A stretch of 64,000 bases of DNA from assembly GCA_045599365.1 (NCBI GenBank), contig JAZRVS010000129.1, forward strand, positions 1,684 through 65,683. Reading direction: 5' to 3'. The position numbers and the translations under genes are program-made. Source of the stretch: Bacteroidales bacterium. Lineage in GTDB: Bacteria > Bacteroidota > Bacteroidia > Bacteroidales > UBA1715. Of this stretch, positions 1-64,000 are shown in pieces. The notes under the pieces were generated by a model, which was not told where the DNA came from, did not search any database, and saw nothing but the letters and a program-made list of their open reading frames with translations. The first letter of the stretch is position 1. Each line of letters starts with the position of its first letter.

Positions 1-209
1 TTTTCAATAAAATCAATGACTTAACTTGATGGGGGGTCTGACATTTTACTCGGCTTTATGGAAATTTCAAAGAATATGTTATATGAAAAAAATAGAAAGA
101 ATAAGAGGCATATTGGTTATTTGGAGCAATAACATATTGATATTATTGAAAAACCAGTTACAAGTTTATTATTAACCTATTGATTTTATTGGATTTTATA
201 AATCGCAAC

Positions 210-238
210 TTGACAACCGATACGAAATGTGGTATAAT
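210..238 (+). promoter_or_regulatory. Early sigma70-type promoter P1
   Basis: TTGACA 210-215, 17-nt spacer, extended -10 TGgTATAAT 230-238. It lies upstream of the first ORF. Confidence 0.7.
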
Positions 239-304
239 CGGAGTTGTAAAAAGAAACGAATTTCAAACAAAAAACAATTAACAAAAAGTTAATTTTGCAG
301 TCAA

Positions 305-327
305 AAACTAGGTTCAACACCTAGTTT
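305..327 (+). other. 5' leader hairpin AAACTAGGT-n5-ACCTAGTTT
   Basis: 9-bp inverted repeat read directly, between P1 and the RBS of ORF 348. The same stem core recurs at 63691-63713. Confidence 0.45.
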
Positions 328-347
328 ATAAGAAAGGAGAAAATAAA

Positions 348-743
348 ATGATTAAATATAAAAACTTTATAATCACTGATGTTTTAAAAGGTGTTTCAAA
401 GAACCAGTGTGATTTATTCACACGAGAACACGTCAAACACGACTTGGAAATAGAAATAATTGATAATTTAGGAAACAGTTTTATTTTTGAAACAACCTTT
501 CAATTCAACCCTAAATATTATAAATTCAAGAAAAACGACGGCTTGCAAGCTGTTATTTTGGACGCATTAGCTTTTGGCAATACGAGAAACTATGAGGATT
601 TTTGCACTTGTTTCGGATATGAAAGAGAAGAGGAAAAGAGTTATTCAATTTATAGAGCTTGCGAAAAGGCTTATAATTTTTTCAGAATAGCAGATTTAAG
701 TTTAGAAGATTTAAATAAATTAGCAGATTTATTAGATAGATAA
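348..743 (+). CDS. hypothetical early protein
   Basis: ORF with AAGGAG RBS 8 nt upstream. First gene after P1. No motif recognised. Confidence 0.6.
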   Translation: MIKYKNFIITDVLKGVSKNQCDLFTREHVKHDLEIEIIDNLGNSFIFETTFQFNPKYYKFKKNDGLQAVILDALAFGNTRNYEDFCTCFGYEREEEKSYSIYRACEKAYNFFRIADLSLEDLNKLADLLDR

Positions 744-754
744 GGAGGGAAACA

Positions 755-1297
755 ATGTTAAAAGCAATTAAAAAAGATTTAATGACTTGTGGTTATCGTC
801 CATTTAAGAAAGACGATTTAGAAATCAAATTTATTGACTGGCTGGATAGACATTTTTACGAAGCTTATCCATTTGGAAAAAGACGTAATTTGAAAGATGT
901 AATTTGGGACGATTACGAACCGAGTGGCGACTATGAAGAATTGAGAAGTGATAATTCTTGTAATTGGAGTGGTTTAGTTACATTTCACATTATGGTGTTC
1001 AGATATAAAGATACAACTTATACTGGAATTGCATTTCACAGAGGAGGCGATGTTCGTTGTAATTATACAAAATATGCCTGTTTTGAGATGAGTTTTGATG
1101 AGTTTTTTGAAGAGATATTACAATTTCAAATTGAAATTCCTTGTGAAAACGAAAATTGGCGTATTTTAACTGATTTAATAAGTGAAAGTGGTTGGGTGCG
1201 AGCTTGGAATCAAGAAACAGAAGAAGAGTTTGACGGCTATTATGGAAACAAAAATTGCCCGAAAGAAGTTCAGGAAGCGTGTGAAAAATTTTTTTAA
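755..1297 (+). CDS. hypothetical early protein
   Basis: ORF with AGGAGG RBS, tightly packed. The HRGGDVRCNY string looks familiar, but I cannot place the family. Confidence 0.6.
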   Translation: MLKAIKKDLMTCGYRPFKKDDLEIKFIDWLDRHFYEAYPFGKRRNLKDVIWDDYEPSGDYEELRSDNSCNWSGLVTFHIMVFRYKDTTYTGIAFHRGGDVRCNYTKYACFEMSFDEFFEEILQFQIEIPCENENWRILTDLISESGWVRAWNQETEEEFDGYYGNKNCPKEVQEACEKFF

Positions 1298-1361
1298 TGT
1301 AGGAGGTTAGCGAAGATGTTATTGAAATGAAAAAAGAATTAAAACGAAGAGGAGAATTAAA

Positions 1362-1901
1362 ATGACAAAATTAGAAAGAAGAAGTTATCTCAACCATTTT
1401 TTTGTTGAAGGGAATCTAATTAAAAGCATTCATTTATACGATGAGAACGGTGTTATTTTTTCAACAGGTCAAGGGTGGTTTGACAGTGCTTTTTCATACC
1501 CATTTAAAGATGGTTTAGAAGTACCTGATGTTAAGCGTCGACTCAAAGTCAATTTAAAAAAGAAAGAGTGCTTTTTTGTACAACTTAAAGGCAAACGTTG
1601 TGAATTGTATTTATACGTTGACGGAGTTGACATTAAAATTTTGAAAAAAGATTTAAAAAGCAAAAAAATGAACTCTTGTGAAATATGGGATTATGAAATC
1701 TACAGCATTGAAATTAAAGGAGTTACCTTCAGACAAGAAAATTTAAAAGAAATTAAAACAACCGCTTTTGGAGTTGAAGTTGAAAAGTTAAAAAATGAGC
1801 TTAACGATTTAAATATACACTTAATGAGATACGAGATTGAAACAATTTTACAAAATTATGACATTACAAAAAAAAGAAATAAAACGAAGAGGATGAAATA
1901 A
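1362..1901 (+). CDS. hypothetical early protein
   Basis: ORF with GAGGAG RBS. Its stop is coupled to the next start (ATAATG). Confidence 0.6.
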   Translation: MTKLERRSYLNHFFVEGNLIKSIHLYDENGVIFSTGQGWFDSAFSYPFKDGLEVPDVKRRLKVNLKKKECFFVQLKGKRCELYLYVDGVDIKILKKDLKSKKMNSCEIWDYEIYSIEIKGVTFRQENLKEIKTTAFGVEVEKLKNELNDLNIHLMRYEIETILQNYDITKKRNKTKRMK

Positions 1902-2146
1902 TGACTGAAAAATATATTGCATTTAAAATCATTGAAAAAGAAAAATTAAAAGACGGAGTTAAATATAGAACAATTAAAACTTCGCCTTATAAAATGATTT
2001 TATTAACTTCTATATCTTATAAATGGAGTGAACGAGGTCAATTTTTTGTTTGTGAAGACGGAAATTTTTATGAATATGAAGAGGTGAATCCAGTTAAAGA
2101 AGAAAGTGAAGATGAAATTTGGCACTTGGAGTTAATTGACAAGTGA
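1901..2146 (+). CDS. hypothetical early protein
   Basis: Co-directional ORF. Its 3' end overlaps the -35 of promoter P2. Confidence 0.55.
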   Translation: MTEKYIAFKIIEKEKLKDGVKYRTIKTSPYKMILLTSISYKWSERGQFFVCEDGNFYEYEEVNPVKEESEDEIWHLELIDK

Positions 2147-2164
2147 TACGAATTGTGCTACAAT
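2136..2164 (+). promoter_or_regulatory. Early sigma70-type promoter P2 (paralogous to P1)
   Basis: TTGACA 2136-2141, 17-nt spacer, TGcTACAAT 2156-2164. About 39 of 47 positions match the P1 block by hand alignment. Confidence 0.7.
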
Positions 2165-2194
2165 ACGAATTGTAAAAAGAAAAGGAGATTTAAA

Positions 2195-2530
2195 ATGATT
2201 GAAGTTTTAATTGATGAAGAAACGTTACTTGATATGCTGGATAGCAGATTAAATCATTATTGGAATCCAGATGAAGAAGTTGCTGATTTGTTTCACAAAA
2301 TGTGGAAATTAAACATTGATCGTGGAGCATTTACAGGAATAGAATTTGATGTAAAGACGATTGTTGATAATGATTATATCAATTGGTGTTCTGTTGTTCG
2401 TGAAGACGACGAGAGATTTGAGGAATTACTTAAATCGTATAAAGATAACGAATACGATGTAGCTGAAATCGGTCACATTGAGGCAGTTGATGATGAAGAT
2501 GAACCTACTATGTTTTTGATTAGGTGTTAA
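2195..2530 (+). CDS. hypothetical acidic protein
   Basis: Start moved from 2153 to ATG 2195, which has an AAGGAG RBS at 2182-2187. The longer ORF would cover the P2 -10 element. Confidence 0.6.
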   Translation: MIEVLIDEETLLDMLDSRLNHYWNPDEEVADLFHKMWKLNIDRGAFTGIEFDVKTIVDNDYINWCSVVREDDERFEELLKSYKDNEYDVAEIGHIEAVDDEDEPTMFLIRC

Positions 2531-2532
2531 AA

Positions 2533-2865
2533 ATGATTACAAGAAAAGAAATTGAATTATATTTGAGATTAGACCGAGTTCTCGTAAAACGAGAAGGTCT
2601 TTTCTCAAAGAAAATGGAAAATAAGTATTGGGAACTTGGTCGTAAAATTGACGAGCAAAATTGGAAATTGATTTATAAAGAGGCTTGCCGAGTTATTGAC
2701 AATGACGGAATGAATCAGTTTGATATGGCTAGAAGATATGCTGATGTTGTTTTAAATGACAGCAATTATTTCACGAATGATTCGCATTGGGAAATAAGTC
2801 AATTTCATACGAAAAAAGGTTTAGGTGCAGTTGTAGTTGATTTGTGTTGTGGGAGGTTAAAATGA
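2533..2865 (+). CDS. hypothetical protein
   Basis: ORF. ATG 2533 preferred over GTG 2524 (TAGGTG just upstream). Confidence 0.55.
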   Translation: MITRKEIELYLRLDRVLVKREGLFSKKMENKYWELGRKIDEQNWKLIYKEACRVIDNDGMNQFDMARRYADVVLNDSNYFTNDSHWEISQFHTKKGLGAVVVDLCCGRLK

Positions 2866-3089
2866 CTTGGGAAGAGTTATGCGAAAAGGCAAGAGAACTT
2901 GGGTATTGTCTTCATGAAGATGATTTGTTTGACGCACTAGATGGATATGGAAAAGTTTGTTATTTGGAAAAGAGAAACGGAGGCGTTTCGTTTTATGAAA
3001 AAGGAGGTATAGAAACAAATTTTGAAGTATTTGCCGAAAACAGAACTTATGAACAGATGTATGCAATAATGAAAGCATTGGAGGGATAA
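2862..3089 (+). CDS. hypothetical protein, TWEEL...RTYEQMY family (paralog 1)
   Basis: GGGAGG RBS before ATG 2862. MTWEELCEKARELGY...RTYEQMYAIMKALEG is paralogous to the C-terminal half of ORF 3090. Confidence 0.6.
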   Translation: MTWEELCEKARELGYCLHEDDLFDALDGYGKVCYLEKRNGGVSFYEKGGIETNFEVFAENRTYEQMYAIMKALEG

Positions 3090-3524
3090 ATGACAATTAA
3101 AGAAATTGAAATGTTAAGAGAAGAAAATATAAAACTTGCAGAAAAAATTGAAATTTCAAGAGATGCTGTTAGAACACTTAAAGAACAGTGTGATTATTGG
3201 TATTATATAGCAACAAAAGAAAACAATAAGTTAAAATACGAACACTCTCCGTTTTCGTGTTTTAAATGGTTTGGGAAAAAACTTAAAATTAAAACTCCAA
3301 TGACTTGGGAACGACTTGTTGAAAAAGCAGAAAAGATTGGTTACAGGCTCGTTTGTACAATGAACGAAGAACTTTTAGCCAAAGAATATGAAATAGGAAA
3401 ACACCTTGTGTTTAGAAAAAACGGAAAGTTTGAAATTATTTTTCCAGCTCGTTTTCAAGAAACGATATTAAAAGAAAGAACATACGAACAGATGTACGAA
3501 ATTATAAAAGAATTGGAGGATTAA
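3090..3524 (+). CDS. hypothetical protein, coiled-coil N-terminus plus TWERL...RTYEQMY domain (paralog 2)
   Basis: The C-terminal half MTWERLVEKAEKIGY...RTYEQMYEIIKELED matches the whole of ORF 2862. Confidence 0.6.
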   Translation: MTIKEIEMLREENIKLAEKIEISRDAVRTLKEQCDYWYYIATKENNKLKYEHSPFSCFKWFGKKLKIKTPMTWERLVEKAEKIGYRLVCTMNEELLAKEYEIGKHLVFRKNGKFEIIFPARFQETILKERTYEQMYEIIKELED

Positions 3525-3827
3525 ATGAAATTATTAAATTATACGAACGTTAAAGGAAGCAGAACGGCAACAAGTTTAGAAAAAGATTTTCTTGATGCGT
3601 TTAATGAAATTTGCAAAATGGAGAATTTGAAGAAGAGTCATTTTCTACCAGTTTTTGAATTATGTTTTGAAGAAAATATGGCGTCAAGCATACGAACGTT
3701 TGTATTGGCGTATTATAGAAGATTAGCGAATTTGAAAACTGAATTAGATGTCAAATTGATTTTAAAATTAGCAACAGTTGAAAAATTAAAAAGAAGAGAA
3801 AAGAGATTAAATGAAAATTACTTATGA
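3525..3827 (+). CDS. hypothetical protein
   Basis: GGAGGA RBS. Co-directional packed ORF. Confidence 0.55.
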   Translation: MKLLNYTNVKGSRTATSLEKDFLDAFNEICKMENLKKSHFLPVFELCFEENMASSIRTFVLAYYRRLANLKTELDVKLILKLATVEKLKRREKRLNENYL

Positions 3828-4068
3828 TAAAGGAACATTGTATTGTTTAGGAAATGAGAAAGTCTTGAAAAAAGACCCGAGAAGTGATAAGAAATATATG
3901 TTTCGTAAAAAACAAAGCTATGCTAGATTTGTTTTAGAAAATCACTTGGGAAGAAAATTAGAACGAAATGAAGTTGTTTATCATCTGGACGGAGATGTTT
4001 ATAACAATGAGATTTCAAATTTAGAAGTTATAACAAGAGCAGAATTGATTAGGAGGAATTCAAAATGA
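3811..4068 (+). CDS. small HNH-family endonuclease
   Basis: VVYHLDGDVYNNEISNLEVI fits the H-x-DG-x3-NN-x3-NL HNH core. Confidence 0.7.
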   Translation: MKITYDKGTLYCLGNEKVLKKDPRSDKKYMFRKKQSYARFVLENHLGRKLERNEVVYHLDGDVYNNEISNLEVITRAELIRRNSK

Positions 4069-4634
4069 GAAAAATATTTAATATTGAAAATGAAAACGAA
4101 AGAGAAGAGTTATTTGGTATTTTACCAGAAGATGTTGTTAAAATTGAAAGAGATTCTTTTAATAATACAATCTTTACTTACACAGACGGTTGTAAAGCAA
4201 CAAGTAACTTGTTTCAAATAAATTTTGGCAACTTGGCATTCATAACAAGACCTGTTGACCCGAAGGACTTGATTGGAAGTTTAGTTTGGTACAAAATTCA
4301 CGAGTCACAAGAGGCAAGAATTGGTTTCTTGTTAAAAGTAGTTGATGACGAAGAAAAACCTTATGTTTGTACGTCGTCTATTTCAGCACAAATTTTTCAC
4401 GATTGTTGCTGGATTAGAGCCGTAGCGAAAGACGAAATTTCAATTTATGAGCCGAAGGTTGAGGTTGCGTTACCTGAGAAAAAAGTTAATCGTAAAATAC
4501 CAGGTCGCAAAGGTAAATTCACATTGGAACAAAAAATTGAAATTGCTCGTTCAAAAAAGAGCATAAGAGAATTGATGGTTCAATATGATTGTACTGGAAA
4601 AACGATTTCAACTTATAGAAAGAAATACAGATGA
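4065..4634 (+). CDS. hypothetical protein with C-terminal HTH-like segment
   Basis: AGGAGG RBS. The C-terminus LTLEQKIEIARSKKSIRELMVQYDCTGKTISTYRKKY resembles resolvase/transposase-type HTH tails. Confidence 0.5.
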   Translation: MRKIFNIENENEREELFGILPEDVVKIERDSFNNTIFTYTDGCKATSNLFQINFGNLAFITRPVDPKDLIGSLVWYKIHESQEARIGFLLKVVDDEEKPYVCTSSISAQIFHDCCWIRAVAKDEISIYEPKVEVALPEKKVNRKIPGRKGKFTLEQKIEIARSKKSIRELMVQYDCTGKTISTYRKKYR

Positions 4635-4831
4635 GCGTTATATCTATTGCTAAGTTAAGAGAAATTGAAAATAACAAAGAAGATGGAATGTGTAAAACGA
4701 TTGATTTTTATTATGAACTTGTAAAGCAAGGTTTTAGTGAAAATCACGCTGAAAAGTTTTCTCTGGAAAGAATGGGAAAACGATTCAAAGAAGATTTTAG
4801 TTATATTGATTTTAGATTGGAGAATTGGTAA
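4631..4831 (+). CDS. hypothetical protein
   Basis: ATGA-coupled to the upstream ORF. Confidence 0.5.
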   Translation: MSVISIAKLREIENNKEDGMCKTIDFYYELVKQGFSENHAEKFSLERMGKRFKEDFSYIDFRLENW

Positions 4832-5235
4832 TGAAAAATAAAATTTATTTAAACAAATTAACATTCGAAGAAATCATTAAAAGATTAAAGGGTGGAGAAG
4901 TTGTAAAGATAAAAGATTCAAATGATTTCTACAAAATGGTAGATGGTATTATTTTTAAATACATCGGTGAGTATCGTATAGTTACTTGTGAAATCCATAT
5001 TGACGAACCATATTACTACTTTGAGGAAGAAAAACCTTTTGAAATAACAGAAACAGGTCTTTATAAAACTCGTGATGGTAGGAAGGCGTTTGTTTATCGT
5101 GTAGATAGAACTACAATATTTTCTGTTGAGTATGTCATTGAAAACGATATATGTCGTTCTGCTACTAAATATGGATTTAATCTTTTAGGCAACACTGAAA
5201 GTAATCTTGACATTGTTTCAAAATGGGAGGAATAA
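4831..5235 (+). CDS. hypothetical protein, ETGLYKTRDGRKAFVYR...VSKWEE family (copy 1)
   Basis: ATG 4831 after GGAG. Tandem paralog of ORF 5239, with DNA-level similarity visible around 5047-5110 versus 5461-5520. Confidence 0.6.
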   Translation: MKNKIYLNKLTFEEIIKRLKGGEVVKIKDSNDFYKMVDGIIFKYIGEYRIVTCEIHIDEPYYYFEEEKPFEITETGLYKTRDGRKAFVYRVDRTTIFSVEYVIENDICRSATKYGFNLLGNTESNLDIVSKWEE

Positions 5236-5238
5236 AAA

Positions 5239-5646
5239 ATGAAAAAGAAAATTTATTTAAATACGTTGAAAGACGAAGAAGTGATTGAACGGTTGAAAAA
5301 CGGAGGAGTAATCCATTCCGAAGGAAACAATTGTAAAATCAAAATGATGGAAGGTGTGATTGTTACAAAATTTAAAGATGTCACACAATTCGGTATGGGT
5401 TTTACGGTTTATTCACACAACGATTACTACTTTGAGGAAGATGAAAAGTTTGAAATAAAAGAAACAGGTTTGTATAAAACTCGTGACGGAAGAAAAGCGT
5501 TTGTTTATCGTATAGATAAAAATTTATCATTTTCGGTTGATTATTGCATTGAAAACGGTCTATGTGAATCGGCTACTGAATATGGATTTAGTCGTACAAA
5601 ATACTGTGAATGTGATAATGATTTAGTTTCAAAATGGGAGGAATAA
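5239..5646 (+). CDS. hypothetical protein, ETGLYKTRDGRKAFVYR...VSKWEE family (copy 2)
   Basis: Same architecture and C-terminal VSKWEE as ORF 4831. GGGAGG RBS. Confidence 0.6.
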   Translation: MKKKIYLNTLKDEEVIERLKNGGVIHSEGNNCKIKMMEGVIVTKFKDVTQFGMGFTVYSHNDYYFEEDEKFEIKETGLYKTRDGRKAFVYRIDKNLSFSVDYCIENGLCESATEYGFSRTKYCECDNDLVSKWEE

Positions 5647-5651
5647 AATAA

Positions 5652-6089
5652 ATGTGGGGATTTAACATAATAAATGGAGTTGAATTTTTTATTGAAGAAG
5701 GAAGAGAGTTACCTAACTTTTATCCCGAAAGCAAAGTTCCGAGTTGTTTTTGTCCCCACAAAACCATTGGTGAGGCAAAAAAGTGGAATAACGGAGAGAT
5801 TGGAATTTTTTGGAAAAACGGAGGTAAAAACGAAAACATTTTGCAAGACAATGTAACGGCACAACGAAGTGAGATTATTTACACAGGAATGGGTTGTCTG
5901 AAACATGTTGTTCCGTTGTTAAAGTTGACAAATTACATTCCGTTGGTTATATCTGATTTCAAAGTTGACGGAGTTCAAGATAGATTTCTTTTGAAATTAC
6001 AAAATGAAGTTGCTTTGTATGGTAGACCAGTTGTTTTAGTTGGCGATGATTTCACACCGTTGCCACATTTTGTAAAGGTTTTAAAATGA
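5652..6089 (+). CDS. hypothetical protein
   Basis: GGGAGG RBS. Packed ORF with no motif recognised. Confidence 0.55.
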   Translation: MWGFNIINGVEFFIEEGRELPNFYPESKVPSCFCPHKTIGEAKKWNNGEIGIFWKNGGKNENILQDNVTAQRSEIIYTGMGCLKHVVPLLKLTNYIPLVISDFKVDGVQDRFLLKLQNEVALYGRPVVLVGDDFTPLPHFVKVLK

Positions 6090-6235
6090 CACCGATTTTA
6101 TTTATTTGGTTAGTAGTTTGGTTTTTTAGTAAGTTTGAGAGAGAAGAGCCAAGACAAAAATTATTTGTTTATAACGACATCAGTGATGATTTGTTTTTGA
6201 ATGGCGTTTATAGAGTAGGAGATGAATTTAAATGA
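6086..6235 (+). CDS. small membrane protein (49 aa, below ORF-track cutoff)
   Basis: Hand translation MTPILFIWLVVWFFSKFEREEPRQKLFVYNDISDDLFLNGVYRVGDEFK. ATGA overlaps at both ends (6086-6089 and 6232-6235). Confidence 0.5.
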   Translation: MTPILFIWLVVWFFSKFEREEPRQKLFVYNDISDDLFLNGVYRVGDEFK

Positions 6236-6525
6236 CTTGTTTTAGAATGAAAGACGGACGGACAGTTAGGTCGTTTTTAAATAAAGATAGTTCTTATTGT
6301 GCATTTCAAAGACGAATTGAAAAAGGAGATACGATTGAGGAAGCTTTGGAATATGTATCAAAAGAACATAAAAGAGGAAGAGCTTGCTTGGTTTATTTTT
6401 ATCAAGGAAAGCCAATAATTGACATTTGCCGAGAACGTGGTATAAATTATCATACGGTCTATGAGAGAATTCAACGTGGACTTGAAATTAACGAAACTAT
6501 TTTTTATAAGGGGAAATTAAAATGA
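6232..6525 (+). CDS. hypothetical protein, possible HTH
   Basis: RGINYHTVYERIQRGL looks like an HTH recognition helix. Weak call. Confidence 0.45.
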   Translation: MTCFRMKDGRTVRSFLNKDSSYCAFQRRIEKGDTIEEALEYVSKEHKRGRACLVYFYQGKPIIDICRERGINYHTVYERIQRGLEINETIFYKGKLK

Positions 6526-6788
6526 GAAACATTATTATGAAAACACTTGAAAAGATGTATGAAAATTTCAAAGACGATTACGACTTTGAAATGGAAGACG
6601 ATTTTGCTCCGTATGGAGACACATACGTTTCAACAGGAAGTGAACCGACAGAAGAAAGTTTGGAGAAATGTTTAGAAGATTTCAAAGAGAAAATGAAAGA
6701 AAAATTGAACGAAGTTGTTGACGAATTGCTAAATGACGAAAGATTTTATTCTGAATTAGAAAACATAATTGATGAAATGGAGAATTAA
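6522..6788 (+). CDS. hypothetical highly acidic protein
   Basis: D/E-rich ORF, ATGA-coupled to its upstream neighbour. Confidence 0.55.
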   Translation: MRNIIMKTLEKMYENFKDDYDFEMEDDFAPYGDTYVSTGSEPTEESLEKCLEDFKEKMKEKLNEVVDELLNDERFYSELENIIDEMEN

Positions 6789-6789
6789 A

Positions 6790-6957
6790 ATGAGTGAAAC
6801 TTATTTACAAAGAGCAGAAGAAGAATTGAGATTTAAAATAAATATTGCAATTAAAACGTTAAATGATATATACAATATGAAAGAGGGTTCTCTGGAGCAA
6901 GTAAAACAGCTAGTGGAGAAATCACTTATTGAAATGAAATTGAAAGAGGATAATTAA
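6790..6957 (+). CDS. hypothetical small coiled-coil protein
   Basis: GGAG RBS before ATG 6790. It ends ...LKEDN followed by TAAATG, and the identical junction is repeated at 7107-7128. Confidence 0.5.
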   Translation: MSETYLQRAEEELRFKINIAIKTLNDIYNMKEGSLEQVKQLVEKSLIEMKLKEDN

Positions 6958-7125
6958 ATGGAGGAAAAAGAATTTTTGAATGAAATGAAAAAGGAATTTG
7001 AAAATCAGACTAAGGATTCTTATTATCAAGGACACATTGATTGTATTGAAGGTATGCTTATCTATTTGCTGGAATTAAAAAAGAGATTGATTAAAGCTAA
7101 AAACGAATTGAAAGAGGATAATTAA
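6958..7125 (+). CDS. hypothetical small protein (55 aa, below cutoff)
   Basis: Hand translation MEEKEFLNEMKKEFENQTKDSYYQGHIDCIEGMLIYLLELKKRLIKAKNELKEDN. It fills the gap exactly and is paralogous to the N-terminus of ORF 7126. Confidence 0.55.
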   Translation: MEEKEFLNEMKKEFENQTKDSYYQGHIDCIEGMLIYLLELKKRLIKAKNELKEDN

Positions 7126-7389
7126 ATGGACGAAGTTGAAGAAGCTGTTGATAAGATTATGGTTGAATTCAACAAACATAACGCTTATCAATATTATGAA
7201 GGTGGAATTGACACCATTCAAATGTTATCTGGAATAATAGCAAAAGAAGTGAATAAAGGATATGATGCAATTCAGTTAAAAGATTTGACAGAATTTCTAA
7301 ATAATGTTTGTGATGAATTAGTTGAGAAACAAAGTAAAATTGAATTAGAAAGCGAGAAAGGAGTAAAAAATGGATTGTTTTACAAGTAG
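7126..7389 (+). CDS. hypothetical protein
   Basis: AYQYYEGGIDTIQMLSGII parallels SYYQGHIDCIEGMLIYL of ORF 6958. Confidence 0.55.
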   Translation: MDEVEEAVDKIMVEFNKHNAYQYYEGGIDTIQMLSGIIAKEVNKGYDAIQLKDLTEFLNNVCDELVEKQSKIELESEKGVKNGLFYK

Positions 7390-7642
7390 AGATTTTGAGG
7401 AATTTGTGGTATTAAAAAAGCCTTTTAAACGTAGAAAACCAATTGTCAAAAAGGAAGCTATTGGAAAATTATGTAAGGTTAAAAATTCAAACGAATCTCA
7501 TTTTAATAATTATGCTTTGATAAGTAAAATCATTATAGATAACGACGAAGTTTATTATTGTGATTCGCTTGGTTTTTATTGGGACCAAGTTGAAGTTTTA
7601 ACGAGAGAAGAATTTGAAAAATTAAATGGAAAAGGAGAATAA
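7370..7642 (+). CDS. hypothetical protein
   Basis: Packed co-directional ORF. Confidence 0.5.
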   Translation: MDCFTSRDFEEFVVLKKPFKRRKPIVKKEAIGKLCKVKNSNESHFNNYALISKIIIDNDEVYYCDSLGFYWDQVEVLTREEFEKLNGKGE

Positions 7643-7643
7643 A

Positions 7644-7871
7644 ATGAACGAAGAATTATTACGTTACGTTGAAAGAATTGAAAAACTTGAAGAAGATAAA
7701 AAAGAAATTCAAGATGATATTAAAAGTGTCTATGACGAAGCTAGTGGAAAAGGATTTGATAAAAAGGCTTTGAAAGAGGTTCTTAAATTAAGAAAAATGA
7801 CACCCTCAGACAGAGCTGAATTTGAATTTTTAAGACAGAAATTTAAAACTGAAACAGGAATTGAAGAATAA
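7644..7871 (+). CDS. GapR-like / DUF2312-family DNA-binding protein
   Basis: LLRYVERIEKLEEDKKEIQDDIKSVYDEASGKGFDKKALKEVLKLRKM follows the DUF2312/GapR consensus (IERIERLEEEKK..DDIK.VY.EAK..GFD.K.L...I.LRK). AAGGAG RBS. Confidence 0.8.
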   Translation: MNEELLRYVERIEKLEEDKKEIQDDIKSVYDEASGKGFDKKALKEVLKLRKMTPSDRAEFEFLRQKFKTETGIEE

Positions 7872-8068
7872 TGAATGAAATGGAAATTGAAATCGGAGAT
7901 GAGGTTCGTCTTGAAGACAGATTTTATGTCGTAAAAGACATCAAGAAAGAGGAAGTGAAAACTATCCGTAAAGGAACGATTGTTTTTACGAGATTGTATT
8001 TTGATTATGAGCACGCTCCTGTTTATTCTTATTCGGTAAAAGAGGTTAGAAAAAAGAACAATGTTTAA
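7871..8068 (+). CDS. hypothetical protein
   Basis: TAATG-coupled ORF. Confidence 0.5.
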   Translation: MNEMEIEIGDEVRLEDRFYVVKDIKKEEVKTIRKGTIVFTRLYFDYEHAPVYSYSVKEVRKKNNV

Positions 8069-8411
8069 TGAAAATGAAGCGAGAGAGTTATTTGAAAACG
8101 GATATTCATATTCTCAAATTGCTTCAAAGTTATCTTGTTCTTATTCAACAGTTTGTCATAAGTTGCAAGGGGAAACGAAAAAGCGAAGAACAATTCGCAA
8201 ATCGTGTTCTCCCTTGCACGTAAGAATTGGCTTGAATTTATCGTATTATTTAGATAGAGATGATTTAGATTTAAAAAGATTATTTAGATTGAGTGGAATA
8301 CATTGGACAATCTTATCAAGAATTTTGACAGGTTCACACGACATTAAATTGTCAGAGTTGATACGGATTGCAAAAGCATTCCGAGTTGAAGTGGAAGATT
8401 TACTAAAATGA
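8061..8411 (+). CDS. HTH DNA-binding protein (two HTH-like segments)
   Basis: YSYSQIASKLSCSYSTVCHKL, plus an XRE-like LSGIHWTILSRILTG...LSELIRIAKAFRVEVEDLL. Confidence 0.6.
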   Translation: MFNENEARELFENGYSYSQIASKLSCSYSTVCHKLQGETKKRRTIRKSCSPLHVRIGLNLSYYLDRDDLDLKRLFRLSGIHWTILSRILTGSHDIKLSELIRIAKAFRVEVEDLLK

Positions 8412-9721
8412 AGTTGAGAGATTATCAATTAAAACAACTTGCTTTTCATTTGTCGGCAGACAGAACAATCAATCGTTCTGCTCCCTCAACTGGAAAGACA
8501 GCAACAGTTTGCACATATATGAAGATTAAATACAGAAACGAAAAGAAAAAGGCAGTTTTTGTTATGCCGTCTTCAATTATGTTGAAAAACAAAGAAGAGG
8601 TTTGTAACTGGTGTGAGTATTCAGAAGATGAAGTTGCGATTTGTAACGGAACACCAGCTAAACGTCTGGCTCAATATCAAGACAAAAACATAAAAGTTTT
8701 TGAAATGACATTTGAATGTTTTTCAAAAGAATGGCATTTGTTACCAAAAGACGTTGACGTTGTTATAATTGATGAATTTCATTTAGGTTTTTCAACTCAC
8801 ACAAGCAAACGAACTCAATCTTATTATCGTTCGTCAAGACGCTTTAAATATTTTATTATGATGAGTGGTACTTTGATTGACGGAAGATACAATTCAGCTT
8901 ATCCTGCTATTTGTGTAATTGAGCCGAGATATTATTTGAATTATGAAAACTTTATGCATTATCACGCAATTTACAACACTTGGGGTCAGGTTGTCGGTTG
9001 GAGAAATCCAGACAAAATCAAAGAGATTTTAAAACGACACTCTTGCTCAATTTCCGTTGAAGAAGCGTATAAAGACAGAAAGGAAAACATAATCATTTAT
9101 GAGAAATGTCAACTTGACGATAAGCATAAGAAAGCTTATTTACAAATGGAAAAAGATGCTCTGTTGGAATTAGAAGATAAATACATTGAAGCAGATTCGG
9201 GAGGTGTGAAACAAATTCGTTGTCGTCAGATTTTATCTTGTCCAGAAGTTTTAGATTTGAAAGTGGATAAGATTGGAAAAGACGAAATGTTGAAAATTCA
9301 TTTAGAAGACGCAGTTGCTTATAAAAAACAACTTTTGATTTTTGCAATTTTTGAAGCAGAACAAAAACGAATAGCAGAAGTTTGCAGACAAAATGGTTTG
9401 AAAACAGAAATAATTAACGGCACAGTTTCTTCAAAAAGACGTGGAGAAATTGACGTAGCATTTAGAAATGGTGAAATTGACGTTGTTGTTGGTTCACCAG
9501 CAACGTGTTCAATCGGTTTCAACTGGGAACACGTTGACCAAGTGATTTTTGCGAGTTGTGATTATAAAGATTCAACTTTTGAACAAGCCATAGCTCGTGG
9601 AAATAGGGGAACTAGAAAAACCCCACTTCGTGTGTATATTCTTACTTACGACACAAAAGTTGAAAGGAGAATTATGCAAATTATTAAAAGAAAATCGGAA
9701 GAAAGTAAAAAAATCTCTTGA
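8408..9721 (+). CDS. SF2 (DEAD/SNF2-like) helicase
   Basis: Walker A APSTGKTAT, motif II IIDEFH, motif III SGT, motif VI QAIARGNRG. Confidence 0.9.
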   Translation: MKLRDYQLKQLAFHLSADRTINRSAPSTGKTATVCTYMKIKYRNEKKKAVFVMPSSIMLKNKEEVCNWCEYSEDEVAICNGTPAKRLAQYQDKNIKVFEMTFECFSKEWHLLPKDVDVVIIDEFHLGFSTHTSKRTQSYYRSSRRFKYFIMMSGTLIDGRYNSAYPAICVIEPRYYLNYENFMHYHAIYNTWGQVVGWRNPDKIKEILKRHSCSISVEEAYKDRKENIIIYEKCQLDDKHKKAYLQMEKDALLELEDKYIEADSGGVKQIRCRQILSCPEVLDLKVDKIGKDEMLKIHLEDAVAYKKQLLIFAIFEAEQKRIAEVCRQNGLKTEIINGTVSSKRRGEIDVAFRNGEIDVVVGSPATCSIGFNWEHVDQVIFASCDYKDSTFEQAIARGNRGTRKTPLRVYILTYDTKVERRIMQIIKRKSEESKKIS

Positions 9722-9795
9722 CTATTTATTTTTTTCGTGTAAAAATAAGATTACTCCGAGTGAGTAAGATTTAGATTTAAAGAAAGGATATTAAA

Positions 9796-10551
9796 ATGAT
9801 TTTAGATAAAAATGTTTTAGCACAAATGAAAGCAGCAGGACTTCAAAAACCAGATATGGTTAGCGATATGGAATGGGAAAATTGTGATTCTCAAATTGAA
9901 GACAGTTTGCCAATCGTTGAAGTACCAGCTGTTCAACAAGCAGTTGTTCCTGTTGTTCCAATGCAACAAGCAGTTGTTCCTTCACAACAAGCAAATTATA
10001 TTGCAAAACCTTTAAGTATGTCTGATACTTTGCAATCTAGCAGTATGGTTGTTGACGCAACATTAAAATTAAAAAGTGGTGTTGTTAAAATTGGAGATTC
10101 AGCTGTTAGAACTCCTATTGTGGCAAAAGTTTTGTTTTCAGAATCAAAAGTGAAACAAACAATCACAGTTGAAAATTCTAAAAAAGAAATTGAATATTAC
10201 CACACATACGACGGCAGAGTTGAATCAAGAACTGGACGCTTGTTCCAAGATTGTGTAAATCATTGTACTTCAATCAATCCAAAAGCTTATGCTTTCACAG
10301 CTTTTGATATTGTTATGGAAATCACAGAAGATGTTTTGGATGAAGACGGAAGAGTGGCAGTAAAAGCTGGTACACGAATTGGTCATAGCACAAGTTCAAC
10401 GACAGCTACGAAATTTAAACAATTTTTAAATCAATGTAAGCAAGCAGGAGTTGACGTAAATAATGGAGAAGCAGGGGTTAAAATCAAAACTGAACTTCGT
10501 ACAAACAACAATCGTCAAGATTTCAGAGTGTTTGTTTTTGAAATGATTTAA
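9796..10551 (+). CDS. hypothetical protein with QQAVVP tandem repeat (ssDNA-binding or recombination role only guessed from position)
   Basis: AAGGA RBS. The 18-bp direct repeat caacaagcagttgttcct occurs at 9934 and 9964. The gene sits between the helicase and the FEN nuclease. Confidence 0.5.
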   Translation: MILDKNVLAQMKAAGLQKPDMVSDMEWENCDSQIEDSLPIVEVPAVQQAVVPVVPMQQAVVPSQQANYIAKPLSMSDTLQSSSMVVDATLKLKSGVVKIGDSAVRTPIVAKVLFSESKVKQTITVENSKKEIEYYHTYDGRVESRTGRLFQDCVNHCTSINPKAYAFTAFDIVMEITEDVLDEDGRVAVKAGTRIGHSTSSTTATKFKQFLNQCKQAGVDVNNGEAGVKIKTELRTNNNRQDFRVFVFEMI

Positions 10552-10558
10552 TAAGAGT

Positions 10559-10601
10559 TTGGAGCGAGATTTAATTATTTTTGAGGGCAATCTCGCTCCA
10601 A
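10559..10601 (+). other. Intergenic stem-loop TTGGAGCGAGAT-n19-ATCTCGCTCCAA
   Basis: Perfect 12-bp inverted repeat read directly. It is followed by AAGGAG and ATG 10619. Confidence 0.6.
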
Positions 10602-10618
10602 TCAAAAAAGGAGAGTTG

Positions 10619-11386
10619 ATGAAAAGATTACGAATTTATGACACGAATAACTGGGCACGAATTGTTTTAGAAAAAGATATTTTTGGAAAAGGAATTAGGG
10701 CTTTATGGGAAGAAGCAATAAAAGAAGACGGAATTGATTTAAAGATATTCGCCTTTGAAGGTATGTGTGGAAACCAAGCTAGACGTGACAAATATCCAGA
10801 TTACAAACTAACAAGAAAACCACCTCAAATTGATAGCTTTTTTGATAACTTGGATTTATTCAAACAACTTTTAGAAAACGCTCCTTGTAACGTAGCAAAA
10901 TGTCATTGTGATTATTACGAAGCAGACGATGTTATTTACAGTTTGAACGAAGTGTTCAAAAACAATTACGAAGTTTCAATTATGAGTACCGACCGAGATT
11001 TAACTCAAATTGAAAATGCACATTTTCCAATGGTGCAAAATGAATTGACAAAGAGAGAGTTTGTTAGAACTTATAAAACATTAGTTGGTGATACGAGTGA
11101 TAACATTCACGGAGTAAAAGGCTTTGGAAAAGGTCAATGGGAAAAAGAGATTGATAATTGGCATTTGTTGAAGCAATATTGCGAAGGAAGTTTGTCAACA
11201 TTTGAACTTGCAAGAATGGGTGTTTCAGAAAAGACAATAAAATTGTTAAAAGAAACTAGCAGAGAAGAAGTTGATATTTTGTGGGACATTACTGGTTTGA
11301 AAGACGTTAAGTCAATTATGAAAATGTCATTTGGAAATGGAAATATTCAAAAAACAGAAGAAAAATTAAAGGAGTTATTTATATGA
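10619..11386 (+). CDS. 5'-3' exonuclease / flap endonuclease (PolI N-terminal-like, PIN-FEN)
   Basis: YEADDVIYSL, STDRDLTQI and LVGDTSDNIHGVKGFGKG (the GDxSDNIPGVxGIG motif). Start placed at ATG 10619 after AAGGAG. Confidence 0.9.
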   Translation: MKRLRIYDTNNWARIVLEKDIFGKGIRALWEEAIKEDGIDLKIFAFEGMCGNQARRDKYPDYKLTRKPPQIDSFFDNLDLFKQLLENAPCNVAKCHCDYYEADDVIYSLNEVFKNNYEVSIMSTDRDLTQIENAHFPMVQNELTKREFVRTYKTLVGDTSDNIHGVKGFGKGQWEKEIDNWHLLKQYCEGSLSTFELARMGVSEKTIKLLKETSREEVDILWDITGLKDVKSIMKMSFGNGNIQKTEEKLKELFI

Positions 11387-11892
11387 AATTAGATTTTGTT
11401 GAAGAAGAAGGAATGTCAGAAGAACTTAAAAACATTTGTAAAGTTGAAAAACGAAAATACAAATATTTAAGGTATCTTGACGAAATGGGTGGAAGAGCGA
11501 GAGTTAATGACATTGTTCTTTACATTTACAAAAAAACAGGACTTTCAGTTAATCGTCAAAGTGTTCATCAATGTTTAACAATTGCATTAGAACGTGGATT
11601 AGTTGAACGAAACGGACACGAATTTGTTTTGAAAAATTCAACAAAAGAACGAGATGATATTGAAAAAGATTTGATTTACACAGCAGAGCACTACAACAAA
11701 ACATACGAAGAAATCTTTGAGAAAATTGACGCTCTCTTTGAGTGCAAACAATATGCAAAAGCTTACGTATTATCAAAACTTCTGATTAAAAAATACAACT
11801 CACATATTGGACAAATTCTTATTTCTTATTTGGAACCAAGAGTTACTTTTAATGATTTGAATTATTTATTGGAGGAACAAACAAATGCTTAA
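11383..11892 (+). CDS. winged-helix (MarR-like) DNA-binding protein, putative
   Basis: VNDIVLYIYKKTGLSVNRQSVHQCLTIALERGLVERNG resembles a wHTH. Confidence 0.45.
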   Translation: MKLDFVEEEGMSEELKNICKVEKRKYKYLRYLDEMGGRARVNDIVLYIYKKTGLSVNRQSVHQCLTIALERGLVERNGHEFVLKNSTKERDDIEKDLIYTAEHYNKTYEEIFEKIDALFECKQYAKAYVLSKLLIKKYNSHIGQILISYLEPRVTFNDLNYLLEEQTNA

Positions 11893-12469
11893 TCAGAAAG
11901 TTGAAATTTTCAAAAATGAATTGATGTTGATTGAAGATGATAATTTAAGAAAATTCATTTCAATTTACTTAGAAAATTGTCCAGATTATTTTTTCACAAT
12001 GCCTGCTTCCTCAACTGGAAAATATCATCCAGCATATACACTTGGAACTGGTGGTTTGATTAGACACACAAAAGCAGCAGTTAAAGTTGCTTATGATATG
12101 TTATCGTTAGAACAAAATCATTCTTTAAGATTGTTCAAAGACGAAATTATTGCGTCATTGATTGTTCACGACTCGTTGAAAAAAGGATTGAACGAACACA
12201 ATATGTACAGTTTAGCTGAACATCCAGTTTTAGCTTCACGTTACATAAAGGAAATCTGGAGCAAGTATTTTGAAACGAATAAAAATTCTTTCCCAGATAA
12301 AGACCAGATTGAATTTATTTCAAATTTGGTTTTATGTCACATGGGACAATGGAACACAGATTGGAAATCAAACGCAGAGATTATGCCGAAGCCTAGAACT
12401 GATTGTGAGAAATTTGTTCATTTATGTGATTATTTAGCGAGCAGAAAATTTTTAACTATTGAATTATGA
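11885..12469 (+). CDS. HD-domain phosphohydrolase
   Basis: SSTGKYHP...GGLIRHTKAA...IVHDSLKK gives an H..HD..D pattern like YhaM-type HD domains. Confidence 0.8.
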   Translation: MLNQKVEIFKNELMLIEDDNLRKFISIYLENCPDYFFTMPASSTGKYHPAYTLGTGGLIRHTKAAVKVAYDMLSLEQNHSLRLFKDEIIASLIVHDSLKKGLNEHNMYSLAEHPVLASRYIKEIWSKYFETNKNSFPDKDQIEFISNLVLCHMGQWNTDWKSNAEIMPKPRTDCEKFVHLCDYLASRKFLTIEL

Positions 12470-12481
12470 TTGGATATTAAG

Positions 12482-12817
12482 ATGAATTGGTTGGACGAAA
12501 TTATTGATTGGCACAAAAAGACTTTTCCGAAAGTTACTGAACAAAGTCAGTTTTTGAAAATTGGGGAAGAATTAGATGAATATGAAAAAGAAACTCCATT
12601 TTCAAATTCTTGGTACGAAGAACGAGCTGACGTTTTTATAACAACTCTTTGTTATTACGCTCGGTTTAACAAAGATGATTTGTACATAAAAACAATTCTT
12701 TCAAAATTTTGTCCTAGAACAGAAAAAGCAATTACGGCAGTTTTCAATAAATTTGAGAAATTAAAAGAAAGAGAATGGTTTTTCAATGACGAAGAATGTG
12801 TTTATAAACACAAATAA
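12482..12817 (+). CDS. MazG-like nucleotide pyrophosphohydrolase
   Basis: KIGEELDEYEKE...EERADVFITTL matches the MazG EExxE...ExxD helix pair. TTG 12470 is an alternative start. Confidence 0.6.
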   Translation: MNWLDEIIDWHKKTFPKVTEQSQFLKIGEELDEYEKETPFSNSWYEERADVFITTLCYYARFNKDDLYIKTILSKFCPRTEKAITAVFNKFEKLKEREWFFNDEECVYKHK

Positions 12818-13013
12818 AGAATTGATTTTTTATGGTTACAAATTTGAATCAATTTGTTCATATTTTGGTTTTGAGGGAAGTGTTAAAGGAAAGTTTAAAA
12901 ATGCAGTTTTAAAAGATAGAGGTTTGTATTTTTTAAAACGATATGATAAACTAGACGAGTTCAATGAGATAAAGGAGAACAAATATGATATTGAATCCAT
13001 GGAAGAAGTGTAG
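12786..13013 (+). CDS. hypothetical protein
   Basis: ORF-track ORF. It overlaps its neighbours at both ends, so boundaries are uncertain. Confidence 0.4.
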   Translation: MTKNVFINTNKELIFYGYKFESICSYFGFEGSVKGKFKNAVLKDRGLYFLKRYDKLDEFNEIKENKYDIESMEEV

Positions 13014-13158
13014 AGAGTTACAAGAGAAATGTGACATTTTGGTTGCAGAAATCTTGTGGCTCAGAAAAGAAAATTATTCATTAACCTATAAAACAAGAAG
13101 TCAATTTAAAAAAGGAAATCAAGAATGGAAGAAAAGCAAACGGTTTTTAAAGAGCTAA
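12985..13158 (+). CDS. hypothetical small protein (57 aa, below cutoff)
   Basis: AAGGAG RBS at 12972-12977. Hand translation MILNPWKKCRELQEKCDILVAEILWLRKENYSLTYKTRSQFKKGNQEWKKSKRFLKS. TAATG-coupled to the next ORF. Confidence 0.5.
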   Translation: MILNPWKKCRELQEKCDILVAEILWLRKENYSLTYKTRSQFKKGNQEWKKSKRFLKS

Positions 13159-13340
13159 TGTTTATGGCTAGAAACGAAATTGCAATGCCTGAAAAAGAAG
13201 GTGTAAAGCGAGAATATGCGATAAATCTAGCGAAGCTAATGTCAAAGAAAATTGTTTGGGGAAGTGATTTATCAAAATCGTTATTAAGAAGACAATTTTA
13301 TTTGTGTAGAAAAATGAAAGAATTAGAAAGGGAGAATTAA
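13158..13340 (+). CDS. hypothetical protein
   Basis: Track ORF 13125-13340 trimmed to ATG 13158 (MFMARNEI...), which overlaps the upstream stop. Confidence 0.45.
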   Translation: MFMARNEIAMPEKEGVKREYAINLAKLMSKKIVWGSDLSKSLLRRQFYLCRKMKELEREN

Positions 13341-13341
13341 A

Positions 13342-13536
13342 ATGAAAAAGAAAGTTGAGAATCTTCAAAAACAATTAGAGATAGCAAAACAATGTCTTAA
13401 AATGTATGGAAACAGAACTTTGTGGAATGAAAAAGGAGATTGTTTTATGACGTTTAAAGACGGCTATACTTACGCACAAGAAGCTTTGGAAAGAATGGAG
13501 GGTTGTGAATGGAAAACGAAAGAGAATTCGTTATAA
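13342..13536 (+). CDS. hypothetical protein, LQKQLEIAxxxLK motif family
   Basis: GGGAG RBS. LQKQLEIAKQCLKMYGN is shared with ORFs 14371 and 14864. Confidence 0.55.
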   Translation: MKKKVENLQKQLEIAKQCLKMYGNRTLWNEKGDCFMTFKDGYTYAQEALERMEGCEWKTKENSL

Positions 13537-14183
13537 ACGAATATAAAAACGAAGTTCCTATGGCACATATAGCAAAGAAAATAGGAGTTACTCCAGCCAC
13601 AATTAAAAATAGGCTTGTTAAATGGGGTGAGTTTAATTATAATAAAAAAATTACATTGAAAGAAAAGTGTTTGCGAAGCAATGTTTCTTATGGTGCTGTG
13701 CTTTCAAAATGTAAAAAATATAACTTAACACAAGAAGAAGCAATTGAAGAAGTAAAAGCTGGAATTAAAAGATATAGATTTCCTGAAAAATATAAAGAAG
13801 GAACAATGACTCGTGAATGTTATTTGGCAGGTCTTAATTATAGGTGTGTTTTGGCTAGAATGCGTAACAAAAAAGAGTCTGTTAAAGAAGCAATTGATTA
13901 TTTAAAAAAAAGAAGAGAAAGATTAGAAGCTGTACATCGTGAATGCGAGTTAAAAGGGCTAAATCACAAATATGTTTTGGCAAAAATGAATACAAAAAAT
14001 ATTTCTTTGGAAGAAGCAATTGAAGAAATGAAATATTACAAGACTATAAAACGAAGAGTTGTAAGAAAAAAAGAAAATGAAGTCAGAATGATTGAAGGTT
14101 TATCTTTGAAAGAATATGCTGAAAAGTATGGAATGAGTTTGTCTACAGCTAGATTGCATTGGAGAATTTTAAATGAGAAATGA
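13509..14183 (+). CDS. HTH protein with three internal ~45-aa repeats
   Basis: N-terminal HTH PMAHIAKKIGVTPATIKNRL. Repeats LTQEEAIEEVK / ESVKEAIDYLK / ISLEEAIEEMK, each preceded by a Y..VL.K. segment. Confidence 0.55.
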   Translation: MENEREFVINEYKNEVPMAHIAKKIGVTPATIKNRLVKWGEFNYNKKITLKEKCLRSNVSYGAVLSKCKKYNLTQEEAIEEVKAGIKRYRFPEKYKEGTMTRECYLAGLNYRCVLARMRNKKESVKEAIDYLKKRRERLEAVHRECELKGLNHKYVLAKMNTKNISLEEAIEEMKYYKTIKRRVVRKKENEVRMIEGLSLKEYAEKYGMSLSTARLHWRILNEK

Positions 14184-14189
14184 GGGATA

Positions 14190-14354
14190 AATGATTTTAG
14201 GTATTATATATTTTATAACGTTAGTGTGTGATGCGTTTGGTTTCAAACAATTTATTGAAATTGAAAACGAAAGAGCATTAGAGGATTGCATAGTTTGTGA
14301 AATTATATTTGAACTTGTGATTGCGTTACTTTTTTTATTTTATAAGATGATATA
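14190..14354 (+). CDS. small membrane protein (54 aa, below cutoff)
   Basis: GAGGGA RBS. Hand translation MILGIIYFITLVCDAFGFKQFIEIENERALEDCIVCEIIFELVIALLFLFYKMI has two hydrophobic segments. Confidence 0.5.
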
Positions 14355-14370
14355 AATGTTGGAGAGATAA

Positions 14371-14574
14371 ATGGACGCATTAGAAATGTGTGCTAGGGAC
14401 TTATGTAACGTGTTGCAAGAGTCTCAGAAATTACAAGAGGAAAATGAGCGATTACAAAATAAACTTGATATTGCTGTGAAAGCGTTAAAATTTATATCAT
14501 CGCAAAGCTATGGAAAAGATATGTATGATTGTGCAAAAGGGACATTAAAGCAGTTAGAGGAATTAGAAAAATGA
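14371..14574 (+). CDS. hypothetical protein, LQNKLDIAVKALKF motif family
   Basis: GGAGAG RBS. Shares the motif with ORFs 13342 and 14864. Confidence 0.55.
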   Translation: MDALEMCARDLCNVLQESQKLQEENERLQNKLDIAVKALKFISSQSYGKDMYDCAKGTLKQLEELEK

Positions 14575-14852
14575 AAGCGATAGAACAGTTAGAAGTTTTG
14601 AATCTTCTTAAAGAAAATGAGCGATTAACCCAACTTCAAATTGAATCACAAGAGATTATTGATAAATTGAAATTTGAAAATGAGCAATTAAAAAGATACA
14701 AAAGACGTTGCCATCGTTTGATAAAAATAATTGAAGCTATGAATGAGCGTCGTAGTGTTTTAATAGTAAGACCTGCCAGTGCTTTTACAAAAGCAAAACC
14801 AGAAATTATTAGTCCATTGAAAAAGGATTGGATAAAAAAGTGTTTTTATTAG
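14571..14852 (+). CDS. hypothetical coiled-coil protein
   Basis: ATGA-coupled at 14571-14574. ENERLTQLQIESQEIIDKLKFENEQLKRYK. Confidence 0.5.
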   Translation: MKAIEQLEVLNLLKENERLTQLQIESQEIIDKLKFENEQLKRYKRRCHRLIKIIEAMNERRSVLIVRPASAFTKAKPEIISPLKKDWIKKCFY

Positions 14853-14863
14853 AGGAGGATTAA

Positions 14864-15181
14864 ATGAAAAAAGAAGATGTTAAATACAACAATTTTATAA
14901 AGGGAGATAGAACTCCCGAAGATAAAATTTACAGTACATTATTATTAAAACCAGATGATATTACTTTTGCTTTTAACTTTTGTGATGGTGAGCAAGCAGT
15001 TTTTACAAACGATAAAGCAGGACTTAAAAGTATGCAAGATTTTTTGGATTTAATGAATAAAACTCATATCTTACAAAAGCAGTTGGAAATAGCTGTAGAT
15101 GCTTTGAAATTTTATTCAAACGACAATACAGCAGCTGTAGCACAAATAACACTTAAACAAATTGAGGAGTTGTTAAAATGA
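14864..15181 (+). CDS. hypothetical protein, LQKQLEIAVDALKF motif family
   Basis: GAGGAGG RBS. The C-terminal LKQIEELLK parallels LKQLEELEK of ORF 14371. Confidence 0.55.
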   Translation: MKKEDVKYNNFIKGDRTPEDKIYSTLLLKPDDITFAFNFCDGEQAVFTNDKAGLKSMQDFLDLMNKTHILQKQLEIAVDALKFYSNDNTAAVAQITLKQIEELLK

Positions 15182-15408
15182 GTTTGGAAGAATTGAGAAA
15201 TATAATGTCAAAGTCTTTTAAAATAAAAGAAACAGGTATTTATAAATTGGAGAATGGAAAAAAGGCTTTTGTTTCAAAAGTTTTAAAAAACAGAGATGTG
15301 TACGGAATTATTGAAGGTGAGATTACTCTTTCGACTTGGTATATAAATGGTCTTTATCTTGATAAATATAGTCCAGAGTTGAGCATCGTTTCAAAATGGA
15401 AGGGATAA
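15178..15408 (+). CDS. hypothetical protein, short member of the ETGxYK..GKKAFV...VSKW family (copy 3)
   Basis: KETGIYKLENGKKAFVSKV...SIVSKWKG matches the C-terminal halves of ORFs 4831 and 5239. Confidence 0.55.
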   Translation: MSLEELRNIMSKSFKIKETGIYKLENGKKAFVSKVLKNRDVYGIIEGEITLSTWYINGLYLDKYSPELSIVSKWKG

Positions 15409-15409
15409 A

Positions 15410-15721
15410 ATGAAAGACCACATTAAGATATACAACAAAGAGGCAATAAAATTCGCAGAAGAAACTAAATACACAAAGGCGACAATGAAAGCAGTGTATG
15501 AAGATTTAGAAAAATTAAGGAACGCCTCTGTAAAGTTTTATAATGATTATATCCATTGGTTGAATTATTACAAAGCCGACGCTCCTTATTTTGGTTGGAG
15601 TGACGATAACCCTGAATATGTTAATATGTGTGAAATGACAGAAGAAATTGAAACATTGTTTTTAAAGATGTATATTATTGCTGAAAAAGGGTTAGGTAAT
15701 GAGTTGGAGGTAAGGAAATGA
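15410..15721 (+). CDS. hypothetical protein
   Basis: Packed ORF. Confidence 0.5.
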   Translation: MKDHIKIYNKEAIKFAEETKYTKATMKAVYEDLEKLRNASVKFYNDYIHWLNYYKADAPYFGWSDDNPEYVNMCEMTEEIETLFLKMYIIAEKGLGNELEVRK

Positions 15722-15915
15722 CAAGAGAAGAATTATTGGAAAAACTAATTGAAAATGAGCGTAAGATTGAAATGATAAAATATGAAAACGGAATGTTGCT
15801 TATTGAAAATTCTGAAATTGTTGATGAATATTTTAAAATAATCCTAAGTGCCAAAATTGAACAAATGAAATCAAATTTAAAAAATGAAAATTATAAAATT
15901 ATAGTTAACGATTGA
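15718..15915 (+). CDS. hypothetical protein
   Basis: ATGA-coupled ORF. Confidence 0.5.
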   Translation: MTREELLEKLIENERKIEMIKYENGMLLIENSEIVDEYFKIILSAKIEQMKSNLKNENYKIIVND

Positions 15916-15925
15916 GGAGTTGAAA

Positions 15926-16120
15926 ATGAATGAAATGAATGATGACATTCCTGAAGATGATGACGTTTTTTCAGGTTTATTTTTATTTGTTGTTTGTATT
16001 GTAGCTGCAGCGTGTGTATTTTCTGCTGGACTCAAGGTCGGAAAAAATGACACGATAAAAGAACTGTGTCGGAAAAACAGTTATGATTTTTGTGAAACAA
16101 AATGTGGAGTTAATCAATGA
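15926..16120 (+). CDS. small single-pass membrane protein
   Basis: GAGGAG RBS. Hydrophobic segment GLFLFVVCIVAAACVFSAGL. Confidence 0.55.
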   Translation: MNEMNDDIPEDDDVFSGLFLFVVCIVAAACVFSAGLKVGKNDTIKELCRKNSYDFCETKCGVNQ

Positions 16121-16800
16121 CAATTAAATTATACAACAAAGATTGTTTGGAAGTGTTAAAAGAAATCTCCGATAAATCAATTGATTTAGTAATCACAGAC
16201 CCTCCGTACAGAACTATCTCTGGTGGACGGAATGACGATTTATCAAGAAGAAAATACAATTCACCAACTGGAATCTTGGCGAAAAATGATGGGAGAATGT
16301 TTCAACACAACGACATTTCGTTTGAAAGTTGGATTCCAGAAATTTACCGAGTTTTAAAAGATAATTCTGATTTCTATTGTATGACAAACGCTTTGAATTT
16401 ATTTAAGTTATATAATGTTTGTATAAACTCTGGATTTAAATTTCATAACTTGCTTGTCTGGGAAAAGAACAACGCAACACCTAACAAGTGGTATATGAAA
16501 AACTGTGAATACGTTTTATATTTTTACAAAGGATTTGCTAAACCGATAAACAACAAAGGAAGCAAAACCGTTCATAAATTTGATAATGTAAAAATCAAAA
16601 ATCACCCGACAGAAAAACCTTGCTCTTTGATGGAATTTTATGTTATAAATTCATCTGAAGAAGGTGCTCTGGTACTTGACCCATTTATGGGAAGTGGAAG
16701 TACTGGGTTAGCTTGCAAAAACACCAATAGAAATTTTATTGGAATTGAGTTAGACGAAATATATTTTAACATAGCAAAAGAAAGGATTGAAAATGAATAG
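16117..16800 (+). CDS. beta-class DNA methyltransferase (N6-adenine/N4-cytosine family, DPPY type)
   Basis: Motif IV VITDPPY is N-terminal and motif I [11 protein letters not shown] is C-terminal, giving the N6_N4_Mtase architecture. Confidence 0.9.
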   Translation: [227 protein letters not shown]

Positions 16801-17071
16801 AGAAAATTGTTTAGAAACAGCAAAAGCTTGTGTTACACAAGACAGACAAAATGATTATGGAAAACCAGAAAACAATTTCCAAAACATCGCTAATTTATGG
16901 AACGCTTATTTTGGAAAAGAGATTGTTAATTCAACTGACGTTTCTATTTTACTTATGCTTTTGAAAGTGGCAAGACTTAAAACAAGTCCTCACAAAGAAG
17001 ATAACTGGGTTGACATTGCAGGTTACGCAGCTTGTGGTTGCGAAATTTCAACTTTAACTATTGACAAGTAA
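16793..17071 (+). CDS. conserved phage protein (DUF6378-like, putative)
   Basis: DRQNDYGKPENNFQNIANLWNAYFG...LLMLLKVARL...EDNWVDIAGYAACG resembles the DRxxxYG..NF..IA.LW phage domain. Called from memory only. Confidence 0.5.
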   Translation: MNRENCLETAKACVTQDRQNDYGKPENNFQNIANLWNAYFGKEIVNSTDVSILLMLLKVARLKTSPHKEDNWVDIAGYAACGCEISTLTIDK

Positions 17072-17089
17072 TTTTTATTGTGATAGATT
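17061..17089 (+). promoter_or_regulatory. sigma70-type promoter
   Basis: TTGACA 17061-17066, 17-nt spacer, TGaTAGATT 17081-17089. It overlaps the stop of ORF 16793. Confidence 0.6.
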
Positions 17090-17094
17090 TGTTA

Positions 17095-17161
17095 TTGGAG
17101 CAGGAAGGCTTTTGTTTTCATAAAATTCTCCCATAAAAATCTCTCATTCTTCCTGCTCCAA
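17095..17161 (+). other. Stem-loop: 13-bp perfect inverted repeat TTGGAGCAGGAAG / CTTCCTGCTCCAA with 41-nt loop
   Basis: Read directly. It starts about 6 nt after the -10 at 17084-17089. Confidence 0.65.
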
Positions 17162-17169
17162 GATGTAAA

Positions 17170-17316
17170 ATGACAAAAGAAGAAAAAGCAAGACGAATTA
17201 TAACAAAGTTACAAATTAGATTGACAGTTGAAAAATGTCGTCCGTCAATGAGATTGATTTGCAGAAAACGTTGGGATAAGATTATGCCAATTCTGTTGAA
17301 GGAAAGACAAAAATAA
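17170..17316 (+). CDS. possible 48-aa basic sORF
   Basis: Hand translation MTKEEKARRIITKLQIRLTVEKCRPSMRLICRKRWDKIMPILLKERQK has 16 K/R in 48 residues. No convincing SD. Confidence 0.3.
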   Translation: MTKEEKARRIITKLQIRLTVEKCRPSMRLICRKRWDKIMPILLKERQK

Positions 17317-17320
17317 TTTC

Positions 17321-17349
17321 TTGACAAGTGTTTCAAAAAATTATATATT
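17321..17349 (+). promoter_or_regulatory. sigma70-type promoter of the polymerase operon
   Basis: TTGACA 17321-17326, 17-nt spacer, TATATT 17344-17349. Confidence 0.6.
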
Positions 17350-17355
17350 ATTTAC

Positions 17356-17450
17356 GATATGGTTTTTCTCAACTTTCTTCCCATATCTTAAGTGAGAGCG
17401 ATTCCCTCCTAAACCAAAATCGCTCTCACACCCACTAAAAAGTTGAGAAA
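17356..17450 (+). ncRNA. structured 5' leader (candidate cis-regulatory RNA)
   Basis: Three inverted-repeat pairs: GATATGG 17356 / CCATATC 17381; TTTCTCAACTTT 17365 / AAAGTTGAGAAA 17439; GTGAGAGCGATT 17392 / AATCGCTCTCAC 17418, whose loop is CCCTCCTAAACCAA. Confidence 0.45.
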
Positions 17451-17469
17451 TAAAGAAAGTGAGAATTAA

Positions 17470-17844
17470 ATGTTTAGCGAAGTAAAATCAAAGTTTGATA
17501 TTGCCGACATAAAACGTAAGGTATATCGGTTATCTCGTTTTCCAGCAGATGTTGGAATTCATAAAGATTGTACTATATGTGAGTTTGATTTAATCGGTGA
17601 TTATGCAATTTCTGTTGTGTTTAGGAACACAGAAGAAAAAGTCATTTCAAAAAGATTTCCTATGACAAAACTAGAAGATTTTTATGCGTTTTCAAGAAGT
17701 GTTGGTGTTACAATACAATTTGAAACGTTTGAAAGTTTTTCAAATGAAATTGAGAAAGCAAAAGAAATTTTAAAATTATTTGTTTTTGATGTTTATTGTG
17801 TTGATTGGGATATGATGGTTTTATCAAGGAGGATTAAATGCTAG
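17470..17844 (+). CDS. hypothetical protein
   Basis: First ORF after the leader. It overlaps the polymerase start. Confidence 0.55.
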   Translation: MFSEVKSKFDIADIKRKVYRLSRFPADVGIHKDCTICEFDLIGDYAISVVFRNTEEKVISKRFPMTKLEDFYAFSRSVGVTIQFETFESFSNEIEKAKEILKLFVFDVYCVDWDMMVLSRRIKC

Positions 17845-19598
17845 TATATGACTTTGAAGTATTTAAAGAAGATTGGTTAGTTGTTATTGCAGATTTAGAA
17901 AAAGAAGAAGTGACAACAATAACTAATGACGCTGACAAATTAAGAGCGTTTTATGAATTACATAAACACGATATTTGGATTGGTTTTAATTCAAGAAGTT
18001 ACGACTCGTTTATTTTAAAAGGAATTCTTTGTGGTTACAATCCGTTCAAGATTTCTCAATTCATTATTGAAGACGGAAGAAAAGGCTTTGAGTTTTCAAA
18101 GGAATTCAATCAAATAAAATTTTTAAATTATGATTGTATGACAGGGTTCTTTGGATTAAAAACTTTGGAAGCGTTTATGGGAGATATGATTAAAGAGAGT
18201 GACGTTTCGTTCTTAATTGACAGAAAATTAACTGAAGAAGAACTTGAACAAACAAAGTTTTATTGTGAACACGATGTCAGAGAAACGATTAAAGTTTTTG
18301 CCAACAGGAAAGCAGATTTTGACGCATATCTTTCTATTTTGGAAAAGTTTGATTTACCGATTGAAAATATCAGCAAAACAAAAGCACAATTATCGGCTAT
18401 TGTTTTGGGAGCTAAACGACGTGAGTGTGAAGACGAGTGGGACATTCGCTTACCAGAAACACTTAAAATTGAAAAATACACACACGTTTGCGATTGGTTT
18501 TTGAACGAAGAAAATCACAACGATAACGCAAAGTTGGAAACAGAAATTGATGGCTGTCCACACGTAGTCGCTTGGGGTGGATTACACGGTGCTTTAAATA
18601 GATTTTCTTATAAATGTGAAGATGATGAAGTGCTTGTTATGGCTGACGTTGACCAGCTTTATCCGACAATTATGATTAAATATAATTTGTTGTCACGTGC
18701 AATTACAAAGAAAGATTTGTTTCCGAAAATTTTAGCAATCAGTTTGGAATTGAAAGCAAAAGGTTTGAAAGCACAACGTCTTCCTTATAAAGAAATTTGT
18801 AATATCACTTACGGAGCTATGGGTGACAAGTACAATCCGATGTATGACCCACGAAATAAGAAACTTGTTTGTGTATTTGGTCAGTTGTTGATGATTGACT
18901 TGATTGAGAAAATTGAAGATTTCACGCAGTTAATTCAATCAAACACAGATGGTATTTTAATCAAAGTGAAGAAAGCTGATTTGCCGAGATTGAACGAAGA
19001 AATTGAAAAATGGCAAGATAGGGTAATGCTTCACATGAGTAGTGACGACTATTTGAAAGTTATTCAAAGAGATGTCAATAACTACATTGTCGTTCCGTTT
19101 GGTGAATTGTACGATAAAAAAGGAAAGCCTCGTTGGAAAGCAAAAGGGGCAGTTGTAAAACAGTTGTCAAAATTGGACTATGATTTGCCGATTGTCAACG
19201 AAGCTGTTAAAATGTGGTTTTTAAAAGGAATTCCACCTGAAAAAACGGTGTGGGATTGTGACGAACTGATTAAATTTCAAAACATTTTTAAATTAAGTTC
19301 GGCATATAAAGAAGCACGTATTGGTTGTTCTTTTAGAAAAGAGAAATCAAAAAACGTGTGGAACGAAGACGGAGAAATTTTGAAAGATAAAACTTTTCGG
19401 GTATTTGCTTCGTTAGGAGAAACAGGTGCTTTGTACAAGAAAAAGGACAACAAAAATCCAGAGAAATTTGCTAATTGTCCAGACAACTGTTTCATTGAAA
19501 ACGAATCCATAGTTGGAAAGTCTTGTTCTGAATATCCGTTGTTAGATAAAAATTGGTATGTTGAATTGGCGAATGATAGAATTAGGAAATTTGTGTAA
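17838..19598 (+). CDS. DNA polymerase, family-B-like, with 3'-5' exonuclease domain
   Basis: ExoI VYDFEV, ExoII GFNSRSYDSFIL, ExoIII YCEHDVRET. Motif A DVDQLYPTIM, motif B-like KEICNITYGAMG, motif C-like QSNTDGILI. AAGGAGG RBS. Confidence 0.85.
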   Translation: MLVYDFEVFKEDWLVVIADLEKEEVTTITNDADKLRAFYELHKHDIWIGFNSRSYDSFILKGILCGYNPFKISQFIIEDGRKGFEFSKEFNQIKFLNYDCMTGFFGLKTLEAFMGDMIKESDVSFLIDRKLTEEELEQTKFYCEHDVRETIKVFANRKADFDAYLSILEKFDLPIENISKTKAQLSAIVLGAKRRECEDEWDIRLPETLKIEKYTHVCDWFLNEENHNDNAKLETEIDGCPHVVAWGGLHGALNRFSYKCEDDEVLVMADVDQLYPTIMIKYNLLSRAITKKDLFPKILAISLELKAKGLKAQRLPYKEICNITYGAMGDKYNPMYDPRNKKLVCVFGQLLMIDLIEKIEDFTQLIQSNTDGILIKVKKADLPRLNEEIEKWQDRVMLHMSSDDYLKVIQRDVNNYIVVPFGELYDKKGKPRWKAKGAVVKQLSKLDYDLPIVNEAVKMWFLKGIPPEKTVWDCDELIKFQNIFKLSSAYKEARIGCSFRKEKSKNVWNEDGEILKDKTFRVFASLGETGALYKKKDNKNPEKFANCPDNCFIENESIVGKSCSEYPLLDKNWYVELANDRIRKFV

Positions 19599-20020
19599 TG
19601 GATAAATACGAAAAAGCAGTTTATAATTATTTTAACGAGAAATCTAAATCAAGCGTTTGTTTCAGATTTCAAGATGCATTAGACGCAAGCAAAGCTTCTG
19701 GAGTTATCGGAAAGGGACGCTTGGCGTTTATGAAAAAGAATCCAAGTGATTTGCTTGTTTGTGACAATGGAGATATGTTTTTTGCAGAGGTGAAACACAC
19801 ATCTGGAATTAAGGGAGTTACAAACTCATTGTTTGAAGAACAACGAGTCGCACGAGATAGAGTATTACAATCGAGTGGTAAATATTTTTATTTTATTTAT
19901 TCAACGAACATAAATATGTGGTACAAAGTTCCAGGTGCTTTTATCAGAGATAATCCAAATGCAAAATGGAAAGAATTGGGACAATTTTTAATTGATTATA
20001 TTCCAGCAGTTTATTTATAG
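19598..20020 (+). CDS. PD-(D/E)xK nuclease, RecU/Holliday-junction-resolvase-like
   Basis: DLLVCDNGDMFFAEVKHTSG gives a D...E-x-K core, followed by EEQRVARDRVLQSSGKYFYFIY, as in RecU/PrfA. Confidence 0.6.
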   Translation: MDKYEKAVYNYFNEKSKSSVCFRFQDALDASKASGVIGKGRLAFMKKNPSDLLVCDNGDMFFAEVKHTSGIKGVTNSLFEEQRVARDRVLQSSGKYFYFIYSTNINMWYKVPGAFIRDNPNAKWKELGQFLIDYIPAVYL

Positions 20021-20029
20021 GAGTTTAAA

Positions 20030-20275
20030 ATGAAGTTTATTTTATTTTCGGCAAGTTGGTGTTGCAAGTGTCAATCATTGAAAAGAGAATTAGAAAAACA
20101 TAGCGATATGAAAATAACAAAGTATGATGTTGACGAATGTTCAAACGAAATGCTTGACAAGTACGATGTAAATGAGTTACCATTGTTAATAGCAATTAAA
20201 AACGATAAAGAAGTTGCTCGCTATGATGAACGTGGTGGGAACTTGGACAGTTGGCTAAAGTTTATTGAGTGGTAG
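20030..20275 (+). CDS. thioredoxin-fold protein
   Basis: N-terminal beta-strand then SASWCCKCQ (WCxxC active-site position). 81 aa. Confidence 0.75.
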   Translation: MKFILFSASWCCKCQSLKRELEKHSDMKITKYDVDECSNEMLDKYDVNELPLLIAIKNDKEVARYDERGGNLDSWLKFIEW

Positions 20276-20283
20276 GAGTACAA

Positions 20284-20505
20284 ATGGAATTAAAAGAACA
20301 AATGCTTAAAATCTGTGCAACAGCAGGATTTGAGCCAACTGACAACATTGATAGAATTGTCAGATTAAAAGAACGATTTGGAATTGGGTTACGTTGTCCT
20401 TGTGATAAAGATAATCCAGCACGTTTTTGCATTAGCGAACAATGTGCAAACGATATAAAAAACGACGGTAGATGTCATTGTGGTTGCTACCGTAAAAAGA
20501 GTTAG
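20284..20505 (+). CDS. ferredoxin:thioredoxin reductase catalytic-subunit-like Cys-cluster protein
   Basis: CPCDKDNPARFCISEQCANDIKNDGRCHCGCY has the CPC...C..C...CHC pattern of FTR beta chain. AGGAG RBS before ATG 20284. Confidence 0.6.
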   Translation: MELKEQMLKICATAGFEPTDNIDRIVRLKERFGIGLRCPCDKDNPARFCISEQCANDIKNDGRCHCGCYRKKS

Positions 20506-20637
20506 GAAGGCAAATCCCCCAAATGGCTAGTCGGTGGGTCGTAAGATACAATGCTCAAGGTCTTGTCTTCCTTTGCTTATGCATATTTGCCTTAATTGTA
20601 TCAACACCGACATTTTAAAAGAAAGGAATTTAATGTT

Positions 20638-20820
20638 ATGAAAATGATAGCTATTAAAAAAGGAAACAAAACAACGTATAAGTTTGTGCCAGACGATTAT
20701 GTTGAAGAAGAAGGGGAAACAAAAGACATTCCACAACGTGATTTGACGACAACTGATTGCAACCAGTTGTATTTTGAAATGTCAAAAGAAGATTTTGAGA
20801 AAATATTTAGGAGCATTTAA
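20638..20820 (+). CDS. hypothetical small protein
   Basis: Track ORF 20596 trimmed to ATG 20638 (MKMIAIKKGN...) after AAAGGAA. TAATG-coupled to the SbcD-like gene. Confidence 0.5.
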   Translation: MKMIAIKKGNKTTYKFVPDDYVEEEGETKDIPQRDLTTTDCNQLYFEMSKEDFEKIFRSI

Positions 20821-21710
20821 TGTTAGAAAAAGTAAAGTTGATTGGGGACACGCACTTCGGAAAGGTTTTTAAAACAGGAGTGCCTTACGAAAGACGTGGC
20901 GAAATTGAAGAAAAGTTTTATGAGAAATTTGAAAAAGAGTTAAACGGTTCAGAGGAGTATGTAATTCATCTCGGAGATTTGTTTGACAACGTTGTTGTTT
21001 CTTTTGGAACTATTTTGCGAGTTTATAATCTGATTAAAAATGCAAGTAATTCAAATAAAAGATTTTATTTCATTCGTGGAAATCACGATTCGCAAAGAAA
21101 TAGTTTAGAAACGTCAGCTTTTGATATTTTGTCGGTAATGTTTTTGAACAATTTAAATGTGAATTTTGTTACAGATTATTTTTATATTTCAGATATAAAA
21201 TCACTTCTTATTGGCTGGGATTATCACAACGACAATTCGGAAAAAATTGAAGAAATAATTAAAGAAGAAAAACCAGATTTTGTTTTAGGTCACTTTGACG
21301 AAGTTTTGCCAGATTATTTATTTTCTTATACTGGAAAAGTTTATTCTGGACACATTCATAACGCACACAAATCTGGAAATACAACTTATGTTGGCAGTTT
21401 GTTGCCACTTGCTTTCGGGGAAGAAAGTGACGATTCGCTTATGATGACACTCACGTTAGACGAATTTCTTTCAAAGAGAGAAGATGAAATCAAAGACAAA
21501 CGAATTCGTGTTGTGTTAAAAGAAGGTGAAACTTTGCAAAACGTGAGAAATTGTTTGCAACTCGTTTTACAAAACGTGAAAAAAGAAGAAAATGTAAAAT
21601 TAGATGTTGAAATGGATTCTTTTGATATGCGACAACTTTTCAAAGAAGAATTGCCAGAAGAAATTTTTGAAGAAATGTATAACGAATATGTGGGGTTACT
21701 GGAATGCTAA
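20820..21710 (+). CDS. SbcD/Mre11-like nuclease (calcineurin-like phosphoesterase)
   Basis: Motifs IGDTHFG, HLGDLFD, IRGNHD, GHFD and GHIH in canonical order. Confidence 0.9.
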   Translation: MLEKVKLIGDTHFGKVFKTGVPYERRGEIEEKFYEKFEKELNGSEEYVIHLGDLFDNVVVSFGTILRVYNLIKNASNSNKRFYFIRGNHDSQRNSLETSAFDILSVMFLNNLNVNFVTDYFYISDIKSLLIGWDYHNDNSEKIEEIIKEEKPDFVLGHFDEVLPDYLFSYTGKVYSGHIHNAHKSGNTTYVGSLLPLAFGEESDDSLMMTLTLDEFLSKREDEIKDKRIRVVLKEGETLQNVRNCLQLVLQNVKKEENVKLDVEMDSFDMRQLFKEELPEEIFEEMYNEYVGLLEC

Positions 21711-23503
21711 ATAAATTATCAGTTACAAACGGAGTTAAGGGGAATCTGGATTTAGATTTTCATAAAGGTGTGACAATCATTCAAGGTGAAAACGGCAAAG
21801 GCAAATCATTAGTTCAAGAATACATTAGATTTGCTTTGTTTGGAACAAGTGCTTTACGTGGAAAAGCAAGTGAATATCCAAAACAAATGTCTGTCACATT
21901 GACTTTTACAATAAATGACAATGAACATATCATTAAACGAACATTAAATGATTGTTATTTTGACAACACCGTTGTTGGAACGACAGCTTGTAACAAAGCA
22001 ATTGTTAAATTACTTGGCTATGATTTATCAATTTTTGATATGGGAAATTGTGCTAAACAATTTGAAATTACAAAATTAGGTGAAATGAAACCGACAGAAA
22101 GAAAGCAGGCAGTTGATAAGTTAATTGGCATTGATTGTATTGAAAAACTTGAAAAGAAAGTAAAAGAAAAATTGCAAGCTGTTAACGGAGCTTTGTCAGT
22201 TATCCCTGATATTTTGAGAGAACCACAATTTCCAGAATTAGGATATGTTCCAGAATTAGATATGGAACGAGAATTACGCTTAATCACACAACAAGAAATG
22301 ATGATTTCAGAAATCAATAAAATGAAATCACAGGGTGTTGAAAAATGTGACGAGCCGATTAAACCGAACGGCACTTACGAAAAAGCAGTCCTAAAGAAAA
22401 GTTTATATGACGAATTGAAAAATATCGTTGTTGAAGAAATTTCTGATGAATATAATTCTGCCGAAAAAATTTACGATTTAATTAGCAAACGTCAAGCGTG
22501 GGATAACTTCGGAGAAATCCCAGAAGAGCCTTCAATGACATTAGAAGAAATCTCACAAGAAGAAAAGAAATGGTCAGATTGGAACGCTTGGCAAAATTCA
22601 AAGAAAGCAACTTGTCCCGATTGTGGAAAAGTGTTTTCATTGACAGGTGTTGAAGAATGTGAAAAACCGACTTATGATTTGTCTTATTTGAGAAATCAAA
22701 AAGAGTTAATTCAAAAGTTAGAAAGAATGCCGAAGTTTGAAAAGCCATACGAAACTGTTTCTGAATTAAACAAAAAGCTTTCTGATTTAACAAAGTTTTT
22801 GAATTACAAATCAAAAAAAGAAGAATTAGAAAAACTTGAAGATGAAACTTCGGTTGAAAATTGGGACACATACAACTCTGATTTAATTAAATATAAGAAA
22901 TACTTGGAATTAGAAAATCTTGTAAATGTTTTATTGAATAGCGAACACCCTGCGTTAAACCGAAATCTTTATAATAAATATCAGCAAACGATTTTGGAAA
23001 ATAAAGTAAAACAAGAAAATTATGAAAGAGAATTGTCCGACTACAAAACAAAAATTAAAATAAAAGAAACTTATGAAAAACAGAAAAAGTTATACACAGA
23101 AACTTTGGAAGGGCTTAAACGAATTAAATTACGTGTAAAATCAACGATAACGCCGAGTTTATCACGAGTCGCAAGTGAAATTTCTTCTGATATGACAGAC
23201 GGAGTTGTGTCAAAAGTTGAAATTAGCGAAAGTTTTGAAATAACAGTTAATGGAAAATCAATCGGTTTGCTATCTGGAAGTGAAAAAGCAGTTGCTAATT
23301 TGGCGATTCGTTTAGCATTGGGTCGCATTTTGACACACAAAGTTTTAAACATTTTCATTGGTGACGAAATTGACGCAAGTATGGACGACGAAAGAGCGTT
23401 GCTTGTTTCAAAATCATTACACAAACTTGCTTCACAAATTGACCAAGTTATCTTGATTTCGCATAAAAAAGTTGAAGGCGATTACATTATAACAATTCGT
23501 TAG
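21704..23503 (+). CDS. SbcC/Rad50-like ATPase
   Basis: Walker A GENGKGKS, central CPDCGK zinc-hook-like CxxC within coiled coil, signature LSGSEK, Walker B IFIGDEIDASMD. Confidence 0.9.
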   Translation: MLNKLSVTNGVKGNLDLDFHKGVTIIQGENGKGKSLVQEYIRFALFGTSALRGKASEYPKQMSVTLTFTINDNEHIIKRTLNDCYFDNTVVGTTACNKAIVKLLGYDLSIFDMGNCAKQFEITKLGEMKPTERKQAVDKLIGIDCIEKLEKKVKEKLQAVNGALSVIPDILREPQFPELGYVPELDMERELRLITQQEMMISEINKMKSQGVEKCDEPIKPNGTYEKAVLKKSLYDELKNIVVEEISDEYNSAEKIYDLISKRQAWDNFGEIPEEPSMTLEEISQEEKKWSDWNAWQNSKKATCPDCGKVFSLTGVEECEKPTYDLSYLRNQKELIQKLERMPKFEKPYETVSELNKKLSDLTKFLNYKSKKEELEKLEDETSVENWDTYNSDLIKYKKYLELENLVNVLLNSEHPALNRNLYNKYQQTILENKVKQENYERELSDYKTKIKIKETYEKQKKLYTETLEGLKRIKLRVKSTITPSLSRVASEISSDMTDGVVSKVEISESFEITVNGKSIGLLSGSEKAVANLAIRLALGRILTHKVLNIFIGDEIDASMDDERALLVSKSLHKLASQIDQVILISHKKVEGDYIITIR

Positions 23504-24978
23504 ATTTTTATATAAAATGTAACGTTTGTGTAAAAGTTATAACTGTTAATATTATTTGCGTTGCTACTGCTGGATTGTGGTAAATAAGGTCCTTGATATT
23601 GAATCTTGACATAGCCATTTCCAGCAGTTCCAACTGCTGGATTTCCAGAATAAGTTGCTGCCCAAGAACCAGCTCCATATCCACCATAAACAGATGCTCC
23701 ACCATCAAAATGTAAACCTGCTTCTTTGTAAGCGTTTGCGCCACCACCTACGTTTCCATTTATGTTTGTTGTAACATAACTTGCAGATGTGTTCAATATA
23801 ACAGTACCACCTGTTCCAACAAAGAAATTCAAATTATTCAAATCACGAGCTCCACCAAAGCCACGTGTTCCACCAGTGCAACTAATTAGATTTCCAATTG
23901 AGCTTGTTCCACCGTCAGTTGAACGACACGTTCCGTCGCCACTTGAATTTGAAGCTCCACCTTCTCCAACGACAACTTGATATTGTCCAGCTGGAATATA
24001 AATCGTCCCAACAAAAGCAGCTCCAGAGCCACCTGCAGCACAACCGTTCCACCAGTGAGAATAGTTACGAGAGAAAGCATAACTTCCACCACCTCCACCA
24101 ACTACTTGAACGTAATAATAACCAGAAGTAGCGATGTCTAATGTATAAGTTCCACTTGCACTGTTGCTTTCAAATAAAACTGTTCCAGGTGTGTTTGAAA
24201 AATAACTTGGGGAATCTGGAATACGCATTCTGCAAGAATTATCCCAATCTGCAGAAGCTGTCGTTTTAGTTATTTGAACACCTTTTGTGGAATAAAGAGG
24301 CAAATTCGGATTTTTCCAAAGCGTTTCAAAAAGAGATTTATATGAGTTTCCAATATAAGTTGCTCCAGATGTTGAATTTCCACAAGTTAAATTTGTAGCT
24401 AATTTAAGAAAACCGTTTTTTCCATTTTTATTGAAACTTGTGCAAATATCTCCAGACTTAAAAGGAGCGTCTGTGATTAAAGATGAAACAAACTTGTCTT
24501 GAGTTATGCTTCTATTTTCAAGCTCGTTTATTGAAATTGAATTTTTCTTTGACAAACCTTTTAAGCCTAATGTGTTATACAAATTGGTGGTTTGCATTAA
24601 CGTATTTTTAAAATAGTCGGTGAAAGTTTTTACAATTCCGTTTGAAACAAAACATTGTGTTGTAATTCTTGGCGAACCAAATGTTGACAAGTTTTGATTT
24701 AATGGTTGAAATCGTCCTTCAATTTGATTTCTTGTCAGATAACCAGACGAGTAATCAATTAAAAGTTTCCATTGAGCATTTGAAGAAAAATAAAGCTTTT
24801 TTTGTGATACATTGTTCCAACACCAGCCTTCTTCTGCATTTTGTGGAGCTGTGTCACCTGACATTAAAGTCATAGCTGTCAAATCACGATTTAACAGAGC
24901 AATCAAACCTTCGTCAATATAATCTGTTGAAACAAGTGATTTGAAACTTTGCATTATAATTTTATCCTTAAATAACAA
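23500..24978 (-). CDS. tail fibre protein with C-terminal glycine-rich domain
   Basis: N-terminus paralogous to ORF 24954-25760 (LLNRD...FPQ/APQ...Y/FQPLN.NL). The C-terminal ~200 aa are rich in GG/GGG strings (VVGGGGGSYAF...GNGYVKIQY). Confidence 0.75.
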   Translation of the reverse strand: MLFKDKIIMQSFKSLVSTDYIDEGLIALLNRDLTAMTLMSGDTAPQNAEEGWCWNNVSQKKLYFSSNAQWKLLIDYSSGYLTRNQIEGRFQPLNQNLSTFGSPRITTQCFVSNGIVKTFTDYFKNTLMQTTNLYNTLGLKGLSKKNSISINELENRSITQDKFVSSLITDAPFKSGDICTSFNKNGKNGFLKLATNLTCGNSTSGATYIGNSYKSLFETLWKNPNLPLYSTKGVQITKTTASADWDNSCRMRIPDSPSYFSNTPGTVLFESNSASGTYTLDIATSGYYYVQVVGGGGGSYAFSRNYSHWWNGCAAGGSGAAFVGTIYIPAGQYQVVVGEGGASNSSGDGTCRSTDGGTSSIGNLISCTGGTRGFGGARDLNNLNFFVGTGGTVILNTSASYVTTNINGNVGGGANAYKEAGLHFDGGASVYGGYGAGSWAATYSGNPAVGTAGNGYVKIQYQGPYLPQSSSSNANNINSYNFYTNVTFYIKI

Positions 24979-25760
24979 TTATTTAAAAGTGAAGCACGAG
25001 TCGGAAACTTCAACACTTTTCCACCACTCCAATCTGCGTCAGCTGAAGAACCCTTGCTTGGAGTAATTGTTACGCCAGAAAGTGACCACGCCATTTTAAA
25101 AAGATTTTGTGCGTTTGCGTTTTTATATTGAGCTGACGAATTTGTGTTTCCTATTGTGTAATCGTAGTTGACCCAACCTGTTTCAACTGTCGGATTTGAT
25201 GTTTCTTTTATATCGCCAGTTGTAAAAATTTCAGATGTTGTAACTGGAGTGAAAGCCAACTTATCAACGGTGATTGTATTGCTGTTTATGTCAGCGTTTG
25301 AAATAGTGTCTTTTAAAGCAAGTGAACCAAGACCGAGTAAAGAACGAACAGCAGCTGCGTTTGAAGCCGTTAATAAAGAATTTCCTAATTGTGTCAATGT
25401 GATAGTTGACATTTCGTTTGATTTTACGAAATATGGTATTTTATTTTGTCCGTCTGAAATAGCAGATAAAGCAGTTAAATTTGAGTTTAATGGTTGATAA
25501 CCGTTTTCAACTTGTGGTTTTGTTAGAACACCCGATGAATAATCAAGAACAAGAGTCCAAGTAACTGGATTTAATGACGTTAATGTATAAATCGCTTTTA
25601 AATCAGTGCGATTTACAATTCGTCCAATCATATTTTCAGTTAATTTTTGAGGAAAAGTCGTTCCAGAAGAACAAGAGAGGACAGTTTCATCTCTATTTAA
25701 AAGAGGTGATAAACTGTCCTTAATTGTCATATTTAATGTGACACTCTCAAAATTATCCAT
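24954..25760 (-). CDS. tail fibre protein (short paralog)
   Basis: Shares the N-terminal ~100 aa pattern with ORF 23500-24978. Different C-terminus. Confidence 0.7.
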   Translation of the reverse strand: MDNFESVTLNMTIKDSLSPLLNRDETVLSCSSGTTFPQKLTENMIGRIVNRTDLKAIYTLTSLNPVTWTLVLDYSSGVLTKPQVENGYQPLNSNLTALSAISDGQNKIPYFVKSNEMSTITLTQLGNSLLTASNAAAVRSLLGLGSLALKDTISNADINSNTITVDKLAFTPVTTSEIFTTGDIKETSNPTVETGWVNYDYTIGNTNSSAQYKNANAQNLFKMAWSLSGVTITPSKGSSADADWSGGKVLKFPTRASLLNNCYLRIKL

Positions 25761-25929
25761 TTTTGTTCCTTGATGTCACAGAAAATTTTTCTAACCAAAT
25801 TTGACATTTGCCAATAAAAGCATCGTCTTTTGGAGTAGGAGTTAATTTAGCAATAAAAGTTGCGAATACGACAAGCCCACCTAAAGCTGTCAATAAATCG
25901 TCTGAATAAGAAATAATTGTATCAAACAT
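25753..25929 (-). CDS. small single-pass membrane protein (TPTPKDD motif)
   Basis: Trimmed to MFDTIISY... with an AGGTG RBS. TM segment LTALGGLVVFATFIAKL followed by TPTPKDDAF. Confidence 0.5.
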   Translation of the reverse strand: MFDTIISYSDDLLTALGGLVVFATFIAKLTPTPKDDAFIGKCQIWLEKFSVTSRNKNG

Positions 25930-25951
25930 CTCACACCTGCCTTTCAAAATC

Positions 25952-25980
25952 ATTTTATCTAAAAAATAAATTTAAGTCAA
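25952..25980 (-). promoter_or_regulatory. sigma70-type promoter for the - strand fibre pair
   Basis: The minus strand reads TTGACT (25980-25975), 17 nt, TAAAAT (25957-25952). Confidence 0.55.
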
Positions 25981-25990
25981 GTGATATTGC

Positions 25991-26019
25991 TTGACAAGAC
26001 TATGTTTAAATGATATTTT
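25991..26019 (+). promoter_or_regulatory. sigma70-type promoter for the + strand fibre cassette
   Basis: TTGACA 25991-25996, 17 nt, TGaTATTTT 26011-26019. Back-to-back with the minus-strand promoter. Confidence 0.55.
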
Positions 26020-26038
26020 TTAAACAAAGGAGTTTGGT

Positions 26039-26377
26039 ATGATTTTAAGTAAAGAAATTATTGAATTAAGACGTGGTGATGACTTGGATTTTGCAGGTAC
26101 GAATCACAAAATTGAAATTGAAACAGATGAAGAAAGTGGAATTGATTTAAGCACTTGGAAAGCGATTTTACAAATAGCTCAAGTAAAACACGTTTTTGAA
26201 GATTTATCTGACAAAGTAATTCCTATTGAAATAAGCAAAGAAGAAAGTGAAGACTTACCACTTGGAAATCAGTTGCTCAAAATTAAATGTATTGACAGCG
26301 AACACAAGTATGGGACAATAGAATTTGGAATTAGATTTTTAATTAAACCGAAAGAGGTGGACAATGTCAACTTATAA
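26039..26377 (+). CDS. hypothetical protein (fibre cassette)
   Basis: AAGGAG RBS. First ORF of the + strand cassette. Confidence 0.55.
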   Translation: MILSKEIIELRRGDDLDFAGTNHKIEIETDEESGIDLSTWKAILQIAQVKHVFEDLSDKVIPIEISKEESEDLPLGNQLLKIKCIDSEHKYGTIEFGIRFLIKPKEVDNVNL

Positions 26378-28943
26378 AATAAAAATCGGAGAAGGTAAAT
26401 CAATCTCTTTTACTTTGCGAATTGCTACTTCTGATTATTCAAAATTAGATAATTTACCAACAATTAACGACGTTGTTATCAAAGGAGATTTAACAAGCTC
26501 CGATTTAGATATGTATTTGAAAAGCGAAGTTGACGATAAAATTAGCGAAGTAGCTGATTCAGTATCTGACTTAAATGACGAATTACAAGAAGAAATTTCA
26601 ACAAGACAACAAGTTGATACAAATTTATCTGGAAGAATTGACGAAGTAGCTGGTTCAGTATCTGACTTAAATGAAGAGTTACAACAGGAAGCAGAAACAC
26701 GTCAAGAACAATATGATTCAATAAACAATAAAATACCAGCGGAAGCAACTTCAGAAAATAAGTTAGCTGACAAGCAGTTTGTTATTGATAGAACAACTTT
26801 CACGCAATCACAATTAGACGCTATCAATTCTGGTGCAACAAGTGTCAAGATTGATAGAATTGAAGACAACGCCACGAACATTGAAAACTTAACCGATAGA
26901 ACAACGCAAGCCGAAGCTGATATTCAATCACTTAATTCAAGCAAGCTGGAAGTTAGCAATATTAAAGCAGGTGAAAATATCACTTTGTCTATTGAGGGAA
27001 ATAACATCACAATTAATGGCGAACAAGGTGGTGCAAGTTCATTTAGCGAATTAAGTGGTAGCCCATACGATAACACCAACTTGGCAAATGCTTTAAATGA
27101 AAAAGCGAGCGAAGAAGATTTACAGCTTGTTAATGATGATTTAGCACAAGTTCATATTGATTTAGCAAGTAAAGCCGAAGTATCAGCGTTAAACCAGACA
27201 AACGAAAACTTGTCAGCATTGACTGGCGATGTTGAAAATCTTGCTGGCGAAGTTGAAAATAAGCAAGACAAAATTAGTGATTTAGAGGAAATAAGAACAA
27301 ACGCTCAAACAGGTGCAGATTTAGCTCCACAAGTCGCTGTCAACACTCAACGAATTGAAGATTTAATTATTAATAGATTGCCGAACGTTATTTATAACGG
27401 AACTCCTACAATTATCGGCTCACAAGTTAGCAATTTTTCTGCAACGAATTATTTACAATTCCCTTTTACCGATATTTCCAAAGGAAACCCTTTTAGATTT
27501 AAGTTCAGTTTTACAACTGGTTCTGACGTAACGACACAGCAAAACTTCTTGGATTCTCGCTTCGGTATTGCTATTGCAATTAAGGACGGCAAAGGTATTA
27601 TGGCGTTATCAAGTAACGGCACAAGTTGGGATATAGGAAGCATTACAGGCACAAATACGTTATTGCCACGCACGACATATTATGGGTTGTTTGAATATAC
27701 AGGAACAGAATATACAACGGCTTTGTCACTTAACAAAGATGAGTATATACCTGATATGAGAGTTACGAGTAATAAGAAAATATTTATAACAACAACTTAT
27801 ATTGGTGGAAGTCCTGATTTGTTCGGACCAAATACAGCACACCCGTTTGGTGGAAGCATTGACTTTTCTGATAACATTGTTGAAGTGTATGTAGATACAG
27901 CGTGGACAACAATTTGGTTAGGTATGGCTGACGTGGGTTTAGCGTCACGTGCTAACGTGTCATTGACTAACGTTGATGAAGTCGGGCAAGCGAAGTTTGA
28001 TGCAAAAGCCGATAAAGACGACACTTACACTAAAACCATTGTTGACGGCTTGTTGAACGCAAAAGCAAATCAAAGTGATTTAGAAGAAACAACGGCAATA
28101 GCAAAAGGCGCTCAAAAAGGTGTATCTTTTAGCAATTATCAAAACGCCGTACAAAATATCAATTCATACGATTATGACAAGTACATTATTGGACAATCAG
28201 TTTATATTATCACGAAAGAAGTGCCTGATTTATGGATAAGTGCTAAATATGAAACAAGTGTGCCGTATGTTTATACAACTGATGACGCTATCGTTGAAGC
28301 GTTAAAAACAACGGGTGTAGTGCGTTTTGGTCGTTATCAGTTATCGCCTTTGGAAACAGATAAAATTGACTTATCTGAGTATCTTAAAAAAGACGGCGAT
28401 GAAACCCATAATGGGAAATTAACAAACACAGGCATTGTTGATATTTCAAGTGGTGCAGGGTCAGGTTCTTTGGTTTTGGGAGCAGACGTTAATGCGACGA
28501 CAAGAACGACAAACACAAGAAAAATCGGAAGAATTGTCGCACCGACACAAGAGGGTAACTTGTCAACACCAGCCACAGTATTGACTTTTGATACGCAAGG
28601 AGATTCAAGCTCAACAATAGGACAAACTGGTACAGGTATTTATAACAGAGTTGAGTTTGGTGGACGTTTAGGTTCAACAACGACAACCTCGCCTGACGGA
28701 ATGGCGTTTGCTGTTGCCAAAGTGCATAACGGCAAACAAACCAACCAAAAAGTGTACGCTCTTGAAATGGACGCTAATCAAGCTAGATTTAACGTGCAAC
28801 CTAATTTTAATGGCGTGAATCTTTTAACTACCAATGATATTGTAATCAAAGGTGTTCAACAAAATGGCGTTGATTTAATTCCTGATACAAACGGCAAAGT
28901 AAATGTTCAAGCTACTATTATAAACATTATTGAGGACGATTAA
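26364..28943 (+). CDS. tail fibre protein
   Basis: N-terminal DYSKLDNLPTINDV fibre motif. ~96-nt direct repeat (26546 and 26642) encoding EVA.SVSDLN.ELQ.E. Long coiled-coil region. Confidence 0.8.
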   Translation: MSTYKIKIGEGKSISFTLRIATSDYSKLDNLPTINDVVIKGDLTSSDLDMYLKSEVDDKISEVADSVSDLNDELQEEISTRQQVDTNLSGRIDEVAGSVSDLNEELQQEAETRQEQYDSINNKIPAEATSENKLADKQFVIDRTTFTQSQLDAINSGATSVKIDRIEDNATNIENLTDRTTQAEADIQSLNSSKLEVSNIKAGENITLSIEGNNITINGEQGGASSFSELSGSPYDNTNLANALNEKASEEDLQLVNDDLAQVHIDLASKAEVSALNQTNENLSALTGDVENLAGEVENKQDKISDLEEIRTNAQTGADLAPQVAVNTQRIEDLIINRLPNVIYNGTPTIIGSQVSNFSATNYLQFPFTDISKGNPFRFKFSFTTGSDVTTQQNFLDSRFGIAIAIKDGKGIMALSSNGTSWDIGSITGTNTLLPRTTYYGLFEYTGTEYTTALSLNKDEYIPDMRVTSNKKIFITTTYIGGSPDLFGPNTAHPFGGSIDFSDNIVEVYVDTAWTTIWLGMADVGLASRANVSLTNVDEVGQAKFDAKADKDDTYTKTIVDGLLNAKANQSDLEETTAIAKGAQKGVSFSNYQNAVQNINSYDYDKYIIGQSVYIITKEVPDLWISAKYETSVPYVYTTDDAIVEALKTTGVVRFGRYQLSPLETDKIDLSEYLKKDGDETHNGKLTNTGIVDISSGAGSGSLVLGADVNATTRTTNTRKIGRIVAPTQEGNLSTPATVLTFDTQGDSSSTIGQTGTGIYNRVEFGGRLGSTTTTSPDGMAFAVAKVHNGKQTNQKVYALEMDANQARFNVQPNFNGVNLLTTNDIVIKGVQQNGVDLIPDTNGKVNVQATIINIIEDD

Positions 28944-31900
28944 TGGCAAGAATACCCGACACATATCAAGAGGTTGAATATTTAAGAGGTACTGGAACGC
29001 AATATATCCGTACGAGTTATTTTGCGACTGGAAACACAAGCATTAAAATTAAATTCAGAGTTAATGAATTGAAAGGTTACGGTATCTTTGGTTCTCGTGA
29101 TACCACGACACCAACAAACGCTTATTTAATGTGGGGTGCAGGAGCAGGATTTTGGCGTGCACAATACGGTAATCAAAACTTTGTTTCGGAAATAGAACGT
29201 GATACCGAGTGGCACACTTGGGAACAACGGAAAAACGCTTGCTTTTTAGACGGTAAGTTGTTTTATACTTTTGAAAAACAGACGTTTCAAAACTCATACG
29301 AGCAATTATTGTTCGGTATCGGAAGTAGTGCGACTACTATAACTGGCTTGTATGTTGCAAAAAATGACATCGGCGTTGTGGAATATTGGGAAAATACCGA
29401 ATTAACAATGCAGTTAATTCCTTGTTATCGCAAAGCTGATAAAGAGGCAGGATATTACGATACTATTTATGACGAGTTTTTAACAAATGCAGGAACAGGC
29501 AAGTTTGAAGTTGGTCCTGACGTTTTATACGAAGACGAAGTACAAGAAGTTGAATATATTTACGGAACAGGTACGCAATACATTGACGGTGGAGTTATCG
29601 GTAAAACTGGCGAATATAAAATACGGACAAAGATAAGAACAAGCGATAACATATCGGGCTTGCAATCTATTTATGGCGTTAGAAAAGATAGTGGAAATAC
29701 TCGGTTTATGCTTGGTTTTTATACATCAAGCAATCAGATAAAGTTTGACTTCGCCATTAACACAGATAACTTTGGACAAGTTGTTTCTAAAAATACCGAT
29801 TATGAGTTTGAAGCAGATTATACAACTGACACAAGAACATTGAAAATTAACGGAGTTGTAAATATAACCAGTAGTGATTCATTGGACACAGGTGGAAATA
29901 TTTATATATTCGGTTATAACCGTATGTGGCAACCTGTGTCACAAATGACTTCGTTCTTCGTTGGTCGTATGTACGAGTTTGATATAATTGATAAAAACGG
30001 AAAAAGCATTTTATCATTAAAGCCTGCCTATCGTAAATCAGATAATAAAACAGGAATGTATGACAGAAAAAGAAAAGTGTTTTTTCCTAATTTAGGAGCA
30101 GGAGAGTTTTTACTTGGAGAAAACGTTTATCGTAAAGATTTACGTATGATTTATTGGCAGGGTGCTAATTCTCAACCTTTACCAAGTGAATATCAAGCAG
30201 TTGAATACGTTGAAAGTGCAGGTGCGTCAACAGACACAGCTAACACACATTCAATAGATTTAGGTTTTAAAGGAAATCAAGACACTGTTATGAATTGCAC
30301 TGTCGCAATGCTGAATAGTCCTAGACGTGTGTTCGGTAATAATACAATTTCAAGTAAAGCGATAACGTTATGTTTAGCAAGTTCAGGTAGCGAAATAAAT
30401 CGTTTTGGTACAAACTCGGTAACAGGTGCAATTCCTAGCACTTTGAAAATGGGCGAGTTTCAAAATTATACCGTTGATAAAAATGGCATTTATTGTGACG
30501 GACAACAAATTGCCGAATATTCGCCAGTTAGTTTTGAAACTGACGGAAACTTGAGATTTTTAACTATTGGTGGTTATGCACCAAATGTCGGTGTTTTAAG
30601 AGTTAAAAATTTTGAAATTGTCGGTAAAGTCAAGCTACAGGCTTGCAAAAGGAAAACTGACAATGTTGCAGGATTTTACGACTTTGTTTCAGGCGAGTTT
30701 AAAACTTGTGACGGATTAACTGCAGGGAATGACATTTATTATAAACAACAAATAAGATTTTTTTATACAGAAGCAAGTACGACAAAATTGCCTAATGAAT
30801 ATCAAGAAGTAAATTATATCAGTGGAACTAGCTATAATAGTTATATGGTTTCCGATTACAAGGCAAGTAGTAATACTCGTGTTGTTGTTGAAGCACGACC
30901 AAAAGGCAATGGTGGCTGGCTATTCGGAGCAAGAAGTGGTACAGGTTATACTGACTCATTTTCTTTAATGTTCGCTGCAAACGCTACTTATCCTCAATTT
31001 GGAAACGACGCTCAAACAATTGAAAGAGGATTTATTGATGGTGCAAAACATACGTTTAAACTATCGCAAGACGGTTTCTTCGTTGACGATGAGCAGATAA
31101 CAACATTTATGGCTCAAACATTCCAGTCTACCCACAATCAGTATTTGCTATGTATGAACAATAATGAAGTTAAAGCAAATGGATTTATTGGTGATGTTTT
31201 TAGTGTGAGATATTACGAAGGAAGCCAACTCGTTCGTGATTATGTACCATGCTATCGCAAGGCTGATAATGTTATTGGCTTGTATGACATAATCAATGGA
31301 AAATTCTGTGTCAATGTAGGAACGGTCAATTATGAAAAAGGTCCTTGTGTGCATATACCGAGTGAATATCAAGAAGTTGAATATATTGAATCTGACGGCA
31401 ACCAATACATAAATACTGGATATACAGGTAACATTGACACCGAAGTTAATTATCACGGAAAATTTTTGAGTGCGACAGGTACATTTTTTCAAATATTCGG
31501 AAACAACGTAACAAGCAGTAGAGCGTTAACTGTCAACTTAAATATAACTGGTAACGCAGCGACAAGCCGTTTTGGTAATAAAACAGCGTCAATGTCGTAT
31601 AGAGTACCAGCAGACGCAGAAGTTACATTAAAATTAAACAAAAACGTTTTCGGCTACATTGACAACAAAGGATATTTACAAGCGTCGCCGATTGACGCAA
31701 CAACATCTTTCACCACAAATGGAACACTTCATTTAATGTTTGTCAATGGTGACTCTTATAAAGGTGCTTCTCAATTTTATGAATCAACAATAGTTCAAGC
31801 TGGAGTTGTTGCTCGTAAATATAAACCTGTTTATCGTAAGGCAGACGGTGTTATCGGAGTTTATGACGTTATAACAGGAACGTTCTTGACAAATGCGGGA

Positions 31901-31963
31901 ACAGGGACATTTACTAAAGGTGCAGATGTAAAAAATAGAACAGTTAGATTTATTTATGTGTGA
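28943..31963 (+). CDS. tail fibre / receptor-binding protein built from five ~200-aa tandem modules
   Basis: The YQEVEY(I/L) motif occurs at nt ~28961, 29541, 30188, 30797 and 31363. Each module ends in P(C/A/V)YRK(A/S)D...G.YD....F..N.G.G.F..G. Confidence 0.75.
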   Translation: MARIPDTYQEVEYLRGTGTQYIRTSYFATGNTSIKIKFRVNELKGYGIFGSRDTTTPTNAYLMWGAGAGFWRAQYGNQNFVSEIERDTEWHTWEQRKNACFLDGKLFYTFEKQTFQNSYEQLLFGIGSSATTITGLYVAKNDIGVVEYWENTELTMQLIPCYRKADKEAGYYDTIYDEFLTNAGTGKFEVGPDVLYEDEVQEVEYIYGTGTQYIDGGVIGKTGEYKIRTKIRTSDNISGLQSIYGVRKDSGNTRFMLGFYTSSNQIKFDFAINTDNFGQVVSKNTDYEFEADYTTDTRTLKINGVVNITSSDSLDTGGNIYIFGYNRMWQPVSQMTSFFVGRMYEFDIIDKNGKSILSLKPAYRKSDNKTGMYDRKRKVFFPNLGAGEFLLGENVYRKDLRMIYWQGANSQPLPSEYQAVEYVESAGASTDTANTHSIDLGFKGNQDTVMNCTVAMLNSPRRVFGNNTISSKAITLCLASSGSEINRFGTNSVTGAIPSTLKMGEFQNYTVDKNGIYCDGQQIAEYSPVSFETDGNLRFLTIGGYAPNVGVLRVKNFEIVGKVKLQACKRKTDNVAGFYDFVSGEFKTCDGLTAGNDIYYKQQIRFFYTEASTTKLPNEYQEVNYISGTSYNSYMVSDYKASSNTRVVVEARPKGNGGWLFGARSGTGYTDSFSLMFAANATYPQFGNDAQTIERGFIDGAKHTFKLSQDGFFVDDEQITTFMAQTFQSTHNQYLLCMNNNEVKANGFIGDVFSVRYYEGSQLVRDYVPCYRKADNVIGLYDIINGKFCVNVGTVNYEKGPCVHIPSEYQEVEYIESDGNQYINTGYTGNIDTEVNYHGKFLSATGTFFQIFGNNVTSSRALTVNLNITGNAATSRFGNKTASMSYRVPADAEVTLKLNKNVFGYIDNKGYLQASPIDATTSFTTNGTLHLMFVNGDSYKGASQFYESTIVQAGVVARKYKPVYRKADGVIGVYDVITGTFLTNAGTGTFTKGADVKNRTVRFIYV

Positions 31964-31971
31964 GGTGTTAA

Positions 31972-32205
31972 ATGGATAAATTGGATATTGTAAAAACGAG
32001 TGAAGAAAAGTTTAAAGGTTACACTCCTGATAAAAACAAAATATTTGCCGTTAAAATAGCTTTTTCTGGGAATGAGCTTTTGTTCATTGATGAAAATGGG
32101 GTTGTAAAAGCGACTAATGATTTAAGCTTTATAGCTGGATATGACGCAAGTCAAACTCAAACATTAAAACAAATTAATGGAGTGTTGCAATGGGTAAACG
32201 GTTAA
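31972..32205 (+). CDS. hypothetical protein (possible fibre accessory or chaperone)
   Basis: Small ORF immediately after the fibre gene. Confidence 0.45.
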   Translation: MDKLDIVKTSEEKFKGYTPDKNKIFAVKIAFSGNELLFIDENGVVKATNDLSFIAGYDASQTQTLKQINGVLQWVNG

Positions 32206-32333
32206 AACAAGCGCAACGGATATGTGCAAAGGTTCAGGTTAAATTAACAGTTGACAGGAAAAAACTAACGCAAGCTGATAAAAGGGCTTGGAATGTAGCA
32301 ATTAAATATATTAACGAAAGCAGGCAAAGATGA
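32190..32333 (+). CDS. possible 47-aa basic sORF (below cutoff)
   Basis: Hand translation MGKRLKQAQRICAKVQVKLTVDRKKLTQADKRAWNVAIKYINESRQR. ATGA-coupled to ORF 32330. Confidence 0.35.
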   Translation: MGKRLKQAQRICAKVQVKLTVDRKKLTQADKRAWNVAIKYINESRQR

Positions 32334-32875
32334 GAATTATTTTAAGTTTATTATACGGTGTTTTTAGACGGATGTTTGGATCAAGTGGTTGGCATATACC
32401 TTTTTTAGAAAATCGTTTTGTTCAGCACATTTTCGGCTATTTAGTCGGTGTGTTATCTCTGTTATTATGCAATTACAAAGATTGGCAAGTGTTACTTGTT
32501 CCGATTGTTATTCAAGGGTTATTTTGGGCACCTGCTGTTGGAATGTATCAAGACATCGGCAGAGCAGGACAACCAGATGAAAAAATGGAAAAAAGATATA
32601 ACGCAATTTGGTATAATCGCTTTTTAAATAGGTGGTTTGGACGTTATAAATATTCTGACTTGTACGATTTTGTCGGCTTGACAATCAGATATACGTTGCC
32701 TGCTTTATTGATTGCGATATTGCTTGCTAAACCTGTGTTTTGTTTTACAGGCGTTGGAGTAGCTTGTATATATGCATTTATGTGGAAATTGTATGATTAT
32801 CAATATACCAAAGAGCCGACAGAATATGCAGAGTTTATCAGTGGCGTATTTTTTGGTTTAATGCTTGTATTTTAG
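32330..32875 (+). CDS. polytopic membrane protein
   Basis: At least four hydrophobic segments, for example FGYLVGVLSLLLC, VLLVPIVIQGLFWAPAV, LPALLIAILLAKPVFCFTGVGVACIYAFMW and ISGVFFGLMLVF. Confidence 0.6.
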   Translation: MRIILSLLYGVFRRMFGSSGWHIPFLENRFVQHIFGYLVGVLSLLLCNYKDWQVLLVPIVIQGLFWAPAVGMYQDIGRAGQPDEKMEKRYNAIWYNRFLNRWFGRYKYSDLYDFVGLTIRYTLPALLIAILLAKPVFCFTGVGVACIYAFMWKLYDYQYTKEPTEYAEFISGVFFGLMLVF

Positions 32876-33192
32876 CGAGCTGAATTCTTTAAAATAGCTA
32901 GGATTGTATCAAACTTATCTTCAATTCGTTTTGAAACGTTGTCATTGTTTTGTTTGATTGCCCGAAGTATGTCTTCTTTAAATGTACGGAAATCTTCTTT
33001 TGTTGCGTATGATGCAATTTTTCTTTCAATTTCATCTGTGAATTCTTCAAAATCTTTCTTACTTGCTTTTTGATATAATAATCCATAACAAGTAAATAAC
33101 CCACCAGCTAATGCAAAAAATGCTTCAATAATATATTTTTCCATACGTTTCCTCACTGATTTAGTTATAGCGAAACTTTTGTTAACTGTCAA
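32872..33192 (-). CDS. N-terminal TM plus charged helical tail (holin or i-spanin-like)
   Basis: TM segment IIEAFFALAGGLFTCYGLLY, then a K/E/D-rich helical region. Last gene of the late arm. Confidence 0.45.
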   Translation of the reverse strand: MTVNKSFAITKSVRKRMEKYIIEAFFALAGGLFTCYGLLYQKASKKDFEEFTDEIERKIASYATKEDFRTFKEDILRAIKQNNDNVSKRIEDKFDTILAILKNSAR

Positions 33193-33679
33193 GAATTTTT
33201 GCCAACGACAATCCTTTTTTTATAACTTCGTCAGAGTAAGGTTGAATTCCGTTTTCGTGTAAAATTATTCCTTCAATTAACTTTTTAAAATCAGATAGTT
33301 GTATTTTATCATCAGGTAATACGCCAACTTTATCGCAAACGTGTTTTACATAAGCTGACGTGTTGTTTTCGTTTGTTGGTGCGTATCTGTTAATAATTTG
33401 ACGAATCGTCTTTAAATTGTATTTGTTGTAATAATTAAATAATAATTTTGCTAAAGCACGAATTCCGTATTCAGGTGAAACAAATACGCAAAATGAAGCG
33501 TCTTTGCTTTTTCCGTCTTTATCTAATCCTTGCCAAGCTGAAGATGACCAACGGATATTTCCAGGATTGTTGTTTCGGATTCCTCTTGGTTGTGGGGTAA
33601 CTTGTGGGACAACTTGTGGGGTAGCTTGTGCTGTAGGTTTTGATTTTTTACAAAAAAGTTTTAACAACAATTTAATCAT
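33182..33679 (-). CDS. putative peptidoglycan hydrolase (RNNNPGNIR-motif family) with N-terminal hydrophobic leader
   Basis: Trimmed to MIKLLLKLFC... Has a TPQVVPQVTPQP linker, then GIRNNNPGNIR...YGIRA...IINRYAP..EN. I recall this motif from phage muralytic or structural P5-like proteins. Confidence 0.5.
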   Translation of the reverse strand: MIKLLLKLFCKKSKPTAQATPQVVPQVTPQPRGIRNNNPGNIRWSSSAWQGLDKDGKSKDASFCVFVSPEYGIRALAKLLFNYYNKYNLKTIRQIINRYAPTNENNTSAYVKHVCDKVGVLPDDKIQLSDFKKLIEGIILHENGIQPYSDEVIKKGLSLAKILDS

Positions 33680-34127
33680 TTTCCACTTCCTCCAAATAAT
33701 GATAATCGCCAGTTTCAAAATAAAGGTCCAAATTCTCGCTTGTGATTTGCAAATGTTCTGCCACAAGATTTACTAAAGTATGACCTCTATGGAAATCTTC
33801 AACGTCGTCAACGTCAATACGAGCAATTTCTTTAGCCATTTTTTCTTCTTCTGTTTCTTCAGGCATTTCTTCAATAATGTCACGAACATTTTGCTTAGTG
33901 AACATACGAGCTTGAATTAACGCACGCCAGACTTCAGCACGAGTGCGAGTTAAATCGTTAATTCGTTCTCTTTCCTGTTCCTCAAGTTCCTCTTGAGTGT
34001 AACCCCAAGCTTCTAATGCAGTTTCTGTTTCACGAATTTCATAACCCAATCTGTGATTTTGTGAAACAATAAATTCAAGTCTATCTTCTTCTTCGTATGG
34101 TTTTTCCAAACTTGATTTGATTTCCAT
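33672..34127 (-). CDS. hypothetical acidic protein
   Basis: Packed late ORF, E/D-rich. Confidence 0.5.
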   Translation of the reverse strand: MEIKSSLEKPYEEEDRLEFIVSQNHRLGYEIRETETALEAWGYTQEELEEQERERINDLTRTRAEVWRALIQARMFTKQNVRDIIEEMPEETEEEKMAKEIARIDVDDVEDFHRGHTLVNLVAEHLQITSENLDLYFETGDYHYLEEVEND

Positions 34128-34738
34128 TATAATACTCCTTTTAACTTATTTCCGTCTTGAAAAGCTTTAAAAATATCAATTACTTGTGTTTCTGTATAAT
34201 CAGTTGGACTTCCTTCAACTCGTTGTTGTGCAGTTATTGTTATTTCTGTTATGCGTGAAGGGTATCTGTCGCCATTATTATCTGGTCTAATACAAATACG
34301 AATTGCTGTACAAGTTCTTGAAAACGTGTGTGTATTTGTATTGGCAGATGATTGTGTACTCACGTGAACTGGAGTTCCACTTGAAATATCATAAATTATT
34401 GAACCTGTAATAGACGAAGCGTAACCTACAACAACTGATCCGTTAATGTAAATCTTTGATATTTTAAGTTTGTTTGAAAAATAGAGGTCAATGACACTGT
34501 ATGTCTTTGAACCCTTGTTCACAGTAAAATAACCGTTTTTTATAAAAGGATTAGTTATTGATTGATAATCTGTTATTGATTGATTTGAGAACGTCGGACT
34601 TGTTGGAGTATCTATTGTTGACCCCGATAATTGTGGGTCAGATATAGAAATTTGACCAAGCAAACCAGATACAGTTGTTGCTTGACTCCAAGTTCCATAT
34701 TTATAATAAAGCGTTTTCGTATCTTTAAATAATTTCAT
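34127..34738 (-). CDS. hypothetical tail-associated protein
   Basis: Follows the 800-aa fibre. No motif recognised. Confidence 0.5.
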   Translation of the reverse strand: MKLFKDTKTLYYKYGTWSQATTVSGLLGQISISDPQLSGSTIDTPTSPTFSNQSITDYQSITNPFIKNGYFTVNKGSKTYSVIDLYFSNKLKISKIYINGSVVVGYASSITGSIIYDISSGTPVHVSTQSSANTNTHTFSRTCTAIRICIRPDNNGDRYPSRITEITITAQQRVEGSPTDYTETQVIDIFKAFQDGNKLKGVL

Positions 34739-34739
34739 T

Positions 34740-37142
34740 TTATTGTCCGTCTGCTAAATAACCGTAAGCACGCCACATGAGTCTTTTTAAATCAGCAGTA
34801 TATTCTTTGTGTGTAAATCCAGTTACTGAAATAGAATTTGCATATAATTCAATGTCGTGAGATGCTCCAGCTCTAGTTGTAACTCTGGTTAAATAAACTT
34901 GAGGAACCCACTTAAATTTCTTAACGAACGTAAGCGTTTGTACAGTTGATGAAAAACTTGTGTCACCCCATTGTTCACAATAATTATCATCATAGATACG
35001 ATAACCACTTAATCCATCTGAACTTACATACGTTCTTGTTACACAATGAACTTCTGATGACATCTTTGAGTTGACCCACTCTGTTGTTGCTATGTGATTA
35101 GTAGTAGATGTGGAAGGTGGAGTTGGGGCGAAGGCATAAAAGTCCCCACTAGGAGTTGCAACTATAGATATTACACCATTGGATGTAGAGCCTAATGTTG
35201 GAGTATATGCCCTCATAGAAGCAACCAACTCTCCGTTAGTATTATACTCGCAACCAAATCGTGCAAGTCTTCCTGTACTTGTGTTTTCAGTTGAATCAAC
35301 CATCAGGTACTGATTTCCTACTGTTGCAGAAGGTACAGTTCCTTTTGTATAGTTAGTGGCTACAGAATAAATAGTGTTATTATTAGATTTAAAAGCGTTA
35401 TTAGCACTCAAACTTGCATACTCTTTAAGTTTAGTATTTCTAGCTCCTACTGTGTCACCTTGTGTTGATGATAAAGTGTCTTCTTGTGGGTGTGGAAACC
35501 TAACAAAACCAGCTTTACCTGTTTCACCACTATTAAGAATTTCAAAACTTGTAAAAGTATTATTTGTTTTATTATATAATTGAAAGTTAAGTCCAGCGGA
35601 TCCTGATTCAGATACATATCCTTTAAATCCTGCTGTACTACCTTCTCTTAAATTCGCTAAAAAAGCAGGTCCACCACTACTTGCAGATGTATAAGTTATG
35701 TTTCCGTTAAGATATACTGGTTTTGTAAATGTTTTAGTGCCAGTTATGGTTTGCGGTCCATTTAAATCAACATAATTAGCTAATTTAGTATTTCTTGCAC
35801 CAACTGTGTCAATCTGAACTGATCCAGTTGTATCGTCTGTTGGTGTCGGCGCGCTAGTTGAAAATGCACCAGTTTTTAAAGCATATATACCTAATGCTCC
35901 AAAAACACGAGTATCTCCGTTATAGATACTAGGACGTAAAAAAACTCCATTCGCATCGCTGCTTACGTGAGCGAACTCAATGCAGCTACCCGCTTTTTTA
36001 TCAGAGAATTGTTCAGTAATGTAATAACTATAATTAGCAGAAGTTGATACAGTACTACTAGCTGGATTATTCATTTGTAAGAATCTTCCAGAATTTGAAG
36101 ATGATGAGTAAGTTTTAACTATAATGCTAGTAAATGTTTTATCACCATCAATCGTCTGATTTCCAGTTGTTTTCACAACTGACGAATCAAGTTCAGTAAC
36201 TTTGTTTGATAAATCGGAGAATTCATCGTATTTAACTAACTGAACAGGTGATTTGACTTTCATTGATGTGACTTTATATGGAGAAGTTCTATCACGTTCT
36301 TCGTTCCAAATAACGACACCAACTCGTTTTGTTGCAACTCCTCCGACAACGGTATATAAAATATTCTCAGAAGGTTTATACCACAATGTATAATTAGTGG
36401 TTGGCTTATCTTCAGAAACAACAAAACTAGTAAATCCGTTATCAAAGTTGTGAGCATTACTTACAACAAGACCTATAAAAGGACCCCCATTAATAGTTCT
36501 TGTATAAGATATAGCTCTATCACTAGTCCACTTTAAATTATTATTTTTTCCATATTCATTTTTTCCGTCTGGAGCTGACATTTCAACTCCAGGTAACATA
36601 TAAACTGTACTTCCCATAAAGCCAAATCCGTTAAAAATTTGGTCTATTGAGATAATTTTACCTGTTGAATCACAACTAATAATGGCTAAAGGAAGACTTC
36701 CATATCGGTCAATCATTCCACTTGAATCATAAAAACGAATTGCATTTGTAGTAGTGTCCCACCAAGTAGTTGATGAAACTGGAGATACGACTTGTGGTCC
36801 AGATTGCCAAGTTGATAAATAACGAAGTCTTATTGTATCCTTATCAATAAACGCAGCCATAGCTTCATCTGGATTTGTTGTGCCACCACTTCTTGTAATG
36901 TCGTTTTGAACAACTACGGTTTCATACGTATTAACACCTTTTGGAACGTAATACTTACTTCCTGCTTTTAATGTCAATACACCTTCACTACTCAATTCCA
37001 ACTTAATATCTTGTGGAATTTTTGTAATGCAGTTTGAGATTTTAGAAGAAGCTTCTAAATCAATTTCATCTGCAATCTGATTAACTGTTTCATATAACGC
37101 TTCATCTGCTAATTGTTGCTTGTTAATTCTTGTGTTTGACAT
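34740..37142 (-). CDS. tail fibre protein
   Basis: Repeated fibre motifs G(N/P)QTI(D/T)G(D/T)KTFT and DTVGARNTKL (twice). Confidence 0.8.
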   Translation of the reverse strand: MSNTRINKQQLADEALYETVNQIADEIDLEASSKISNCITKIPQDIKLELSSEGVLTLKAGSKYYVPKGVNTYETVVVQNDITRSGGTTNPDEAMAAFIDKDTIRLRYLSTWQSGPQVVSPVSSTTWWDTTTNAIRFYDSSGMIDRYGSLPLAIISCDSTGKIISIDQIFNGFGFMGSTVYMLPGVEMSAPDGKNEYGKNNNLKWTSDRAISYTRTINGGPFIGLVVSNAHNFDNGFTSFVVSEDKPTTNYTLWYKPSENILYTVVGGVATKRVGVVIWNEERDRTSPYKVTSMKVKSPVQLVKYDEFSDLSNKVTELDSSVVKTTGNQTIDGDKTFTSIIVKTYSSSSNSGRFLQMNNPASSTVSTSANYSYYITEQFSDKKAGSCIEFAHVSSDANGVFLRPSIYNGDTRVFGALGIYALKTGAFSTSAPTPTDDTTGSVQIDTVGARNTKLANYVDLNGPQTITGTKTFTKPVYLNGNITYTSASSGGPAFLANLREGSTAGFKGYVSESGSAGLNFQLYNKTNNTFTSFEILNSGETGKAGFVRFPHPQEDTLSSTQGDTVGARNTKLKEYASLSANNAFKSNNNTIYSVATNYTKGTVPSATVGNQYLMVDSTENTSTGRLARFGCEYNTNGELVASMRAYTPTLGSTSNGVISIVATPSGDFYAFAPTPPSTSTTNHIATTEWVNSKMSSEVHCVTRTYVSSDGLSGYRIYDDNYCEQWGDTSFSSTVQTLTFVKKFKWVPQVYLTRVTTRAGASHDIELYANSISVTGFTHKEYTADLKRLMWRAYGYLADGQ

Positions 37143-37151
37143 TCACTTCTC

Positions 37152-37865
37152 CTAATATCCGTCTGCTAGATAATCTATTGTACCATTAACATAAACGCTT
37201 GTATTTGTCAAGCTCTTAATTCCTATTTTAAAGCTGTCCCTACTGACTTCACTTACTTCAATCACTCCATATCCGTCACTTTCAACTAACGCACTTGTAA
37301 TGTGTGGAATTGTGTAATATTTTTTACTTAATAAAACTGTTGTCGGACCTGAACTTGAGCAAGTAACTCGTCCTTTTTGAATCACATCTTCAACGTCAAT
37401 CGTTAATTTCTGACCAATTAAACCGAACCGTCCTTGAGTTTGAGCAATTTGCATTTGAACACCAACAATCGCTTCTTTATATTCGTATTCACCTGGAACA
37501 AGTGGACGTAATTCACTATAACCTAAAGGAGTTCTCTTTAAAGCAAATTCTTCAAAAACATCTCTGCTACTTGAGAAATTGTCTATCTCAAAATCATATA
37601 AAACAGTACTTCCTGCTTTTAAATCGTCTTCGTCAGCGATTTTGATTAAATCTTCTTTTACGGTTTTTGTGACATCTATTGTGTATTTGTCGCTTACCGT
37701 TAATTTGTCTTCAAGTCCTTTTACGTCAATAGCAGTTCGGTTTTTTCCCCAACCACTATAGTTGTATTGCATTTCTGGAGAACCAGAAATAAGCTGTAAC
37801 GCTTTCAGTTCTTCGTAAGTATATCCGTTTCCTTTTGTCCAAGTTATAATTACGTTTGAAGACAT
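37152..37865 (-). CDS. hypothetical tail protein
   Basis: Packed ORF between the gpJ-like gene and the fibre. Confidence 0.5.
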   Translation of the reverse strand: MSSNVIITWTKGNGYTYEELKALQLISGSPEMQYNYSGWGKNRTAIDVKGLEDKLTVSDKYTIDVTKTVKEDLIKIADEDDLKAGSTVLYDFEIDNFSSSRDVFEEFALKRTPLGYSELRPLVPGEYEYKEAIVGVQMQIAQTQGRFGLIGQKLTIDVEDVIQKGRVTCSSSGPTTVLLSKKYYTIPHITSALVESDGYGVIEVSEVSRDSFKIGIKSLTNTSVYVNGTIDYLADGY

Positions 37866-37867
37866 TT

Positions 37868-38299
37868 TTAAATTAACTCAAATTCAAATTCTTGTGTAAA
37901 ATCAACTGACGAATCAACTGTAATTGGTGTTGTGAAAAGCAATCTATCTAACATCGTTCCACCTGAGCTCGCATTGAAAACACCACCTTCAGTTATGTTT
38001 CCTGTAACAACTCCACGACCAAACGGTGCTGTGATAACAAAAGTTTTTCCACTAATTTGCCACGTTCCAACGTGACGATTGCTTTCATTGACTAATTTTG
38101 TCATAGCTGAAGTTGTTGCACCACCACCTTTTCCAACGGCAACATATTGCATAACAGCTGGACGACCACTCGTAGCTGTCATCGCTTTCATAATGAACTC
38201 AAAACCGACATTCACAATCATATTGTTTTGTTCGTAAATTTCAACGTGCCCATCATCGTATTTTAAAATTGCACGCCCTTTTCCTTTTACTTTAATCAT
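37868..38299 (-). CDS. hypothetical tail protein
   Basis: Trimmed to MIKVKGKG... with a GGAGG RBS. Overlaps the gpJ-like stop by 8 nt. Confidence 0.5.
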   Translation of the reverse strand: MIKVKGKGRAILKYDDGHVEIYEQNNMIVNVGFEFIMKAMTATSGRPAVMQYVAVGKGGGATTSAMTKLVNESNRHVGTWQISGKTFVITAPFGRGVVTGNITEGGVFNASSGGTMLDRLLFTTPITVDSSVDFTQEFEFELI

Positions 38300-41200
38300 A
38301 ATTGCCTCCGAAATACAACTTCGTGAACCCACCAATAGGTCCTGCTTCTACTTCTAAACTACTTGTAATATTAGCATATTCAACCGAATAGTCAAGTGAT
38401 AATTTGGTGTCACTTTGAGATACCATAACGTGCAAGTAATCTTGATTTTCAAATCTTGTAAATGGCTCTCTTAAAATAACTCCGTCACTACGTTCTAAAA
38501 ATAATTCCTTCTCAATAACGTATGCTTGAATCCAATTTGTGTTACTTGCGTTGCTCAAACGAAATATTCCGAAATAGTTACTCGTTTGACTTGTCATTTT
38601 AACTCTGAATTTAACCGTATAATTAGCAAATACATTAACGTTGTCATAACGCACTTCCATAACTTTGTTTAAGACAAGTCCCTTTGAAAAGTGAGCGTTT
38701 GCATAATAAACTTTGTAAGAATAAGCTGGAGCAATCGTGTTGTTGTAATCAACTAAAGTTTCGTTTAACGTAAAACCATAATTGTGTAAATACGGCTCCT
38801 CAATTTTATAAGTTATAACTGGAGTAATTGTCCCTTGTATTTCGGAGAATGTGCTTGAGTTAAGCCAGTTGAGTTTGGCTGCTTCTTCACTTCCCCACAT
38901 ATAATCCAAATCTTCAAATGTTAATCGTGAGCCGAATTTAAATCCTTCTGTCGTGAACCAGTTTCTCGCACGAATTACCTCTGGCAATTCAACTTTAAAG
39001 AAATGCTCGGCAAAATAAATTCCGTCAGACATCGCTTTAACGTCATCAAATTGTGTGTCTTCTAATCCGTAACTCACGCCTTGCCAACCTTGACTTGCGT
39101 TGTCAATTTCCATAATAACGTTTCTGTCTTGCTTTAATTCTTGTAAAGCTAAAGCATATCTGAATTCTTCTGAATAAACTCCAGAAGCAGAAACGGCTTT
39201 AATCATATATCCATTTTCAGAAATACCTGGATTTAAAATCGTGTTGTTCGTTCCTTTAACTCGGAATAAGGTAATGCCAGAGTCCCAATCAGCACCTGCC
39301 CGAACTTCAAATTCAACACCGTTTCCTGTTTCAGCACTCCAATCAAATCGCAAGTTATCGTTGCTTGGAGTTACGTAAAAGTTTCTCACAGGTGATGGAG
39401 CTGATAAATGGGAAATGTTATAAGCATAATTTACCGAATAATTACCTAAAACGTCAATCGCTTTAATCATATATTTGCGTTCATCTGTTCCAATATAATT
39501 GTCAATAAAGCGATTGTCTGTCAAATAACTTGCGATAACATCCCCTGTTTCCCAATCTTCGCCAATTCTGATTTCATATCCAATTAAGTCGGCGTCTTGA
39601 ACTTTGTCCCACGTTAAAACAACGTTGTTTATATTCGGTGTTGCTATGAAATTCCATACGTCAGCAGGTGGCTCTGATAAATCACTTATTACACATTCAA
39701 AAATAGGAGCTGTGTCAAAATCAGCCACACTTCCATAAACGTTGCTAGGCAAAACAATAAATTCATAATCACCTGCTGGGTGATTGATAATTGTATCTCC
39801 GTCAACTAACGTTCTGACTTGCCAATCGTAGTTGTCGTCTTCTGTTCCAGTTCCTTCTTTCAATCGTGAATAAACATAAAAGCGATTGCTGTAAAATGGG
39901 TACCTGTTTTTATCAAGCTCTGGTGTTAATACAAGTTGCGTTTGTTTTTCGTCTTTTACATAATACTCAGAGAAAGATAAGCCGATTATGTGTGGAACGA
40001 CATACGAACTTGGCATTGTGCTATTGTCAATCGTTGTTATTTCATAACCTGTGTCAGCTTCGTATTGTTTGTTGCGATAAATTTCAATTGCGTTTATTGA
40101 AATTGTGTCAATGTCGTCTTGTCCTTCTGCTATTGAAATGACTTTGAAAGGTTTAGCTGAACCGAAATTATCTTTACTTCCTGTCAAAGAGAAAACTGCT
40201 TTTTCAGGTAAGTTAATTGGCAACGACTCGTTTAAATATAAGGTTTTTACTTCACCGTATTCTTTTACGTCAAGTTGCATTTCAACAACACCGTCTGGCA
40301 ACTGTAAGTTAATTCCGTATAAACTGCCAGCTTCAATAAAAACTGGGTCACGTAATTTAATGCTCATTCTGTCTTCGGAAACTGATTTAATACGTCCAGA
40401 TTGTGAATATTGCATATTCGGGTCAGCGACTAAAATCGTATCAAAAATATCAATATTTTGCCCAGCACGATTTGTCACAAAAGAAACTGACATAACTTCC
40501 TTTACAGATGAAAGCAAGTGATAACGAGCTCGTCTAATTGCTTCGCTTTCTTTTGTACAACCAACTGCTTGGAAATCCTCAGTAATTCTTCCATATAATT
40601 CAATTTGTTCGTCGTCTTTTACTTGTCGTCTGTCTTCCGACCAGTTTAAATTCGGGTTGACGAACGTGACACTAACTTCATTATAACGTGTACTTGGGTC
40701 AGTAAAAGAATAATTAAAGCCAGCTGCAGTTACATTTTCTGGAGAAAAAATGTGTTTCGCTTGTCTGTTTCTGTCATAAGACAAACGCACATATCCAGTT
40801 GCGTCTTCATAAATCGTCGCATTGAAAATTGAAGCAATATAATTCAACATTTCTGGTCCAGATTTTGCTTCAGAAATAACGATGTTTAACGTATATCGTG
40901 GTTCAACTCCACCTTTTCCGTCATCAACTAATTCGTCACAAAATTGTCCAGCTTCATAAAAATCGTATTTATCAGGCAATACTTCCCAATAAGAATTAAC
41001 ACCGTATCTGTCATTAACTAGCAAATCATATAAACACCAAGCTGGGTTATCGGTCCACTCCATTTTAAATGTGCCGTCCCATTCTCCGTTATACGTTCTG
41101 TTTTCTGGATTATAGTTACTCGGCACTTTTACAACTAAACCTTTATAAATTCCACTAAAACTCGGTAATTGTGAAAATTGGTCTGAAGTTGATACGTTTA

Positions 41201-41894
41201 TGTGAGCGATTGCCGTATTTTCAAAGTTATAATCTTTCGCAACAACTTCTTCAAATTGTTGGAAATACAATGAGTTATAATAACCTTTTCCACTTTCAGG
41301 TGAATTTTCACTCGTTTTTGTCAAACGAATATCGTAAGTTGTGTTTTCTAAACGTGGAACTGGCACACGATAATCACGAGAATATTGTGACGTAGTTTTA
41401 CCAGAAATCACCATATCTTCATTTCGGTATGTCGTCCACATTTGAGAATTAGTCGGCTTGTATTCAATTTTGAATTTTACGCTTGATGCATACTGACTTC
41501 CACTTTTTGTTTCCCAATACAATAGATTACACATAACACGAATATCTAAATAATCAATGTCACCTGTTTGAGTTGTTCTTGTAATTGGTTCGTTGTGTTT
41601 TAATTCAACTCCGACATTTGTGGCTCTTGCCACACCACCTAATTTTAATTTTATTTCTTCATCTTGAGAAGGGTCGCCCAATTTAATGTCTAAATCGTAA
41701 TCGGAAAAATTTTTACTTCCGTCTTCGTTAATTAAAGGTGTGTCGTCCAAGAAAAATGATTTTTCTCCGTTTTCAAGACCTGAAATCGGACCTTCGCAAA
41801 GTCCAATAACAAGTTCAGCACTGTCCTCTGAACGAAGTGTATCAGAAGCTATTTTTGGCGTTTTTTGACTTTTTGCGAAAGATATATTTTTCAT
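38292..41894 (-). CDS. gpJ-like tail tip / host-specificity protein
   Basis: 1200 aa, directly after the gpI-like gene. Synteny M-L-K-I-J. Central repeated beta-rich (FN3-like) segments. Confidence 0.85.
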   Translation of the reverse strand: MKNISFAKSQKTPKIASDTLRSEDSAELVIGLCEGPISGLENGEKSFFLDDTPLINEDGSKNFSDYDLDIKLGDPSQDEEIKLKLGGVARATNVGVELKHNEPITRTTQTGDIDYLDIRVMCNLLYWETKSGSQYASSVKFKIEYKPTNSQMWTTYRNEDMVISGKTTSQYSRDYRVPVPRLENTTYDIRLTKTSENSPESGKGYYNSLYFQQFEEVVAKDYNFENTAIAHINVSTSDQFSQLPSFSGIYKGLVVKVPSNYNPENRTYNGEWDGTFKMEWTDNPAWCLYDLLVNDRYGVNSYWEVLPDKYDFYEAGQFCDELVDDGKGGVEPRYTLNIVISEAKSGPEMLNYIASIFNATIYEDATGYVRLSYDRNRQAKHIFSPENVTAAGFNYSFTDPSTRYNEVSVTFVNPNLNWSEDRRQVKDDEQIELYGRITEDFQAVGCTKESEAIRRARYHLLSSVKEVMSVSFVTNRAGQNIDIFDTILVADPNMQYSQSGRIKSVSEDRMSIKLRDPVFIEAGSLYGINLQLPDGVVEMQLDVKEYGEVKTLYLNESLPINLPEKAVFSLTGSKDNFGSAKPFKVISIAEGQDDIDTISINAIEIYRNKQYEADTGYEITTIDNSTMPSSYVVPHIIGLSFSEYYVKDEKQTQLVLTPELDKNRYPFYSNRFYVYSRLKEGTGTEDDNYDWQVRTLVDGDTIINHPAGDYEFIVLPSNVYGSVADFDTAPIFECVISDLSEPPADVWNFIATPNINNVVLTWDKVQDADLIGYEIRIGEDWETGDVIASYLTDNRFIDNYIGTDERKYMIKAIDVLGNYSVNYAYNISHLSAPSPVRNFYVTPSNDNLRFDWSAETGNGVEFEVRAGADWDSGITLFRVKGTNNTILNPGISENGYMIKAVSASGVYSEEFRYALALQELKQDRNVIMEIDNASQGWQGVSYGLEDTQFDDVKAMSDGIYFAEHFFKVELPEVIRARNWFTTEGFKFGSRLTFEDLDYMWGSEEAAKLNWLNSSTFSEIQGTITPVITYKIEEPYLHNYGFTLNETLVDYNNTIAPAYSYKVYYANAHFSKGLVLNKVMEVRYDNVNVFANYTVKFRVKMTSQTSNYFGIFRLSNASNTNWIQAYVIEKELFLERSDGVILREPFTRFENQDYLHVMVSQSDTKLSLDYSVEYANITSSLEVEAGPIGGFTKLYFGGNYD

Positions 41895-41897
41895 TTC

Positions 41898-42473
41898 TTA
41901 TCCGTTTCTATCACTTGATTGTAAATTCAACGACAACAAATGTCCATACATTTTGTGCTTTCCATAACACAAAGCAATTCTAGTGCCACTTGTTGTTGTA
42001 TTTTGATGATTAAACATTCTTGATTGTGGAACATCTCCTGTTGACGAAGCTTTCGGTACAGGTGTTAATAACGTTGAAACACCTGATAACATCATACCGA
42101 TTCCAAGCGATAAAAAAGAACCAGCAATTGGTCCTAAAGTTCCACCACTGAGAACAACTGCCGTAATCGTTAAACCTACAATAACAGCTCCGATTGCAAT
42201 TTGTGTCCAACCAGCTTTTTTTCCACCACCGCCAGCAGCAACAAATGAAGGAAATATATTTAACTCAGTTATATCCTCTAAGTTTGAAAAAATACGTTCT
42301 TTTGTCGGACATTCTTTTACACGACAGACATATCTAGTTCCGTCTTTTTTGTATAATTGAGGAAGCTGATTTGTCAAACCACGAATTGCCTCAGCTGGAG
42401 TGCTTGCGTCAATTTCATAAACTTTCGGACAATGCTTTTTCAAAATACCGTGAAATTTAATCTTTACAAACAT
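41898..42473 (-). CDS. gpI-like tail assembly protein
   Basis: N-terminal ubiquitin-like MFVKIKFHG..., Gly-rich and hydrophobic C-terminal half. Position is as in lambda. Confidence 0.7.
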   Translation of the reverse strand: MFVKIKFHGILKKHCPKVYEIDASTPAEAIRGLTNQLPQLYKKDGTRYVCRVKECPTKERIFSNLEDITELNIFPSFVAAGGGGKKAGWTQIAIGAVIVGLTITAVVLSGGTLGPIAGSFLSLGIGMMLSGVSTLLTPVPKASSTGDVPQSRMFNHQNTTTSGTRIALCYGKHKMYGHLLSLNLQSSDRNG

Positions 42474-42816
42474 TTATTTCCTCAATCAAAATCGTGTTAC
42501 GTTCACTAACCTTATAGCACGAAATTCCGTCTTTGCCAACAATAAAATGAAGTAAGTTCGCCCAATTTTTAAAAGCTTCACAATCTTGTTTTGATAAATT
42601 CTTTTCTCCATTTGGGTGAGTGTGAAAAGTGGCAATTACTTCGTCGTCTTCCAGCATTTCCAACGAGTCGCAGGAAAATGAAAATCCTTCAAGTGGATTT
42701 ATGTGGTCGTTTTCAACTTCAATTACTTCGTTTCCTTTTAAATAACCACCACGCTCAATTCCGTCATCGGAATAAAATGACAATAATTTATTATAAGTTA
42801 ACTCGTTTAAATTCAT
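42457..42816 (-). CDS. JAB/MPN metalloprotease domain protein (gpK N-domain-like)
   Basis: JAMM motif HTHPNGEKNLSKQD (HxH-x7-S-x2-D). Confidence 0.8.
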   Translation of the reverse strand: MNLNELTYNKLLSFYSDDGIERGGYLKGNEVIEVENDHINPLEGFSFSCDSLEMLEDDEVIATFHTHPNGEKNLSKQDCEAFKNWANLLHFIVGKDGISCYKVSERNTILIEEINVCKD

Positions 42817-43225
42817 AAGGTTTTCTCACTTTCTGTTTTTTATTTTGAATGTGTCTAATTCTAGCTACAGTTAAATTTTTCCACATTCCACGATATTTGT
42901 CAACTGAAGACAATCTTCCAATAACGTGATGTAAAATAAATCCGTCCCCGATATAAATTGCTCCGTGACAAGCAACACTACTTCCTAAAGCGATTAAAAA
43001 CAAGTCGCCAAATTGAGCTTCTTCATCGTCTTCCAATAAATAAAAACCTTCTTTCTTAAAATTTTGAATATAAAGATTTTCTCCGTTGTCCCACCAAAAG
43101 TCAGCTCTAGCGTAATTTGTCAAATCAATGTCAAATTCGTTTTTATAAAATTCACGAATTAACCCATAACAATCAGTATCTCCGTGAACAAAAGCTTTCC
43201 CACAATAAGAATCTGTGTTAAACAT
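42791..43225 (-). CDS. NlpC/P60 cysteine peptidase domain protein (gpK C-domain-like)
   Basis: Catalytic-Cys context GDTDCYGLIREFY, and downstream H in GFILHHV. Confidence 0.75.
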   Translation of the reverse strand: MFNTDSYCGKAFVHGDTDCYGLIREFYKNEFDIDLTNYARADFWWDNGENLYIQNFKKEGFYLLEDDEEAQFGDLFLIALGSSVACHGAIYIGDGFILHHVIGRLSSVDKYRGMWKNLTVARIRHIQNKKQKVRKPYEFKRVNL

Positions 43226-43292
43226 TTCTCCTCCCTATAACAAAATAATAAATTAAAGCTACCATAAGAGATACAAACGTCATTTCAAACAT
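43221..43292 (-). CDS. possible 23-aa hydrophobic micro-ORF
   Basis: GGAGGAAGT RBS, then MFEMTFVSLMVALIYYFVIGRRNV. Its stop overlaps the start region of the next gene. Speculative. Confidence 0.2.
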
Positions 43293-43300
43293 ACTTCCTC

Positions 43301-43783
43301 CTATAAAGTTACCGTTGGAAATTCAGGTGGCATATACATACGAGCAGGAACATTGAAATTAACTCCGTCCATTGGATTTCTCAATTCTAACTGAATGTAA
43401 TTTGAGTTCAACGATGGCGTGTTCCAGATGACCCACTTCTTACTTTGATAAATATTTCGGTTATTCAAAATATCATCGTATAAAACAATATAACGTGTTA
43501 ATGTCGCTTTGACAAGTAATCCGTCACGAATAAATGTGGAAAACGCACCATTTGGATTCGCAATAGACATTGTTGGGCGAGAATAAGTGTCTGAACTTGC
43601 TGAAGAAAATCCAGAAAAAGATAAAGGCAAACCTGTCCAAGTTGTCCCCTGCCATTCAACTGAATTGTTGTTTTTTAAGTTAATGTAATCGCCGTTTCTC
43701 AACTTAATTTCAAACAACTGCACGTAACCGTCAGCTACTAATTTCTCGTTTTCCTCTCTGTGTGATTGTGGTAAATCTGACAT
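43301..43783 (-). CDS. gpL-like minor tail protein
   Basis: VQLFEIKL...VEWQGTTWTGLPLSFSGF...SRPTMSIANPNG parallels lambda gpL (V.LWEIDL...WQG..Y.P.P..G.GFE...RPTL.VSN). Confidence 0.75.
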   Translation of the reverse strand: MSDLPQSHREENEKLVADGYVQLFEIKLRNGDYINLKNNNSVEWQGTTWTGLPLSFSGFSSASSDTYSRPTMSIANPNGAFSTFIRDGLLVKATLTRYIVLYDDILNNRNIYQSKKWVIWNTPSLNSNYIQLELRNPMDGVNFNVPARMYMPPEFPTVTL

Positions 43784-44178
43784 TATTCGGCAACCTCTTT
43801 TAGTGTAACTGTGAAATCTGAAACAACACCAAAGCCGTCCCCAACTGGTTCTGGAACATCCAACGGCTCGGCAAATCTAACTGGAACGTGACCGAATTGC
43901 AAATCTTTATAAATAAAAGTTTCCCACATATTCATCGTTTCGTAAAACGAACACAACGCAGCAACGTTGTTTTTGTTTTTGTAAGAATTATAATCAATCG
44001 TTCCGTCATCATTAAAATAGTAACGCCAACCAGAAAAAGATAATGTGAATTCTTTTATCAAAGGAGAATCTGGCTTTGAAACATAAGAATAACCTTTTCC
44101 TAAATCAATGGAGTTCGTGTTTCTCACATATTTAAACCGTCTTTTGTGGTTCATAAAATTATCAAAATTTTCTGCCAT
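43783..44178 (-). CDS. gpM-like minor tail protein
   Basis: Trimmed to MAENFDNF... GKGYSYVSKPDSPLIKEFTLSFSG parallels lambda gpM FGDGYSQR....L..Y.VTL. Confidence 0.65.
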   Translation of the reverse strand: MAENFDNFMNHKRRFKYVRNTNSIDLGKGYSYVSKPDSPLIKEFTLSFSGWRYYFNDDGTIDYNSYKNKNNVAALCSFYETMNMWETFIYKDLQFGHVPVRFAEPLDVPEPVGDGFGVVSDFTVTLKEVAE

Positions 44179-44180
44179 TT

Positions 44181-47100
44181 TTATTTCCTTCCTGCCACAA
44201 CGCTTTGAATTAAACGTTTTGTTGTTCCACCAGTTAAAATGTCTTTTGAAATTGTCGCAATAACATCGTTCGGTCCCATTTGAGCTTGTTGTTCTTCTGC
44301 TACAACCCAAACATTGACAACACTTCCAGAACTGTCTTTTTCTTCGTATGTCAAACCAGGTTGTAATGCTGACAACGTTCCTTGAGCGTCTTTGTTTAAT
44401 GCATATAAGAAATCTTCGCCTAATTGTGACACAGCTGATTTCTTCATAACAAATTCACCTGGCATAAGTTTAGCATTGACCGAATCTCTATTTGCCAGAG
44501 CTCCTCTTACAGAGCCACCAGTTGCAAAATGTTGACGACCTACAATTCCTCCTTCTGCTTTATTCTCAGTTGCACCAGTTGAAAGTTTTGCTACAATTTT
44601 CAGCCACCCATCTGTTGCAGCGTCAAGAGCTTGAAATATCAAAGCTTTTATTGACAATTCAATTAAAAGGTCACCAACGGATTTTAAAATTGACAAAGCC
44701 ATATCTTTAATAGATTGTCCAATAGACTTACTTCCGTCCCCCACAGATTTAACTGCGTCAGTGAAGCTTTTTGCAAATATATCAATTCCTTCAGTTGTTG
44801 CCGTAATAAGTGTTTGTTTAAAATCTTTGACATTTTCATTTGCTTTTTTCCATTTTTCAGCAGCTTGGTCAAAAATTCCAAGCTCTTCTGTCTTTTTTCC
44901 ACCAGAGGTTTGACCTCGCAAATAAGCAATTCTTTCTTCTGTGTCCAAAATTTGTTTCTCTATTGAAAGCTGTGTTTCAAGAGTTTGATTGTATTCGGCT
45001 TTCTTTTCGTTGTTTCCTTTCAAACCTTCCAATAAAACTTTGTTTCTTTCAGCAAAAGATTTTTGAATTTCAAGCAATTTTTCTTGCAAAACAATTTCTT
45101 TCGGAGTCGCTTCTAATTCAAGACTATGAATTTTCTCTTTTGTTTTTGCGTATTCGTGAGTTTGACTTAATTCAGCTTTTGACAAACCTGACAAATAACC
45201 AGATTGTATCTTTGCTTCCCTTGCTTCTGGAATTTCAGAAATAGAACGCTTGATGTCTTGAGTTGCTCGTTTTAATTCGTCAGCAAGTGTTCTTGTCGCA
45301 GAACCAAGTCGTTGATTGTGTTCTTTTATTGTTGCCTTTTCGTCAACTTGTGCCAAAGCAAAAGCTCTATCTCTTTGAAGTTCTCTCTTTTTTTCAGCCT
45401 CTTGTTCAGCTTCAATAAGAGTTTTGTATTTTATTTCAATATATTTTTTCTCTTCAGAAACAGCTTGAGATAATTCCTCAGTTGTCTTTTTGCCGTCAAC
45501 TTCAACACTAATTCCTTTTTCTTTAAAGAATTTTTCACGTTCAACTCTTTTACTTGATTCTTTGATTTCCTTATCAAGTTCTTTTATTGAATCTGCGATT
45601 TTATTCTCTACTGTTTTGTTGACACCTTTGAGAGAATCTAAAATAAAGTCAAACAAAGAGCTAACTTCATTAGGAATTTCACCAAGATTAGGATTTTTTT
45701 CAATAATATCTTTTATCTTTGTGTTATATTTATCGTAAGTTGAAGATATTGTTTCACGAACATCAAGCAAAACTTTGTTATATTCTTCTTCTGTGATTTC
45801 ACCTTTCGCAAATTTAGAAGACGCTTCTTCAAATTTTTTCTTTTGCTCTGTTACAAATTTTGCAACGTTTCTTGACATATCAATAGCTGTAAATTGATTT
45901 TCTGAAATGCTTACATTCATATCTTCCAGTGTGTCAATCAATTTAACTTGAAGAGCGTTATTATAAATCTTTAATTGTGCAGAACGTTCTTTTGCATTTT
46001 TTATTGCCATAATTCTTTCTTGAATGGCACTTCTTTCGTCTTCATCGGAAGCCAAAACTTCTTGGAAAAGTCTTTCATACATATCTTGCTTGAATTTATA
46101 GACTTGTCCTTGACCAGTAAATGAAGCTATCGTTGCGTCAAAAATATTTCCTTTGTGTTCAGTTCTCAAAAGAGCTTGCTGTTCTTTAAGAAGTTCTGTT
46201 TTTTCTAACTGTTTTTGAATTCTAAATTCAGCCATTTTGGCAATGACTTGCTCGTAAGAATCAGACAAATCAAGAAGGAATAATTTTTCATCTTTAAAAG
46301 ATTTGTTCAATTCAATAATTCTTTTTCTTAATTCTTGAGAATTTGTTGAATACAAAGTTGATTTTTCAACCATCTCTGTCATTCTTTCTGAAACAGTAGC
46401 TGTCGTTTGAGCGTTTGTTTGTAACTCTCCTTCAACTGTAGCTAAATCTTTTTTATAAACACCTAAAGCTTTTGAAATATCGTCCCAATAAGAATAAACT
46501 AATTGAAGAGCACCGAACCAAAAACCAAAAGATGTCAACATTGCTTTTATAGCCGTCGTCAAACCTTTAACAGCAACTGTGAATTTTCCAATCGCACTTG
46601 TTGCTGCAATGGTGTCTTCAGCAACTTTTTTTAATTTGAGAACTGCAAGAACTTTAGTAAAAGCTAGAACAATGTTCTTTAATGTCGTAAATGTAACTCC
46701 TAATGTTCCCAAAGCTCCTATCAATTTTCCAACAGGAGTTCCTGCCAAATTAGTCAACAATTCAACTAATTTTGTAACAATTGTTAAGGCTGGTGCGAAA
46801 GCTCTATTCATCGTTTCCGACATAACATCTCGTAAAGATTGCCAACGTGAAAGAACGGTGTTCATTTGAATTTCGTTGGCTCGCATAGCAGCACCTTCTT
46901 CTAAAAACGCATCTCTCAACATATCCATTGTATTTAATTGAGATGTAGCAGCTAAATAGAATGAAGCAGCACGTCTATCTAATGCGTTGAAAGCTTCAAC
47001 TGAACCAAATCCAGCTTGCTTTAACGTTTTCAAAACGTTTGTTAAACCACGAGAACGAATGTCAACATCGTCCAATGTCAAGCCAAGTTTTTCTAATTGC

Positions 47101-48134
47101 TTTTGTAATTTCTTTGTCGGAGCAACCAATTCAGTAGCCAAAGCACGAGAACCTGTACCAACAACTGAACGAGCTTTCAAACCAGCATTCGTAACGGCTG
47201 CAAATAACGCAACTGATTCTTCAAGAGAAACTCCTAAATCAGCAAATGCAGAACCAGCATATTGAATACCTTGAGCAATAGTTCCAATTTCTGCTTTCGT
47301 TTTATTGACGGCAGTTGTCAAAATGTCAGCTACGTGTGCCATTTCACTTGCTTGCATATTCCAAACAGTTATGGCAGATGTGCCGACTTGCACAGATTGA
47401 GCCAAATCAGTTCCAGTTGCTGAAGCCAAAACTGCGATTGAACCTAATGCTGATTTGATTTCTTCTGCTGAAAAACCTGCTTGACCTAATGTAACTGTAG
47501 CTTTTGCTAATTCTTCGTTTGAGAAACGTGTTGATTCACCAACTTTGAAAATTGTATTTTTCAAGCTTGTCATTTGAGAATCAGTTGAGGCAGTAATAGC
47601 TTGAATGTTGGCAAATTCTTTTTGTAAAGTAGCAACTTCACCAATGCTTTCTTGAACTGCGCCAACCATAAGATTGATTGCACGATAAGAAGCATAAATT
47701 CCAAGACGCTTTCCAATATCAGAAAACGAATCTTTCATAACTTTGGCTAAACCAGTTAACTTTACTTCGGCTTCTTTTGTTACCTCACCAGTTTCTTCAA
47801 CTTTTTCATTGACTTCCTGCAAACTTTCAGCAACGGTTTTGTTGGTTTTGTCAACACCTTTTAAATTTTGATTAAATCCAGAAATCTCTGTGGCAATTCC
47901 TTTTCTCAAACCGTCACGAAGTTCGTCAAGCATAACTTTGAAATTCGTCCCACCAGCGCTAAATTGGTTTAACGCTTTTCCCAATCCTTTAATTGATTGT
48001 AAATCAAACTTTAATTGTTCAAGTTCTTTTAGTTGCTTTACTTTATCTTTTAAAACGCCGAGCTTGTCGTTTGCATTTTCGTACCCAACTAACTCTAACT
48101 CAACTCTTACTTTACTTTTATCTCCGTTTGCCAT
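44181..48134 (-). CDS. tape measure protein
   Basis: 1317 aa, helical and hydrophobic-patch rich. Sits between the chaperone pair and the gpM-like gene. Confidence 0.9.
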   Translation of the reverse strand: MANGDKSKVRVELELVGYENANDKLGVLKDKVKQLKELEQLKFDLQSIKGLGKALNQFSAGGTNFKVMLDELRDGLRKGIATEISGFNQNLKGVDKTNKTVAESLQEVNEKVEETGEVTKEAEVKLTGLAKVMKDSFSDIGKRLGIYASYRAINLMVGAVQESIGEVATLQKEFANIQAITASTDSQMTSLKNTIFKVGESTRFSNEELAKATVTLGQAGFSAEEIKSALGSIAVLASATGTDLAQSVQVGTSAITVWNMQASEMAHVADILTTAVNKTKAEIGTIAQGIQYAGSAFADLGVSLEESVALFAAVTNAGLKARSVVGTGSRALATELVAPTKKLQKQLEKLGLTLDDVDIRSRGLTNVLKTLKQAGFGSVEAFNALDRRAASFYLAATSQLNTMDMLRDAFLEEGAAMRANEIQMNTVLSRWQSLRDVMSETMNRAFAPALTIVTKLVELLTNLAGTPVGKLIGALGTLGVTFTTLKNIVLAFTKVLAVLKLKKVAEDTIAATSAIGKFTVAVKGLTTAIKAMLTSFGFWFGALQLVYSYWDDISKALGVYKKDLATVEGELQTNAQTTATVSERMTEMVEKSTLYSTNSQELRKRIIELNKSFKDEKLFLLDLSDSYEQVIAKMAEFRIQKQLEKTELLKEQQALLRTEHKGNIFDATIASFTGQGQVYKFKQDMYERLFQEVLASDEDERSAIQERIMAIKNAKERSAQLKIYNNALQVKLIDTLEDMNVSISENQFTAIDMSRNVAKFVTEQKKKFEEASSKFAKGEITEEEYNKVLLDVRETISSTYDKYNTKIKDIIEKNPNLGEIPNEVSSLFDFILDSLKGVNKTVENKIADSIKELDKEIKESSKRVEREKFFKEKGISVEVDGKKTTEELSQAVSEEKKYIEIKYKTLIEAEQEAEKKRELQRDRAFALAQVDEKATIKEHNQRLGSATRTLADELKRATQDIKRSISEIPEAREAKIQSGYLSGLSKAELSQTHEYAKTKEKIHSLELEATPKEIVLQEKLLEIQKSFAERNKVLLEGLKGNNEKKAEYNQTLETQLSIEKQILDTEERIAYLRGQTSGGKKTEELGIFDQAAEKWKKANENVKDFKQTLITATTEGIDIFAKSFTDAVKSVGDGSKSIGQSIKDMALSILKSVGDLLIELSIKALIFQALDAATDGWLKIVAKLSTGATENKAEGGIVGRQHFATGGSVRGALANRDSVNAKLMPGEFVMKKSAVSQLGEDFLYALNKDAQGTLSALQPGLTYEEKDSSGSVVNVWVVAEEQQAQMGPNDVIATISKDILTGGTTKRLIQSVVAGRK

Positions 48135-48776
48135 TTACGTTTTCCTTCATTCTAGCAACTAATTCATTCACAGATGACACATTATGAACTCGGTCTGGTG
48201 TCGGTTGTCCTTTCTTCTTTCCACCACCTAATGCCATTGAAACAATAGTAGCAAAAGTTTCGTGATTTTGCAAGAGTTTCATTTGCTCAAATTGAATAAA
48301 ACTTTCAACTCCCATAACAATTTCTCGGTATGTGAGTTGAAAGCTCAATTCTCTGAAAGTTTTTCCGAAAGCTAAAAATACACTTTTTTCAAAATCAACG
48401 TTTTTTATCCAGCTTGAGAAACATTTGAACCCATCTTGGTTGCCAGTTTCTCTGCTTTCTCCTGCAGTTGCTTTGCTTTCTGAATTTTCTCTATAAAAAA
48501 ATCGCTTACGTGTTCTCCACAGAATTCAATGATTTTATTGTAACTATCAACATCTAATGTGAAAACACTTGCTTTTTCACTAACAACTTCGCCTTTTTCG
48601 TTGTAATTTTGTAAGCAAAGTTTGACAACTTCTTCTTGAACGTTTGTGTCAACATAAATTGCAGGAAGATTGTCAATCCCACCAATTGTCGTGATAATTC
48701 GGGATAATAAACCTGCATACATAACAATTTCAACGTCTTTGTCTGCCACTTTTAAAATTAAGCTGTCATTCGCCAT
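48118..48776 (-). CDS. gpG-T-like fusion via putative -1 programmed frameshift
   Basis: A run of seven T on the coding strand (48501-48495) lies in-frame as gaT TTT TTT. By hand translation the -1 frame is open from there to 48118 and overlaps the tape-measure start. Confidence 0.5.
48405..48776 (-). CDS. tail assembly chaperone (gpG-like)
   Basis: 123-aa ORF directly upstream of the tape measure, following its own promoter. Confidence 0.7.
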   Translation of the reverse strand: MANDSLILKVADKDVEIVMYAGLLSRIITTIGGIDNLPAIYVDTNVQEEVVKLCLQNYNEKGEVVSEKASVFTLDVDSYNKIIEFCGEHVSDFFIEKIQKAKQLQEKAEKLATKMGSNVSQAG

Positions 48777-48810
48777 AGTAATTCCTTTCTTTTTAGTTGA
48801 ACGATAACTA

Positions 48811-48839
48811 AATATAATCTTTTTAAATTAACTTGTCAA
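48811..48839 (-). promoter_or_regulatory. sigma70-type promoter for the chaperone / tape-measure genes
   Basis: The minus strand reads TTGACA (48839-48834), 17 nt, TATATT (48816-48811). Confidence 0.55.
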
Positions 48840-48846
48840 CTAAAAA

Positions 48847-48870
48847 AGAGAGCTCGTTTCCGAACTCTCT
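48847..48870. terminator. bidirectional-looking terminator hairpin after the major tail gene
   Basis: AGAGAGCTCG-tttc-CGAACTCTCT (9 of 10 bp paired), flanked by an A-run upstream and a T-run downstream. On the minus strand a TTTTT follows the hairpin. Confidence 0.65.
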
Positions 48871-48893
48871 TTTCACAACCATCTTAATACAAA

Positions 48894-49724
48894 TTATCGT
48901 GTTAAAATGTATGCGTTTGCGATTGAAGATAAACCTCTGAAATAATCAAACATAGCGTCTGATTTTGTCAAAGCATAAGGTTTGATTTCAAACGGCATAT
49001 TGCTGTAATCGTCTGTCGTGAAACCAAGTGTCATACCAGAAGTGATTTTTGCTTTTGGAATGATGATTGTCACTGGTTCGTTTCCGTTTGGTAACATACC
49101 AACAATTTTCACACCTAAATATGGTTGTGGTTTGTCTGAACCAACTGGAATTACGTTGACAGTTTGCACTTTGTCACCAGCTGAGAAGTTCCAACCCAAT
49201 GGGATAGCTTCTGATAATGTGATTGTAACTTTGTTTGTTGCAAAAGTAGCAGATTCAACAACTGCTAAATACACTTTATCAAATTCTTCAGTTGAAGAAG
49301 CTTGTAACATAATTTTTGTTCCTTTAGGGAATTTGCTTGTAATGTCACTGTCAGCTACGATTGAAACAGTAGTTGCAGAAGAACCACCTGTGACAGCTGC
49401 TGATAAAGCGTATGTGCCACCAGTAGCGAATTCGTTACCGTCTAATTGTGCAGCATAAGCCAAGTTGCTAGCTGTGTATTCATAAACTTCTGTGCTGATT
49501 GTTGTGTCAACGCCTGTAACTTGTGAGTCAACTGTCGTACCACGAATGCCGTATTTCAATTCAACTTCACTTGTTTCAGATGTCATTGTAACATTTTTAA
49601 CTAAACCCAAAGAGTGTTCTTCAGGGTTTAACTCTAAAATTTTATCCATTGGACCGACCATAAGTGTAGCCACACCAATGTTAAATTTATCTGTGATAGG
49701 TCCACCAACGCCTGTACTACTCAT
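48894..49724 (-). CDS. major tail (tube) protein, putative
   Basis: 276-aa ORF immediately upstream of the chaperone pair, followed by a terminator hairpin. Called from position only. Confidence 0.6.
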   Translation of the reverse strand: MSSTGVGGPITDKFNIGVATLMVGPMDKILELNPEEHSLGLVKNVTMTSETSEVELKYGIRGTTVDSQVTGVDTTISTEVYEYTASNLAYAAQLDGNEFATGGTYALSAAVTGGSSATTVSIVADSDITSKFPKGTKIMLQASSTEEFDKVYLAVVESATFATNKVTITLSEAIPLGWNFSAGDKVQTVNVIPVGSDKPQPYLGVKIVGMLPNGNEPVTIIIPKAKITSGMTLGFTTDDYSNMPFEIKPYALTKSDAMFDYFRGLSSIANAYILTR

Positions 49725-49762
49725 TTTTAAATTCCTTTCCTATGAATAACGTTATTTCACTC

Positions 49763-49791
49763 TTGCATTTTATAAAAATGTGTGTTATATT
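49763..49791 (+). promoter_or_regulatory. sigma70-type promoter of the antisense RHH-like mini-gene
   Basis: TTGCAT 49763-49768, 17 nt, TGtTATATT 49783-49791. Confidence 0.5.
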
Positions 49792-49820
49792 TCAATAGTT
49801 ATTTTTTAACAGGAGTGAAC
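49790..49820. repeat. 31-bp element, copy A (TTTCAATAGTTATTTTTTAACAG core)
   Basis: 23-nt perfect core and 28 of 31 positions identical to 55650-55680. Confidence 0.8.
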
Positions 49821-49824
49821 AAAA

Positions 49825-50004
49825 ATGATTGAAGAAAAAAGAGCATTAACAATTTCAATTCCAGCAAGTTATTACAATTTAATTGAAAAAACAAGACTTG
49901 AAGAAAAACGTACTAAAGTTCAACAAATCTTGTTTCTTCTTGATAAGGGAATAACTGCTTATTACGGAAAACCTATCTCGTCTTTGCTGAAAGAAGACAA
50001 CTAA
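49825..50004 (+). CDS. ribbon-helix-helix-like small protein (59 aa, below cutoff)
   Basis: AGGAGTG RBS. Hand translation MIEEKRALTISIPASYYNLIEKTRLEEKRTKVQQILFLLDKGITAYYGKPISSLLKEDN. KRALTISIP plus a helix is a typical RHH N-terminus. Confidence 0.5.
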   Translation: MIEEKRALTISIPASYYNLIEKTRLEEKRTKVQQILFLLDKGITAYYGKPISSLLKEDN

Positions 50005-50440
50005 CGTCAACATATTGAGCCATTCGGTTGTCGGCTTTTGACATAGGCATAACTTCAGTTCCAGAAGTAATGTTTAACGAAGTTATTATTTCACTTTCTT
50101 CGTTAAATACGTTTATTGTGTTTCCAGAAAGAAATCTTGCAAAAACATAAGAAACTATCTTTGAAAGACGAATTCCATTTTTGTCGTTCATTGTTGAGCA
50201 AACAACATAAAACGAATTGCGAACAACTCCGTCTTCATCATAGGTCGCATAAGAACGCAATCCAATGACGTCGTTTTGAATTAACTCAAAATTTTCTGCG
50301 TGTGAATCAAAGTCAAAAAAAGTGGCGTCTTTTGATATTTCTAATTCTTTTACCACTCTGCAACAATCAGAAATAGCTCTGATTACAGATGAACGTGATA
50401 AATAATAAATCTTTGCGTTAAATTCCTGCTGTTTATTCAT
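49973..50440 (-). CDS. hypothetical head-tail connector or tail completion protein
   Basis: Packed late ORF between the capsid and tail genes. Confidence 0.5.
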   Translation of the reverse strand: MNKQQEFNAKIYYLSRSSVIRAISDCCRVVKELEISKDATFFDFDSHAENFELIQNDVIGLRSYATYDEDGVVRNSFYVVCSTMNDKNGIRLSKIVSYVFARFLSGNTINVFNEESEIITSLNITSGTEVMPMSKADNRMAQYVDVSCLLSAKTR

Positions 50441-50450
50441 TTACAACTCC

Positions 50451-51101
50451 TTATTTTAATTCTAATTTATAACCATTTCTTTTCAATTCCTCGTTTATCT
50501 TTCGTGGAATTTTATATTTAACATAATATTGAGCCATAGGCTCAAACAAAGGACGCAATTCTTCGTTGCTTTTTCCCTCACTTCCACTCACAACACCTGT
50601 AATTTTTGTTTCTTGTGTTTTACTTCCTTTTCCAGATTCGTTTTGTATAAATCTCTTCGTTCTATAATGTCCCAAACTAACATCTAAAGCAAATCTTCTA
50701 TAATAACTATTTCTTATTTTAATAGGCTGATATTTAATAAGTTTAGTGCTTGGAAAATAATCTTCAACAGAAACAGTTGTCAAAAAATCTTGTAAGTGAG
50801 TAACTCCTTCTTCACCACTTCTCCATTTTCTTCCGTTTCCTTTTGCAGCTCGTGTTGTTGATTTCAAATTTTTCCAATGGATATTTGAGAAAACGGCACT
50901 ATAGTTCTCTTCTCCAGTGTTTCTCGGTTTGAAATATTTATCCATAGCTGATGAAACTTCTCTGAAATATCCTTCTTGAACTCTTCTCGTCACAGAATAA
51001 GCAATTTTTGCAATATCTTCAAAGCGAGATTCACTAATGCGAATCGCTTTTTCCATAACTATTTCACTTATTTTTTCTATGAAATCATTGTCTTTGGACA
51101 T
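50451..51101 (-). CDS. hypothetical head-tail connector protein
   Basis: Packed late ORF. Confidence 0.5.
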   Translation of the reverse strand: MSKDNDFIEKISEIVMEKAIRISESRFEDIAKIAYSVTRRVQEGYFREVSSAMDKYFKPRNTGEENYSAVFSNIHWKNLKSTTRAAKGNGRKWRSGEEGVTHLQDFLTTVSVEDYFPSTKLIKYQPIKIRNSYYRRFALDVSLGHYRTKRFIQNESGKGSKTQETKITGVVSGSEGKSNEELRPLFEPMAQYYVKYKIPRKINEELKRNGYKLELK

Positions 51102-51639
51102 TTGCTACAGTTGCTCCTACATAATGTTCGGAACGCATTACAACAAATCTTTCGTCTTTGTCATTGACAAGAATATCATTAACTTGCAATTCTTTGTTCG
51201 TTACGACATTGTATTTGTCAAACTTGATTTGCATTGTGTCCATACTTTTTCCGTCATCTTCAAACGCACAATACAAGTTGCCTAAATCTTCATATTCACC
51301 AGAGTCACTTAATTCACCAGAAACAGGGTCTTCAATGAACTTTGCACGAAGCCAGTTCATCTTTGTTTCAACGATTTTTAAAGTGAATAATTTTTGAGTT
51401 GAACCTAAACTTTCCTCTGGCATATCGTCCATACACATAACTGCACGATTGAAATTAGTGAAAAAAATGTCACCAACTTTTACATTCGCTGTCGGAGATG
51501 TGTATAAAATCGTACCACCAATGGCGTAGTTTGTGTAACGACCAGTTAAAGGAGATTTACCAATCAATCCTTTGAAAAAAGAACCGTCTTCTTTTCTATA
51601 AACTTTATAAAAGTTGCGTCCAACTCTCTTTAAGTCCAT
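51085..51639 (-). CDS. hypothetical head-tail connector protein
   Basis: Packed late ORF. Confidence 0.5.
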   Translation of the reverse strand: MDLKRVGRNFYKVYRKEDGSFFKGLIGKSPLTGRYTNYAIGGTILYTSPTANVKVGDIFFTNFNRAVMCMDDMPEESLGSTQKLFTLKIVETKMNWLRAKFIEDPVSGELSDSGEYEDLGNLYCAFEDDGKSMDTMQIKFDKYNVVTNKELQVNDILVNDKDERFVVMRSEHYVGATVANVQRQ

Positions 51640-52388
51640 TATTGACCTCCAGTAAATATGTCGTCAAAACTTCCGATTACAAATCCAAGTGTCATACTGT
51701 CAGCTGTGTCGCCAGTTATTTCGTCAGTTAGCTCTTCTAATTCACCTTTTAAACGTGAGATTAAATCCATAAAATCGTCTTTTGTCATTGTAAAACGAGT
51801 TTGACTTACAATAGAGTCCGATTCAATCTTTGCAACAATAATCGGTAAAGCAACTTCTAACGAAATTGCAGAAGTCAATGCAATCATGCGATTCGCTTTT
51901 TGTGAAGTTAATCCAAAAGAAGTTATTGCTTCGTCAAACTCATCTCCAAGATTTTGCTTAACTTTTAAATACGATGAATACAAGTCAAGCATATCGTCAG
52001 TTATAACGTTTGAAGTTAAACCGAATATATTTCTAACGTCATCTTTTGTGACCGTGTACGGAACAAATTTTATAATTCTATACGGAACTCTCTTGTGTAT
52101 GTAACTTCCATTAAGCGTACAAGTTACGTCAACAAAACGAATCGTAAAATCAGAACTTTCTTCAATAGTATTTATATCACAAGGAAGTGGAATTTGAACA
52201 ATAGACGGATTTGTTGCGTTTATTGCTAAATCAATTTCTTTGAAATTCTCAAGTGGAACTCCGTTTGTATCTAAAATTGAATACACAATGCTGTCACGCC
52301 CTTCTTGAAACGAAATAAAATTTTCTTCTCCGTTTTCAATAAGAGGTATTTCAATCGTGTGACTTGTTGCAACAAATACGTCAATCAT
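51639..52388 (-). CDS. hypothetical head-associated protein
   Basis: Packed late ORF. Confidence 0.5.
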   Translation of the reverse strand: MIDVFVATSHTIEIPLIENGEENFISFQEGRDSIVYSILDTNGVPLENFKEIDLAINATNPSIVQIPLPCDINTIEESSDFTIRFVDVTCTLNGSYIHKRVPYRIIKFVPYTVTKDDVRNIFGLTSNVITDDMLDLYSSYLKVKQNLGDEFDEAITSFGLTSQKANRMIALTSAISLEVALPIIVAKIESDSIVSQTRFTMTKDDFMDLISRLKGELEELTDEITGDTADSMTLGFVIGSFDDIFTGGQ

Positions 52389-52390
52389 TC

Positions 52391-52723
52391 TTATTTACCT
52401 TTTCTTGATTTTGTTTTTGGTTGAGCTTCTTCTTTAACTTCAGCTACTACTTCTTCTTTAATTTCAGCTACTACTTCTTCTTTTTTCTCAAACTTTTTAA
52501 TATATTCTTTAGGGCTATCGCTCCCAAATTCTTTAATAAAAGCCTTATAATCGTCGTCATTTGCTTCGTCGTCCACATAAAAAAGAGAAATTAAGTTTCT
52601 GCCTTCCCAATTATCCATAACAGGATAAATGTCTTTGACACGATAACGAGATGAATCAATAAAATCAGCGTCAGGCAAAACTAAAACTGTTGATTCACTA
52701 TTTGTTTTAACTAAAACTTTCAT
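52391..52723 (-). CDS. hypothetical protein with EEVVAE(I/V)KEE repeat tail
   Basis: First ORF after the capsid-gene hairpin. C-terminal direct repeat EEVVAEIKEEVVAEVKEE. Confidence 0.5.
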   Translation of the reverse strand: MKVLVKTNSESTVLVLPDADFIDSSRYRVKDIYPVMDNWEGRNLISLFYVDDEANDDDYKAFIKEFGSDSPKEYIKKFEKKEEVVAEIKEEVVAEVKEEAQPKTKSRKGK

Positions 52724-52744
52724 TTTATCTCCTTTAAGTTTTAA

Positions 52745-52767
52745 AGCCTCCTCTTTTGGAGGAGGCT
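52745..52767 (-). terminator. terminator/attenuator-like hairpin after the major capsid gene
   Basis: AGCCTCCTC / GAGGAGGCT, a 9-bp perfect stem with a 5-nt loop. Only a short T-run (TTT) follows on the minus strand. Confidence 0.5.
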
Positions 52768-52777
52768 CTATTTAGTT

Positions 52778-53947
52778 TTAAGCTTGTGTTCTATATGTTA
52801 ACAAGTAACGAGTTTTCGGGAAAATCAAACTGTAACCTGTGTTCTCTGTACGAACATAAGTAATTGTTTGGTTCATAACTGCTCTTGTTTCTTCTTCAAT
52901 ACGAGAACCAGCTTCCACTAATTCTTCAATCGTTTCTTCTTTATTGAAGCATAACAATTTGCCAGCTGGAACATTTGTGTTCAACACAAATTTTAATGGC
53001 ATAAAGAGGTTTTGTTGTAAGGATAAACCAACACCACCTTTGCCAGCTAATTGGTCAGCATTGTAAGCTGAAGAAATAGCAGCTGTACCAAATAATTTGA
53101 CAAATTGAGCATAAGCGTCTAAGTTACCAGCGATTGTGTTAATTGGGTTTTTGTCACGTAATGCACGCATAGCGATTTCCATTAACATATCGTATGTTAA
53201 ATCAGAACTTGTCGTAGCACCAGTTGCCGTAACAGCGATAGCACCAGCATTTGTGCCGTCACCATTTAACATAATACCTGTACAAGCAGATAATTTAGAA
53301 GCGTTCAAGTCACGTTCAATACGAGCAGCAAACGGAGTAATTAAATCTAAAGCGTTTCTGCGATTGAATTCGTATGTCATTTCAACACCAGAACCGTGTT
53401 TGTAAATTTTCACGGAACGTTCGCTCATTGTCACACGATGGACAGGGATGCGAGAACCTTCTGGAACACCGTATGTTTTACGGTCTTCGTCTGTGTCTTT
53501 ACCAATAACACGGACTAATTCAACGCCACGAATTGTACGTGAACCAGAAATCATATTTTCAACGCTTTCTAAGTTGTCCAAACGATTTTCCCAACGTAAC
53601 ACAGAGTCAATCGTATATGGGAATAAAATACGAGTACCTGGTTTTGTTGTGAATGTGTCAGAAGCTTGAGCTAATGTGATTTGATTACGGTAATCGTTTT
53701 TACCAGGTAATCCCAATTTAGCACAAGTCATTTCATAACCACTTAAACCGTTAGCGTGAGCTTTTGCTTCTTCGCCTTCTGATAAATCAACTGCTAAATC
53801 CAAAAAGTCTTTTAAGTTGATGCCATAATCAGCTGCTTCACGAGATAATGATAAACCAGCTTCGCGAGATTTTGTTTCAGAATCGTCTAACAAAGGTTTT
53901 ACGATGTCTTCAAGTTTTCTTTTTTTAATTTTTGTAATCGGTTCCAT
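52778..53947 (-). CDS. major capsid protein
   Basis: 389 aa, after the scaffold and DUF2190-like genes and followed by a hairpin. Called from position and size. Confidence 0.75.
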   Translation of the reverse strand: MEPITKIKKRKLEDIVKPLLDDSETKSREAGLSLSREAADYGINLKDFLDLAVDLSEGEEAKAHANGLSGYEMTCAKLGLPGKNDYRNQITLAQASDTFTTKPGTRILFPYTIDSVLRWENRLDNLESVENMISGSRTIRGVELVRVIGKDTDEDRKTYGVPEGSRIPVHRVTMSERSVKIYKHGSGVEMTYEFNRRNALDLITPFAARIERDLNASKLSACTGIMLNGDGTNAGAIAVTATGATTSSDLTYDMLMEIAMRALRDKNPINTIAGNLDAYAQFVKLFGTAAISSAYNADQLAGKGGVGLSLQQNLFMPLKFVLNTNVPAGKLLCFNKEETIEELVEAGSRIEEETRAVMNQTITYVRTENTGYSLIFPKTRYLLTYRTQA

Positions 53948-53958
53948 TTTCTAGCTCC

Positions 53959-54369
53959 TTATAAAACACAAACTGTTACTGTTTTGTTTGTTGTGTCAAC
54001 TGCCCAAACACGAAGTCCTTGAACGGCTGTGTCACCAGTTGTTTTCTTACGAACTTTACCACCAGCAGCACCAACAACCATATCACCAACAGAGATTGAT
54101 TGACCGTCAGCATAAGCTAATTTGTAGCCACCTTTTGTTTCAACAGTAGCGACAACAGAACCACCTTGTTCAGTTCTATCTTCAACCATAAAGAGTCTTC
54201 CTAAAATTTCGTCACCGTCAGTTGCAATTTTAACAGATTCTGCAGCAGATGTATCTTGTGTAACAGCTAATCCGATTACAGCGTCAATATCAGAAACAGT
54301 ATCAGTCAAATTGAATGCGAGTCTAAAATCAGGAAAAACTTGTCCATTTAATGTAATTTCAAATGCCAT
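53959..54369 (-). CDS. DUF2190-like head decoration/cement protein, putative
   Basis: 136 aa. Pattern ...IGLAVTQDTSA...GEILGRLF...VGDMVVGAAGGKV resembles the DUF2190 family, usually found just upstream of the capsid gene. Confidence 0.55.
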   Translation of the reverse strand: MAFEITLNGQVFPDFRLAFNLTDTVSDIDAVIGLAVTQDTSAAESVKIATDGDEILGRLFMVEDRTEQGGSVVATVETKGGYKLAYADGQSISVGDMVVGAAGGKVRKKTTGDTAVQGLRVWAVDTTNKTVTVCVL

Positions 54370-54386
54370 TTTTTGTTCCTTTCATA

Positions 54387-55607
54387 TTATTTGACTTGAA
54401 ATGCCTTTAGTTGCTCAGCACTGTATTCGCCAAAGAAAGCTTCTTTTTTAGAATCTTTGTTTTCAAATTGTGCTGACACACCACCTGCTGGGATTAAGGA
54501 AGCCAATAATTGCTGACCTTTTCCGAGCACTTCAGAAATCCCATTCAAGTCTTCTGGGACTTCTTCGTTATTTGAGCCAGAAGCCACTAAAACTTTTTTA
54601 ACTTCTTCTCTCAAAAAATTCATAACCTTACCACTTTCCTCTTTTTCAGAAGATAATTGACTTTCTAATTCGTCTTTACCTTCTTTTAAAGATAAAAGTT
54701 CAGTTTCTTTTTCAGCTAATTTAGCTTCTAAGTCAGCAATTTGACTTTCTTTTTCAGCTAATTTAGCTTCCATTTCTTTGATTTTTTCTTGTAAGTCAAG
54801 TTTGGCATTAGCTTCAGCTAATTTTGTTTCCAAATCTTTGACTTTTTCCTCTAAATCCACAGCAGGAGCTACCACTTCTTCTGTGGCTTGAGATTGTACT
54901 AATTCTTCGTTTGCCATTAAAGCTTTCTCCATTTTTTCAAAACAAACAACCAATTTGTTTGGCTTACCACCACTAGCAGCCAACAAATAACTTTGTTCTT
55001 TTGGATTATCCAAAATTTTTGGTTTGTTTGCTGCACCTCTGTTGACTATTGACGTTTCTGAAAAATGTTCAGCACCGTTCAATATCAAATGAGTTCCGTC
55101 TTTTCCAATAGTATGTCCTTCTGGACAAGTCATTGAAAACCAATGTTCCATATCAGCTTCATCACTCATATAATCAAAGCCACATTTATTGCATTTTGCT
55201 TCTTTTGCTGTGAAACTGACTGAAACTTCGTCTAACACATTGTTCTCAATTTTAGCAATAACAGATTTTGTTTCTTCTGTTTTTAAAATCGCCATATAAA
55301 GAATTAAAGATTTTACACCACCTTCATCTTGAACTCGTGAAAAGAAACATCTTCCAACACTCAAAGACTCGTGGTCGTGCATAATAGCCACACCAACATT
55401 GTTATTAGTATTGTTAACTTCATCTGATAAATCAAAAATAACTTGCTCTGTTGGAACAGCTCCGTCAAAAATTGTTCCTTGATGTAAAGGTTCTGTACTG
55501 ATTGCCCTAACTTTAATACAATAAAAATTTGAAGGTTCTACTTCTTCGCCAAATTTGTCTTTAAATCTGTCTAACAACTCACCACTTAAAATCAATTCTT
55601 TACTCAT
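54387..55607 (-). CDS. scaffolding protein (possible N-terminal protease-like domain)
   Basis: Lies between portal and capsid. Cys pairs CNKCGF...CPEGH. C-terminal coiled-coil with repeated KLAE(A/K)..(K/E)L. Confidence 0.6.
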   Translation of the reverse strand: MSKELILSGELLDRFKDKFGEEVEPSNFYCIKVRAISTEPLHQGTIFDGAVPTEQVIFDLSDEVNNTNNNVGVAIMHDHESLSVGRCFFSRVQDEGGVKSLILYMAILKTEETKSVIAKIENNVLDEVSVSFTAKEAKCNKCGFDYMSDEADMEHWFSMTCPEGHTIGKDGTHLILNGAEHFSETSIVNRGAANKPKILDNPKEQSYLLAASGGKPNKLVVCFEKMEKALMANEELVQSQATEEVVAPAVDLEEKVKDLETKLAEANAKLDLQEKIKEMEAKLAEKESQIADLEAKLAEKETELLSLKEGKDELESQLSSEKEESGKVMNFLREEVKKVLVASGSNNEEVPEDLNGISEVLGKGQQLLASLIPAGGVSAQFENKDSKKEAFFGEYSAEQLKAFQVK

Positions 55608-55649
55608 AATATACCTCGCTTTTTCATTGATAAAACATTTTAGTTAAAT

Positions 55650-55680
55650 TTTCAATAGTTATTTTTTAACAGAACTTAAC
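55650..55680. repeat. 31-bp element, copy B
   Basis: See 49790-49820. It lies between the portal stop and the scaffold start. Confidence 0.8.
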
Positions 55681-57149
55681 TATTTGTTCACATTGGAGTC
55701 AGCTGAGTCTGCGTCTTGAGGTGTTAAAGAACGACCTAAGGAATTGTCACGAGTTGTTTCACCAACAGCTGATTCATCGCCAGCACTATCTTGAGCGTCT
55801 AAAAAGTTAGTGCCAGATAATTCTGGAGCTGTATCAAGTGGAGCTCGTCCATACATTTCCATAGCGTATTCTTCGTCTGAAATAATACCCAATGACAAAT
55901 CTTTTTGTAAGCGAGTTTGCTTTTGAATACGCATAGCTTCCAACTCCAAGTCTGGACGAAGTTCAGCTGGAGCAAACCAGAAGGTAACAAAACCGTCAAA
56001 ACCAGCCATACGTAATGCGAGTGTCATACAACGTGACAACAAGTCAGCAATCGGCTTGTTTAATGTGTCAGCACTCAAACTGAAAATACGGCTTTCAACT
56101 GAAGCTGTATTAACGCCAGCTTCGCCACGACCTAAAACAGTAGGTACAACTTTCAAGCTGGCTTGGTTTTGAGCGTTCAATGTTTCAATAATTTCTTCAA
56201 CTTGTAACGCAGCACCTGGATTTTTCTCGTTTAAGATAGAAACTTTAATGCTGTCTGTGTGAGCAAACGGAGAATCAGCACGAATATCAGAAAATCTAGC
56301 TGCAATTTGATTTAATTGACGATTTACCCACTCGTTAAATTTACGTTTGTCGTTTTTCAATTCGTCTGGACAACGATTTTTCAAAATTTCTTCAACAACT
56401 TCCAATGTAACTCTTGGAAAACCAGTAATTCTCATAATTCTATACAAATCATTGATAACCGTTTGTCTTGCTGCAATCGTGTTAATCGCTGAAGTGAAGA
56501 AAGAATATGAATAAACATCTGTCGGGTCTTGTTTATATCTCGTTGTGAAAAATGTCGGAATATCCAAACTCGTTTCGTCAACGTTATCTGTTTCTTGAAC
56601 TGGCTTAAACTCACCAGAAGATTTTTCAATAAATTTGACAGTTGCCATATCAACACAACGAATTGTTGAAGGTTGCATTGTCTTATCATAAATAAGTTCA
56701 GCTCCGACAGAACCTCTCATTAACAACAAATAACGCAAGTTGTTCAAAAATTCATTTAAAGACGGCTTTGATTGATAACCCAAAGTATAATCGGTAATTG
56801 AAAAAATGCGATAAAGAAGAGAATATAATAATGATTGTCCGTCTTTGCTGACTTGCCCTTGCGAATCTCTAACTTGATATAATAATTTTGTATCGGCAAC
56901 TGTTAAATAAGCATTAGCTGCAGCACTAACATCTGGGTCAGTGCGCATAAGATTTTTAACCAACTCCATACTGTTATCTGAAACACGGCTTTCTTGAATG
57001 TCAGTTAAATGCTCTTGATATTCGGGTAAAGTTAACGCTTCACTTGTGTTTGAAGGGTCAAAACTGTCAGTTATACTTACCCCACCAGCTCTTTGTTTGC
57101 TTTTAGGCAGGATAAACTCAAACATTTTACTTAAACTTGTCGTTGCCAT
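55680..57149 (-). CDS. portal protein
   Basis: 489 aa, immediately downstream of the large terminase. Confidence 0.75.
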   Translation of the reverse strand: MATTSLSKMFEFILPKSKQRAGGVSITDSFDPSNTSEALTLPEYQEHLTDIQESRVSDNSMELVKNLMRTDPDVSAAANAYLTVADTKLLYQVRDSQGQVSKDGQSLLYSLLYRIFSITDYTLGYQSKPSLNEFLNNLRYLLLMRGSVGAELIYDKTMQPSTIRCVDMATVKFIEKSSGEFKPVQETDNVDETSLDIPTFFTTRYKQDPTDVYSYSFFTSAINTIAARQTVINDLYRIMRITGFPRVTLEVVEEILKNRCPDELKNDKRKFNEWVNRQLNQIAARFSDIRADSPFAHTDSIKVSILNEKNPGAALQVEEIIETLNAQNQASLKVVPTVLGRGEAGVNTASVESRIFSLSADTLNKPIADLLSRCMTLALRMAGFDGFVTFWFAPAELRPDLELEAMRIQKQTRLQKDLSLGIISDEEYAMEMYGRAPLDTAPELSGTNFLDAQDSAGDESAVGETTRDNSLGRSLTPQDADSADSNVNK

Positions 57150-57150
57150 T

Positions 57151-58866
57151 TTACCATCGCTTTCGTATTGTATTGTTAAATCTTCTGTTAGAATACTCTA
57201 ATAAATCGTCATTGTAAAGCTCTTTTTGAGCTCCACCAAAATCTAACCACTCTCTCGTTTCTTTTGTTTCGTTCAAACCAATTTCAAAGTTTCCGATTTC
57301 AATGGCTATGAACGAATATGCTAATGCGTGGAAAAAGTGGTCGTTCCCTCTAATCTTTTTCCAAATAGGCTGTTTGTCGGCATTGGAATCATCTCTAAAC
57401 ATATCTCTTAAATGCTCAATCAAAACATTTTGATATGTGGTGTAGCCATACAATTCCAAGAAACCAGAGTTAATTCCTTGCATAATTAAATCCAAAGCAT
57501 TAGTTCTGTTTGCTCTGTAATATGATATTTCTCCGGCAACCTCTTTTACTGGTTCAACCGTTTTACCGTAGCTATATTCAATCGGAAAAATTCTTCGGTT
57601 TGACATATCTCTTATTTCATTTGATGTCGGAGTATATGGGTATCTATCAATAGCTCCATAGACAATGTTGTATTTCTTACACAATTCTTCAACTGTCGGT
57701 TTCAACGCCTCTGGAGGAACTGCTGTGAAATAAAAAGCGTGTCTTTTACTTGTTGACAAAACAATGTGACAAGAACTACCCATATCAATTCCAATAAAAA
57801 CAGGTGTTGCACTATTTATTTCAGGAACACGACTTTCTTTCATACAAGCAATAATCGCAGATTTATCTAATCGTGTCTGCGAGTCGCTGTATTCTTCTCC
57901 TAATACGGTGTTAATTCCACGTCTTATTTCGTTTTTCTTAATAAAGTCTGCCATTGTCGTTACCAAATATCTAATTGATAAAACACTTGAAGAAAATGGT
58001 CTTACCCAATATCCGTGTGTATATCTATCAGGAAATTCGGCAACCCATTCTCGTCTATCTCCATTTGAAAGCTCTTTAATCGGCTTTCCACACTTTTCAC
58101 AGAACACGTAAGCGTTGTCTAAATCTAATCCAGCTACAATGCTTTCTGTTAATTCTGTTTTTAAATCTGTAACTTCATCTGGCAAACCTGGAATGTGAAC
58201 AAAAGCTCTGTCATACAACGGAACTTGCCAATGCCCACAATGTTCACATTTATAAAAGTATTCTCTTTTGTCAGAACTCTCATATTCCAAAGAAATTCCG
58301 TAACCAGAAAACGTTGGCGTTGAAAAACCGTGCTTTATTTTATAATCTGAACCCTGAATACGAGAATTAACTAACGCCAAGAACTCTTGGTTTGACAAAT
58401 CGTACTCGTCATTCATAATAAAGTCAACTGCAGTTGACGTAGCCGACGATTCGGTGTTCGCCGATATATATAAAAACGAATCGTTTAATTGCATAACGTC
58501 ATTATTTCTAATATCTTCTTTTCTAGCTGGAAAATCGTTATCAAAAATCGGCTTAATACGAGTTTGTGCCTGAATTTTCTTCATAACTAAATCAGGATAA
58601 GTGTATAAACCAGTAACTCCTTTGTTTCGTGCCAAGAAACCTATCATTTTTCTGTAGTTAATCTCAGATAAACCAACCTGTGATAACTTTTTAACACAAA
58701 CAGAGGGGTGCATATCGTCAGCAATCGCCTTTTGAAAGGGATATTTTGTAAAAGAAAACTTATTTCCTGCACGAGTCGTATTCGCACAAATCCAATCGCC
58801 CATTGTAGCAACTGCAGCTCTTTCTTTTAGTCTGTTTGCAAATCTTTCTAAATAGTCGTTTGCCAT
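57151..58866 (-). CDS. terL: terminase large subunit (GpA-like)
   Basis: Trimmed to MANDYLERF... with an AAGGAG RBS. VCVKKLSQVGLSEI matches the GpA-type K.aQ.G.SE ATPase motif. Cys pairs CEHCGHW...CEKCGKP. Confidence 0.85.
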   Translation of the reverse strand: MANDYLERFANRLKERAAVATMGDWICANTTRAGNKFSFTKYPFQKAIADDMHPSVCVKKLSQVGLSEINYRKMIGFLARNKGVTGLYTYPDLVMKKIQAQTRIKPIFDNDFPARKEDIRNNDVMQLNDSFLYISANTESSATSTAVDFIMNDEYDLSNQEFLALVNSRIQGSDYKIKHGFSTPTFSGYGISLEYESSDKREYFYKCEHCGHWQVPLYDRAFVHIPGLPDEVTDLKTELTESIVAGLDLDNAYVFCEKCGKPIKELSNGDRREWVAEFPDRYTHGYWVRPFSSSVLSIRYLVTTMADFIKKNEIRRGINTVLGEEYSDSQTRLDKSAIIACMKESRVPEINSATPVFIGIDMGSSCHIVLSTSKRHAFYFTAVPPEALKPTVEELCKKYNIVYGAIDRYPYTPTSNEIRDMSNRRIFPIEYSYGKTVEPVKEVAGEISYYRANRTNALDLIMQGINSGFLELYGYTTYQNVLIEHLRDMFRDDSNADKQPIWKKIRGNDHFFHALAYSFIAIEIGNFEIGLNETKETREWLDFGGAQKELYNDDLLEYSNRRFNNTIRKRW

Positions 58867-58925
58867 ATCAACTCCTTGATTTTTATAGATTAGCAAAAAA
58901 ATTTTAAAAAAGCAACATTTTTTTC

Positions 58926-58955
58926 TTGACTTATTTTGTAAAAGTGTGCCATAGT
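58926..58955 (+). promoter_or_regulatory. sigma70-type promoter of the rightward replication arm
   Basis: TTGACT 58926-58931, 18 nt, TGcCATAGT 58947-58955. GTGTGCCA is repeated at 58944 and 58954. CTTGACT (58925) pairs with AGTCAAG (58961) as an inverted repeat. Confidence 0.55.
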
Positions 58956-58986
58956 GTGCCAGTCAAGAAAAGAAAGTGAGGAAATT

Positions 58987-59433
58987 ATGAATTTATCTAA
59001 AATGTTTTCGTTGTTGAACAGACACAATGTTATCTGTTTTAACAAAAAGAACGAATTATCAAGGCATTGGATATACCAAAATTGCAATAGCATTGAAAGA
59101 AACAAATTTGTAAGAGAACTTCTCAGTTGTTTAGACGTACAAAGTGTTCGGTATGACGGTTCTTGTTTAAAGAAAAAATGTAACATTGACCGTTGTGTTA
59201 ACCCAGATTGTTATGAAGTTTGCTTTAGAAAAAAAGATTCTATATCAAACAGTTTTTCTTACGAAGATATGCTTGATTTAGCTGAAATGATTGATTTAGA
59301 GAAGATATGCCAGATTGGTGAAAAGAAATACTTAGAGATTTTCAATAATGAACAACCAGATTTTCTTAAAATAACAATGAAAGACCTTAAAAAAACAATA
59401 GAATTTGTTAAAATGAAAGAAAAGGAGATATAA
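58987..59433 (+). CDS. hypothetical Cys-rich protein (degenerate His-Me-finger-like Cx3CVNPxC)
   Basis: GTGAGGA RBS. CNIDRCVNPDCYEV resembles the C...CVNP.HL motif of HNH-type homing endonucleases but lacks the His. Confidence 0.5.
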   Translation: MNLSKMFSLLNRHNVICFNKKNELSRHWIYQNCNSIERNKFVRELLSCLDVQSVRYDGSCLKKKCNIDRCVNPDCYEVCFRKKDSISNSFSYEDMLDLAEMIDLEKICQIGEKKYLEIFNNEQPDFLKITMKDLKKTIEFVKMKEKEI

Positions 59434-59633
59434 TGTTAAAATATAATGTTAAAGAATTTGCCGAAATGTTAGGCATTTCAAGACGTACTATGTACCGATA
59501 TATTGAACGTGGTGACATTACGCCAAAAACAAACTTTAGAGGAAAACGCTTTTTCACAGCTGACCAATTGGAAGAATATCAAAACTTAATAAACGAGGAA
59601 AAAGAAAATGGAATATCCACAGATAGAATTTAA
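59433..59633 (+). CDS. MerR/excisionase-type HTH DNA-binding protein
   Basis: VKEFAEMLGISRRTMYRYIERGDI is the classical excisionase/AlpA-family HTH. Confidence 0.75.
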   Translation: MLKYNVKEFAEMLGISRRTMYRYIERGDITPKTNFRGKRFFTADQLEEYQNLINEEKENGISTDRI

Positions 59634-60030
59634 AAAAGTGTACGAACTGCTTTCATTTATGCTTGAATTAAAGAAAAATCCAAGTTTGTTAGATAAAGCT
59701 CCGTATGATGATATGACAAAAAAAGCGTTGTCAGATGTTCTTCTTAAAAAATATTCAGATGACGATACTTCAAAGAAAAACTTACACGACGTTGACATTG
59801 AAGAAGAAACAGTGCGTTTATACGAATCAATGCAGTTAATTGATATTAAAGAAGATTTAGACCCTCGTGAACAAATCGCTTTAATCAAATTGAAGACAAC
59901 CACATTAAAAGATTTGCTGGATATGATGAAAGAATCCAAAGAAATCAAAAATGTAAGACAATTTGAAAACGCTGTTTTAGAAATATTAACAGAAGAACAA
60001 GCAAATAGAGTTATTGACTTAATTAAATAG
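59608..60030 (+). CDS. hypothetical protein
   Basis: Packed ORF upstream of the primase. Confidence 0.5.
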   Translation: MEYPQIEFKKVYELLSFMLELKKNPSLLDKAPYDDMTKKALSDVLLKKYSDDDTSKKNLHDVDIEEETVRLYESMQLIDIKEDLDPREQIALIKLKTTTLKDLLDMMKESKEIKNVRQFENAVLEILTEEQANRVIDLIK

Positions 60031-60039
60031 GAGTTAATT

Positions 60040-62529
60040 ATGATTTTTAGAGAAAATGCTCCAAAATATTGGGATAAAGGATTACCTGTCATTCCGTTAC
60101 ACAAATGGGACGCACTCAACGCTGACGGAAAATCTATGGGAAAAGCTCCTTGTCCTGCTGGCTGGCAGAGATACTCTGACCAAATGCCAGATAAAGAATC
60201 ACAAGAAAAATGGTTGCAACAATTCAGTGAAAACAATATTGGTTTGCCATTGGGGAAACAATCTCGCTGTGTCGCACTTGATATTGATAGTACAAACGAA
60301 GCAGAAATCGCTTTAATTGACACTCTCGTTCCAAAATCAGCTTGGGTTCGTATTGGTAAAAAAGGAAAAGTATTGATGTTTCGTTACAATGGCGAAAAAA
60401 CTTTCCGTATCAAAGACGAATTAGGGAGAACAATCTGCGAGTTACTCTCTTCTGGAACACAAGTGGTGTTGCCTCCATCAATTCACCCAGATACCAAGCA
60501 ACCTTATGTGGCAAACGCAAACTTATATGATGTAGTTGACCAATTACCACCTTTGCCGAAAAATATTGAAACGTTATTACGTTCAGCATTTGAAGAAAGT
60601 TTGGGAATTAAATTAAACAATTCTGGTTGGACACGAACAGTTGACTACGTGTCACAAGGCTCTCGTGACGTTAAAATGACTTCTGTGGCTGGCGTTTATG
60701 CACAAGCAGTTCTTCGTGGTGAAGTAACATTAAAAGAAGCTATGGATATGTTAGTTGCTTGGTGCTCAACTCAAGTGGAACAAGTGTCAGGTGACCCTGT
60801 TGACGTAAACAAAGGTATCAAAAATCTCGTAAAATTTGTTATGAAAGATGTTCTCGGACCAAAAAAGAAGGTATTGCCAAAAGGCTGGGACGTTGACTTG
60901 AGTGACAAAGAAAAACAAGAACTCGGAATTGACGCAAAAGAAGACATTGAAAGCTGGGACTTTGAAAAAGTGAAACAATATGTCAAAGAACATCTTGAGC
61001 CAACTGAATTAAACTCAGTAGAAAGAAGTAATGTCATTGAATACGTTGTTGAACGAATTGCTCGCTCAAATATGTCAGTTATCCAAGAAGAACAATCAAT
61101 AAAACACTTGGTTAACACAAACAAAGACAGCATTTCAGTTCCGGCTTTAAGAAAACGCATTATTGAACTTCGTTCAAACGGAGTTAGTGGCTTAAATCAC
61201 ACAGAAATCGCAAAAGCTGTGTTAAAAGACATAAATGACCGTATTCCAGACGAGGACCAATACGAAGTACAACGTGAATACAACTCGATTCGCTTTTGGC
61301 GTGACCAATTCTGGAAATGGGGTGGTTCACACTGGGAAACATTGGAAAAAAATGAAATTTTAAAAGAAATTTCTTCAGAATATGGATATTTACCAGCTGC
61401 AAAGAAAAACTCCGACCATTTGGGAATTTACAACGTTATGAAATCTCTTGTTGACCAACAAATTTGTGATGTTGAAACAAAAGGTGTGAATTTCTCAAAC
61501 GGATTTGTTGATGTGAACGGTGAAATACACAAACACGACAAAAAATATGGTTGCACATACACGTTGCCTTATCCATATTCACCAGAAAAAGCAAGTTTGG
61601 ACAATTCACCGAAATTCAAAAAGTTGCTTCAATCATATTGGAACACCGACTCTGACTACGAAGACAAAGTTAAAGCATTACAAGAGGCTTTTGCAGTCAC
61701 TATCTTCGGATATGGACCATCCTTTGCACGAGCTGTATTGCTTTACGGAATTGCTGGGTCAGGGAAAAGCCAAGTGTTGACAGTATTATCAAATTTATTG
61801 CCAACTGAGGTAACATCTTGCGTCACACCATACGATTTTGACAATGGCTTTTATTTAGCGTCTTTATCCACTTCATATTTAAACATTTGTGGAGAATTAG
61901 ACGAAACAAAATCAATTCCAAGTGCTGTTTTCAAACAAGTAATTGACGGAAGTGAGCTTGAAACGTCTTACAAATTCGGACAAAACTTCAAGTTCAGACC
62001 AAAAGCAACACATTGGTTTGCGTCAAATCACTTACCAAAATCAAAAGATACCACAGAAGGTTTCAATAGACGTTGGTTGGTGCTTGAATTCAACAATGTT
62101 GTTAAAGAAGAAGACAAAATCATTGATATTGGCAGAATAATTGCAGCTGAAGAACGTGAAAGCATTGTTGCGTGGGCAATTTCCACAATGAAAGAAGTTC
62201 GTGACAGAGGTGATTACACATTACCAGACAGCCATTTGAGAATTGTATCTGATATGATTTCTCAAAATAACTCCGTTTTTTTCTATCTGACTTCGGAGGA
62301 AGGACCGAAGAAAGACCAGAATTCCTCAATACAAATAGATACGCTGTACGAAAGTTATCGGAATTTCTGTTACGCCAAAGCAGATGCAAAGCCTGTGGGA
62401 CGGAGGAAATTCTCCTATACGCTAAGAGAACAGGGTATTTTGTACGGCTTCTCAGTGAACAACTTGTTGGTGAATGGACTCACACTGGACAAGGACAAAG
62501 GGACACCTGTCAGAAGGGAAAAAAGATAA
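60040..62529 (+). CDS. bifunctional primase-polymerase (prim-pol) / SF3 helicase (P4-D5 type)
   Basis: N-terminal LPVIPL...GKAPCPAGWQ, VALDIDS and LPPSIHPDT..PY (prim-pol). C-terminal Walker A GIAGSGKSQ and Walker B-like NICGELDE (SF3). Confidence 0.9.
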   Translation: MIFRENAPKYWDKGLPVIPLHKWDALNADGKSMGKAPCPAGWQRYSDQMPDKESQEKWLQQFSENNIGLPLGKQSRCVALDIDSTNEAEIALIDTLVPKSAWVRIGKKGKVLMFRYNGEKTFRIKDELGRTICELLSSGTQVVLPPSIHPDTKQPYVANANLYDVVDQLPPLPKNIETLLRSAFEESLGIKLNNSGWTRTVDYVSQGSRDVKMTSVAGVYAQAVLRGEVTLKEAMDMLVAWCSTQVEQVSGDPVDVNKGIKNLVKFVMKDVLGPKKKVLPKGWDVDLSDKEKQELGIDAKEDIESWDFEKVKQYVKEHLEPTELNSVERSNVIEYVVERIARSNMSVIQEEQSIKHLVNTNKDSISVPALRKRIIELRSNGVSGLNHTEIAKAVLKDINDRIPDEDQYEVQREYNSIRFWRDQFWKWGGSHWETLEKNEILKEISSEYGYLPAAKKNSDHLGIYNVMKSLVDQQICDVETKGVNFSNGFVDVNGEIHKHDKKYGCTYTLPYPYSPEKASLDNSPKFKKLLQSYWNTDSDYEDKVKALQEAFAVTIFGYGPSFARAVLLYGIAGSGKSQVLTVLSNLLPTEVTSCVTPYDFDNGFYLASLSTSYLNICGELDETKSIPSAVFKQVIDGSELETSYKFGQNFKFRPKATHWFASNHLPKSKDTTEGFNRRWLVLEFNNVVKEEDKIIDIGRIIAAEERESIVAWAISTMKEVRDRGDYTLPDSHLRIVSDMISQNNSVFFYLTSEEGPKKDQNSSIQIDTLYESYRNFCYAKADAKPVGRRKFSYTLREQGILYGFSVNNLLVNGLTLDKDKGTPVRREKR

Positions 62530-62531
62530 TC

Positions 62532-62636
62532 GTTAAAAAAGAAAGAGAAAAGGATGAAAACATCTCGGAACTTGGTAAGTGTTAAAAAAAGAAAGAGAAA
62601 AGGATGAAAACATCTCGGAACTTGGTAAGTGTTAAA
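62532..62636 (+). repeat. tandem duplication 49 + 50 bp, plus a 6-bp third start
   Basis: The unit gttaaaaaa(a)gaaagagaaaaggatgaaaacatctcggaacttggtaagt occurs at 62532-62580 and 62581-62630. The copies differ by one A. Confidence 0.95.
62554..62607 (+). CDS. uORF1 (17 aa) created by repeat copy 1
   Basis: AAAAGG then ATG. MKTSRNLVSVKKRKRKG. Its stop TGA overlaps the ATG of uORF2 (ATGA). Confidence 0.35.
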   Translation: MKTSRNLVSVKKRKRKG

Positions 62637-62693
62637 CCAGCAAGTAACAAAGAACTTGAACTAATAGAAAAAAGAAAGGGAAATAAGTTATGA
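62604..62693 (+). CDS. uORF2 (29 aa) created by repeat copy 2
   Basis: MKTSRNLVSVKPASNKELELIEKRKGNKL. Its stop overlaps the methyltransferase ATG (ATGA at 62690-62693). Confidence 0.4.
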   Translation: MKTSRNLVSVKPASNKELELIEKRKGNKL

Positions 62694-63484
62694 CATTAGA
62701 AATTATAGAATATATCAGAGAACAGGGAGGCAATCTCCCTGTTCAGGAAGCCAACTCACAATTATATAACGGAGATTGCTTTGAAATTATGGAGGAAATG
62801 ATACAAAAAGGCGTTAAAGTTGACGCAATTATAACATCACCTCCATATAATATGAATTTACGTGTCAGAAAAGGAAAATATGTGAGTCGCTGTGGATATA
62901 AAGAATCCGTAAATGAATTCTCAACAAAATACAAAAACTTTTCAGACGATTTGCCAATGGACAAATACTTTGAGCAACAAAAAGAATTTTTAACAAAAGC
63001 ATTAACATTGTCGGACATTGTTTTTTATAATATTCAAATGATTACTGGAAACAAACCAGCATTGTTCAAACTTCTCGGAGAATTTTCAGACAAAATTAAA
63101 GAAGTAATTATATGGAACAAAGGCTATGCTCAACCAGCTATGATGTCTAAAATGTTGAATTCTCAATTTGAATTTATTTTTGTACTCCAGAATAGCAAAC
63201 CTTATAACAGAGCCTTTGATGTTTGCAATTTTGCTCGTGGAACTGAAACAAATGTGTGGGATATAAAAAGAGAACGAAACACAAAACACAAAGCCTCTTT
63301 TCCAGTTGAGCTAGTTGAACGTATTTTGAGAAATTTTACAACAGAAAATTCAACTGTGCTTGACCCATTTATGGGCTCTGGAACAACAGGTGTCGCTTGC
63401 AAGAATTTGAATCGTAATTTTATCGGAATAGAATTGGATAAAGAATATTATCAAATAGCTAAAAAGAGCATTGAGATGAGATGA
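62690..63484 (+). CDS. beta-class DNA methyltransferase (SPPY type, N4-cytosine or N6-adenine)
   Basis: Motif IV IITSPPY, motif I LDPFMGSGTTG. The C-terminal ~40 aa nearly match those of ORF 16117. Confidence 0.9.
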   Translation: MTLEIIEYIREQGGNLPVQEANSQLYNGDCFEIMEEMIQKGVKVDAIITSPPYNMNLRVRKGKYVSRCGYKESVNEFSTKYKNFSDDLPMDKYFEQQKEFLTKALTLSDIVFYNIQMITGNKPALFKLLGEFSDKIKEVIIWNKGYAQPAMMSKMLNSQFEFIFVLQNSKPYNRAFDVCNFARGTETNVWDIKRERNTKHKASFPVELVERILRNFTTENSTVLDPFMGSGTTGVACKNLNRNFIGIELDKEYYQIAKKSIEMR

Positions 63485-63487
63485 GTG

Positions 63488-63595
63488 CTTGGAGCTGGTG
63501 TTGGTGGCAAGTGGTGAGTGCCCAGCTCAAAATAAGCTGCTCCAAGTAGTAAGTGCCAAGTGCCCAGCTCCAAGTTCCCATACGCTTGGAGCTGG
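63488..63595. repeat. five copies of the 11-mer CTTGGAGC(T/A)G(G/C) in alternating orientation
   Basis: Forward copies at 63488-63498 and 63585-63595. Reverse copies at 63522-63528 (partial), 63536-63546 and 63564-63574. The region is locally GC-rich. Confidence 0.85.
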
Positions 63596-63690
63596 CACAC
63601 TTGAAAATCAAAAATTGGGTCGGTTGGTGTGAGGGAGTGGGTTGGGAAGTTATCCTGTTTTTTCGGTATATTTTAGGGATGGGCTTTTTT

Positions 63691-63730
63691 TAACTAGGTG
63701 CACAACCTAGTTATTTTTTTTTATTTTTTA
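63691..63730 (+). terminator. rho-independent terminator
   Basis: TAACTAGGT-gcaca-ACCTAGTTA hairpin followed by a long T-rich tract. Confidence 0.75.
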
Positions 63731-63741
63731 TAAAAAACATC

Positions 63742-63770
63742 TTGACAATTTAAAAAAAAAGTGATATAGT
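63742..63770 (+). promoter_or_regulatory. sigma70-type promoter
   Basis: TTGACA 63742-63747, 17 nt, TGaTATAGT 63762-63770. Confidence 0.65.
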
Positions 63771-63810
63771 TAATATATCAAAAGGCAATAAAGCCTTTTG
63801 ATATATTAAC
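63769..63810. promoter_or_regulatory. 18-bp perfect palindrome (operator or leader hairpin)
   Basis: GTTAATATATCAAAAGGC-aataaa-GCCTTTTGATATATTAAC. It begins inside the -10 hexamer. Confidence 0.7.
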
Positions 63811-63837
63811 AAAAAAAAAAAAAAAAAAAAAAAAAAA
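63811..63837 (+). repeat. A27 homopolymer
   Basis: 27 consecutive A counted in the sequence, between the palindrome and the AAGGAG RBS. Confidence 0.95.
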
Positions 63838-63853
63838 CATTAAGGAGTCCAAC

Positions 63854-64000
63854 ATGACTATATACTTTATAAATAAAGAAACCATTGCAAAAATTGAAAA
63901 AACAACAAAAACCACAAGTTTTAATGCGCTTGTAACCTATGCGCTAGACTCTAAAAAAAGACTTGCTGACAACAAAGATTTTAACAACGATTTTAAAAAA
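63854..64000 (+). CDS. hypothetical protein, 3'-truncated by the window end
   Basis: AAGGAG RBS at 63842-63847, ATG at 63854. Open to the last base (MTIYFINKETIAKIEKTTKTTSFNALVTYALDSKKRLADNKDFNNDFKK...). Confidence 0.55.
   Translation, partial: MTIYFINKETIAKIEKTTKTTSFNALVTYALDSKKRLADNKDFNNDFKK

Follow-up and report, generated by a model that had tools for sequence, protein, structure and literature searches.

Intergenic stem-loops built on a shared heptamer in the replication region of an uncultured siphovirus

The gap upstream of a FEN exonuclease gene in this phage DNA carries a perfect inverted repeat that opens with the heptamer TTGGAGC and closes with its complement GCTCCAA, and the same word frames inverted repeats in other gaps. 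What are these elements, do they act as RNA or as DNA, and why do they share a word? The window, that is the whole stretch of 64,000 nucleotides analysed here, corresponds to positions 1684-65683 of contig JAZRVS010000129.1 (C129) of an assembly of 196 contigs and 2.86 Mb; coordinates refer to the window unless C129 is named. The initial annotation had reported intergenic inverted repeats on this heptamer at three sites, and we found all of them where it had placed them. Together they form four hairpin-forming elements, all in non-coding DNA:

10559-10601, + strand: site 1, perfect 13-bp stem TTGGAGCGAGATT / AATCTCGCTCCAA with a 17-nt loop.
17095-17161, + strand: site 2, perfect 13-bp stem TTGGAGCAGGAAG / CTTCCTGCTCCAA with a 41-nt C-rich, G-poor loop.
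63488-63546, + strand: site 3a, CTTGGAGC...GCTCCAAG, 9 bp, with a structured spacer of ~41 nt.
63557-63603, + strand: site 3b, CAAGTG-C-CCAGCTCCAAG / CTTGGAGCTGG-CA-CACTTG, 11 + 6 bp, with a 10-nt loop.

The position and perfection of the site 1 repeat were described correctly, but its arms are one base pair longer (13 bp) and its loop is n17. The repeat at 63488-63546 also exists as described, but only 9 bp of it are complementary. The stem of site 2 becomes 14 bp if a G-U pair is counted on the + strand. We give even chances to the reading that the four elements are RNA stem-loops of the sense transcript that mark the boundaries of replication-operon transcripts.

The contig is 68,118 bp long with an end overlap of 141 bp, which indicates a circular assembly of ~67,977 bp (~68 kb). 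Its GC content is 34%, and it carries siphovirus genes (tape-measure protein, J-like tail protein, major head protein and TerL) together with a replication module:

8408, + strand: helicase.
9796, + strand: conserved 251-aa protein.
10619, + strand: FEN.
16117, + strand: methyltransferase (MTase).
16787, + strand: DUF6378 protein.
17470 and 17838, + strand: 124-aa protein and DNA polymerase.
21704, + strand: SbcC-like protein.
60040, + strand: PrimPol-D5 helicase.
62690, + strand: second MTase.

SD-like motifs stand upstream of 75% of the long ORFs on C129, compared with ~6% on the other large contigs of the assembly, and the promoter-like sites are of the TTGACA/TATAAT type (55 versus 38 in shuffles, these being consensus predictions in AT-rich DNA). 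Both features set C129 apart from the Bacteroidales bin. Most likely, it is a phage mis-binned into a Bacteroidales MAG, and its host is of the Bacillota type. Close relatives were found neither in an annotated phage collection nor by a FEN-based search of viral and genome collections, and exact hairpin-pattern scans of viral contigs returned nothing related. Relatives retrieved via FEN (~50% identity) and the primase-helicase (73% identity) form a large family of uncultured 65-80-kb phages; their loci are labelled L092 to L109 below.

The heptamer is over-represented, and its pairing even more strikingly so. The comparison with shuffled sequence that the initial annotation proposed gave 11 copies in the window versus 4.9±2.1, with one shuffle in 100 reaching 11. 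On the ~68-kb circle there are 13 copies, which form four convergent pairs within 150 nt where random placement predicts 0.09; none of 200,000 trials reached four, and a chance origin of the pairs is excluded. Ten of the 13 copies lie in non-coding DNA, which makes up 5.6% of the circle (p = 7e-11). Counting stems of ≥11 bp, the contig is also ~4-fold enriched in perfect hairpins (15 versus a Markov mean of 3.6 and maximum of 9), and an outer 7-mer shared between hairpins arose in 1 of 200 Markov simulations. A scan of the whole 2.86-Mb assembly found only four convergent heptamer pairs, three of them on C129. The 434 copies found elsewhere in the assembly are invalid as a background for the count, since SD usage puts the phage outside that bin.

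Not every copy belongs to a hairpin. Outside the paired sites, heptamers lie at C129 520 and 779 in the left terminal non-coding cluster, the former as part of a long-range 12-bp inverted repeat (GGGCACTTGGAG...CTCCAAGTGCCC). The lone TTGGAGC at window 121 was rejected as a family member, because it is a variant within an unrelated direct repeat of ~70 bp in the early non-coding region (window 92-167 and C129 1176-1250; ATAGAAAGAATAAGAG..ATTGGTTATTTGGAG(C/G)..ATAAC..TTGAT..TATTGAAAAAC).

We compared sites 1 and 2 outside and inside the word. Inside it, 14 of 14 positions agree; outside it, neither the loops nor the upper stems nor the flanks have significant similarity, and at both sites the edge of the heptamer is the exact end of the helix. 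The claim that the stem extensions differ between sites and yet stay complementary was thus confirmed, which marks the elements as selected nucleic-acid structures. The lack of residual similarity outside the 14 identical positions disfavours a recent duplication, and the heptamer itself appears to be under constraint. A recent joint duplication of MTase and hairpin was rejected as well: the two MTases are only 32% identical and the sites share the heptamer alone.

Conservation of the motif itself, however, fails. None of the relatives examined has paired heptamers, contrary to what the initial annotation's test of motif conservation anticipated, and none was found among 80 viral loci retrieved via the DNA polymerase. 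Its proposal that a structure plus a fixed recognition word is selected therefore survives in part: the complementary extensions, hairpins in orthologous gaps and the constrained heptamer speak for it, but the word is absent from relatives. The heptamer is a signature specific to this phage. It may have no common function at all, ordinary terminator and leader stem-loops having come to share a base by descent or by short-patch gene conversion, a reading to which we assign a low probability, about one chance in five. Hairpin families with a fixed core and a variable remainder are common within genomes of this phage group, site 2 and the repeats of site 3 were added in this lineage, and GGAGC/GCTCC is a convenient GC clamp at 34% GC; these points and the lack of the paired word in relatives favour it. 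Against it, neutral decay that brought the rest of sites 1 and 2 to random level should have reached the base too, where 14 of 14 positions are kept, and it does not account for the exact match of heptamer edge and helix end.

Other repeats were noted in the group. L099 has two identical hairpins. L097 (14290-14400) and L098 (14300-14480) carry short tandem repeat arrays (AAACCAAAGC / AAACCAAACAT) after an MT-A70 gene, the array of L098 being interrupted by an N-run. In L095, a TnpB-like (Cas12f1-like_TNB) gene occupies 2929-4284 within the replication module.

While the word is private to this phage, the hairpin before FEN is not. Site 1 lies between the stop codon of the 251-aa gene (10551) and the SD and ATG of FEN (10619). 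It folds with -21 kcal/mol (z = -3.0 on the + strand and -5.5 on the - strand), has no T-run 3' of the stem and no convincing promoter adjacent to it. A hairpin is present in this gap in six of six lineages, this phage included, with unrelated stem sequences; in four of the six it is followed by a T-run, and T-runs occur only 3' on the sense strand.

This phage (site 1), gap before FEN: 5' arm TTGGAGCGAGATT, loop of 17 nt.
L092, gap before FEN: 5' arm GCAAGACGATG, loop of 36 nt.
L093/L094, gap before FEN: 5' arm TGTCGGGGAACT, loop of 24 or 28 nt.
L095, gap before FEN: 5' arm GGTGATGGAAGAAGT, loop of 20 nt.
L096, gap before FEN: 5' arm ATGTTTCGGACGGG, loop GAAA.
L107/L109, gap before FEN: 5' arm GGAGGGTAG, loop of 6 nt, then TTTTTT.

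The hairpin of L107 is a textbook intrinsic terminator. Those of L093 and L094 differ solely in the length of the T-run in the loop, so the stem is the constrained part. At site 1, conservation therefore concerns a hairpin of terminator or attenuator type, kept by compensatory change, and not the heptamer. Site 1 would then be this phage's version of the ancestral hairpin, with the U-tract lost; given that loss, it would most likely pause or attenuate transcription, or block 3' exonucleases. Either role would favour the upstream message over FEN and later genes.

Two other explanations of the gap hairpin were discarded. A switch in which the 3' arm hides the ribosome-binding site of FEN by SD/anti-SD pairing gave a weak alternative pairing (-5 to -8 kcal/mol), and a promoter inside the loop is plausible in L092 only, and is not general. 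The 251-aa protein (window 9796-10551, + strand) is itself family-wide at 37-43% identity, always between helicase and FEN and always followed by the hairpin. It had no sequence match in Pfam, PHROG or PDB; its AlphaFold model (pLDDT 72) resembles, only weakly, OB-fold ssDNA-binding modules and the phiC31 RDF.

Site 2 has a different setting, at the start of a predicted transcription unit:

17061-17089, + strand: predicted sigma-A-type promoter, TTGACA-17-(TGa)TAGATT, 10 of 12 consensus matches plus TG.
17170-17316, + strand: 48-aa basic ORF downstream of site 2, no SD.
17392-17429, + strand: leader hairpin without the heptamer, 12-bp stem, loop CCCTCC..., z = -9.3.

The predicted -10 element ends 6 nt before site 2, with the stem starting at about +1, and site 2 ends 8 nt before the ATG of the 48-codon ORF. 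This ORF is probably a real gene, with one homologue (69% identical, E = 1e-13); the homologue, in its own context (L106), has no hairpin upstream. Further downstream, the 17392 hairpin lies in the leader of the operon of the 124-aa protein and DNA polymerase, behind a promoter TTGACA-17-TATATT (17321-17349). Before the polymerase pair, L092 has counterparts of the 17321 promoter and the 17392 hairpin only, so this phage has an additional unit, composed of the 17061 promoter, site 2 and the 48-codon ORF, at the border of a lineage-specific region. Site 2 would form the 5'-terminal stem-loop of the 17061-promoter transcript. In a host of the Bacillota type, it would thereby shield this RNA from decay that depends on the 5' end; RNase J/Y-type decay logic is plausible given the SD sites and TTGACA/TATAAT promoters of the phage. 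The same hairpin may also end the upstream message that runs from FEN to MTase-DUF6378. As a separate observation, nested 12-bp stems (TTTCTCAACTTT...AAAGTTGAGAAA) surround the 17392 hairpin, giving a long folded leader (window 17365-17450) that pairs with the purine-rich ribosome-binding region of the 124-aa gene.

The third location follows the second MTase gene. Site 3a starts 3 nt past the MTase stop codon, and its 5' arm CTTGGAGCTGG has a better alternative partner (11 bp) in CCAGCTCCAAG at 63564-63574. Site 3b is a strong hairpin with the heptamer at the top of the stem, and its 3' stem base overlaps a non-coding block conserved in relatives downstream of site 3 (TGGCACACTTGAAAA...AAAATTGGG.CGG...GTGAG.GGG). 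At the position of the TTGGAGC repeats, relatives have a G-rich sequence instead. Five metagenome matches to the site-3 palindrome proved unrelated, one of them (L103) being a fold-back at a contig end within a coding region. Sites 3a and 3b together would end the primase-MTase message. The gap between primase-helicase and second MTase also contains a near-perfect tandem duplication of ~49 bp (GTTAAAAAAAGAAAGAGAAAAGGATGAAAACATCTCGGAACTTGGTAAGT; window 62532-62630).

We then considered whether the elements work as RNA or as DNA. On the sense strand of the hairpin loops, C outnumbers G by 63 to 21, although the background C/(C+G) of that strand is 0.36 (p = 6e-13); the loops are C-rich and G-poor in eight of nine hairpins, site 1 being the exception. 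This strand bias points to action at the RNA level. Folding energies are alike on both strands and do not favour the + strand. Purine-rich 5' arms were dropped as strand evidence, because a perfect palindrome has an identical 5' arm on either strand. All heptamer elements lie in gaps between same-strand genes, 3-23 nt past a stop codon. Within this phage, hairpins flush with a predicted +1 also follow the promoters at 9718, 17321, 63742 and C129 66430, and three relatives (L092, L093 and L095) show them at the promoter of the helicase gap. Structures, positions, conservation in relatives and loop bias are observations, from which we infer the RNA-level roles proposed above. Elsewhere on the contig, shortly past the end of the window (C129 66427-66530), an inverted repeat TTATTGTAGCACTT-n15-AAGTGCTACAATAA encloses a perfect TTGACA-17-TACAAT promoter followed immediately by a 13-bp hairpin and T8; the locus is a candidate for a small RNA of ~60 nt, its promoter being spanned by an operator-like palindrome.

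The heptamer fits an RNA role less easily, as a fully paired 7-bp word is unusual for RNA recognition and typical of readers of duplex DNA. It is conceivable, though improbable in our estimate, that duplex TTGGAGC is read by a phage DNA-binding protein, the hairpin potential being secondary or mirrored from a co-resident RNA hairpin. The targets would be the repeat cluster by the primase-helicase gene and genome end, as an origin, packaging or regulatory array, and the heptamers with which the units of FEN and the polymerase leader begin, as an operator or a roadblock. Six heptamers, each extended to CTTGGAGCTGG, are clustered in the terminal non-coding regions, with copies of a second repeat GGGCACTTGG lying between them, and positions +1 to +7, approximately, of a strong predicted promoter fall on the heptamer of site 2. 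The phage also encodes potential readers, namely a sigma70-region-4-like protein (224 aa), a Cro/C1 HTH protein and, beside the primase gene, a MerR/HTH_17 protein. Iteron plasmids, likewise, combine origin repeats with inverted partial repeats at rep promoters.

Several features argue against such a DNA reader. Half-site spacings vary (12, 29, 43 and 53 bp), whereas the genuine palindromes of the group have constant spacing (CTAGGT-N5-ACCTAG, seven copies in this phage; CGGTGT-N6-ACACCG, four copies in L097), which excludes a palindromic operator for a dimer. Half-sites do not account for the 5-6 additional site-specific complementary base pairs at sites 1 and 2, nearly all copies are arranged as inverted and not as direct repeats, and the hairpins of relatives at the same position lack a shared word.

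The second repeat family (GGGCACTTGG / CCAAGTGCCC) comprises three direct and two inverted copies at C129 490-660 and window 63500-63603; they partly overlap TTGGAGC copies and resemble a protein-binding array. The 224-aa protein (window 13509-14183, + strand) has weak, above-threshold matches to ECF sigma factors and sigma70 region 4 and a second, N-terminal HTH; it is possibly a sigma-like factor of the phage or a regulator with two HTHs. TTGGAGC as the -35 element of a phage sigma factor was rejected, since inspection by eye revealed no common element at a fixed spacing downstream. The CTAGGT palindromes, in full (AAAAA)CTAGGT-N5-ACCTAG(TTT), lie at window 308-324 and 63694-63710 and at C129 66382, 66543, 66771, 66959 and 67938, between small early genes and in some cases in the spacer of a promoter-like site, an arrangement that is PeSL-like (see below). 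Such palindromes might serve a dimeric regulator as operators, or act as small terminators in both directions.

Returning to RNA stem-loops at transcript boundaries, we compared the elements with known systems. Classical terminators, one of the roles first suggested, do not describe them: none of the four hairpins has a T-run, and the 10 nt after each heptamer stem contain 1-3 T, versus 5-9 at the canonical terminators that the phage has elsewhere. The stems are stable (-20 to -22 kcal/mol), but the loops measure 17, 41, ~41 and 10 nt, where intrinsic terminators require 3-8 nt. The likeness is one of place, site 1 sitting where relatives carry a hairpin and T-run.

Classical RNase III sites, also suggested initially, fit no better. 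RNase III of B. subtilis (Bs-RNase III) cuts extended duplexes with weak pair preferences and no fixed word (PMC11780869), and the 13-bp stems are shorter than its duplexes; against about two helical turns, sites 1 and 2 offer 13-14 bp, and only site 3b reaches 17 bp, with bulges. The early mRNA of Bacillus phage SP82 is cited in PMC4838370 as the classical phage example of RNase III processing (Panganiban and Whiteley 1983). The T7 and SP82 hairpins are, as the heptamer elements would be, intercistronic stem-loops of a phage's early or middle transcripts that resemble one another in part of their sequence; those substrates, however, are longer and often have internal loops, in contrast to the 13-bp stems and large open loops here.

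The PeSLs of T4-type phages are cassettes of promoter and stem-loop in which the stem-loops terminate transcription, attenuating what arrives from upstream, and ~100 bp of homology drives the shuffling of modules (PMC2839356, PMC4122927). Similarly, the heptamer elements are repeated and intergenic and have G-rich then C-rich stems, site 2 combines a predicted sigma70-type promoter with a stem-loop, and sites 2 and 3 lie beside lineage-specific genes. PeSLs, in contrast, share and recombine ~100 bp, not 7 bp, have the stem-loop upstream of or inside the promoter, and belong to another host type and phage family. Here a strong predicted promoter adjoins only site 2, where the stem-loop follows it, sites 1 and 3 lack a consensus promoter, and site 1 is within a conserved block.

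Stem-loops at 5' ends and hairpins at 3' ends are established stabilisers of mRNA (ompA, aprE and ermC; PMC7509114). They resemble the present elements in that site 2 lies at a predicted transcript start, 6 nt from the predicted -10, and all elements lie just past stop codons. The known stabilisers differ in having no shared word, and here the transcript ends are predicted only, with no consensus promoter at sites 1 and 3. Rfam covariance models gave no match at gathering score, permissive scans yielding sub-threshold generic hairpins only, and the literature searched contained no comparable sequence-specific signal at a helix base.

A conserved helix base with a variable centre is known from the attC sites of integrons. 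We also weighed whether the elements act as single-stranded DNA or cruciforms in replication or recombination, either as priming signals for the PrimPol-helicase or as attC-like ends of MTase modules; this is the least probable of the readings, and we regard it as quite unlikely. All sites fall within the replication module, and sites 2 and 3 follow lineage-specific MTase genes at junctions of variable and conserved DNA. Core sites of attC, though, read RYYYAAC / GTTRRRY at the helix base, a consensus that GCTCCAA/TTGGAGC does not fit, and the 46 ORFs scanned, which cover part of the small ORFs, include no recombinase, HUH nuclease, transposase or ribonuclease. The low identity of the two MTases speaks against this reading, and the loop bias on the sense strand and the T-runs of relatives point to RNA. 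Site 1, moreover, marks no mosaic boundary, since both genes that flank it are orthologous across relatives. With this conserved block, homology limited to 7 bp and the result of the ORF scan, the initial suggestion of a recombination hotspot gains no support.

RNA stem-loops at transcript boundaries thus agree best with strand bias and position, but one RNA-level role fails to explain the heptamer, as the contexts of the sites differ (intercistronic, +1 and operon end). Because the arms must pair, fixing a word in one arm of a stem also fixes its complement in the other. We hold with low confidence that one and the same factor recognises the heptamer. One form of this idea, which we regard as a minority possibility, is that the TTGGAGC/GCUCCAA duplex docks one phage factor, either a terminator, antiterminator or processing protein that binds RNA at the hairpin base, or a protein that recognises the word both as DNA in the repeat cluster of the genome end and in the leaders of the replication genes. 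If true, the docking factor would couple expression of FEN, the polymerase leader and the primase-methyltransferase genes to events at the genome terminus or origin.

Taken alone, the structural reading makes these elements ordinary punctuation of phage gene expression, whose main use would be for the annotation of a large and unstudied family, the 65-80-kb gut siphoviruses, in whose genomes the hairpin between FEN and the 251-aa gene is ancient. If a factor does read the heptamer, the phage would offer a compact system of four sites, one word and few candidate small proteins, and could show how replication genes are coordinated via a sequence-specific signal at the base of a helix.

Follow-up and report, generated by a model that had tools for sequence, protein, structure and literature searches.

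The segment described here (positions 17,061 to 17,469) comes from an orphan low-GC phage of about 68 kb. We analyzed a 64-kb stretch of its DNA, which we call the window. The segment separates a DUF6378 gene from ORF124 and a DNA polymerase gene, and it contains two promoter-like sequences (P1 and P2), an inverted repeat (IR1), a small open reading frame (sORF), and the 114-nt leader of the putative P2 transcript (Table 1). The -35 box of P1 overlaps the final codons and the stop codon of the DUF6378 gene, and P2 starts 4 nt past the stop codon of sORF.

Table 1. Features of the segment and its surroundings, in window coordinates.
Feature	Position	Strand	Description
IR1-like repeat	10559..10601	+	13-bp inverted repeat paralogous to IR1, TTGGAGCGAGATT / AATCTCGCTCCAA; between two replication-module genes
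P1	17061..17089	+	putative sigma-70-type promoter; TTGACA 17061-17066, 17-nt spacer, TG-extended TAGATT 17084-17089
IR1	17095-17107 / 17149-17161	+	perfect 13-bp stem, UUGGAGCAGGAAG / CUUCCUGCUCCAA; 41-nt AU-rich loop
IR1 loop repeats	17119..17144	+	two tandem 13-nt repeats, CATAAAATTCTCC / CATAAAAATCTCT (repeat finder)
sORF	17170..17316	+	48 codons, ATG start; 8 K and 8 R; predicted two-helix hairpin
P2	17321..17349	+	putative sigma-70-type promoter of the ORF124-polymerase operon; TTGACA 17321-17326, 17-nt spacer, TATATT 17344-17349
5'-terminal hairpin	17356-62 / 17381-87	+	7 bp, GAUAUGG / CCAUAUC; starts at predicted P2 +1; 18-nt loop with pyrimidine tract
Candidate uORF	17359..17391	+	10 codons, MVFLNFLPIS; starts 3 nt after predicted transcript start; covers pyrimidine tract
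Pyrimidine tract	17365..17379	+	UUUCUCAACUUUCUU; pairs with decoy 17439-50 or SD region 17453-65
12-bp pairing	17365-76 / 17439-50	+	TTTCTCAACTTT / AAAGTTGAGAAA; perfect helix of pyrimidine tract with decoy
H3	17392-403 / 17418-29	+	12-bp stem, GTGAGAGCGATT / AATCGCTCTCAC; hairpin 17392..17429, ends 40 nt before AUG
H3 loop	17404-17417	+	14 nt, CCCTCCTAAACCAA; C-rich (CCCUCCUAAACCAA), anti-SD-like (UCCCUCCU)
Decoy	17439..17450	+	AAAGUUGAGAAA; near-duplicate of SD segment; tract-decoy helix frees SD
Shine-Dalgarno (SD) region of ORF124	17453..17465	+	AAGAAAGUGAGAA; masked in predicted ensemble
ORF124	17470..17844	+	first gene of operon; distant homologue (25-34% identity) of a 130-136-aa protein
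DNA polymerase	17838..19598	+	PHROG 1252 (E = 8.5e-140); overlaps end of ORF124 by 7 nt

The original prediction for this DNA described a hairpin-rich segment with two promoters, and most of its building blocks are present. Both promoters were found where it placed them and are credible. The 13-bp inverted repeat with its 41-nt loop was recovered exactly, including by a repeat finder, and so were the three pairings in the leader and the last hairpin's 14-nt loop with its CCUCC-type string. The folding z-scores of the leader and of IR1 (see below) bear out the richness in RNA structure. Perfect inverted repeats of at least 12 bp with loops of at most 60 nt occur four times in the 64 kb, and two of the four are in this segment, which is more than chance would give.

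Judging by its homologues, sORF is a real conserved gene. Four other sequences encode related proteins at 45–69% identity. The closest (P0129, 69%) is on a 1418-bp Logan contig, and those at 45–53% are in the related phage loci L102 (plus strand) and L093 and L096 (minus strand in both). The gene moves: in L093 and L096 it lies elsewhere and even on the opposite strand. Since sORF is conserved, the truly non-coding DNA is limited to 98 nt (17072-17169) and 153 nt (17317-17469), and the 400-bp non-coding island that had been proposed does not hold up. The ORF's composition (16 lysines and arginines in 48 codons) and its lack of a good SD had been described correctly; the sequence upstream of the start codon is CUCCAAGAUGUAAAAUG. 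An AlphaFold model (pLDDT 72) has helices at residues 3-18 and 25-47, and searches of Pfam, PHROG, NCBIfam, and PADLOC found no match to the protein. It does not resemble a type I toxin, as it is highly basic and helical and has no hydrophobic segment. Antisense promoter-like sites near sORF are weak (9/12 consensus positions). We also considered N/nut-like antitermination, with P1, the hairpin, and the basic protein as its parts, and rejected it because there are no downstream terminators and the linkage of hairpin and sORF is lost in relatives.

ORF124 had no match in Pfam, PHROG, or NCBIfam. In relatives, its 130-136-aa homologue always precedes the polymerase. The predicted structure of ORF124 (pLDDT 84) has the topology beta1-3, alpha, beta4-5, which is that of an OB-fold, and the top fold matches were PrgE (an SSB-like OB-fold protein), DUF669, and LEF-3, all of them weak (E of at least 1.5e-3, TM 0.35–0.5). 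These similarities weakly suggest that ORF124 may be an OB-fold, SSB-like protein that binds single-stranded DNA. The SD of the polymerase gene has a predicted accessibility of 0.19, the second lowest in the window.

Our searches did not find a close sequenced relative of the window's own lineage. Exact look-ups of sORF and ORF124 returned no matches, and ORF124 is a singleton when clustered at 90% identity. Nor were there matches to the H3 sequence in an exact search of IMG/VR, or to the ORF13x and sORF families in profile scans of IMG/VR and JGI metagenomes. Polymerases from IMG/VR and GTDB genomes were at most 50% identical and had different synteny, and the closest polymerase from GenBank phages was 46% identical. 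The usable relatives all came from polymerase homologues (55–65% identity) in Logan and ENA. L093-L099 and L101 retain synteny of ORF13x, the polymerase, a 140-aa gene, and the Metallophos and SMC genes. The gene content 5' of P2 is different in every lineage. At the matching spot, L101 has three promoter-terminator cassettes, and ORF-less promoter-to-terminator units are found at the locus in L093, L096, L101, and L102.

P2 agrees with the promoter consensus at 11/12 positions and is the top promoter-like site within 14–21 kb. Across the window, there are seven TTGACA-17-TAnnnT sites with a perfect -35 box and at least 10/12 consensus positions, P1 and P2 among them. All seven are intergenic, yet intergenic gaps are few. 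A TTGAC[AT]-17-TAnnnN sequence lies directly 5' of the ORF124 homologue in L093/94, L096, L097, L098, L099, L101, and L102, so the position of P2 is conserved at seven loci, in 6/7 related lineages. The motif TTGACAAGT was observed 8 times versus 1.5 expected, and P1 contains it; a comparison of the seven promoter regions found nothing in common beyond TTGACAAG(T). From the sequence, it is credible that the host's RNA polymerase initiates at both P1 and P2. Stems start 6–7 nt after the -10 hexamers of both, that is, at the predicted start sites.

The P2 leader has a minimum free energy (MFE) of -33.5 to -34 kcal/mol, as compared to -15 +/- 3 kcal/mol for dinucleotide shuffles (z of -5.9 to -6.5, with 0/200 shuffles as stable). 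In both the MFE structure and the ensemble, the dominant pairing joins 17366-79 to 17453-65 with a probability of 0.9–1.0, while the loop of H3 is unpaired in all folds (probability >0.99). The SD of ORF124 would form a -9.6 kcal/mol duplex with the tail of the 16S rRNA. Its mean unpaired probability is about 0.03 (0.02–0.05); across all 88 gene starts, the mean is 0.52 and no value is lower. This masking is robust to the choice of folding window, to the use of P1-length and longer transcripts, and to temperature; we rejected an RNA thermometer because masking is the same at 30 to 42 °C. The competing states are predicted to be weaker: -33.5 kcal/mol with the SD masked versus -27.8 for the decoy helix, in which the SD is free (a difference of 5.7 kcal/mol), and -24.7 to -27.2 for the 5' hairpin with H3. 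Thus, the leader has the two features of SD-sequestering leaders: an SD that is paired in the favored predicted fold and an alternative that frees it.

The original prediction interpreted these pairings as an RNA switch. There are indeed competing states, but we recast the switch as one between an SD-masked fold and a nested SD-free fold. The nested fold that had been proposed exists as a competing state and is not the best fold, and the dominant pairing of the tract with the SD had been missed. Similarly, mutually exclusive pairings do exist in the leader, but the 7-bp and 12-bp pairings have no nucleotides in common: the 12-nt arm sits within the 7-bp hairpin's loop, and these helices would thus cross as a pseudoknot instead of overlapping. 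Two other suggestions, a transcription attenuator and a free-standing stable small RNA, conflict with the lack of terminators. No hairpin followed by a U run was found on either strand from 14000 to 21000, and there is no U tract after any of the three stems (the sequence after H3 is ACCCACUAAAAAG, and that after the outer helix is UAAAGAAAG). Because there is no terminator, the P2 transcript is expected to continue into ORF124 and the polymerase gene. The statement that no riboswitch class is recognizable does agree with Rfam. A search of 17061-17469 with E <= 10 gave just SNORA12, which is noise (15.4 bits versus a gathering score of 45), and nothing in the window as a whole reached the gathering threshold. 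The homologous spots of relatives gave no match either.

Conservation or covariation of the pairings in relatives had been suggested as a check, and it went largely against the pairings: the one element that recurs is the central hairpin with its C-rich loop, in L098/L099. The homologous hairpin is at the same place in their leader (GGUAAGAGGUU-CCCCAA-AACCUCUUACC) and differs from H3 by one compensatory change from G-C to A-U and by two symmetric pair deletions. This comparison is a manual pair table of two distinct sequences, which replaced a MAFFT alignment that was not structure-aware. Strong-stem hairpins with loops that start with CCC are found on the coding strand in intergenic DNA of the clade, versus 0 on the coding strand in 820 kb from distant relatives. 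None of the relatives we examined has the competing outer helices or the SD masking; their SD accessibility is 0.37–0.92, and five lineages have short open leaders of 13–26 nt. The operon as such can therefore do without the element, since neither the masking nor the decoy helix is conserved. A proposed homology of the window's outer helix to a stem in L093 (CUCAACUUU versus CUCAAGCUU) was rejected because the order of the arms is swapped.

We give roughly even chances to a model in which this segment is the start junction of a phage replication operon and the P2 leader is a cis-acting element for post-transcriptional control. In the model, P1 transcribes sORF, whose mRNA would begin with a 13-bp stem-loop, and P2 is the dedicated promoter of an operon that runs from ORF124 through the DNA polymerase and a resolvase-like gene to SbcCD. 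Near the 5' end, the pyrimidine tract would pair with the SD region of ORF124 across the stable central hairpin. With the SD masked by the tract, translation of ORF124 would be off or low by default, and the overlapping polymerase gene, with its own poorly accessible SD, would probably be held down via translational coupling. The decoy may capture the tract in the SD's place, which would free the SD. The likely handle for shifting this balance would be the exposed C-rich loop together with the A-rich stretch ahead of the AUG. The most probable agent would be an autogenous repressor, a phage protein encoded in this same operon, comparable to T4 gp32 and gp43; the next possibility would be an RNase cut in the long helix. 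An SD that is masked by a duplex of at least 15 kcal/mol might also simply mean low constitutive translation.

Anti-SD and anti-anti-SD pairings in 5' UTRs are familiar from translational riboswitch platforms, from ermC-type attenuation, and from RNase III-activated leaders such as that of lambda N. The window's leader resembles these in having a tract, a decoy copy, and an SD, with SD-masked and SD-free states. In contrast to them, it has no recognizable aptamer or credible leader peptide, and the masked state is predicted to be favored by 5.7 kcal/mol.

Our best reading is that the leader would provide lineage-specific control of translation and stability for the replication operon, as the operators of T4 genes 32 and 43 do. 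The T4 gp32 operator has a folded 5' element, followed by over 40 nt of A/U-rich RNA that includes the ribosome binding site (RBS) (PMC535899). Similarly, in the window's leader, a folded 5' element precedes ~40 nt of A-rich RNA that contains UAAA and the RBS, and the leader may form a pseudoknot (the loop of the 7-bp hairpin pairs downstream). Both the T4/RB69 operator and this leader precede a gene in a replication module, for an ssDNA-binding protein in T4/RB69 and for a weakly supported OB-fold protein here. T4-type operators also diverge rapidly in sequence and are missing from some relatives (PMC535899), as is the case here. However, neither the leader nor ORF124 has sequence or protein homology to the T4 system, and the RBS region of T4 is unstructured and covered by protein, whereas the window's RBS is predicted to be masked by RNA-RNA pairing. 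In the gp43 operator, there is a hairpin ~40 nt before the AUG (PMC3014915), and H3 has the same spacing from the start of a replication gene. The polymerase is on the same transcript in both systems, and regulation is missing from some relatives (PMC3014915). On the other hand, the T4 hairpin, of 16-18 nt, has a UAAC loop and precedes the polymerase gene itself; the window's hairpin is 38 nt with a C-rich loop and precedes ORF124, and the polymerase families are unrelated.

Should the model prove correct, a low-GC, uncultured phage lineage would control the synthesis of its replication proteins post-transcriptionally; detailed knowledge of such control comes almost entirely from T4-type phages. 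It would also imply that leaders are invented and lost rapidly, with one promoter position and four downstream solutions across seven lineages. In this reading, the P2 leader would be an ordinary kind of phage control region and neither a recognizable riboswitch nor an attenuator. The segment contains no new riboswitch class and opens no long-standing question. The annotation is corrected, with a real 48-aa gene, an OB-fold-like protein before the polymerase, two promoters, and testable RNA elements.

Alternatively, the hairpins might be just elements for mRNA stability or processing, without regulatory switching. In that case, the stem-loops at the 5' ends of the P1 and P2 transcripts would shield them from 5'-end-dependent decay, and the interrupted helix of the P2 leader (a lower helix, an internal loop, and a 12-bp upper helix) would be an RNase III-type site. 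Stem-loops at the 5' terminus are an established stabilizer (Emory, Bouvet and Belasco 1992, as listed in PMC3997798). The resemblance to the stabilizers in the E. coli ompA/papA leaders (references in PMC3997798) is that the P1 and P2 transcripts have stems whose start coincides with the predicted 5' end or is no more than about 2 nt from it; the 41-nt loop of IR1 is unusually long by comparison, and the window's start sites are predictions. IR1 folds more stably than dinucleotide shuffles (z of -2.7 to -3.6) and, as it begins at the predicted +1 of P1, it would be the 5'-terminal stem-loop of the sORF mRNA. Stems begin at the predicted +1 of 3/7 strong promoters in the window (17061, 17321, and 63742) and also at that of the promoters of ORF-less transcripts in L093, L096, and L102. 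Furthermore, hairpins of the same type as IR1, with TTGGAGC at their ends, are found between cistrons (at 10559) and in a 3' region (at 63489). Even so, we think it unlikely that stability is all there is, because this would leave unexplained why the tract is complementary both to the SD and to its duplicate, and why just 1/88 SDs, that of ORF124, is fully masked. Also, typical RNase III substrates are longer than the single stems of 12–13 bp found here, and the +1 sites are predicted.

Another explanation is that the repeats act as DNA: as an operator, as a transcription-activated origin, or as recombination hot spots that shuffle gene cassettes. The ends TTGGAGC..GCTCCAA are common to IR1 and to the inverted repeats at 10559 and 63489, which makes three such repeats versus 0 expected; the repeat at 10559 also has GAGCGA..ATT in common with H3. 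Between the arms of IR1 is an AU-rich loop with two 13-nt direct repeats, and the varying genes 5' of P2, the relocation of sORF in L093 and L096, and the cassettes of L101 all fit with shuffling. Such shuffling has been proposed for the PeSLs of T4-type phages, which are promoter-stem-loop cassettes in ~100-bp repeats (PMC2839356, PMC4122927). As with PeSLs, we see strong sigma-70-type promoters and stable stem-loops before small orphan genes (P1 with IR1 and sORF; P2 with its hairpins), at a point where genes are shuffled between relatives, some of which have tandem promoter-terminator cassettes. But the window has no ~100-bp repeated cassette, its promoter regions being alike only in TTGACAAG(T); the stems of IR1 and H3 lack U runs and are not terminators; and the phage group and host type differ. 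The spacing of the TTGGAGC half-sites varies (29, 53, and 43 nt), which fits a folded strand better than a dimeric DNA-binding protein. The stems begin exactly at predicted transcript starts, pairing in the relatives' hairpins is maintained by compensatory changes, and there is no adjacent gene for a replication initiator. We consider action at the DNA level to be quite unlikely.

We also see a low chance that this clade carries an undescribed class of small structured RNAs 5' of the replication operon, either switches or trans regulators. The class would include the hairpins with C-rich, anti-SD-like loops and the ORF-less units of L093, L096, L101, and L102; competition for the RBS would time the synthesis of the SSB and the polymerase, with the window's leader as a cis-fused version. 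More specifically, the C-rich loop of H3 and a UCUCCC motif in the loop of IR1 might pair in trans with the SDs of phage or host mRNAs, as in staphylococcal regulatory RNAs, which have C-rich loops. The always-exposed loop of H3 is complementary to the RBS of the polymerase (UGGUUU..AGGAGG, 17816-17832; -15.3 kcal/mol) and to 12862-12880, its best non-self site (-21.3 kcal/mol). L098/L099 and L095 also have C-rich loops, and relatives have the ORF-less units. Because any CCUCC pairs with any strong SD, these matches are not statistically compelling, and the best site is inside a coding region. The window's lack of a terminator means that no discrete small RNA is predicted, and we judge such trans-acting RNAs very unlikely.

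A ligand-sensing riboswitch or a classical transcription or leader-peptide attenuator would account for three mutually exclusive helices, and a ribosome on the candidate uORF (17359-17391) would expose the SD, as in ermC, but this is extremely unlikely, given the empty Rfam searches, the lack of a terminator, the insensitivity of masking to temperature, a uORF that lacks an SD and is missing from L098/L099, and the lack of a conserved multi-helix core (one simple hairpin is common to one lineage).

Long-loop hairpins are also present in L093, L096, and L102. These have AGGAAG/CUUCCU in common with IR1 in a suggestive alignment, but the register differs, so we rejected homology and treated them as analogues. 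The first 14 nt of the IR1 loop repeats (CATAAAATTCTCCC) are conserved in L101. We considered if this 14-mer could be a minus-strand SD and ATG (GGGAGAATTTTATG), and rejected this because the resulting ORF in the window has only 9 codons. The copy in L101 is the sole exact match to the 14-mer, and it lies in the syntenic island, within a promoter-terminator cassette (1565-1578).

The island ahead of the DNA-polymerase operon (17061-17469) comprises two promoters (P1 and P2), a small gene that is genuine, and a leader, specific to this lineage, that is predicted to mask a Shine-Dalgarno (SD) sequence. It adds one more member to a class of phage control regions already known. The source contig (68,118 bp, G+C ~33%) comes from an orphan phage, and the window holds most of its genome; as far as about 32 kb, the genes lie on the + strand. 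All of the motifs listed in the original prediction lie where it placed them.

Coordinates of features in the window and in related phage loci (window positions where no locus is named)
Feature	Location	Remarks
N6/N4 DNA methyltransferase gene	16117-16800	upstream of DUF6378 gene
DUF6378 protein gene	16787/16793-17071	between methyltransferase gene and island
ORF124	17470-17844	next gene after island
DNA polymerase gene	17838-19598	PHROG-1252
Resolvase-like, thioredoxin-like and SbcD/SbcC-like genes		3' of polymerase gene
TTGACA-17-TAnnnT sites	210, 2136, 17061 (P1), 17321 (P2), 25991, 63742; 48839 on minus strand	
TTGGAGC..GCTCCAA inverted-repeat family	10559-10601, 17095-17161 (IR1), 63489-63545, 63564-63595	intergenic
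sORF homologues	L093 2149-2295 (-); L096 2773-2919 (-); L102 1422-1568 (+)	
ORF-less units	L093 3830-4015; L096 about 4395-4545; L102 1763-1885	promoter, 12-13-bp stem with 47-82-nt AU-rich loop from about +6, then U run/terminator
Intergenic gap	L101 1315-1770	456 nt, between methyltransferase module and ORF13x-polymerase operon
HNH/NUMOD4 homing-endonuclease-like gene	L093 4471-5001; L094 858-1388; L098 2055-2588	between ORF13x and polymerase; absent from window

The island had been described as a 400-bp non-coding one. This holds only for 17072-17169 and 17317-17469, because the 48-codon ORF between them (sORF) is a genuine gene. Using tblastn, we found full-length homologues in three related loci: on the minus strand in L093 and L096, where the gene finder had missed them, and on the plus strand in L102, within an operon and with a TTG start. 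Among 1.8 billion cluster representatives searched, one protein of 51 aa matched (69% identity), and 15 columns are invariant in an alignment of five sequences. Like its homologues in L093 and L096, sORF has no SD. Its product is predicted to form a two-helix hairpin and had no match in the family libraries searched. The gene changes place and orientation among the relatives; in L093 and L096 it lies on the strand opposite to every neighbouring gene.

A scan for near-consensus promoters found seven TTGACA-17-TAnnnT sites in the window's few intergenic gaps. An extended TTGACAAGT motif is common to four of the seven and is enriched (8 observed vs 1.5 expected). P1 and P2 are thus part of a standard repertoire of host-type promoters in this phage, and they are presumably active. 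A TTGAC[AT]-17-TAnnnN promoter also lies directly 5' of ORF13x (the 130-136-aa homologues of ORF124) in all lineages but L095. At 63742 there is a consensus promoter (TG-extended TTGACA-17-TATAGT). Its predicted +1 is overlapped by a perfect hairpin of 18 bp (63769-63810), and a 27-nt A run (63811-63837) separates this hairpin from the next gene's SD (region 63742-63855). The strong promoters at 210-260 and 2136-2190 have a common -10-region sequence (ACGAAWTGTG / TAYAAT / ..TTGTAAAAAGAAA), and the latter contains an operator-like direct repeat of ACGAATTGT.

The 114-nt P2 leader folds far more stably than shuffled sequences (-33.5/-34 vs -15 +/- 3 kcal/mol; z -5.9 to -6.5). For the 13-bp inverted repeat IR1, z is -2.7 to -3.6, and two of the four perfect inverted repeats of at least 12 bp in the 64 kb are within the island. 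In the minimum free energy (MFE) structure (-33.5 kcal/mol) and in essentially the entire ensemble, a pyrimidine tract (17366-17379) pairs with 17453-17465, enclosing the central hairpin H3 (17392-17429). Segment 17453-17465 is the ORF124 SD (AAGAAAGUGAGAA; -9.6 kcal/mol with the 16S tail). Its mean unpaired probability, 0.03, is the lowest of 88 gene starts in the window (mean 0.52), and the polymerase SD is second lowest (0.19). The predicted masking is retained in the longer P1 transcript and across 30 to 42 C; in these folds the H3 loop is unpaired with probability >0.99.

Because 17439-50 nearly duplicates 17453-65 (AAAGUUGAGAA vs AAAG-UGAGAA), the tract has two alternative partners. The nested state originally drawn, with a 12-bp helix (17365-76/17439-50) plus H3, leaves the SD free at -27.8 kcal/mol; the 5' hairpin plus H3 gives -24.7 to -27.2 kcal/mol. 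The 7-bp and 12-bp helices had been thought to share bases. Instead, the loop closed by the 7-bp helix contains the 12-nt arm, and the two helices therefore cross in a pseudoknot-like manner. The tract is also covered by a non-conserved 10-codon uORF (17359-17391) that lacks an SD.

Could these hairpins act only in mRNA stability or processing? Stems begin at the +1 predicted for each of three promoters (P1, P2, and that at 63742), and 5'-terminal stem-loops have a known stabilising effect (references in PMC3997798). We consider this unlikely for the hairpins together; for IR1, stabilisation of the 5' end may be its whole role. DNA-level roles for the repeats are less probable still. Three instances of TTGGAGC..GCTCCAA (0 expected), all intergenic, and the evident gene shuffling at the island junction, reminiscent of PeSL cassettes (PMC2839356, PMC4122927), would fit such roles, but the half-site spacing varies (29, 53, and 43 nt), the stems begin at predicted transcript starts and show compensatory changes, and there is no extended repeated cassette. 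None of these repeats is found in the relatives' loci. A further pair, CCAGCTCCAAG / CTTGGAGCTGG, lies near members of the family, and GAGCGA..ATT is common to the 10559 repeat and H3.

ORF124 is a singleton with no close relative found. In IMG/VR, GTDB genomes, and GenBank phages, the polymerases had at best <=50% identity and the gene order was different. Polymerase homologues with 55-65% identity in Logan and ENA assemblies gave the syntenic loci L093/094, L095, L096, L097, L098, and L099; L101 and L102 were reached through other ORF13x proteins. All of these loci have an ORF124 homologue (~31% identity) directly 5' of the polymerase, with an HNH insertion in some.

None of the relatives has a masked SD (accessibility 0.37-0.92). 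Leaders are open and 20-26 nt long in L093, L096, and L102, downstream of an ORF-less unit, and open and 13-14 nt long in L097 and L101, downstream of a terminator. L095 has no clear promoter and a 9-bp hairpin 5' of the SD. L098 and L099 have leaders of about 90 nt, in which GGUAAGAGGUU-CCCCAA-AACCUCUUACC takes the relative position that H3 has in the window. Compared with H3, this hairpin has a single compensatory change (G-C to A-U) and lacks two pairs, deleted symmetrically; the remaining pairs are all identical, and UUCCC starts both loops. Judged by this alignment, one leader hairpin, H3, is conserved in a sister lineage.

On the coding strand of the clade's intergenic DNA, loops starting with CCC on stems of at least 11 bp are those of H3, L098/99, and L095 (1973-2017), and 820 kb from distant relatives has none on that strand. 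It is doubtful that these represent a family of regulatory RNAs with C-rich loops, specific to the clade and heading the replication operon. The L095 hairpin (12 bp, GAUGGAAGAAGU / ACUUCUUCCAUC; 21-nt C-rich loop, CCCUCCCCCCCCUCAAAACUA; then a U-rich tract) lies at the junction of a 247-aa gene and a 5'-3' exonuclease gene, as does the window's 10559 repeat. We think it quite improbable that H3 belongs to a trans-acting anti-SD RNA: its loop's best complementarities are to 12862-12880 (10 + 7 bp, -21.3 kcal/mol; inside a 75-aa ORF, 12786-13013) and to the polymerase ribosome-binding site (RBS) at 17816-17832 (UGGUUU..AGGAGG, -15.3 kcal/mol), but statistically these matches do not convince, and the predictions give no discrete small RNA.

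A riboswitch or transcription attenuator is unlikely, to the point that we give it almost no weight, because Rfam has no match even at E <= 10, we looked for an intrinsic terminator and none is present, there is no tRNA, and the leaders of the related loci have no conserved multi-helix core. The original observation is real, and its interpretation was partly right.

We propose that the SD-masking leader, on P2 transcripts and on read-through from P1 or farther upstream, would hold the ORF124 RBS closed. Opening would require displacement of the tract, either onto the decoy at 17439-50, by cleavage, or by a bound factor. The polymerase gene has a poorly accessible SD and a start that overlaps the stop of ORF124; its output would therefore track translation of ORF124. 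By analogy and not membership, the nearest well-studied cases are two T4 operators. In that of gene 32, which SSB binds cooperatively, a folded 5' element is followed by >40 nt of UAAA-rich RNA including the RBS (PMC535899); that of gene 43 has a hairpin about 40 nt 5' of the AUG (PMC3014915). Similarly, H3 ends 40 nt 5' of the ORF124 AUG, and the A-rich stretch between them contains UAAA three times.

The AlphaFold model of ORF124, from an alignment of eight family members, has OB-fold topology (beta1-beta2-beta3-alpha-alpha-beta4-beta5; pLDDT 84). The best structural neighbour is PrgE, an OB-fold SSB-like protein of pCF10 (PMC11137577), followed by phage DUF669 proteins, baculovirus LEF-3, and other OB folds; all are weak matches. 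Given this model, an ssDNA-binding role is plausible for ORF124, whose gene is fixed 5' of the polymerase in the clade, and it may be an unrecognised SSB.

The architecture nearest to the window's is the L101 gap, in which four TTGACA promoters and three intrinsic terminators, two of them nearly identical (CCCTGACTTCGGTCGGGG), form three ORF-less 50-100-nt units. One of these cassettes has a 14-mer, CATAAAATTCTCCC, in common with the IR1 loop. In the ORF-less units of L093, L096, and L102, pairing of the stem is kept via two compensatory positions among the three sequences. The -35 box of these units overlaps the upstream gene's stop codon. In the same three loci, a 66-73-aa gene adjoins the ORF13x promoter region on its upstream side; its homologue in the window lies elsewhere (71-aa ORF, 13125-13340; 36% identity, E 1e-7).

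Follow-up and report, generated by a model that had tools for sequence, protein, structure and literature searches.

A short thioredoxin and an adjacent FTR-like protein in a phage replication operon: a candidate two-gene thiol-redox module

Genes at the locus

The window analysed here, a stretch of 64,000 nucleotides to which all coordinates refer, belongs to a 68 kb phage, and the two genes under study, ORF-A and ORF-B, lie inside its DNA-replication operon. The first large gene of this operon (17838..19598, + strand) encodes a DNA polymerase (phrog_1252, E 8.5e-140) that shares 42-46% identity with the polymerases of Staphylococcus, Bacillus and Paenibacillus phages. It is followed by a Holliday-junction-resolvase-like (RecU-like) ORF of 140 residues (19598..20020, + strand; phrog_843, E 3.7e-6; no Pfam match), by ORF-A and ORF-B, and by genes for an SbcD-like nuclease (20820-21710, + strand; Metallophos, phrog_100) and an SbcC-like nuclease (21704-23503, + strand; SMC_N, phrog_77). 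The placement of the pair directly downstream of a polymerase and a RecU-like nuclease, as given in the original prediction, is therefore confirmed by the family matches of both genes. The lack of a ribonucleotide reductase (RNR) gene, noted earlier for the window, was found to extend across the entire phage contig. The phage also encodes no ferredoxin, rubredoxin or variable subunit of ferredoxin:thioredoxin reductase (FTR), and a search of the whole assembly, phage contig included, with the variable-subunit profile (PF02941, FeThRed_A) gave no match at E≤1. The intergenic segment that follows the pair (20506-20595) has no Rfam match, a fold z-score of 0.63 and no convincing terminator. The closest relatives of the polymerase are found in Bacillota phages and those of the terminase in Proteobacteria phages; the contig looks mis-binned in its assembly.

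ORF-A (20030..20275, + strand) encodes an 81-residue protein with a W10-C11-C12-K13-C14 active site and a putative cis-proline at P51. Its Shine-Dalgarno sequence, GGAG (20020..20023, + strand), was read from the sequence directly 3' of the stop codon of the resolvase-like gene. The predicted thioredoxin fold was borne out by Pfam PF00085 (37.5 bits, E 2.4e-9), above the gathering cut-off of 23.5, and the PHROG match is phrog_22, a thioredoxin domain. Many thioredoxins in the PDB also match ORF-A, with a best single-domain E of ~1e-7 and alignments that begin near thioredoxin residue 25, such that ~22 initial residues of the classical protein are missing. In these alignments WCCKC pairs with the WCGHC of solved thioredoxin domains, a CxxC that follows β1 and is preceded by Trp, and the segment 'NELPLLI' around the putative cis-proline, in the loop ahead of β4, pairs with 'RGYPTLL' of a PDB thioredoxin domain. 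The C-K dipeptide within the active site is unusual; a fused relative described below (P0034) has WCGKC. With the NCBIfam equivalog model for bacterial thioredoxin (TIGR01068), ORF-A scores 35.2 bits, below the cut-off of 96.8. Judged by its sequence, ORF-A is a short, divergent thioredoxin and no TrxA orthologue. It is the only thioredoxin match on the contig, and a word-indexed homologue search with it returned nothing beyond itself.

ORF-B runs on the + strand from an ATG at 20284 to a stop at 20505, confirming a 73-residue Cys-cluster ORF directly after the thioredoxin gene. The spacer between the two genes is 8 nt, and the Shine-Dalgarno sequence of ORF-B, AGGAG (20274..20278, + strand; read from the sequence), overlaps the thioredoxin stop codon TAG (20273-20275), which indicates tight translational coupling. 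An alternative start, GTG at 20269, is less likely because the homologues begin at the ATG position. The Cys motif, CPC-x8-C-x4-C-x9-CHC, occupies codons 38-66 (20395..20481, + strand), with an overall spacing of C38-P-C40-x8-C49-x4-C54-x9-C64-H-C66-x-C68. The motif had thus been recognized correctly at the outset, with two of its spacers miscounted (x5 and x10 in place of x4 and x9).

Relationship of ORF-B to the FTR/FDR catalytic domain

ORF-B has no match of its own in plain HMMER searches against Pfam, NCBIfam and PHROGs. For the Pfam family of the FTR catalytic subunit (FTRc; PF02943, FeThRed_B), to which the original prediction had assigned it, no match was obtained at E≤1 (threshold 22 bits). 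The single-sequence PDB matches of ORF-B are designed helical-repeat proteins that align to the N-terminal helices only, and were rejected as spurious. A weak FeThRed_B match elsewhere on the contig (window 516-662, E 0.06) falls in an unrelated ORF without the Cys motifs and was therefore attributed to chance.

A word-indexed search with ORF-B found two relatives, and an exhaustive profile search with its family found 119 cluster representatives (50% identity) at E<1e-3. A set of 103 members was aligned. Six cysteines, C38, C40, C49, C54, C64 and C66, are the only invariant columns in this set, which was selected with a Cys-pattern filter that retained 110 of 113 usable representatives. The number of representatives and the invariance of the six cysteines indicate that the pattern is not due to chance. 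P39, S51 and G62 are conserved in more than 90% of the aligned members and H65 of the CHC motif in 86%, with the seventh cysteine, C68, present in just 32%. In about 13 members the N-terminus bears a C4 zinc-ribbon. The family occurs in many phages and, as a conserved gene of the chromosome, in gut Alphaproteobacteria; a scan of viral contigs with one of its subfamilies found nothing. It is an unannotated family: neither Pfam nor NCBIfam includes it, and its presence in PHROGs is limited to 4 of the 103 members, all matching a single family whose function is unknown.

An AlphaFold model of ORF-B built on the 103 relatives has a pLDDT of 96.8 and a pTM of 0.84. A Foldseek search of the PDB with this model identified two structures of ferredoxin:disulfide reductases (FDRs), those of Methanosarcina acetivorans MA1659 (PDB 4tpu, probability 0.99) and of a Desulfotalea psychrophila glutaredoxin (Grx)/FDR fusion (PDB 7pwe, probability 0.97; TMq 0.66). 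These are its best and sole structural matches, the remaining PDB hits having TM values of about 0.25, none above 0.26. An earlier, weaker model gave identical top matches, and the BFVD library of viral structures contained no match to the model. The profile of the family, searched against the PDB, also gave a single match, 7pwe. Sub-threshold FeThRed_B matches are present in 40 of the 103 relatives, the best of them (P0087) reaching 20.6 bits against the cut-off of 22 in an alignment that spans positions 22-90 of the 106-position profile.

Profile-profile comparison with hhalign of the ORF-B family against 120 true FTRc sequences aligned 82 columns with a score of 30.3 (P 7e-5). In 150 column-shuffled controls the mean score was 11.3 (sd 2.4, maximum 21.5), and none of the 150 reached 30.3. 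The CPC and CHC motifs of ORF-B pair with the CPC and CHC of FTRc in this alignment, and C54 pairs with the second cysteine of the central CPC. Against a narrow alignment of eight FTRc sequences, the default local mode gave a probability of 27% over the CHC segment only, and an HMM of the same alignment gave only weak matches to the ORF-B family; a homologue search aimed at widening this set had returned only sequences of ~70% identity. The true-FTRc profile itself joins 1dj7 and 7bzk to 4tpu (E 1.9e-10) and 7pwe (E 3e-4).

Taken together, the fold search, the sub-threshold FeThRed_B matches and a profile-profile alignment that exceeds all shuffles point to a remote homology of ORF-B with the FTR/FDR catalytic domain; formally, ORF-B stays outside the Pfam family. 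The earlier FTR-like assignment, made from a short Cys pattern, is thereby upheld on broader grounds.

The comparison with FTRc (PDB 1dj7, 2pu9 and 7bzk) shows six cysteines in a comparable order (CPC … C..C … CHC), a conserved histidine, and N-terminal helices ahead of the CPC that align with those of ORF-B. ORF-B differs in lacking the ~25-45 residues that follow CHC in FTRc, in having a CPC-to-CHC distance that is 4 residues shorter, and in not coming from an oxygenic phototroph. The variable subunit of the plant and cyanobacterial holoenzyme is also not found alongside it. FDRs are Fe-S enzymes related to FTRc, one of which reduces an atypical Methanosarcina thioredoxin (PMC6262447). ORF-B shares with them an FTRc-type helical core bearing CPC and C(H/Y)C motifs, and neither has a variable subunit. 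In contrast to the FDRs, with which its sequence identity is only 17-23%, ORF-B is a bare domain of 73 residues (versus 169-196) without a rubredoxin or Grx domain, and the members of its family come from phages and gut Alphaproteobacteria. The central CxC/CPC of these enzymes is replaced by C-x4-C ('C[IG]SxxC') in every member of the ORF-B family.

Association of thioredoxin and FTR-like genes

The phage contig contains exactly one thioredoxin and one FTR-like gene, and the two are mutually adjacent; for two single-copy genes among ~100, adjacency by chance would be expected at roughly 2%. Functional coupling of the two proteins is supported by P0034, a collinear thioredoxin–FTR-like fusion encoded beside topoisomerase II genes in another phage contig. 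The thioredoxin and FTR-like parts of P0034 share 31% identity with ORF-A (E 7e-7) and 41% with ORF-B (E 7e-16), respectively. In a second fusion, P0108, a Grx domain (PF00462, 28.2 bits) precedes the FTR-like domain, an arrangement that parallels the Grx/FDR fusion of known structure, 7pwe. The fused N-terminal redox domain typical of FDRs, absent from ORF-B, is thus a thioredoxin in P0034 and a Grx in P0108, and members of the ORF-B family, like 7pwe, are fused to thioredoxin-fold domains.

We lean towards the reading that ORF-A and ORF-B constitute a two-gene thiol-redox module, co-transcribed with the replication and recombination genes of the phage, in which thioredoxin is predicted to be reduced by an Fe-S protein. 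The thioredoxin-reducing module of the original prediction is supported by homology and by the thioredoxin–FTR-like fusion, whereas its description as 'self-contained' fails, as the phage carries no electron carrier.

Adjacency to a redoxin is, however, the exception within the ORF-B family. At 18 other family loci, no thioredoxin-type neighbour lies within ~2.5 kb of the ORF-B homologue, and 10 of 12 phage records that carry an FTR-like gene encode no thioredoxin or Grx of any kind (two do). The neighbours in these 18 loci, together with Pfam scans of 10 of them, revealed no informative conserved neighbourhood. A large alphaproteobacterial branch is located on the chromosome directly after rsmG-parA-parB in 78 of 80 loci, with no redoxin nearby. 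Since family members mostly stand alone, ORF-B could be a genuine FTR/FDR-type reductase of a host redoxin or another disulfide, with the phage thioredoxin separately reduced by host thioredoxin reductase and the two genes brought together by accessory-gene clustering. We consider this unlikely, if worth keeping in view, given the 8-nt spacing and coupled translation signals here, the identical order of domains in the thioredoxin and Grx fusions, and the low expectation of adjacency by chance.

The same neighbourhoods bear on a second alternative, that ORF-B retains the FTR fold and is not a reductase, acting instead as a small zinc or Fe-S protein whose part in DNA replication, recombination or segregation is structural, sensory or regulatory. 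DNA-metabolism neighbourhoods do recur, with the polymerase/resolvase/SbcCD operon here, topoisomerase II at locus L018, a member at L017 located two genes downstream of an ORF that appears SbcD-like on reading its sequence, and the position after parB in Alphaproteobacteria; the N-terminal zinc-ribbons point in the same direction, and the six cysteines of ORF-B could also bind zinc. On the other hand, synteny confined to a single bacterial lineage says little about function, and the fusion partners are thioredoxin and Grx domains. A purely structural role is also hard to reconcile with the invariance of just six cysteines, presumed equivalent to those of FTR (four ligands and a disulfide pair), and the conservation of the catalytic histidine, and we regard this second alternative as improbable.

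Host thioredoxin is an accessory factor of T7 gp5, and an analogous role for ORF-A in polymerase processivity, with ORF-B either unrelated or maintaining the thioredoxin, had been suggested. The only point in its favour is position, ORF-A being the second gene after the polymerase within the operon. We consider the idea very improbable: the polymerase has a weak DNA_pol_B signal and belongs to phrog_1252, and is no T7-like family A enzyme, and 79-80 phages with a related polymerase (38-49% identity) share the polymerase alone and no common neighbour genes, with a thioredoxin or FTR-like gene within 5 kb in 0 of 80.

Proposed mechanism and implications

In the two-gene module favoured here, the roles of the ORF-B cysteines are assigned from the published FTR structure. 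ORF-B would hold one [4Fe-4S] cluster on C38, C49, C54 and C64, with a redox-active disulfide, C40-C66, beside the cluster and His65 assisting. Ligation by C49 is an assumption, because ORF-B has C-x4-C where FTR has its central CPC. The protein would probably work as a homodimer, as archaeal FDR does, and would accept single electrons from a low-potential carrier, ferredoxin or flavodoxin, which must come from the host since the phage encodes none. ORF-B would then reduce the C11/C14 disulfide in the WCCKC site of ORF-A, and the reduced phage thioredoxin would in turn reduce the disulfide of a client. The phage thus probably keeps its thioredoxin reduced through ORF-B and host ferredoxin. The most likely client may be a host thioredoxin-dependent RNR acting during phage DNA synthesis; this is a guess, and the enzyme would have to be that of the host, because the phage has no RNR. 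Cluster binding, the electron donor, thioredoxin as the substrate and the client are points that we only infer.

Small phage redoxins that serve RNR, such as the T4 NrdC thioredoxin and NrdH, accompany phage RNR genes and rely for their reduction on NADPH-dependent systems of the host or on glutathione. ORF-A resembles them as a small thioredoxin-fold protein with a CxxC motif, located with genes of nucleotide or DNA metabolism. It differs in that its phage has no RNR and brings a putative ferredoxin-linked reductase. The proposed chain also has a parallel in the class III RNR chain of M. barkeri, in which electrons pass from ferredoxin to FDR, to an NrdH-like redoxin and to NrdD, as attributed to Wei et al. 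2015 (reference 9 of PMC5704485). In both systems an Fe-S reductase of the FTR-like type is paired with a dedicated, small redoxin of thioredoxin fold in a context of DNA or DNA-precursor synthesis; unlike that chain, the phage lacks NrdD, and its genes are in a polymerase/recombination operon rather than an nrd operon.

A broader proposal, which we put forward as doubtful, is that the 73 residues of the bare domain suffice by themselves for a complete ferredoxin-dependent disulfide reductase, and that phages, together with a whole lineage of gut Alphaproteobacteria in which the gene is kept in the origin-proximal rsmG-parA-parB operon, couple low-potential ferredoxin electrons to thiol switches that control DNA synthesis, replication or segregation, beyond the supply of RNR. 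If so, ORF-B would be among the smallest Fe-S oxidoreductases, and the unannotated family that it represents would have a C-x4-C form of the FTR site.

FTR-type enzymes are known from studies of chloroplasts and cyanobacteria and of a small number of archaea and bacteria. To our knowledge, they are the only catalysts that turn the one-electron chemistry of ferredoxin into two-electron disulfide reduction by means of an Fe-S cluster. A version of 73 residues, if true, would offer a minimal model for this chemistry, and the thioredoxin- and Grx-fused relatives are ready-made constructs for testing ferredoxin-linked thioredoxin reduction. If the two-gene module is real, phages of anaerobes would import a ferredoxin-linked thioredoxin system that bypasses the NADPH-dependent thioredoxin reductase of the host and possibly supports DNA replication.

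Gene pair and operon

ORF-A (81 residues, beginning MKFILFSASWCCKC) and ORF-B (73 residues) lie on the forward strand at positions 20030–20275 and 20284 (ATG)–20505, respectively, with the sizes and coordinates given for both in the original prediction. ORF-A is preceded by a GGAG Shine-Dalgarno motif (20020–20023) located after the stop of the upstream gene, while the AGGAG motif of ORF-B (20274–20278) overlaps the ORF-A stop codon. The spacer between the two genes is 8 nt, which argues that they are translationally coupled in a single operon. This operon starts with a polymerase (17838–19598, phrog_1252, E 8.5e-140), followed by a resolvase-like ORF (19598–20020, phrog_843), and has SbcD and SbcC at its downstream end (20820–23503, family matches), all on the forward strand; the predicted polymerase-operon setting is thus borne out by PHROG and Pfam matches. 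The strongest promoter-like site of the scanned stretch (17321–17349) is upstream of the operon. The 90-nt gap 3′ of ORF-B (20506–20595) contains a 9-bp inverted repeat; Rfam gave no match for it, its RNA fold does not surpass shuffles (z 0.63), and no convincing forward-strand terminator is present.

ORF-A matches Pfam Thioredoxin with 37.5 bits (cut-off 23.5), as expected from its earlier assignment as a thioredoxin (Trx), and phrog_22 in the PHROG search. It scores 35 bits against the TrxA equivalog, far under the cut-off of 96.8, and has no close relatives in an index of 5.8 billion proteins. Dozens of solved thioredoxins match, with alignments that begin near their residue 25 (single-domain E ~1e-7 at best), indicating a short Trx without the first β-α unit; both the WCxxC site and the cis-Pro-loop proline are aligned with the solved proteins.

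Relationship of ORF-B to FTR and FDR

The cysteine pattern of ORF-B is C38-P-C40-x8-C49-x4-C54-x9-C64-H65-C66-x-C68; the spacers x4 and x9 had been miscounted as x5 and x10. ORF-B alone has no match in Pfam, NCBIfam or PHROGs, and only two indexed close relatives. When 1.84 billion representatives were searched exhaustively with a profile, 119 clusters scored E<1e-3, and for 50 of these E was below 1e-10. The 103 aligned domain sequences were chosen with a Cys-pattern filter, which let through 110 of 113 usable representatives. Full conservation across this alignment is confined to six cysteines: C38, C40, C49, C54, C64 and C66. P39, S51 and G62 are each conserved in more than 90% of the sequences, H65 in 86% and C68 in only 32%. 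The family is unannotated; no Pfam DUF covers it, and the PHROG matches, found for 4 of the 103 members, are all to one PHROG of unknown function. About 13 representatives (P0054, P0062, P0069, P0070, P0076, P0078, P0086, P0096, P0101, P0102 and P0110–P0112; loci L032 and L033) carry one or two zinc-ribbon-like modules (C-x2-C…C-x3-C) before the domain; these modules might let electrons in, as a rubredoxin would, or serve for binding.

The AlphaFold model of ORF-B, based on the 103-sequence alignment, has a pLDDT of 96.8 and a pTM of 0.84. A Foldseek search of the PDB with this model gave only three matches above noise, the ferredoxin:disulfide reductase (FDR) of M. acetivorans (4tpu; probability 0.99, E 0.023, TMq 0.66) and both chains of a Desulfotalea glutaredoxin (Grx)/FDR fusion (7pwe; probability 0.96–0.97, TMq 0.66), with all others at TM ~0.25. 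An initial model from three sequences (pLDDT 77.6) had the identical top three. Sub-threshold matches to PF02943 (FeThRed_B), the catalytic subunit of ferredoxin:thioredoxin reductase (FTRc), were found for 40 of the 103 relatives (best E 1.7e-4); that of representative P0087 reaches 20.6 bits (cut-off 22) and spans profile positions 22–90 of 106. The family profile matched a single PDB sequence, 7pwe_A, "Ferredoxin-thioredoxin reductase subunit B" (E 0.82). True FTRc sequences were assembled from genomes and from a homologue search, all those listed from the latter being annotated PF02943. Alignment of the family to this set by hhalign (-mact 0.05) covers 82 columns (P 7e-5, score 30.3) and pairs CPC with CPC, CHC with CHC, and C54 with the second cysteine of the central CPC of FTRc. 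Control scores were 11.3±2.4 (maximum 21.5) for 150 column-shuffled family alignments and 22.6 for the reversed alignment; the default local mode with a narrow FTRc template gave only 27%. The FTRc profile itself recovers 7bzk and 1dj7 (E 1e-26 to 1e-29), as well as 4tpu (1.9e-10) and 7pwe (3e-4), indicating that FDRs and FTRc form one family. Since four independent lines (fold, Pfam, PDB sequence and profile-profile) converge, ORF-B is very probably a homologue of the FTR/FDR catalytic domain. The FTR-like call therefore stands on the fold, the PF02943 matches of relatives and the hhalign result, while ORF-B itself falls outside formal PF02943 membership.

With 73 residues, ORF-B is a bare domain compared to FTRc (110–145 residues) and FDRs (169–196 residues). 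It lacks the segment that follows CHC in FTRc, the fused rubredoxin or Grx domain of FDRs and the variable subunit of FTR (PF02941), which is absent from the whole assembly. Moreover, the central CxC of FTR/FDR is replaced by C-x4-C (C[IG]SxxC) in every family member. In FTR structures, four cysteines reportedly ligate a [4Fe-4S] cluster, and the second cysteines of CPC and CHC are said to form the redox-active disulfide. Mapping these roles through the alignment predicts C38, C49, C54 and C64 as ligands and C40–C66 as the disulfide in ORF-B, which is likely to be an Fe-S disulfide reductase.

Thioredoxin as a candidate substrate

The 68,118-bp phage contig encodes exactly one W-CxxC redoxin, ORF-A, its only Trx, and one FTR-like ORF, and the two are adjacent. 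Representative P0034 (156 residues), located after topoisomerase II genes in a phage contig, is a collinear Trx–FTR-like fusion: residues 7–56 share 31% identity with ORF-A (E 7e-7; WCGKC; PF00085 E 9e-4), and residues 86–152 share 41% with ORF-B (E 7e-16). P0108 is a glutaredoxin (28.2 bits, over cut-off) fused to an FTR-like domain, the same arrangement as the solved 7pwe. The nearest relatives of P0034 are P0083 and P0087, whose FTR-like domains are 57–61% identical to its own. Both start with a domain of similar length (~90 residues) that lacks CxxC and BLASTP similarity to Trx and could be a degenerate redoxin domain. FDRs are Fe-S enzymes akin to FTRc, one of which reduces an atypical Methanosarcina thioredoxin (PMC6262447). 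We lean slightly towards ORF-A as the substrate of ORF-B.

A host redoxin is the leading rival substrate. Trx adjacency is unusual within the family, with no Trx-type neighbor within ~2.5 kb of the FTR-like gene at 18 other loci, and only 2 of 12 IMG/VR phage records with an FTR-like gene encode a Trx or Grx. Alternatively, though less probably, ORF-B could act in DNA metabolism as a metal-binding protein without reductase activity. The third alternative, a T7-like role of the Trx as polymerase accessory factor, is unsupported, since neither a Trx nor an FTR-like gene is found near the polymerase in any of 80 IMG/VR phages with a related polymerase (L034–L113, mostly ~25–45 kb, 38–49% identity). 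Therefore, the Trx/FTR-like pair is a lineage-specific acquisition. These phages share no further gene of the operon with the present phage at phmmer E<1e-4; their genomes are otherwise unrelated, with the polymerase as a mobile module.

Distribution, host and proposed electron path

Our literature search uncovered no report of FTR-like proteins in phages. A full NrdD is encoded at another genomic location in four jumbo phages with an FTR-like gene. Two others, the ~40-kb IMG/VR phages of L023 and L024, have a 65–68-residue ORF (G202:C1:43133-43231 and G203:C1:21571-21669) whose sole match is to the C-terminal end of NrdD (profile positions 530–561 of 562); this is assumed to be the glycyl-radical segment, and the ORF might then be a "spare part" of the GrcA/YfiD type. 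A large branch of the family is cellular, with 175 loci found, predominantly in MAGs of gut and rumen Alphaproteobacteria; in 78 of 80 retrieved loci (L114–L193, match at ~3001–3240 of each), the FTR-like gene follows directly on rsmG-parA-parB in the same orientation. A comparable setting occurs in the GenBank record L001 (MT836276.1, 14914–22504, "UNVERIFIED: Bacteriophage sp."), where, judged from the ORF translations, the genes around the FTR-like gene are parB, one for a thermonuclease-like membrane protein, tsaE, one resembling HPr kinase, and mlaE/mlaF; this stretch looks like bacterial chromosome rather than phage.

The last 141 bases of the phage contig exactly repeat the first 141, indicating a complete circular phage assembly of ~67,977 bp and not a prophage. 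The contig is binned in a 2.86-Mb Bacteroidales-type MAG; however, SD-like motifs precede 75% of phage ORFs (52/69) but 7% (85/1168) in the other contigs, which makes this binning doubtful. The contig is probably mis-binned, with a host other than the MAG bacterium. Its polymerase is closest to those of Bacillota phages, and its terminase to those of Proteobacteria phages.

The absence of an RNR gene from the window extends to the whole phage contig, which also has no ferredoxin, rubredoxin or radical-SAM motif ORF; thus, electron donor and client must be host proteins. An FDR reportedly passes electrons to the class III RNR of M. barkeri (Wei et al. 2015). In the proposed path, reduced host ferredoxin or flavodoxin would donate electrons to ORF-B through its predicted [4Fe-4S] cluster and C40/C66 disulfide, and ORF-B would in turn reduce the C11/C14 disulfide of ORF-A. 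ORF-A would then, while phage DNA is being synthesized, reduce a client disulfide; the most plausible, if tentative, client is a Trx-dependent RNR of the host.
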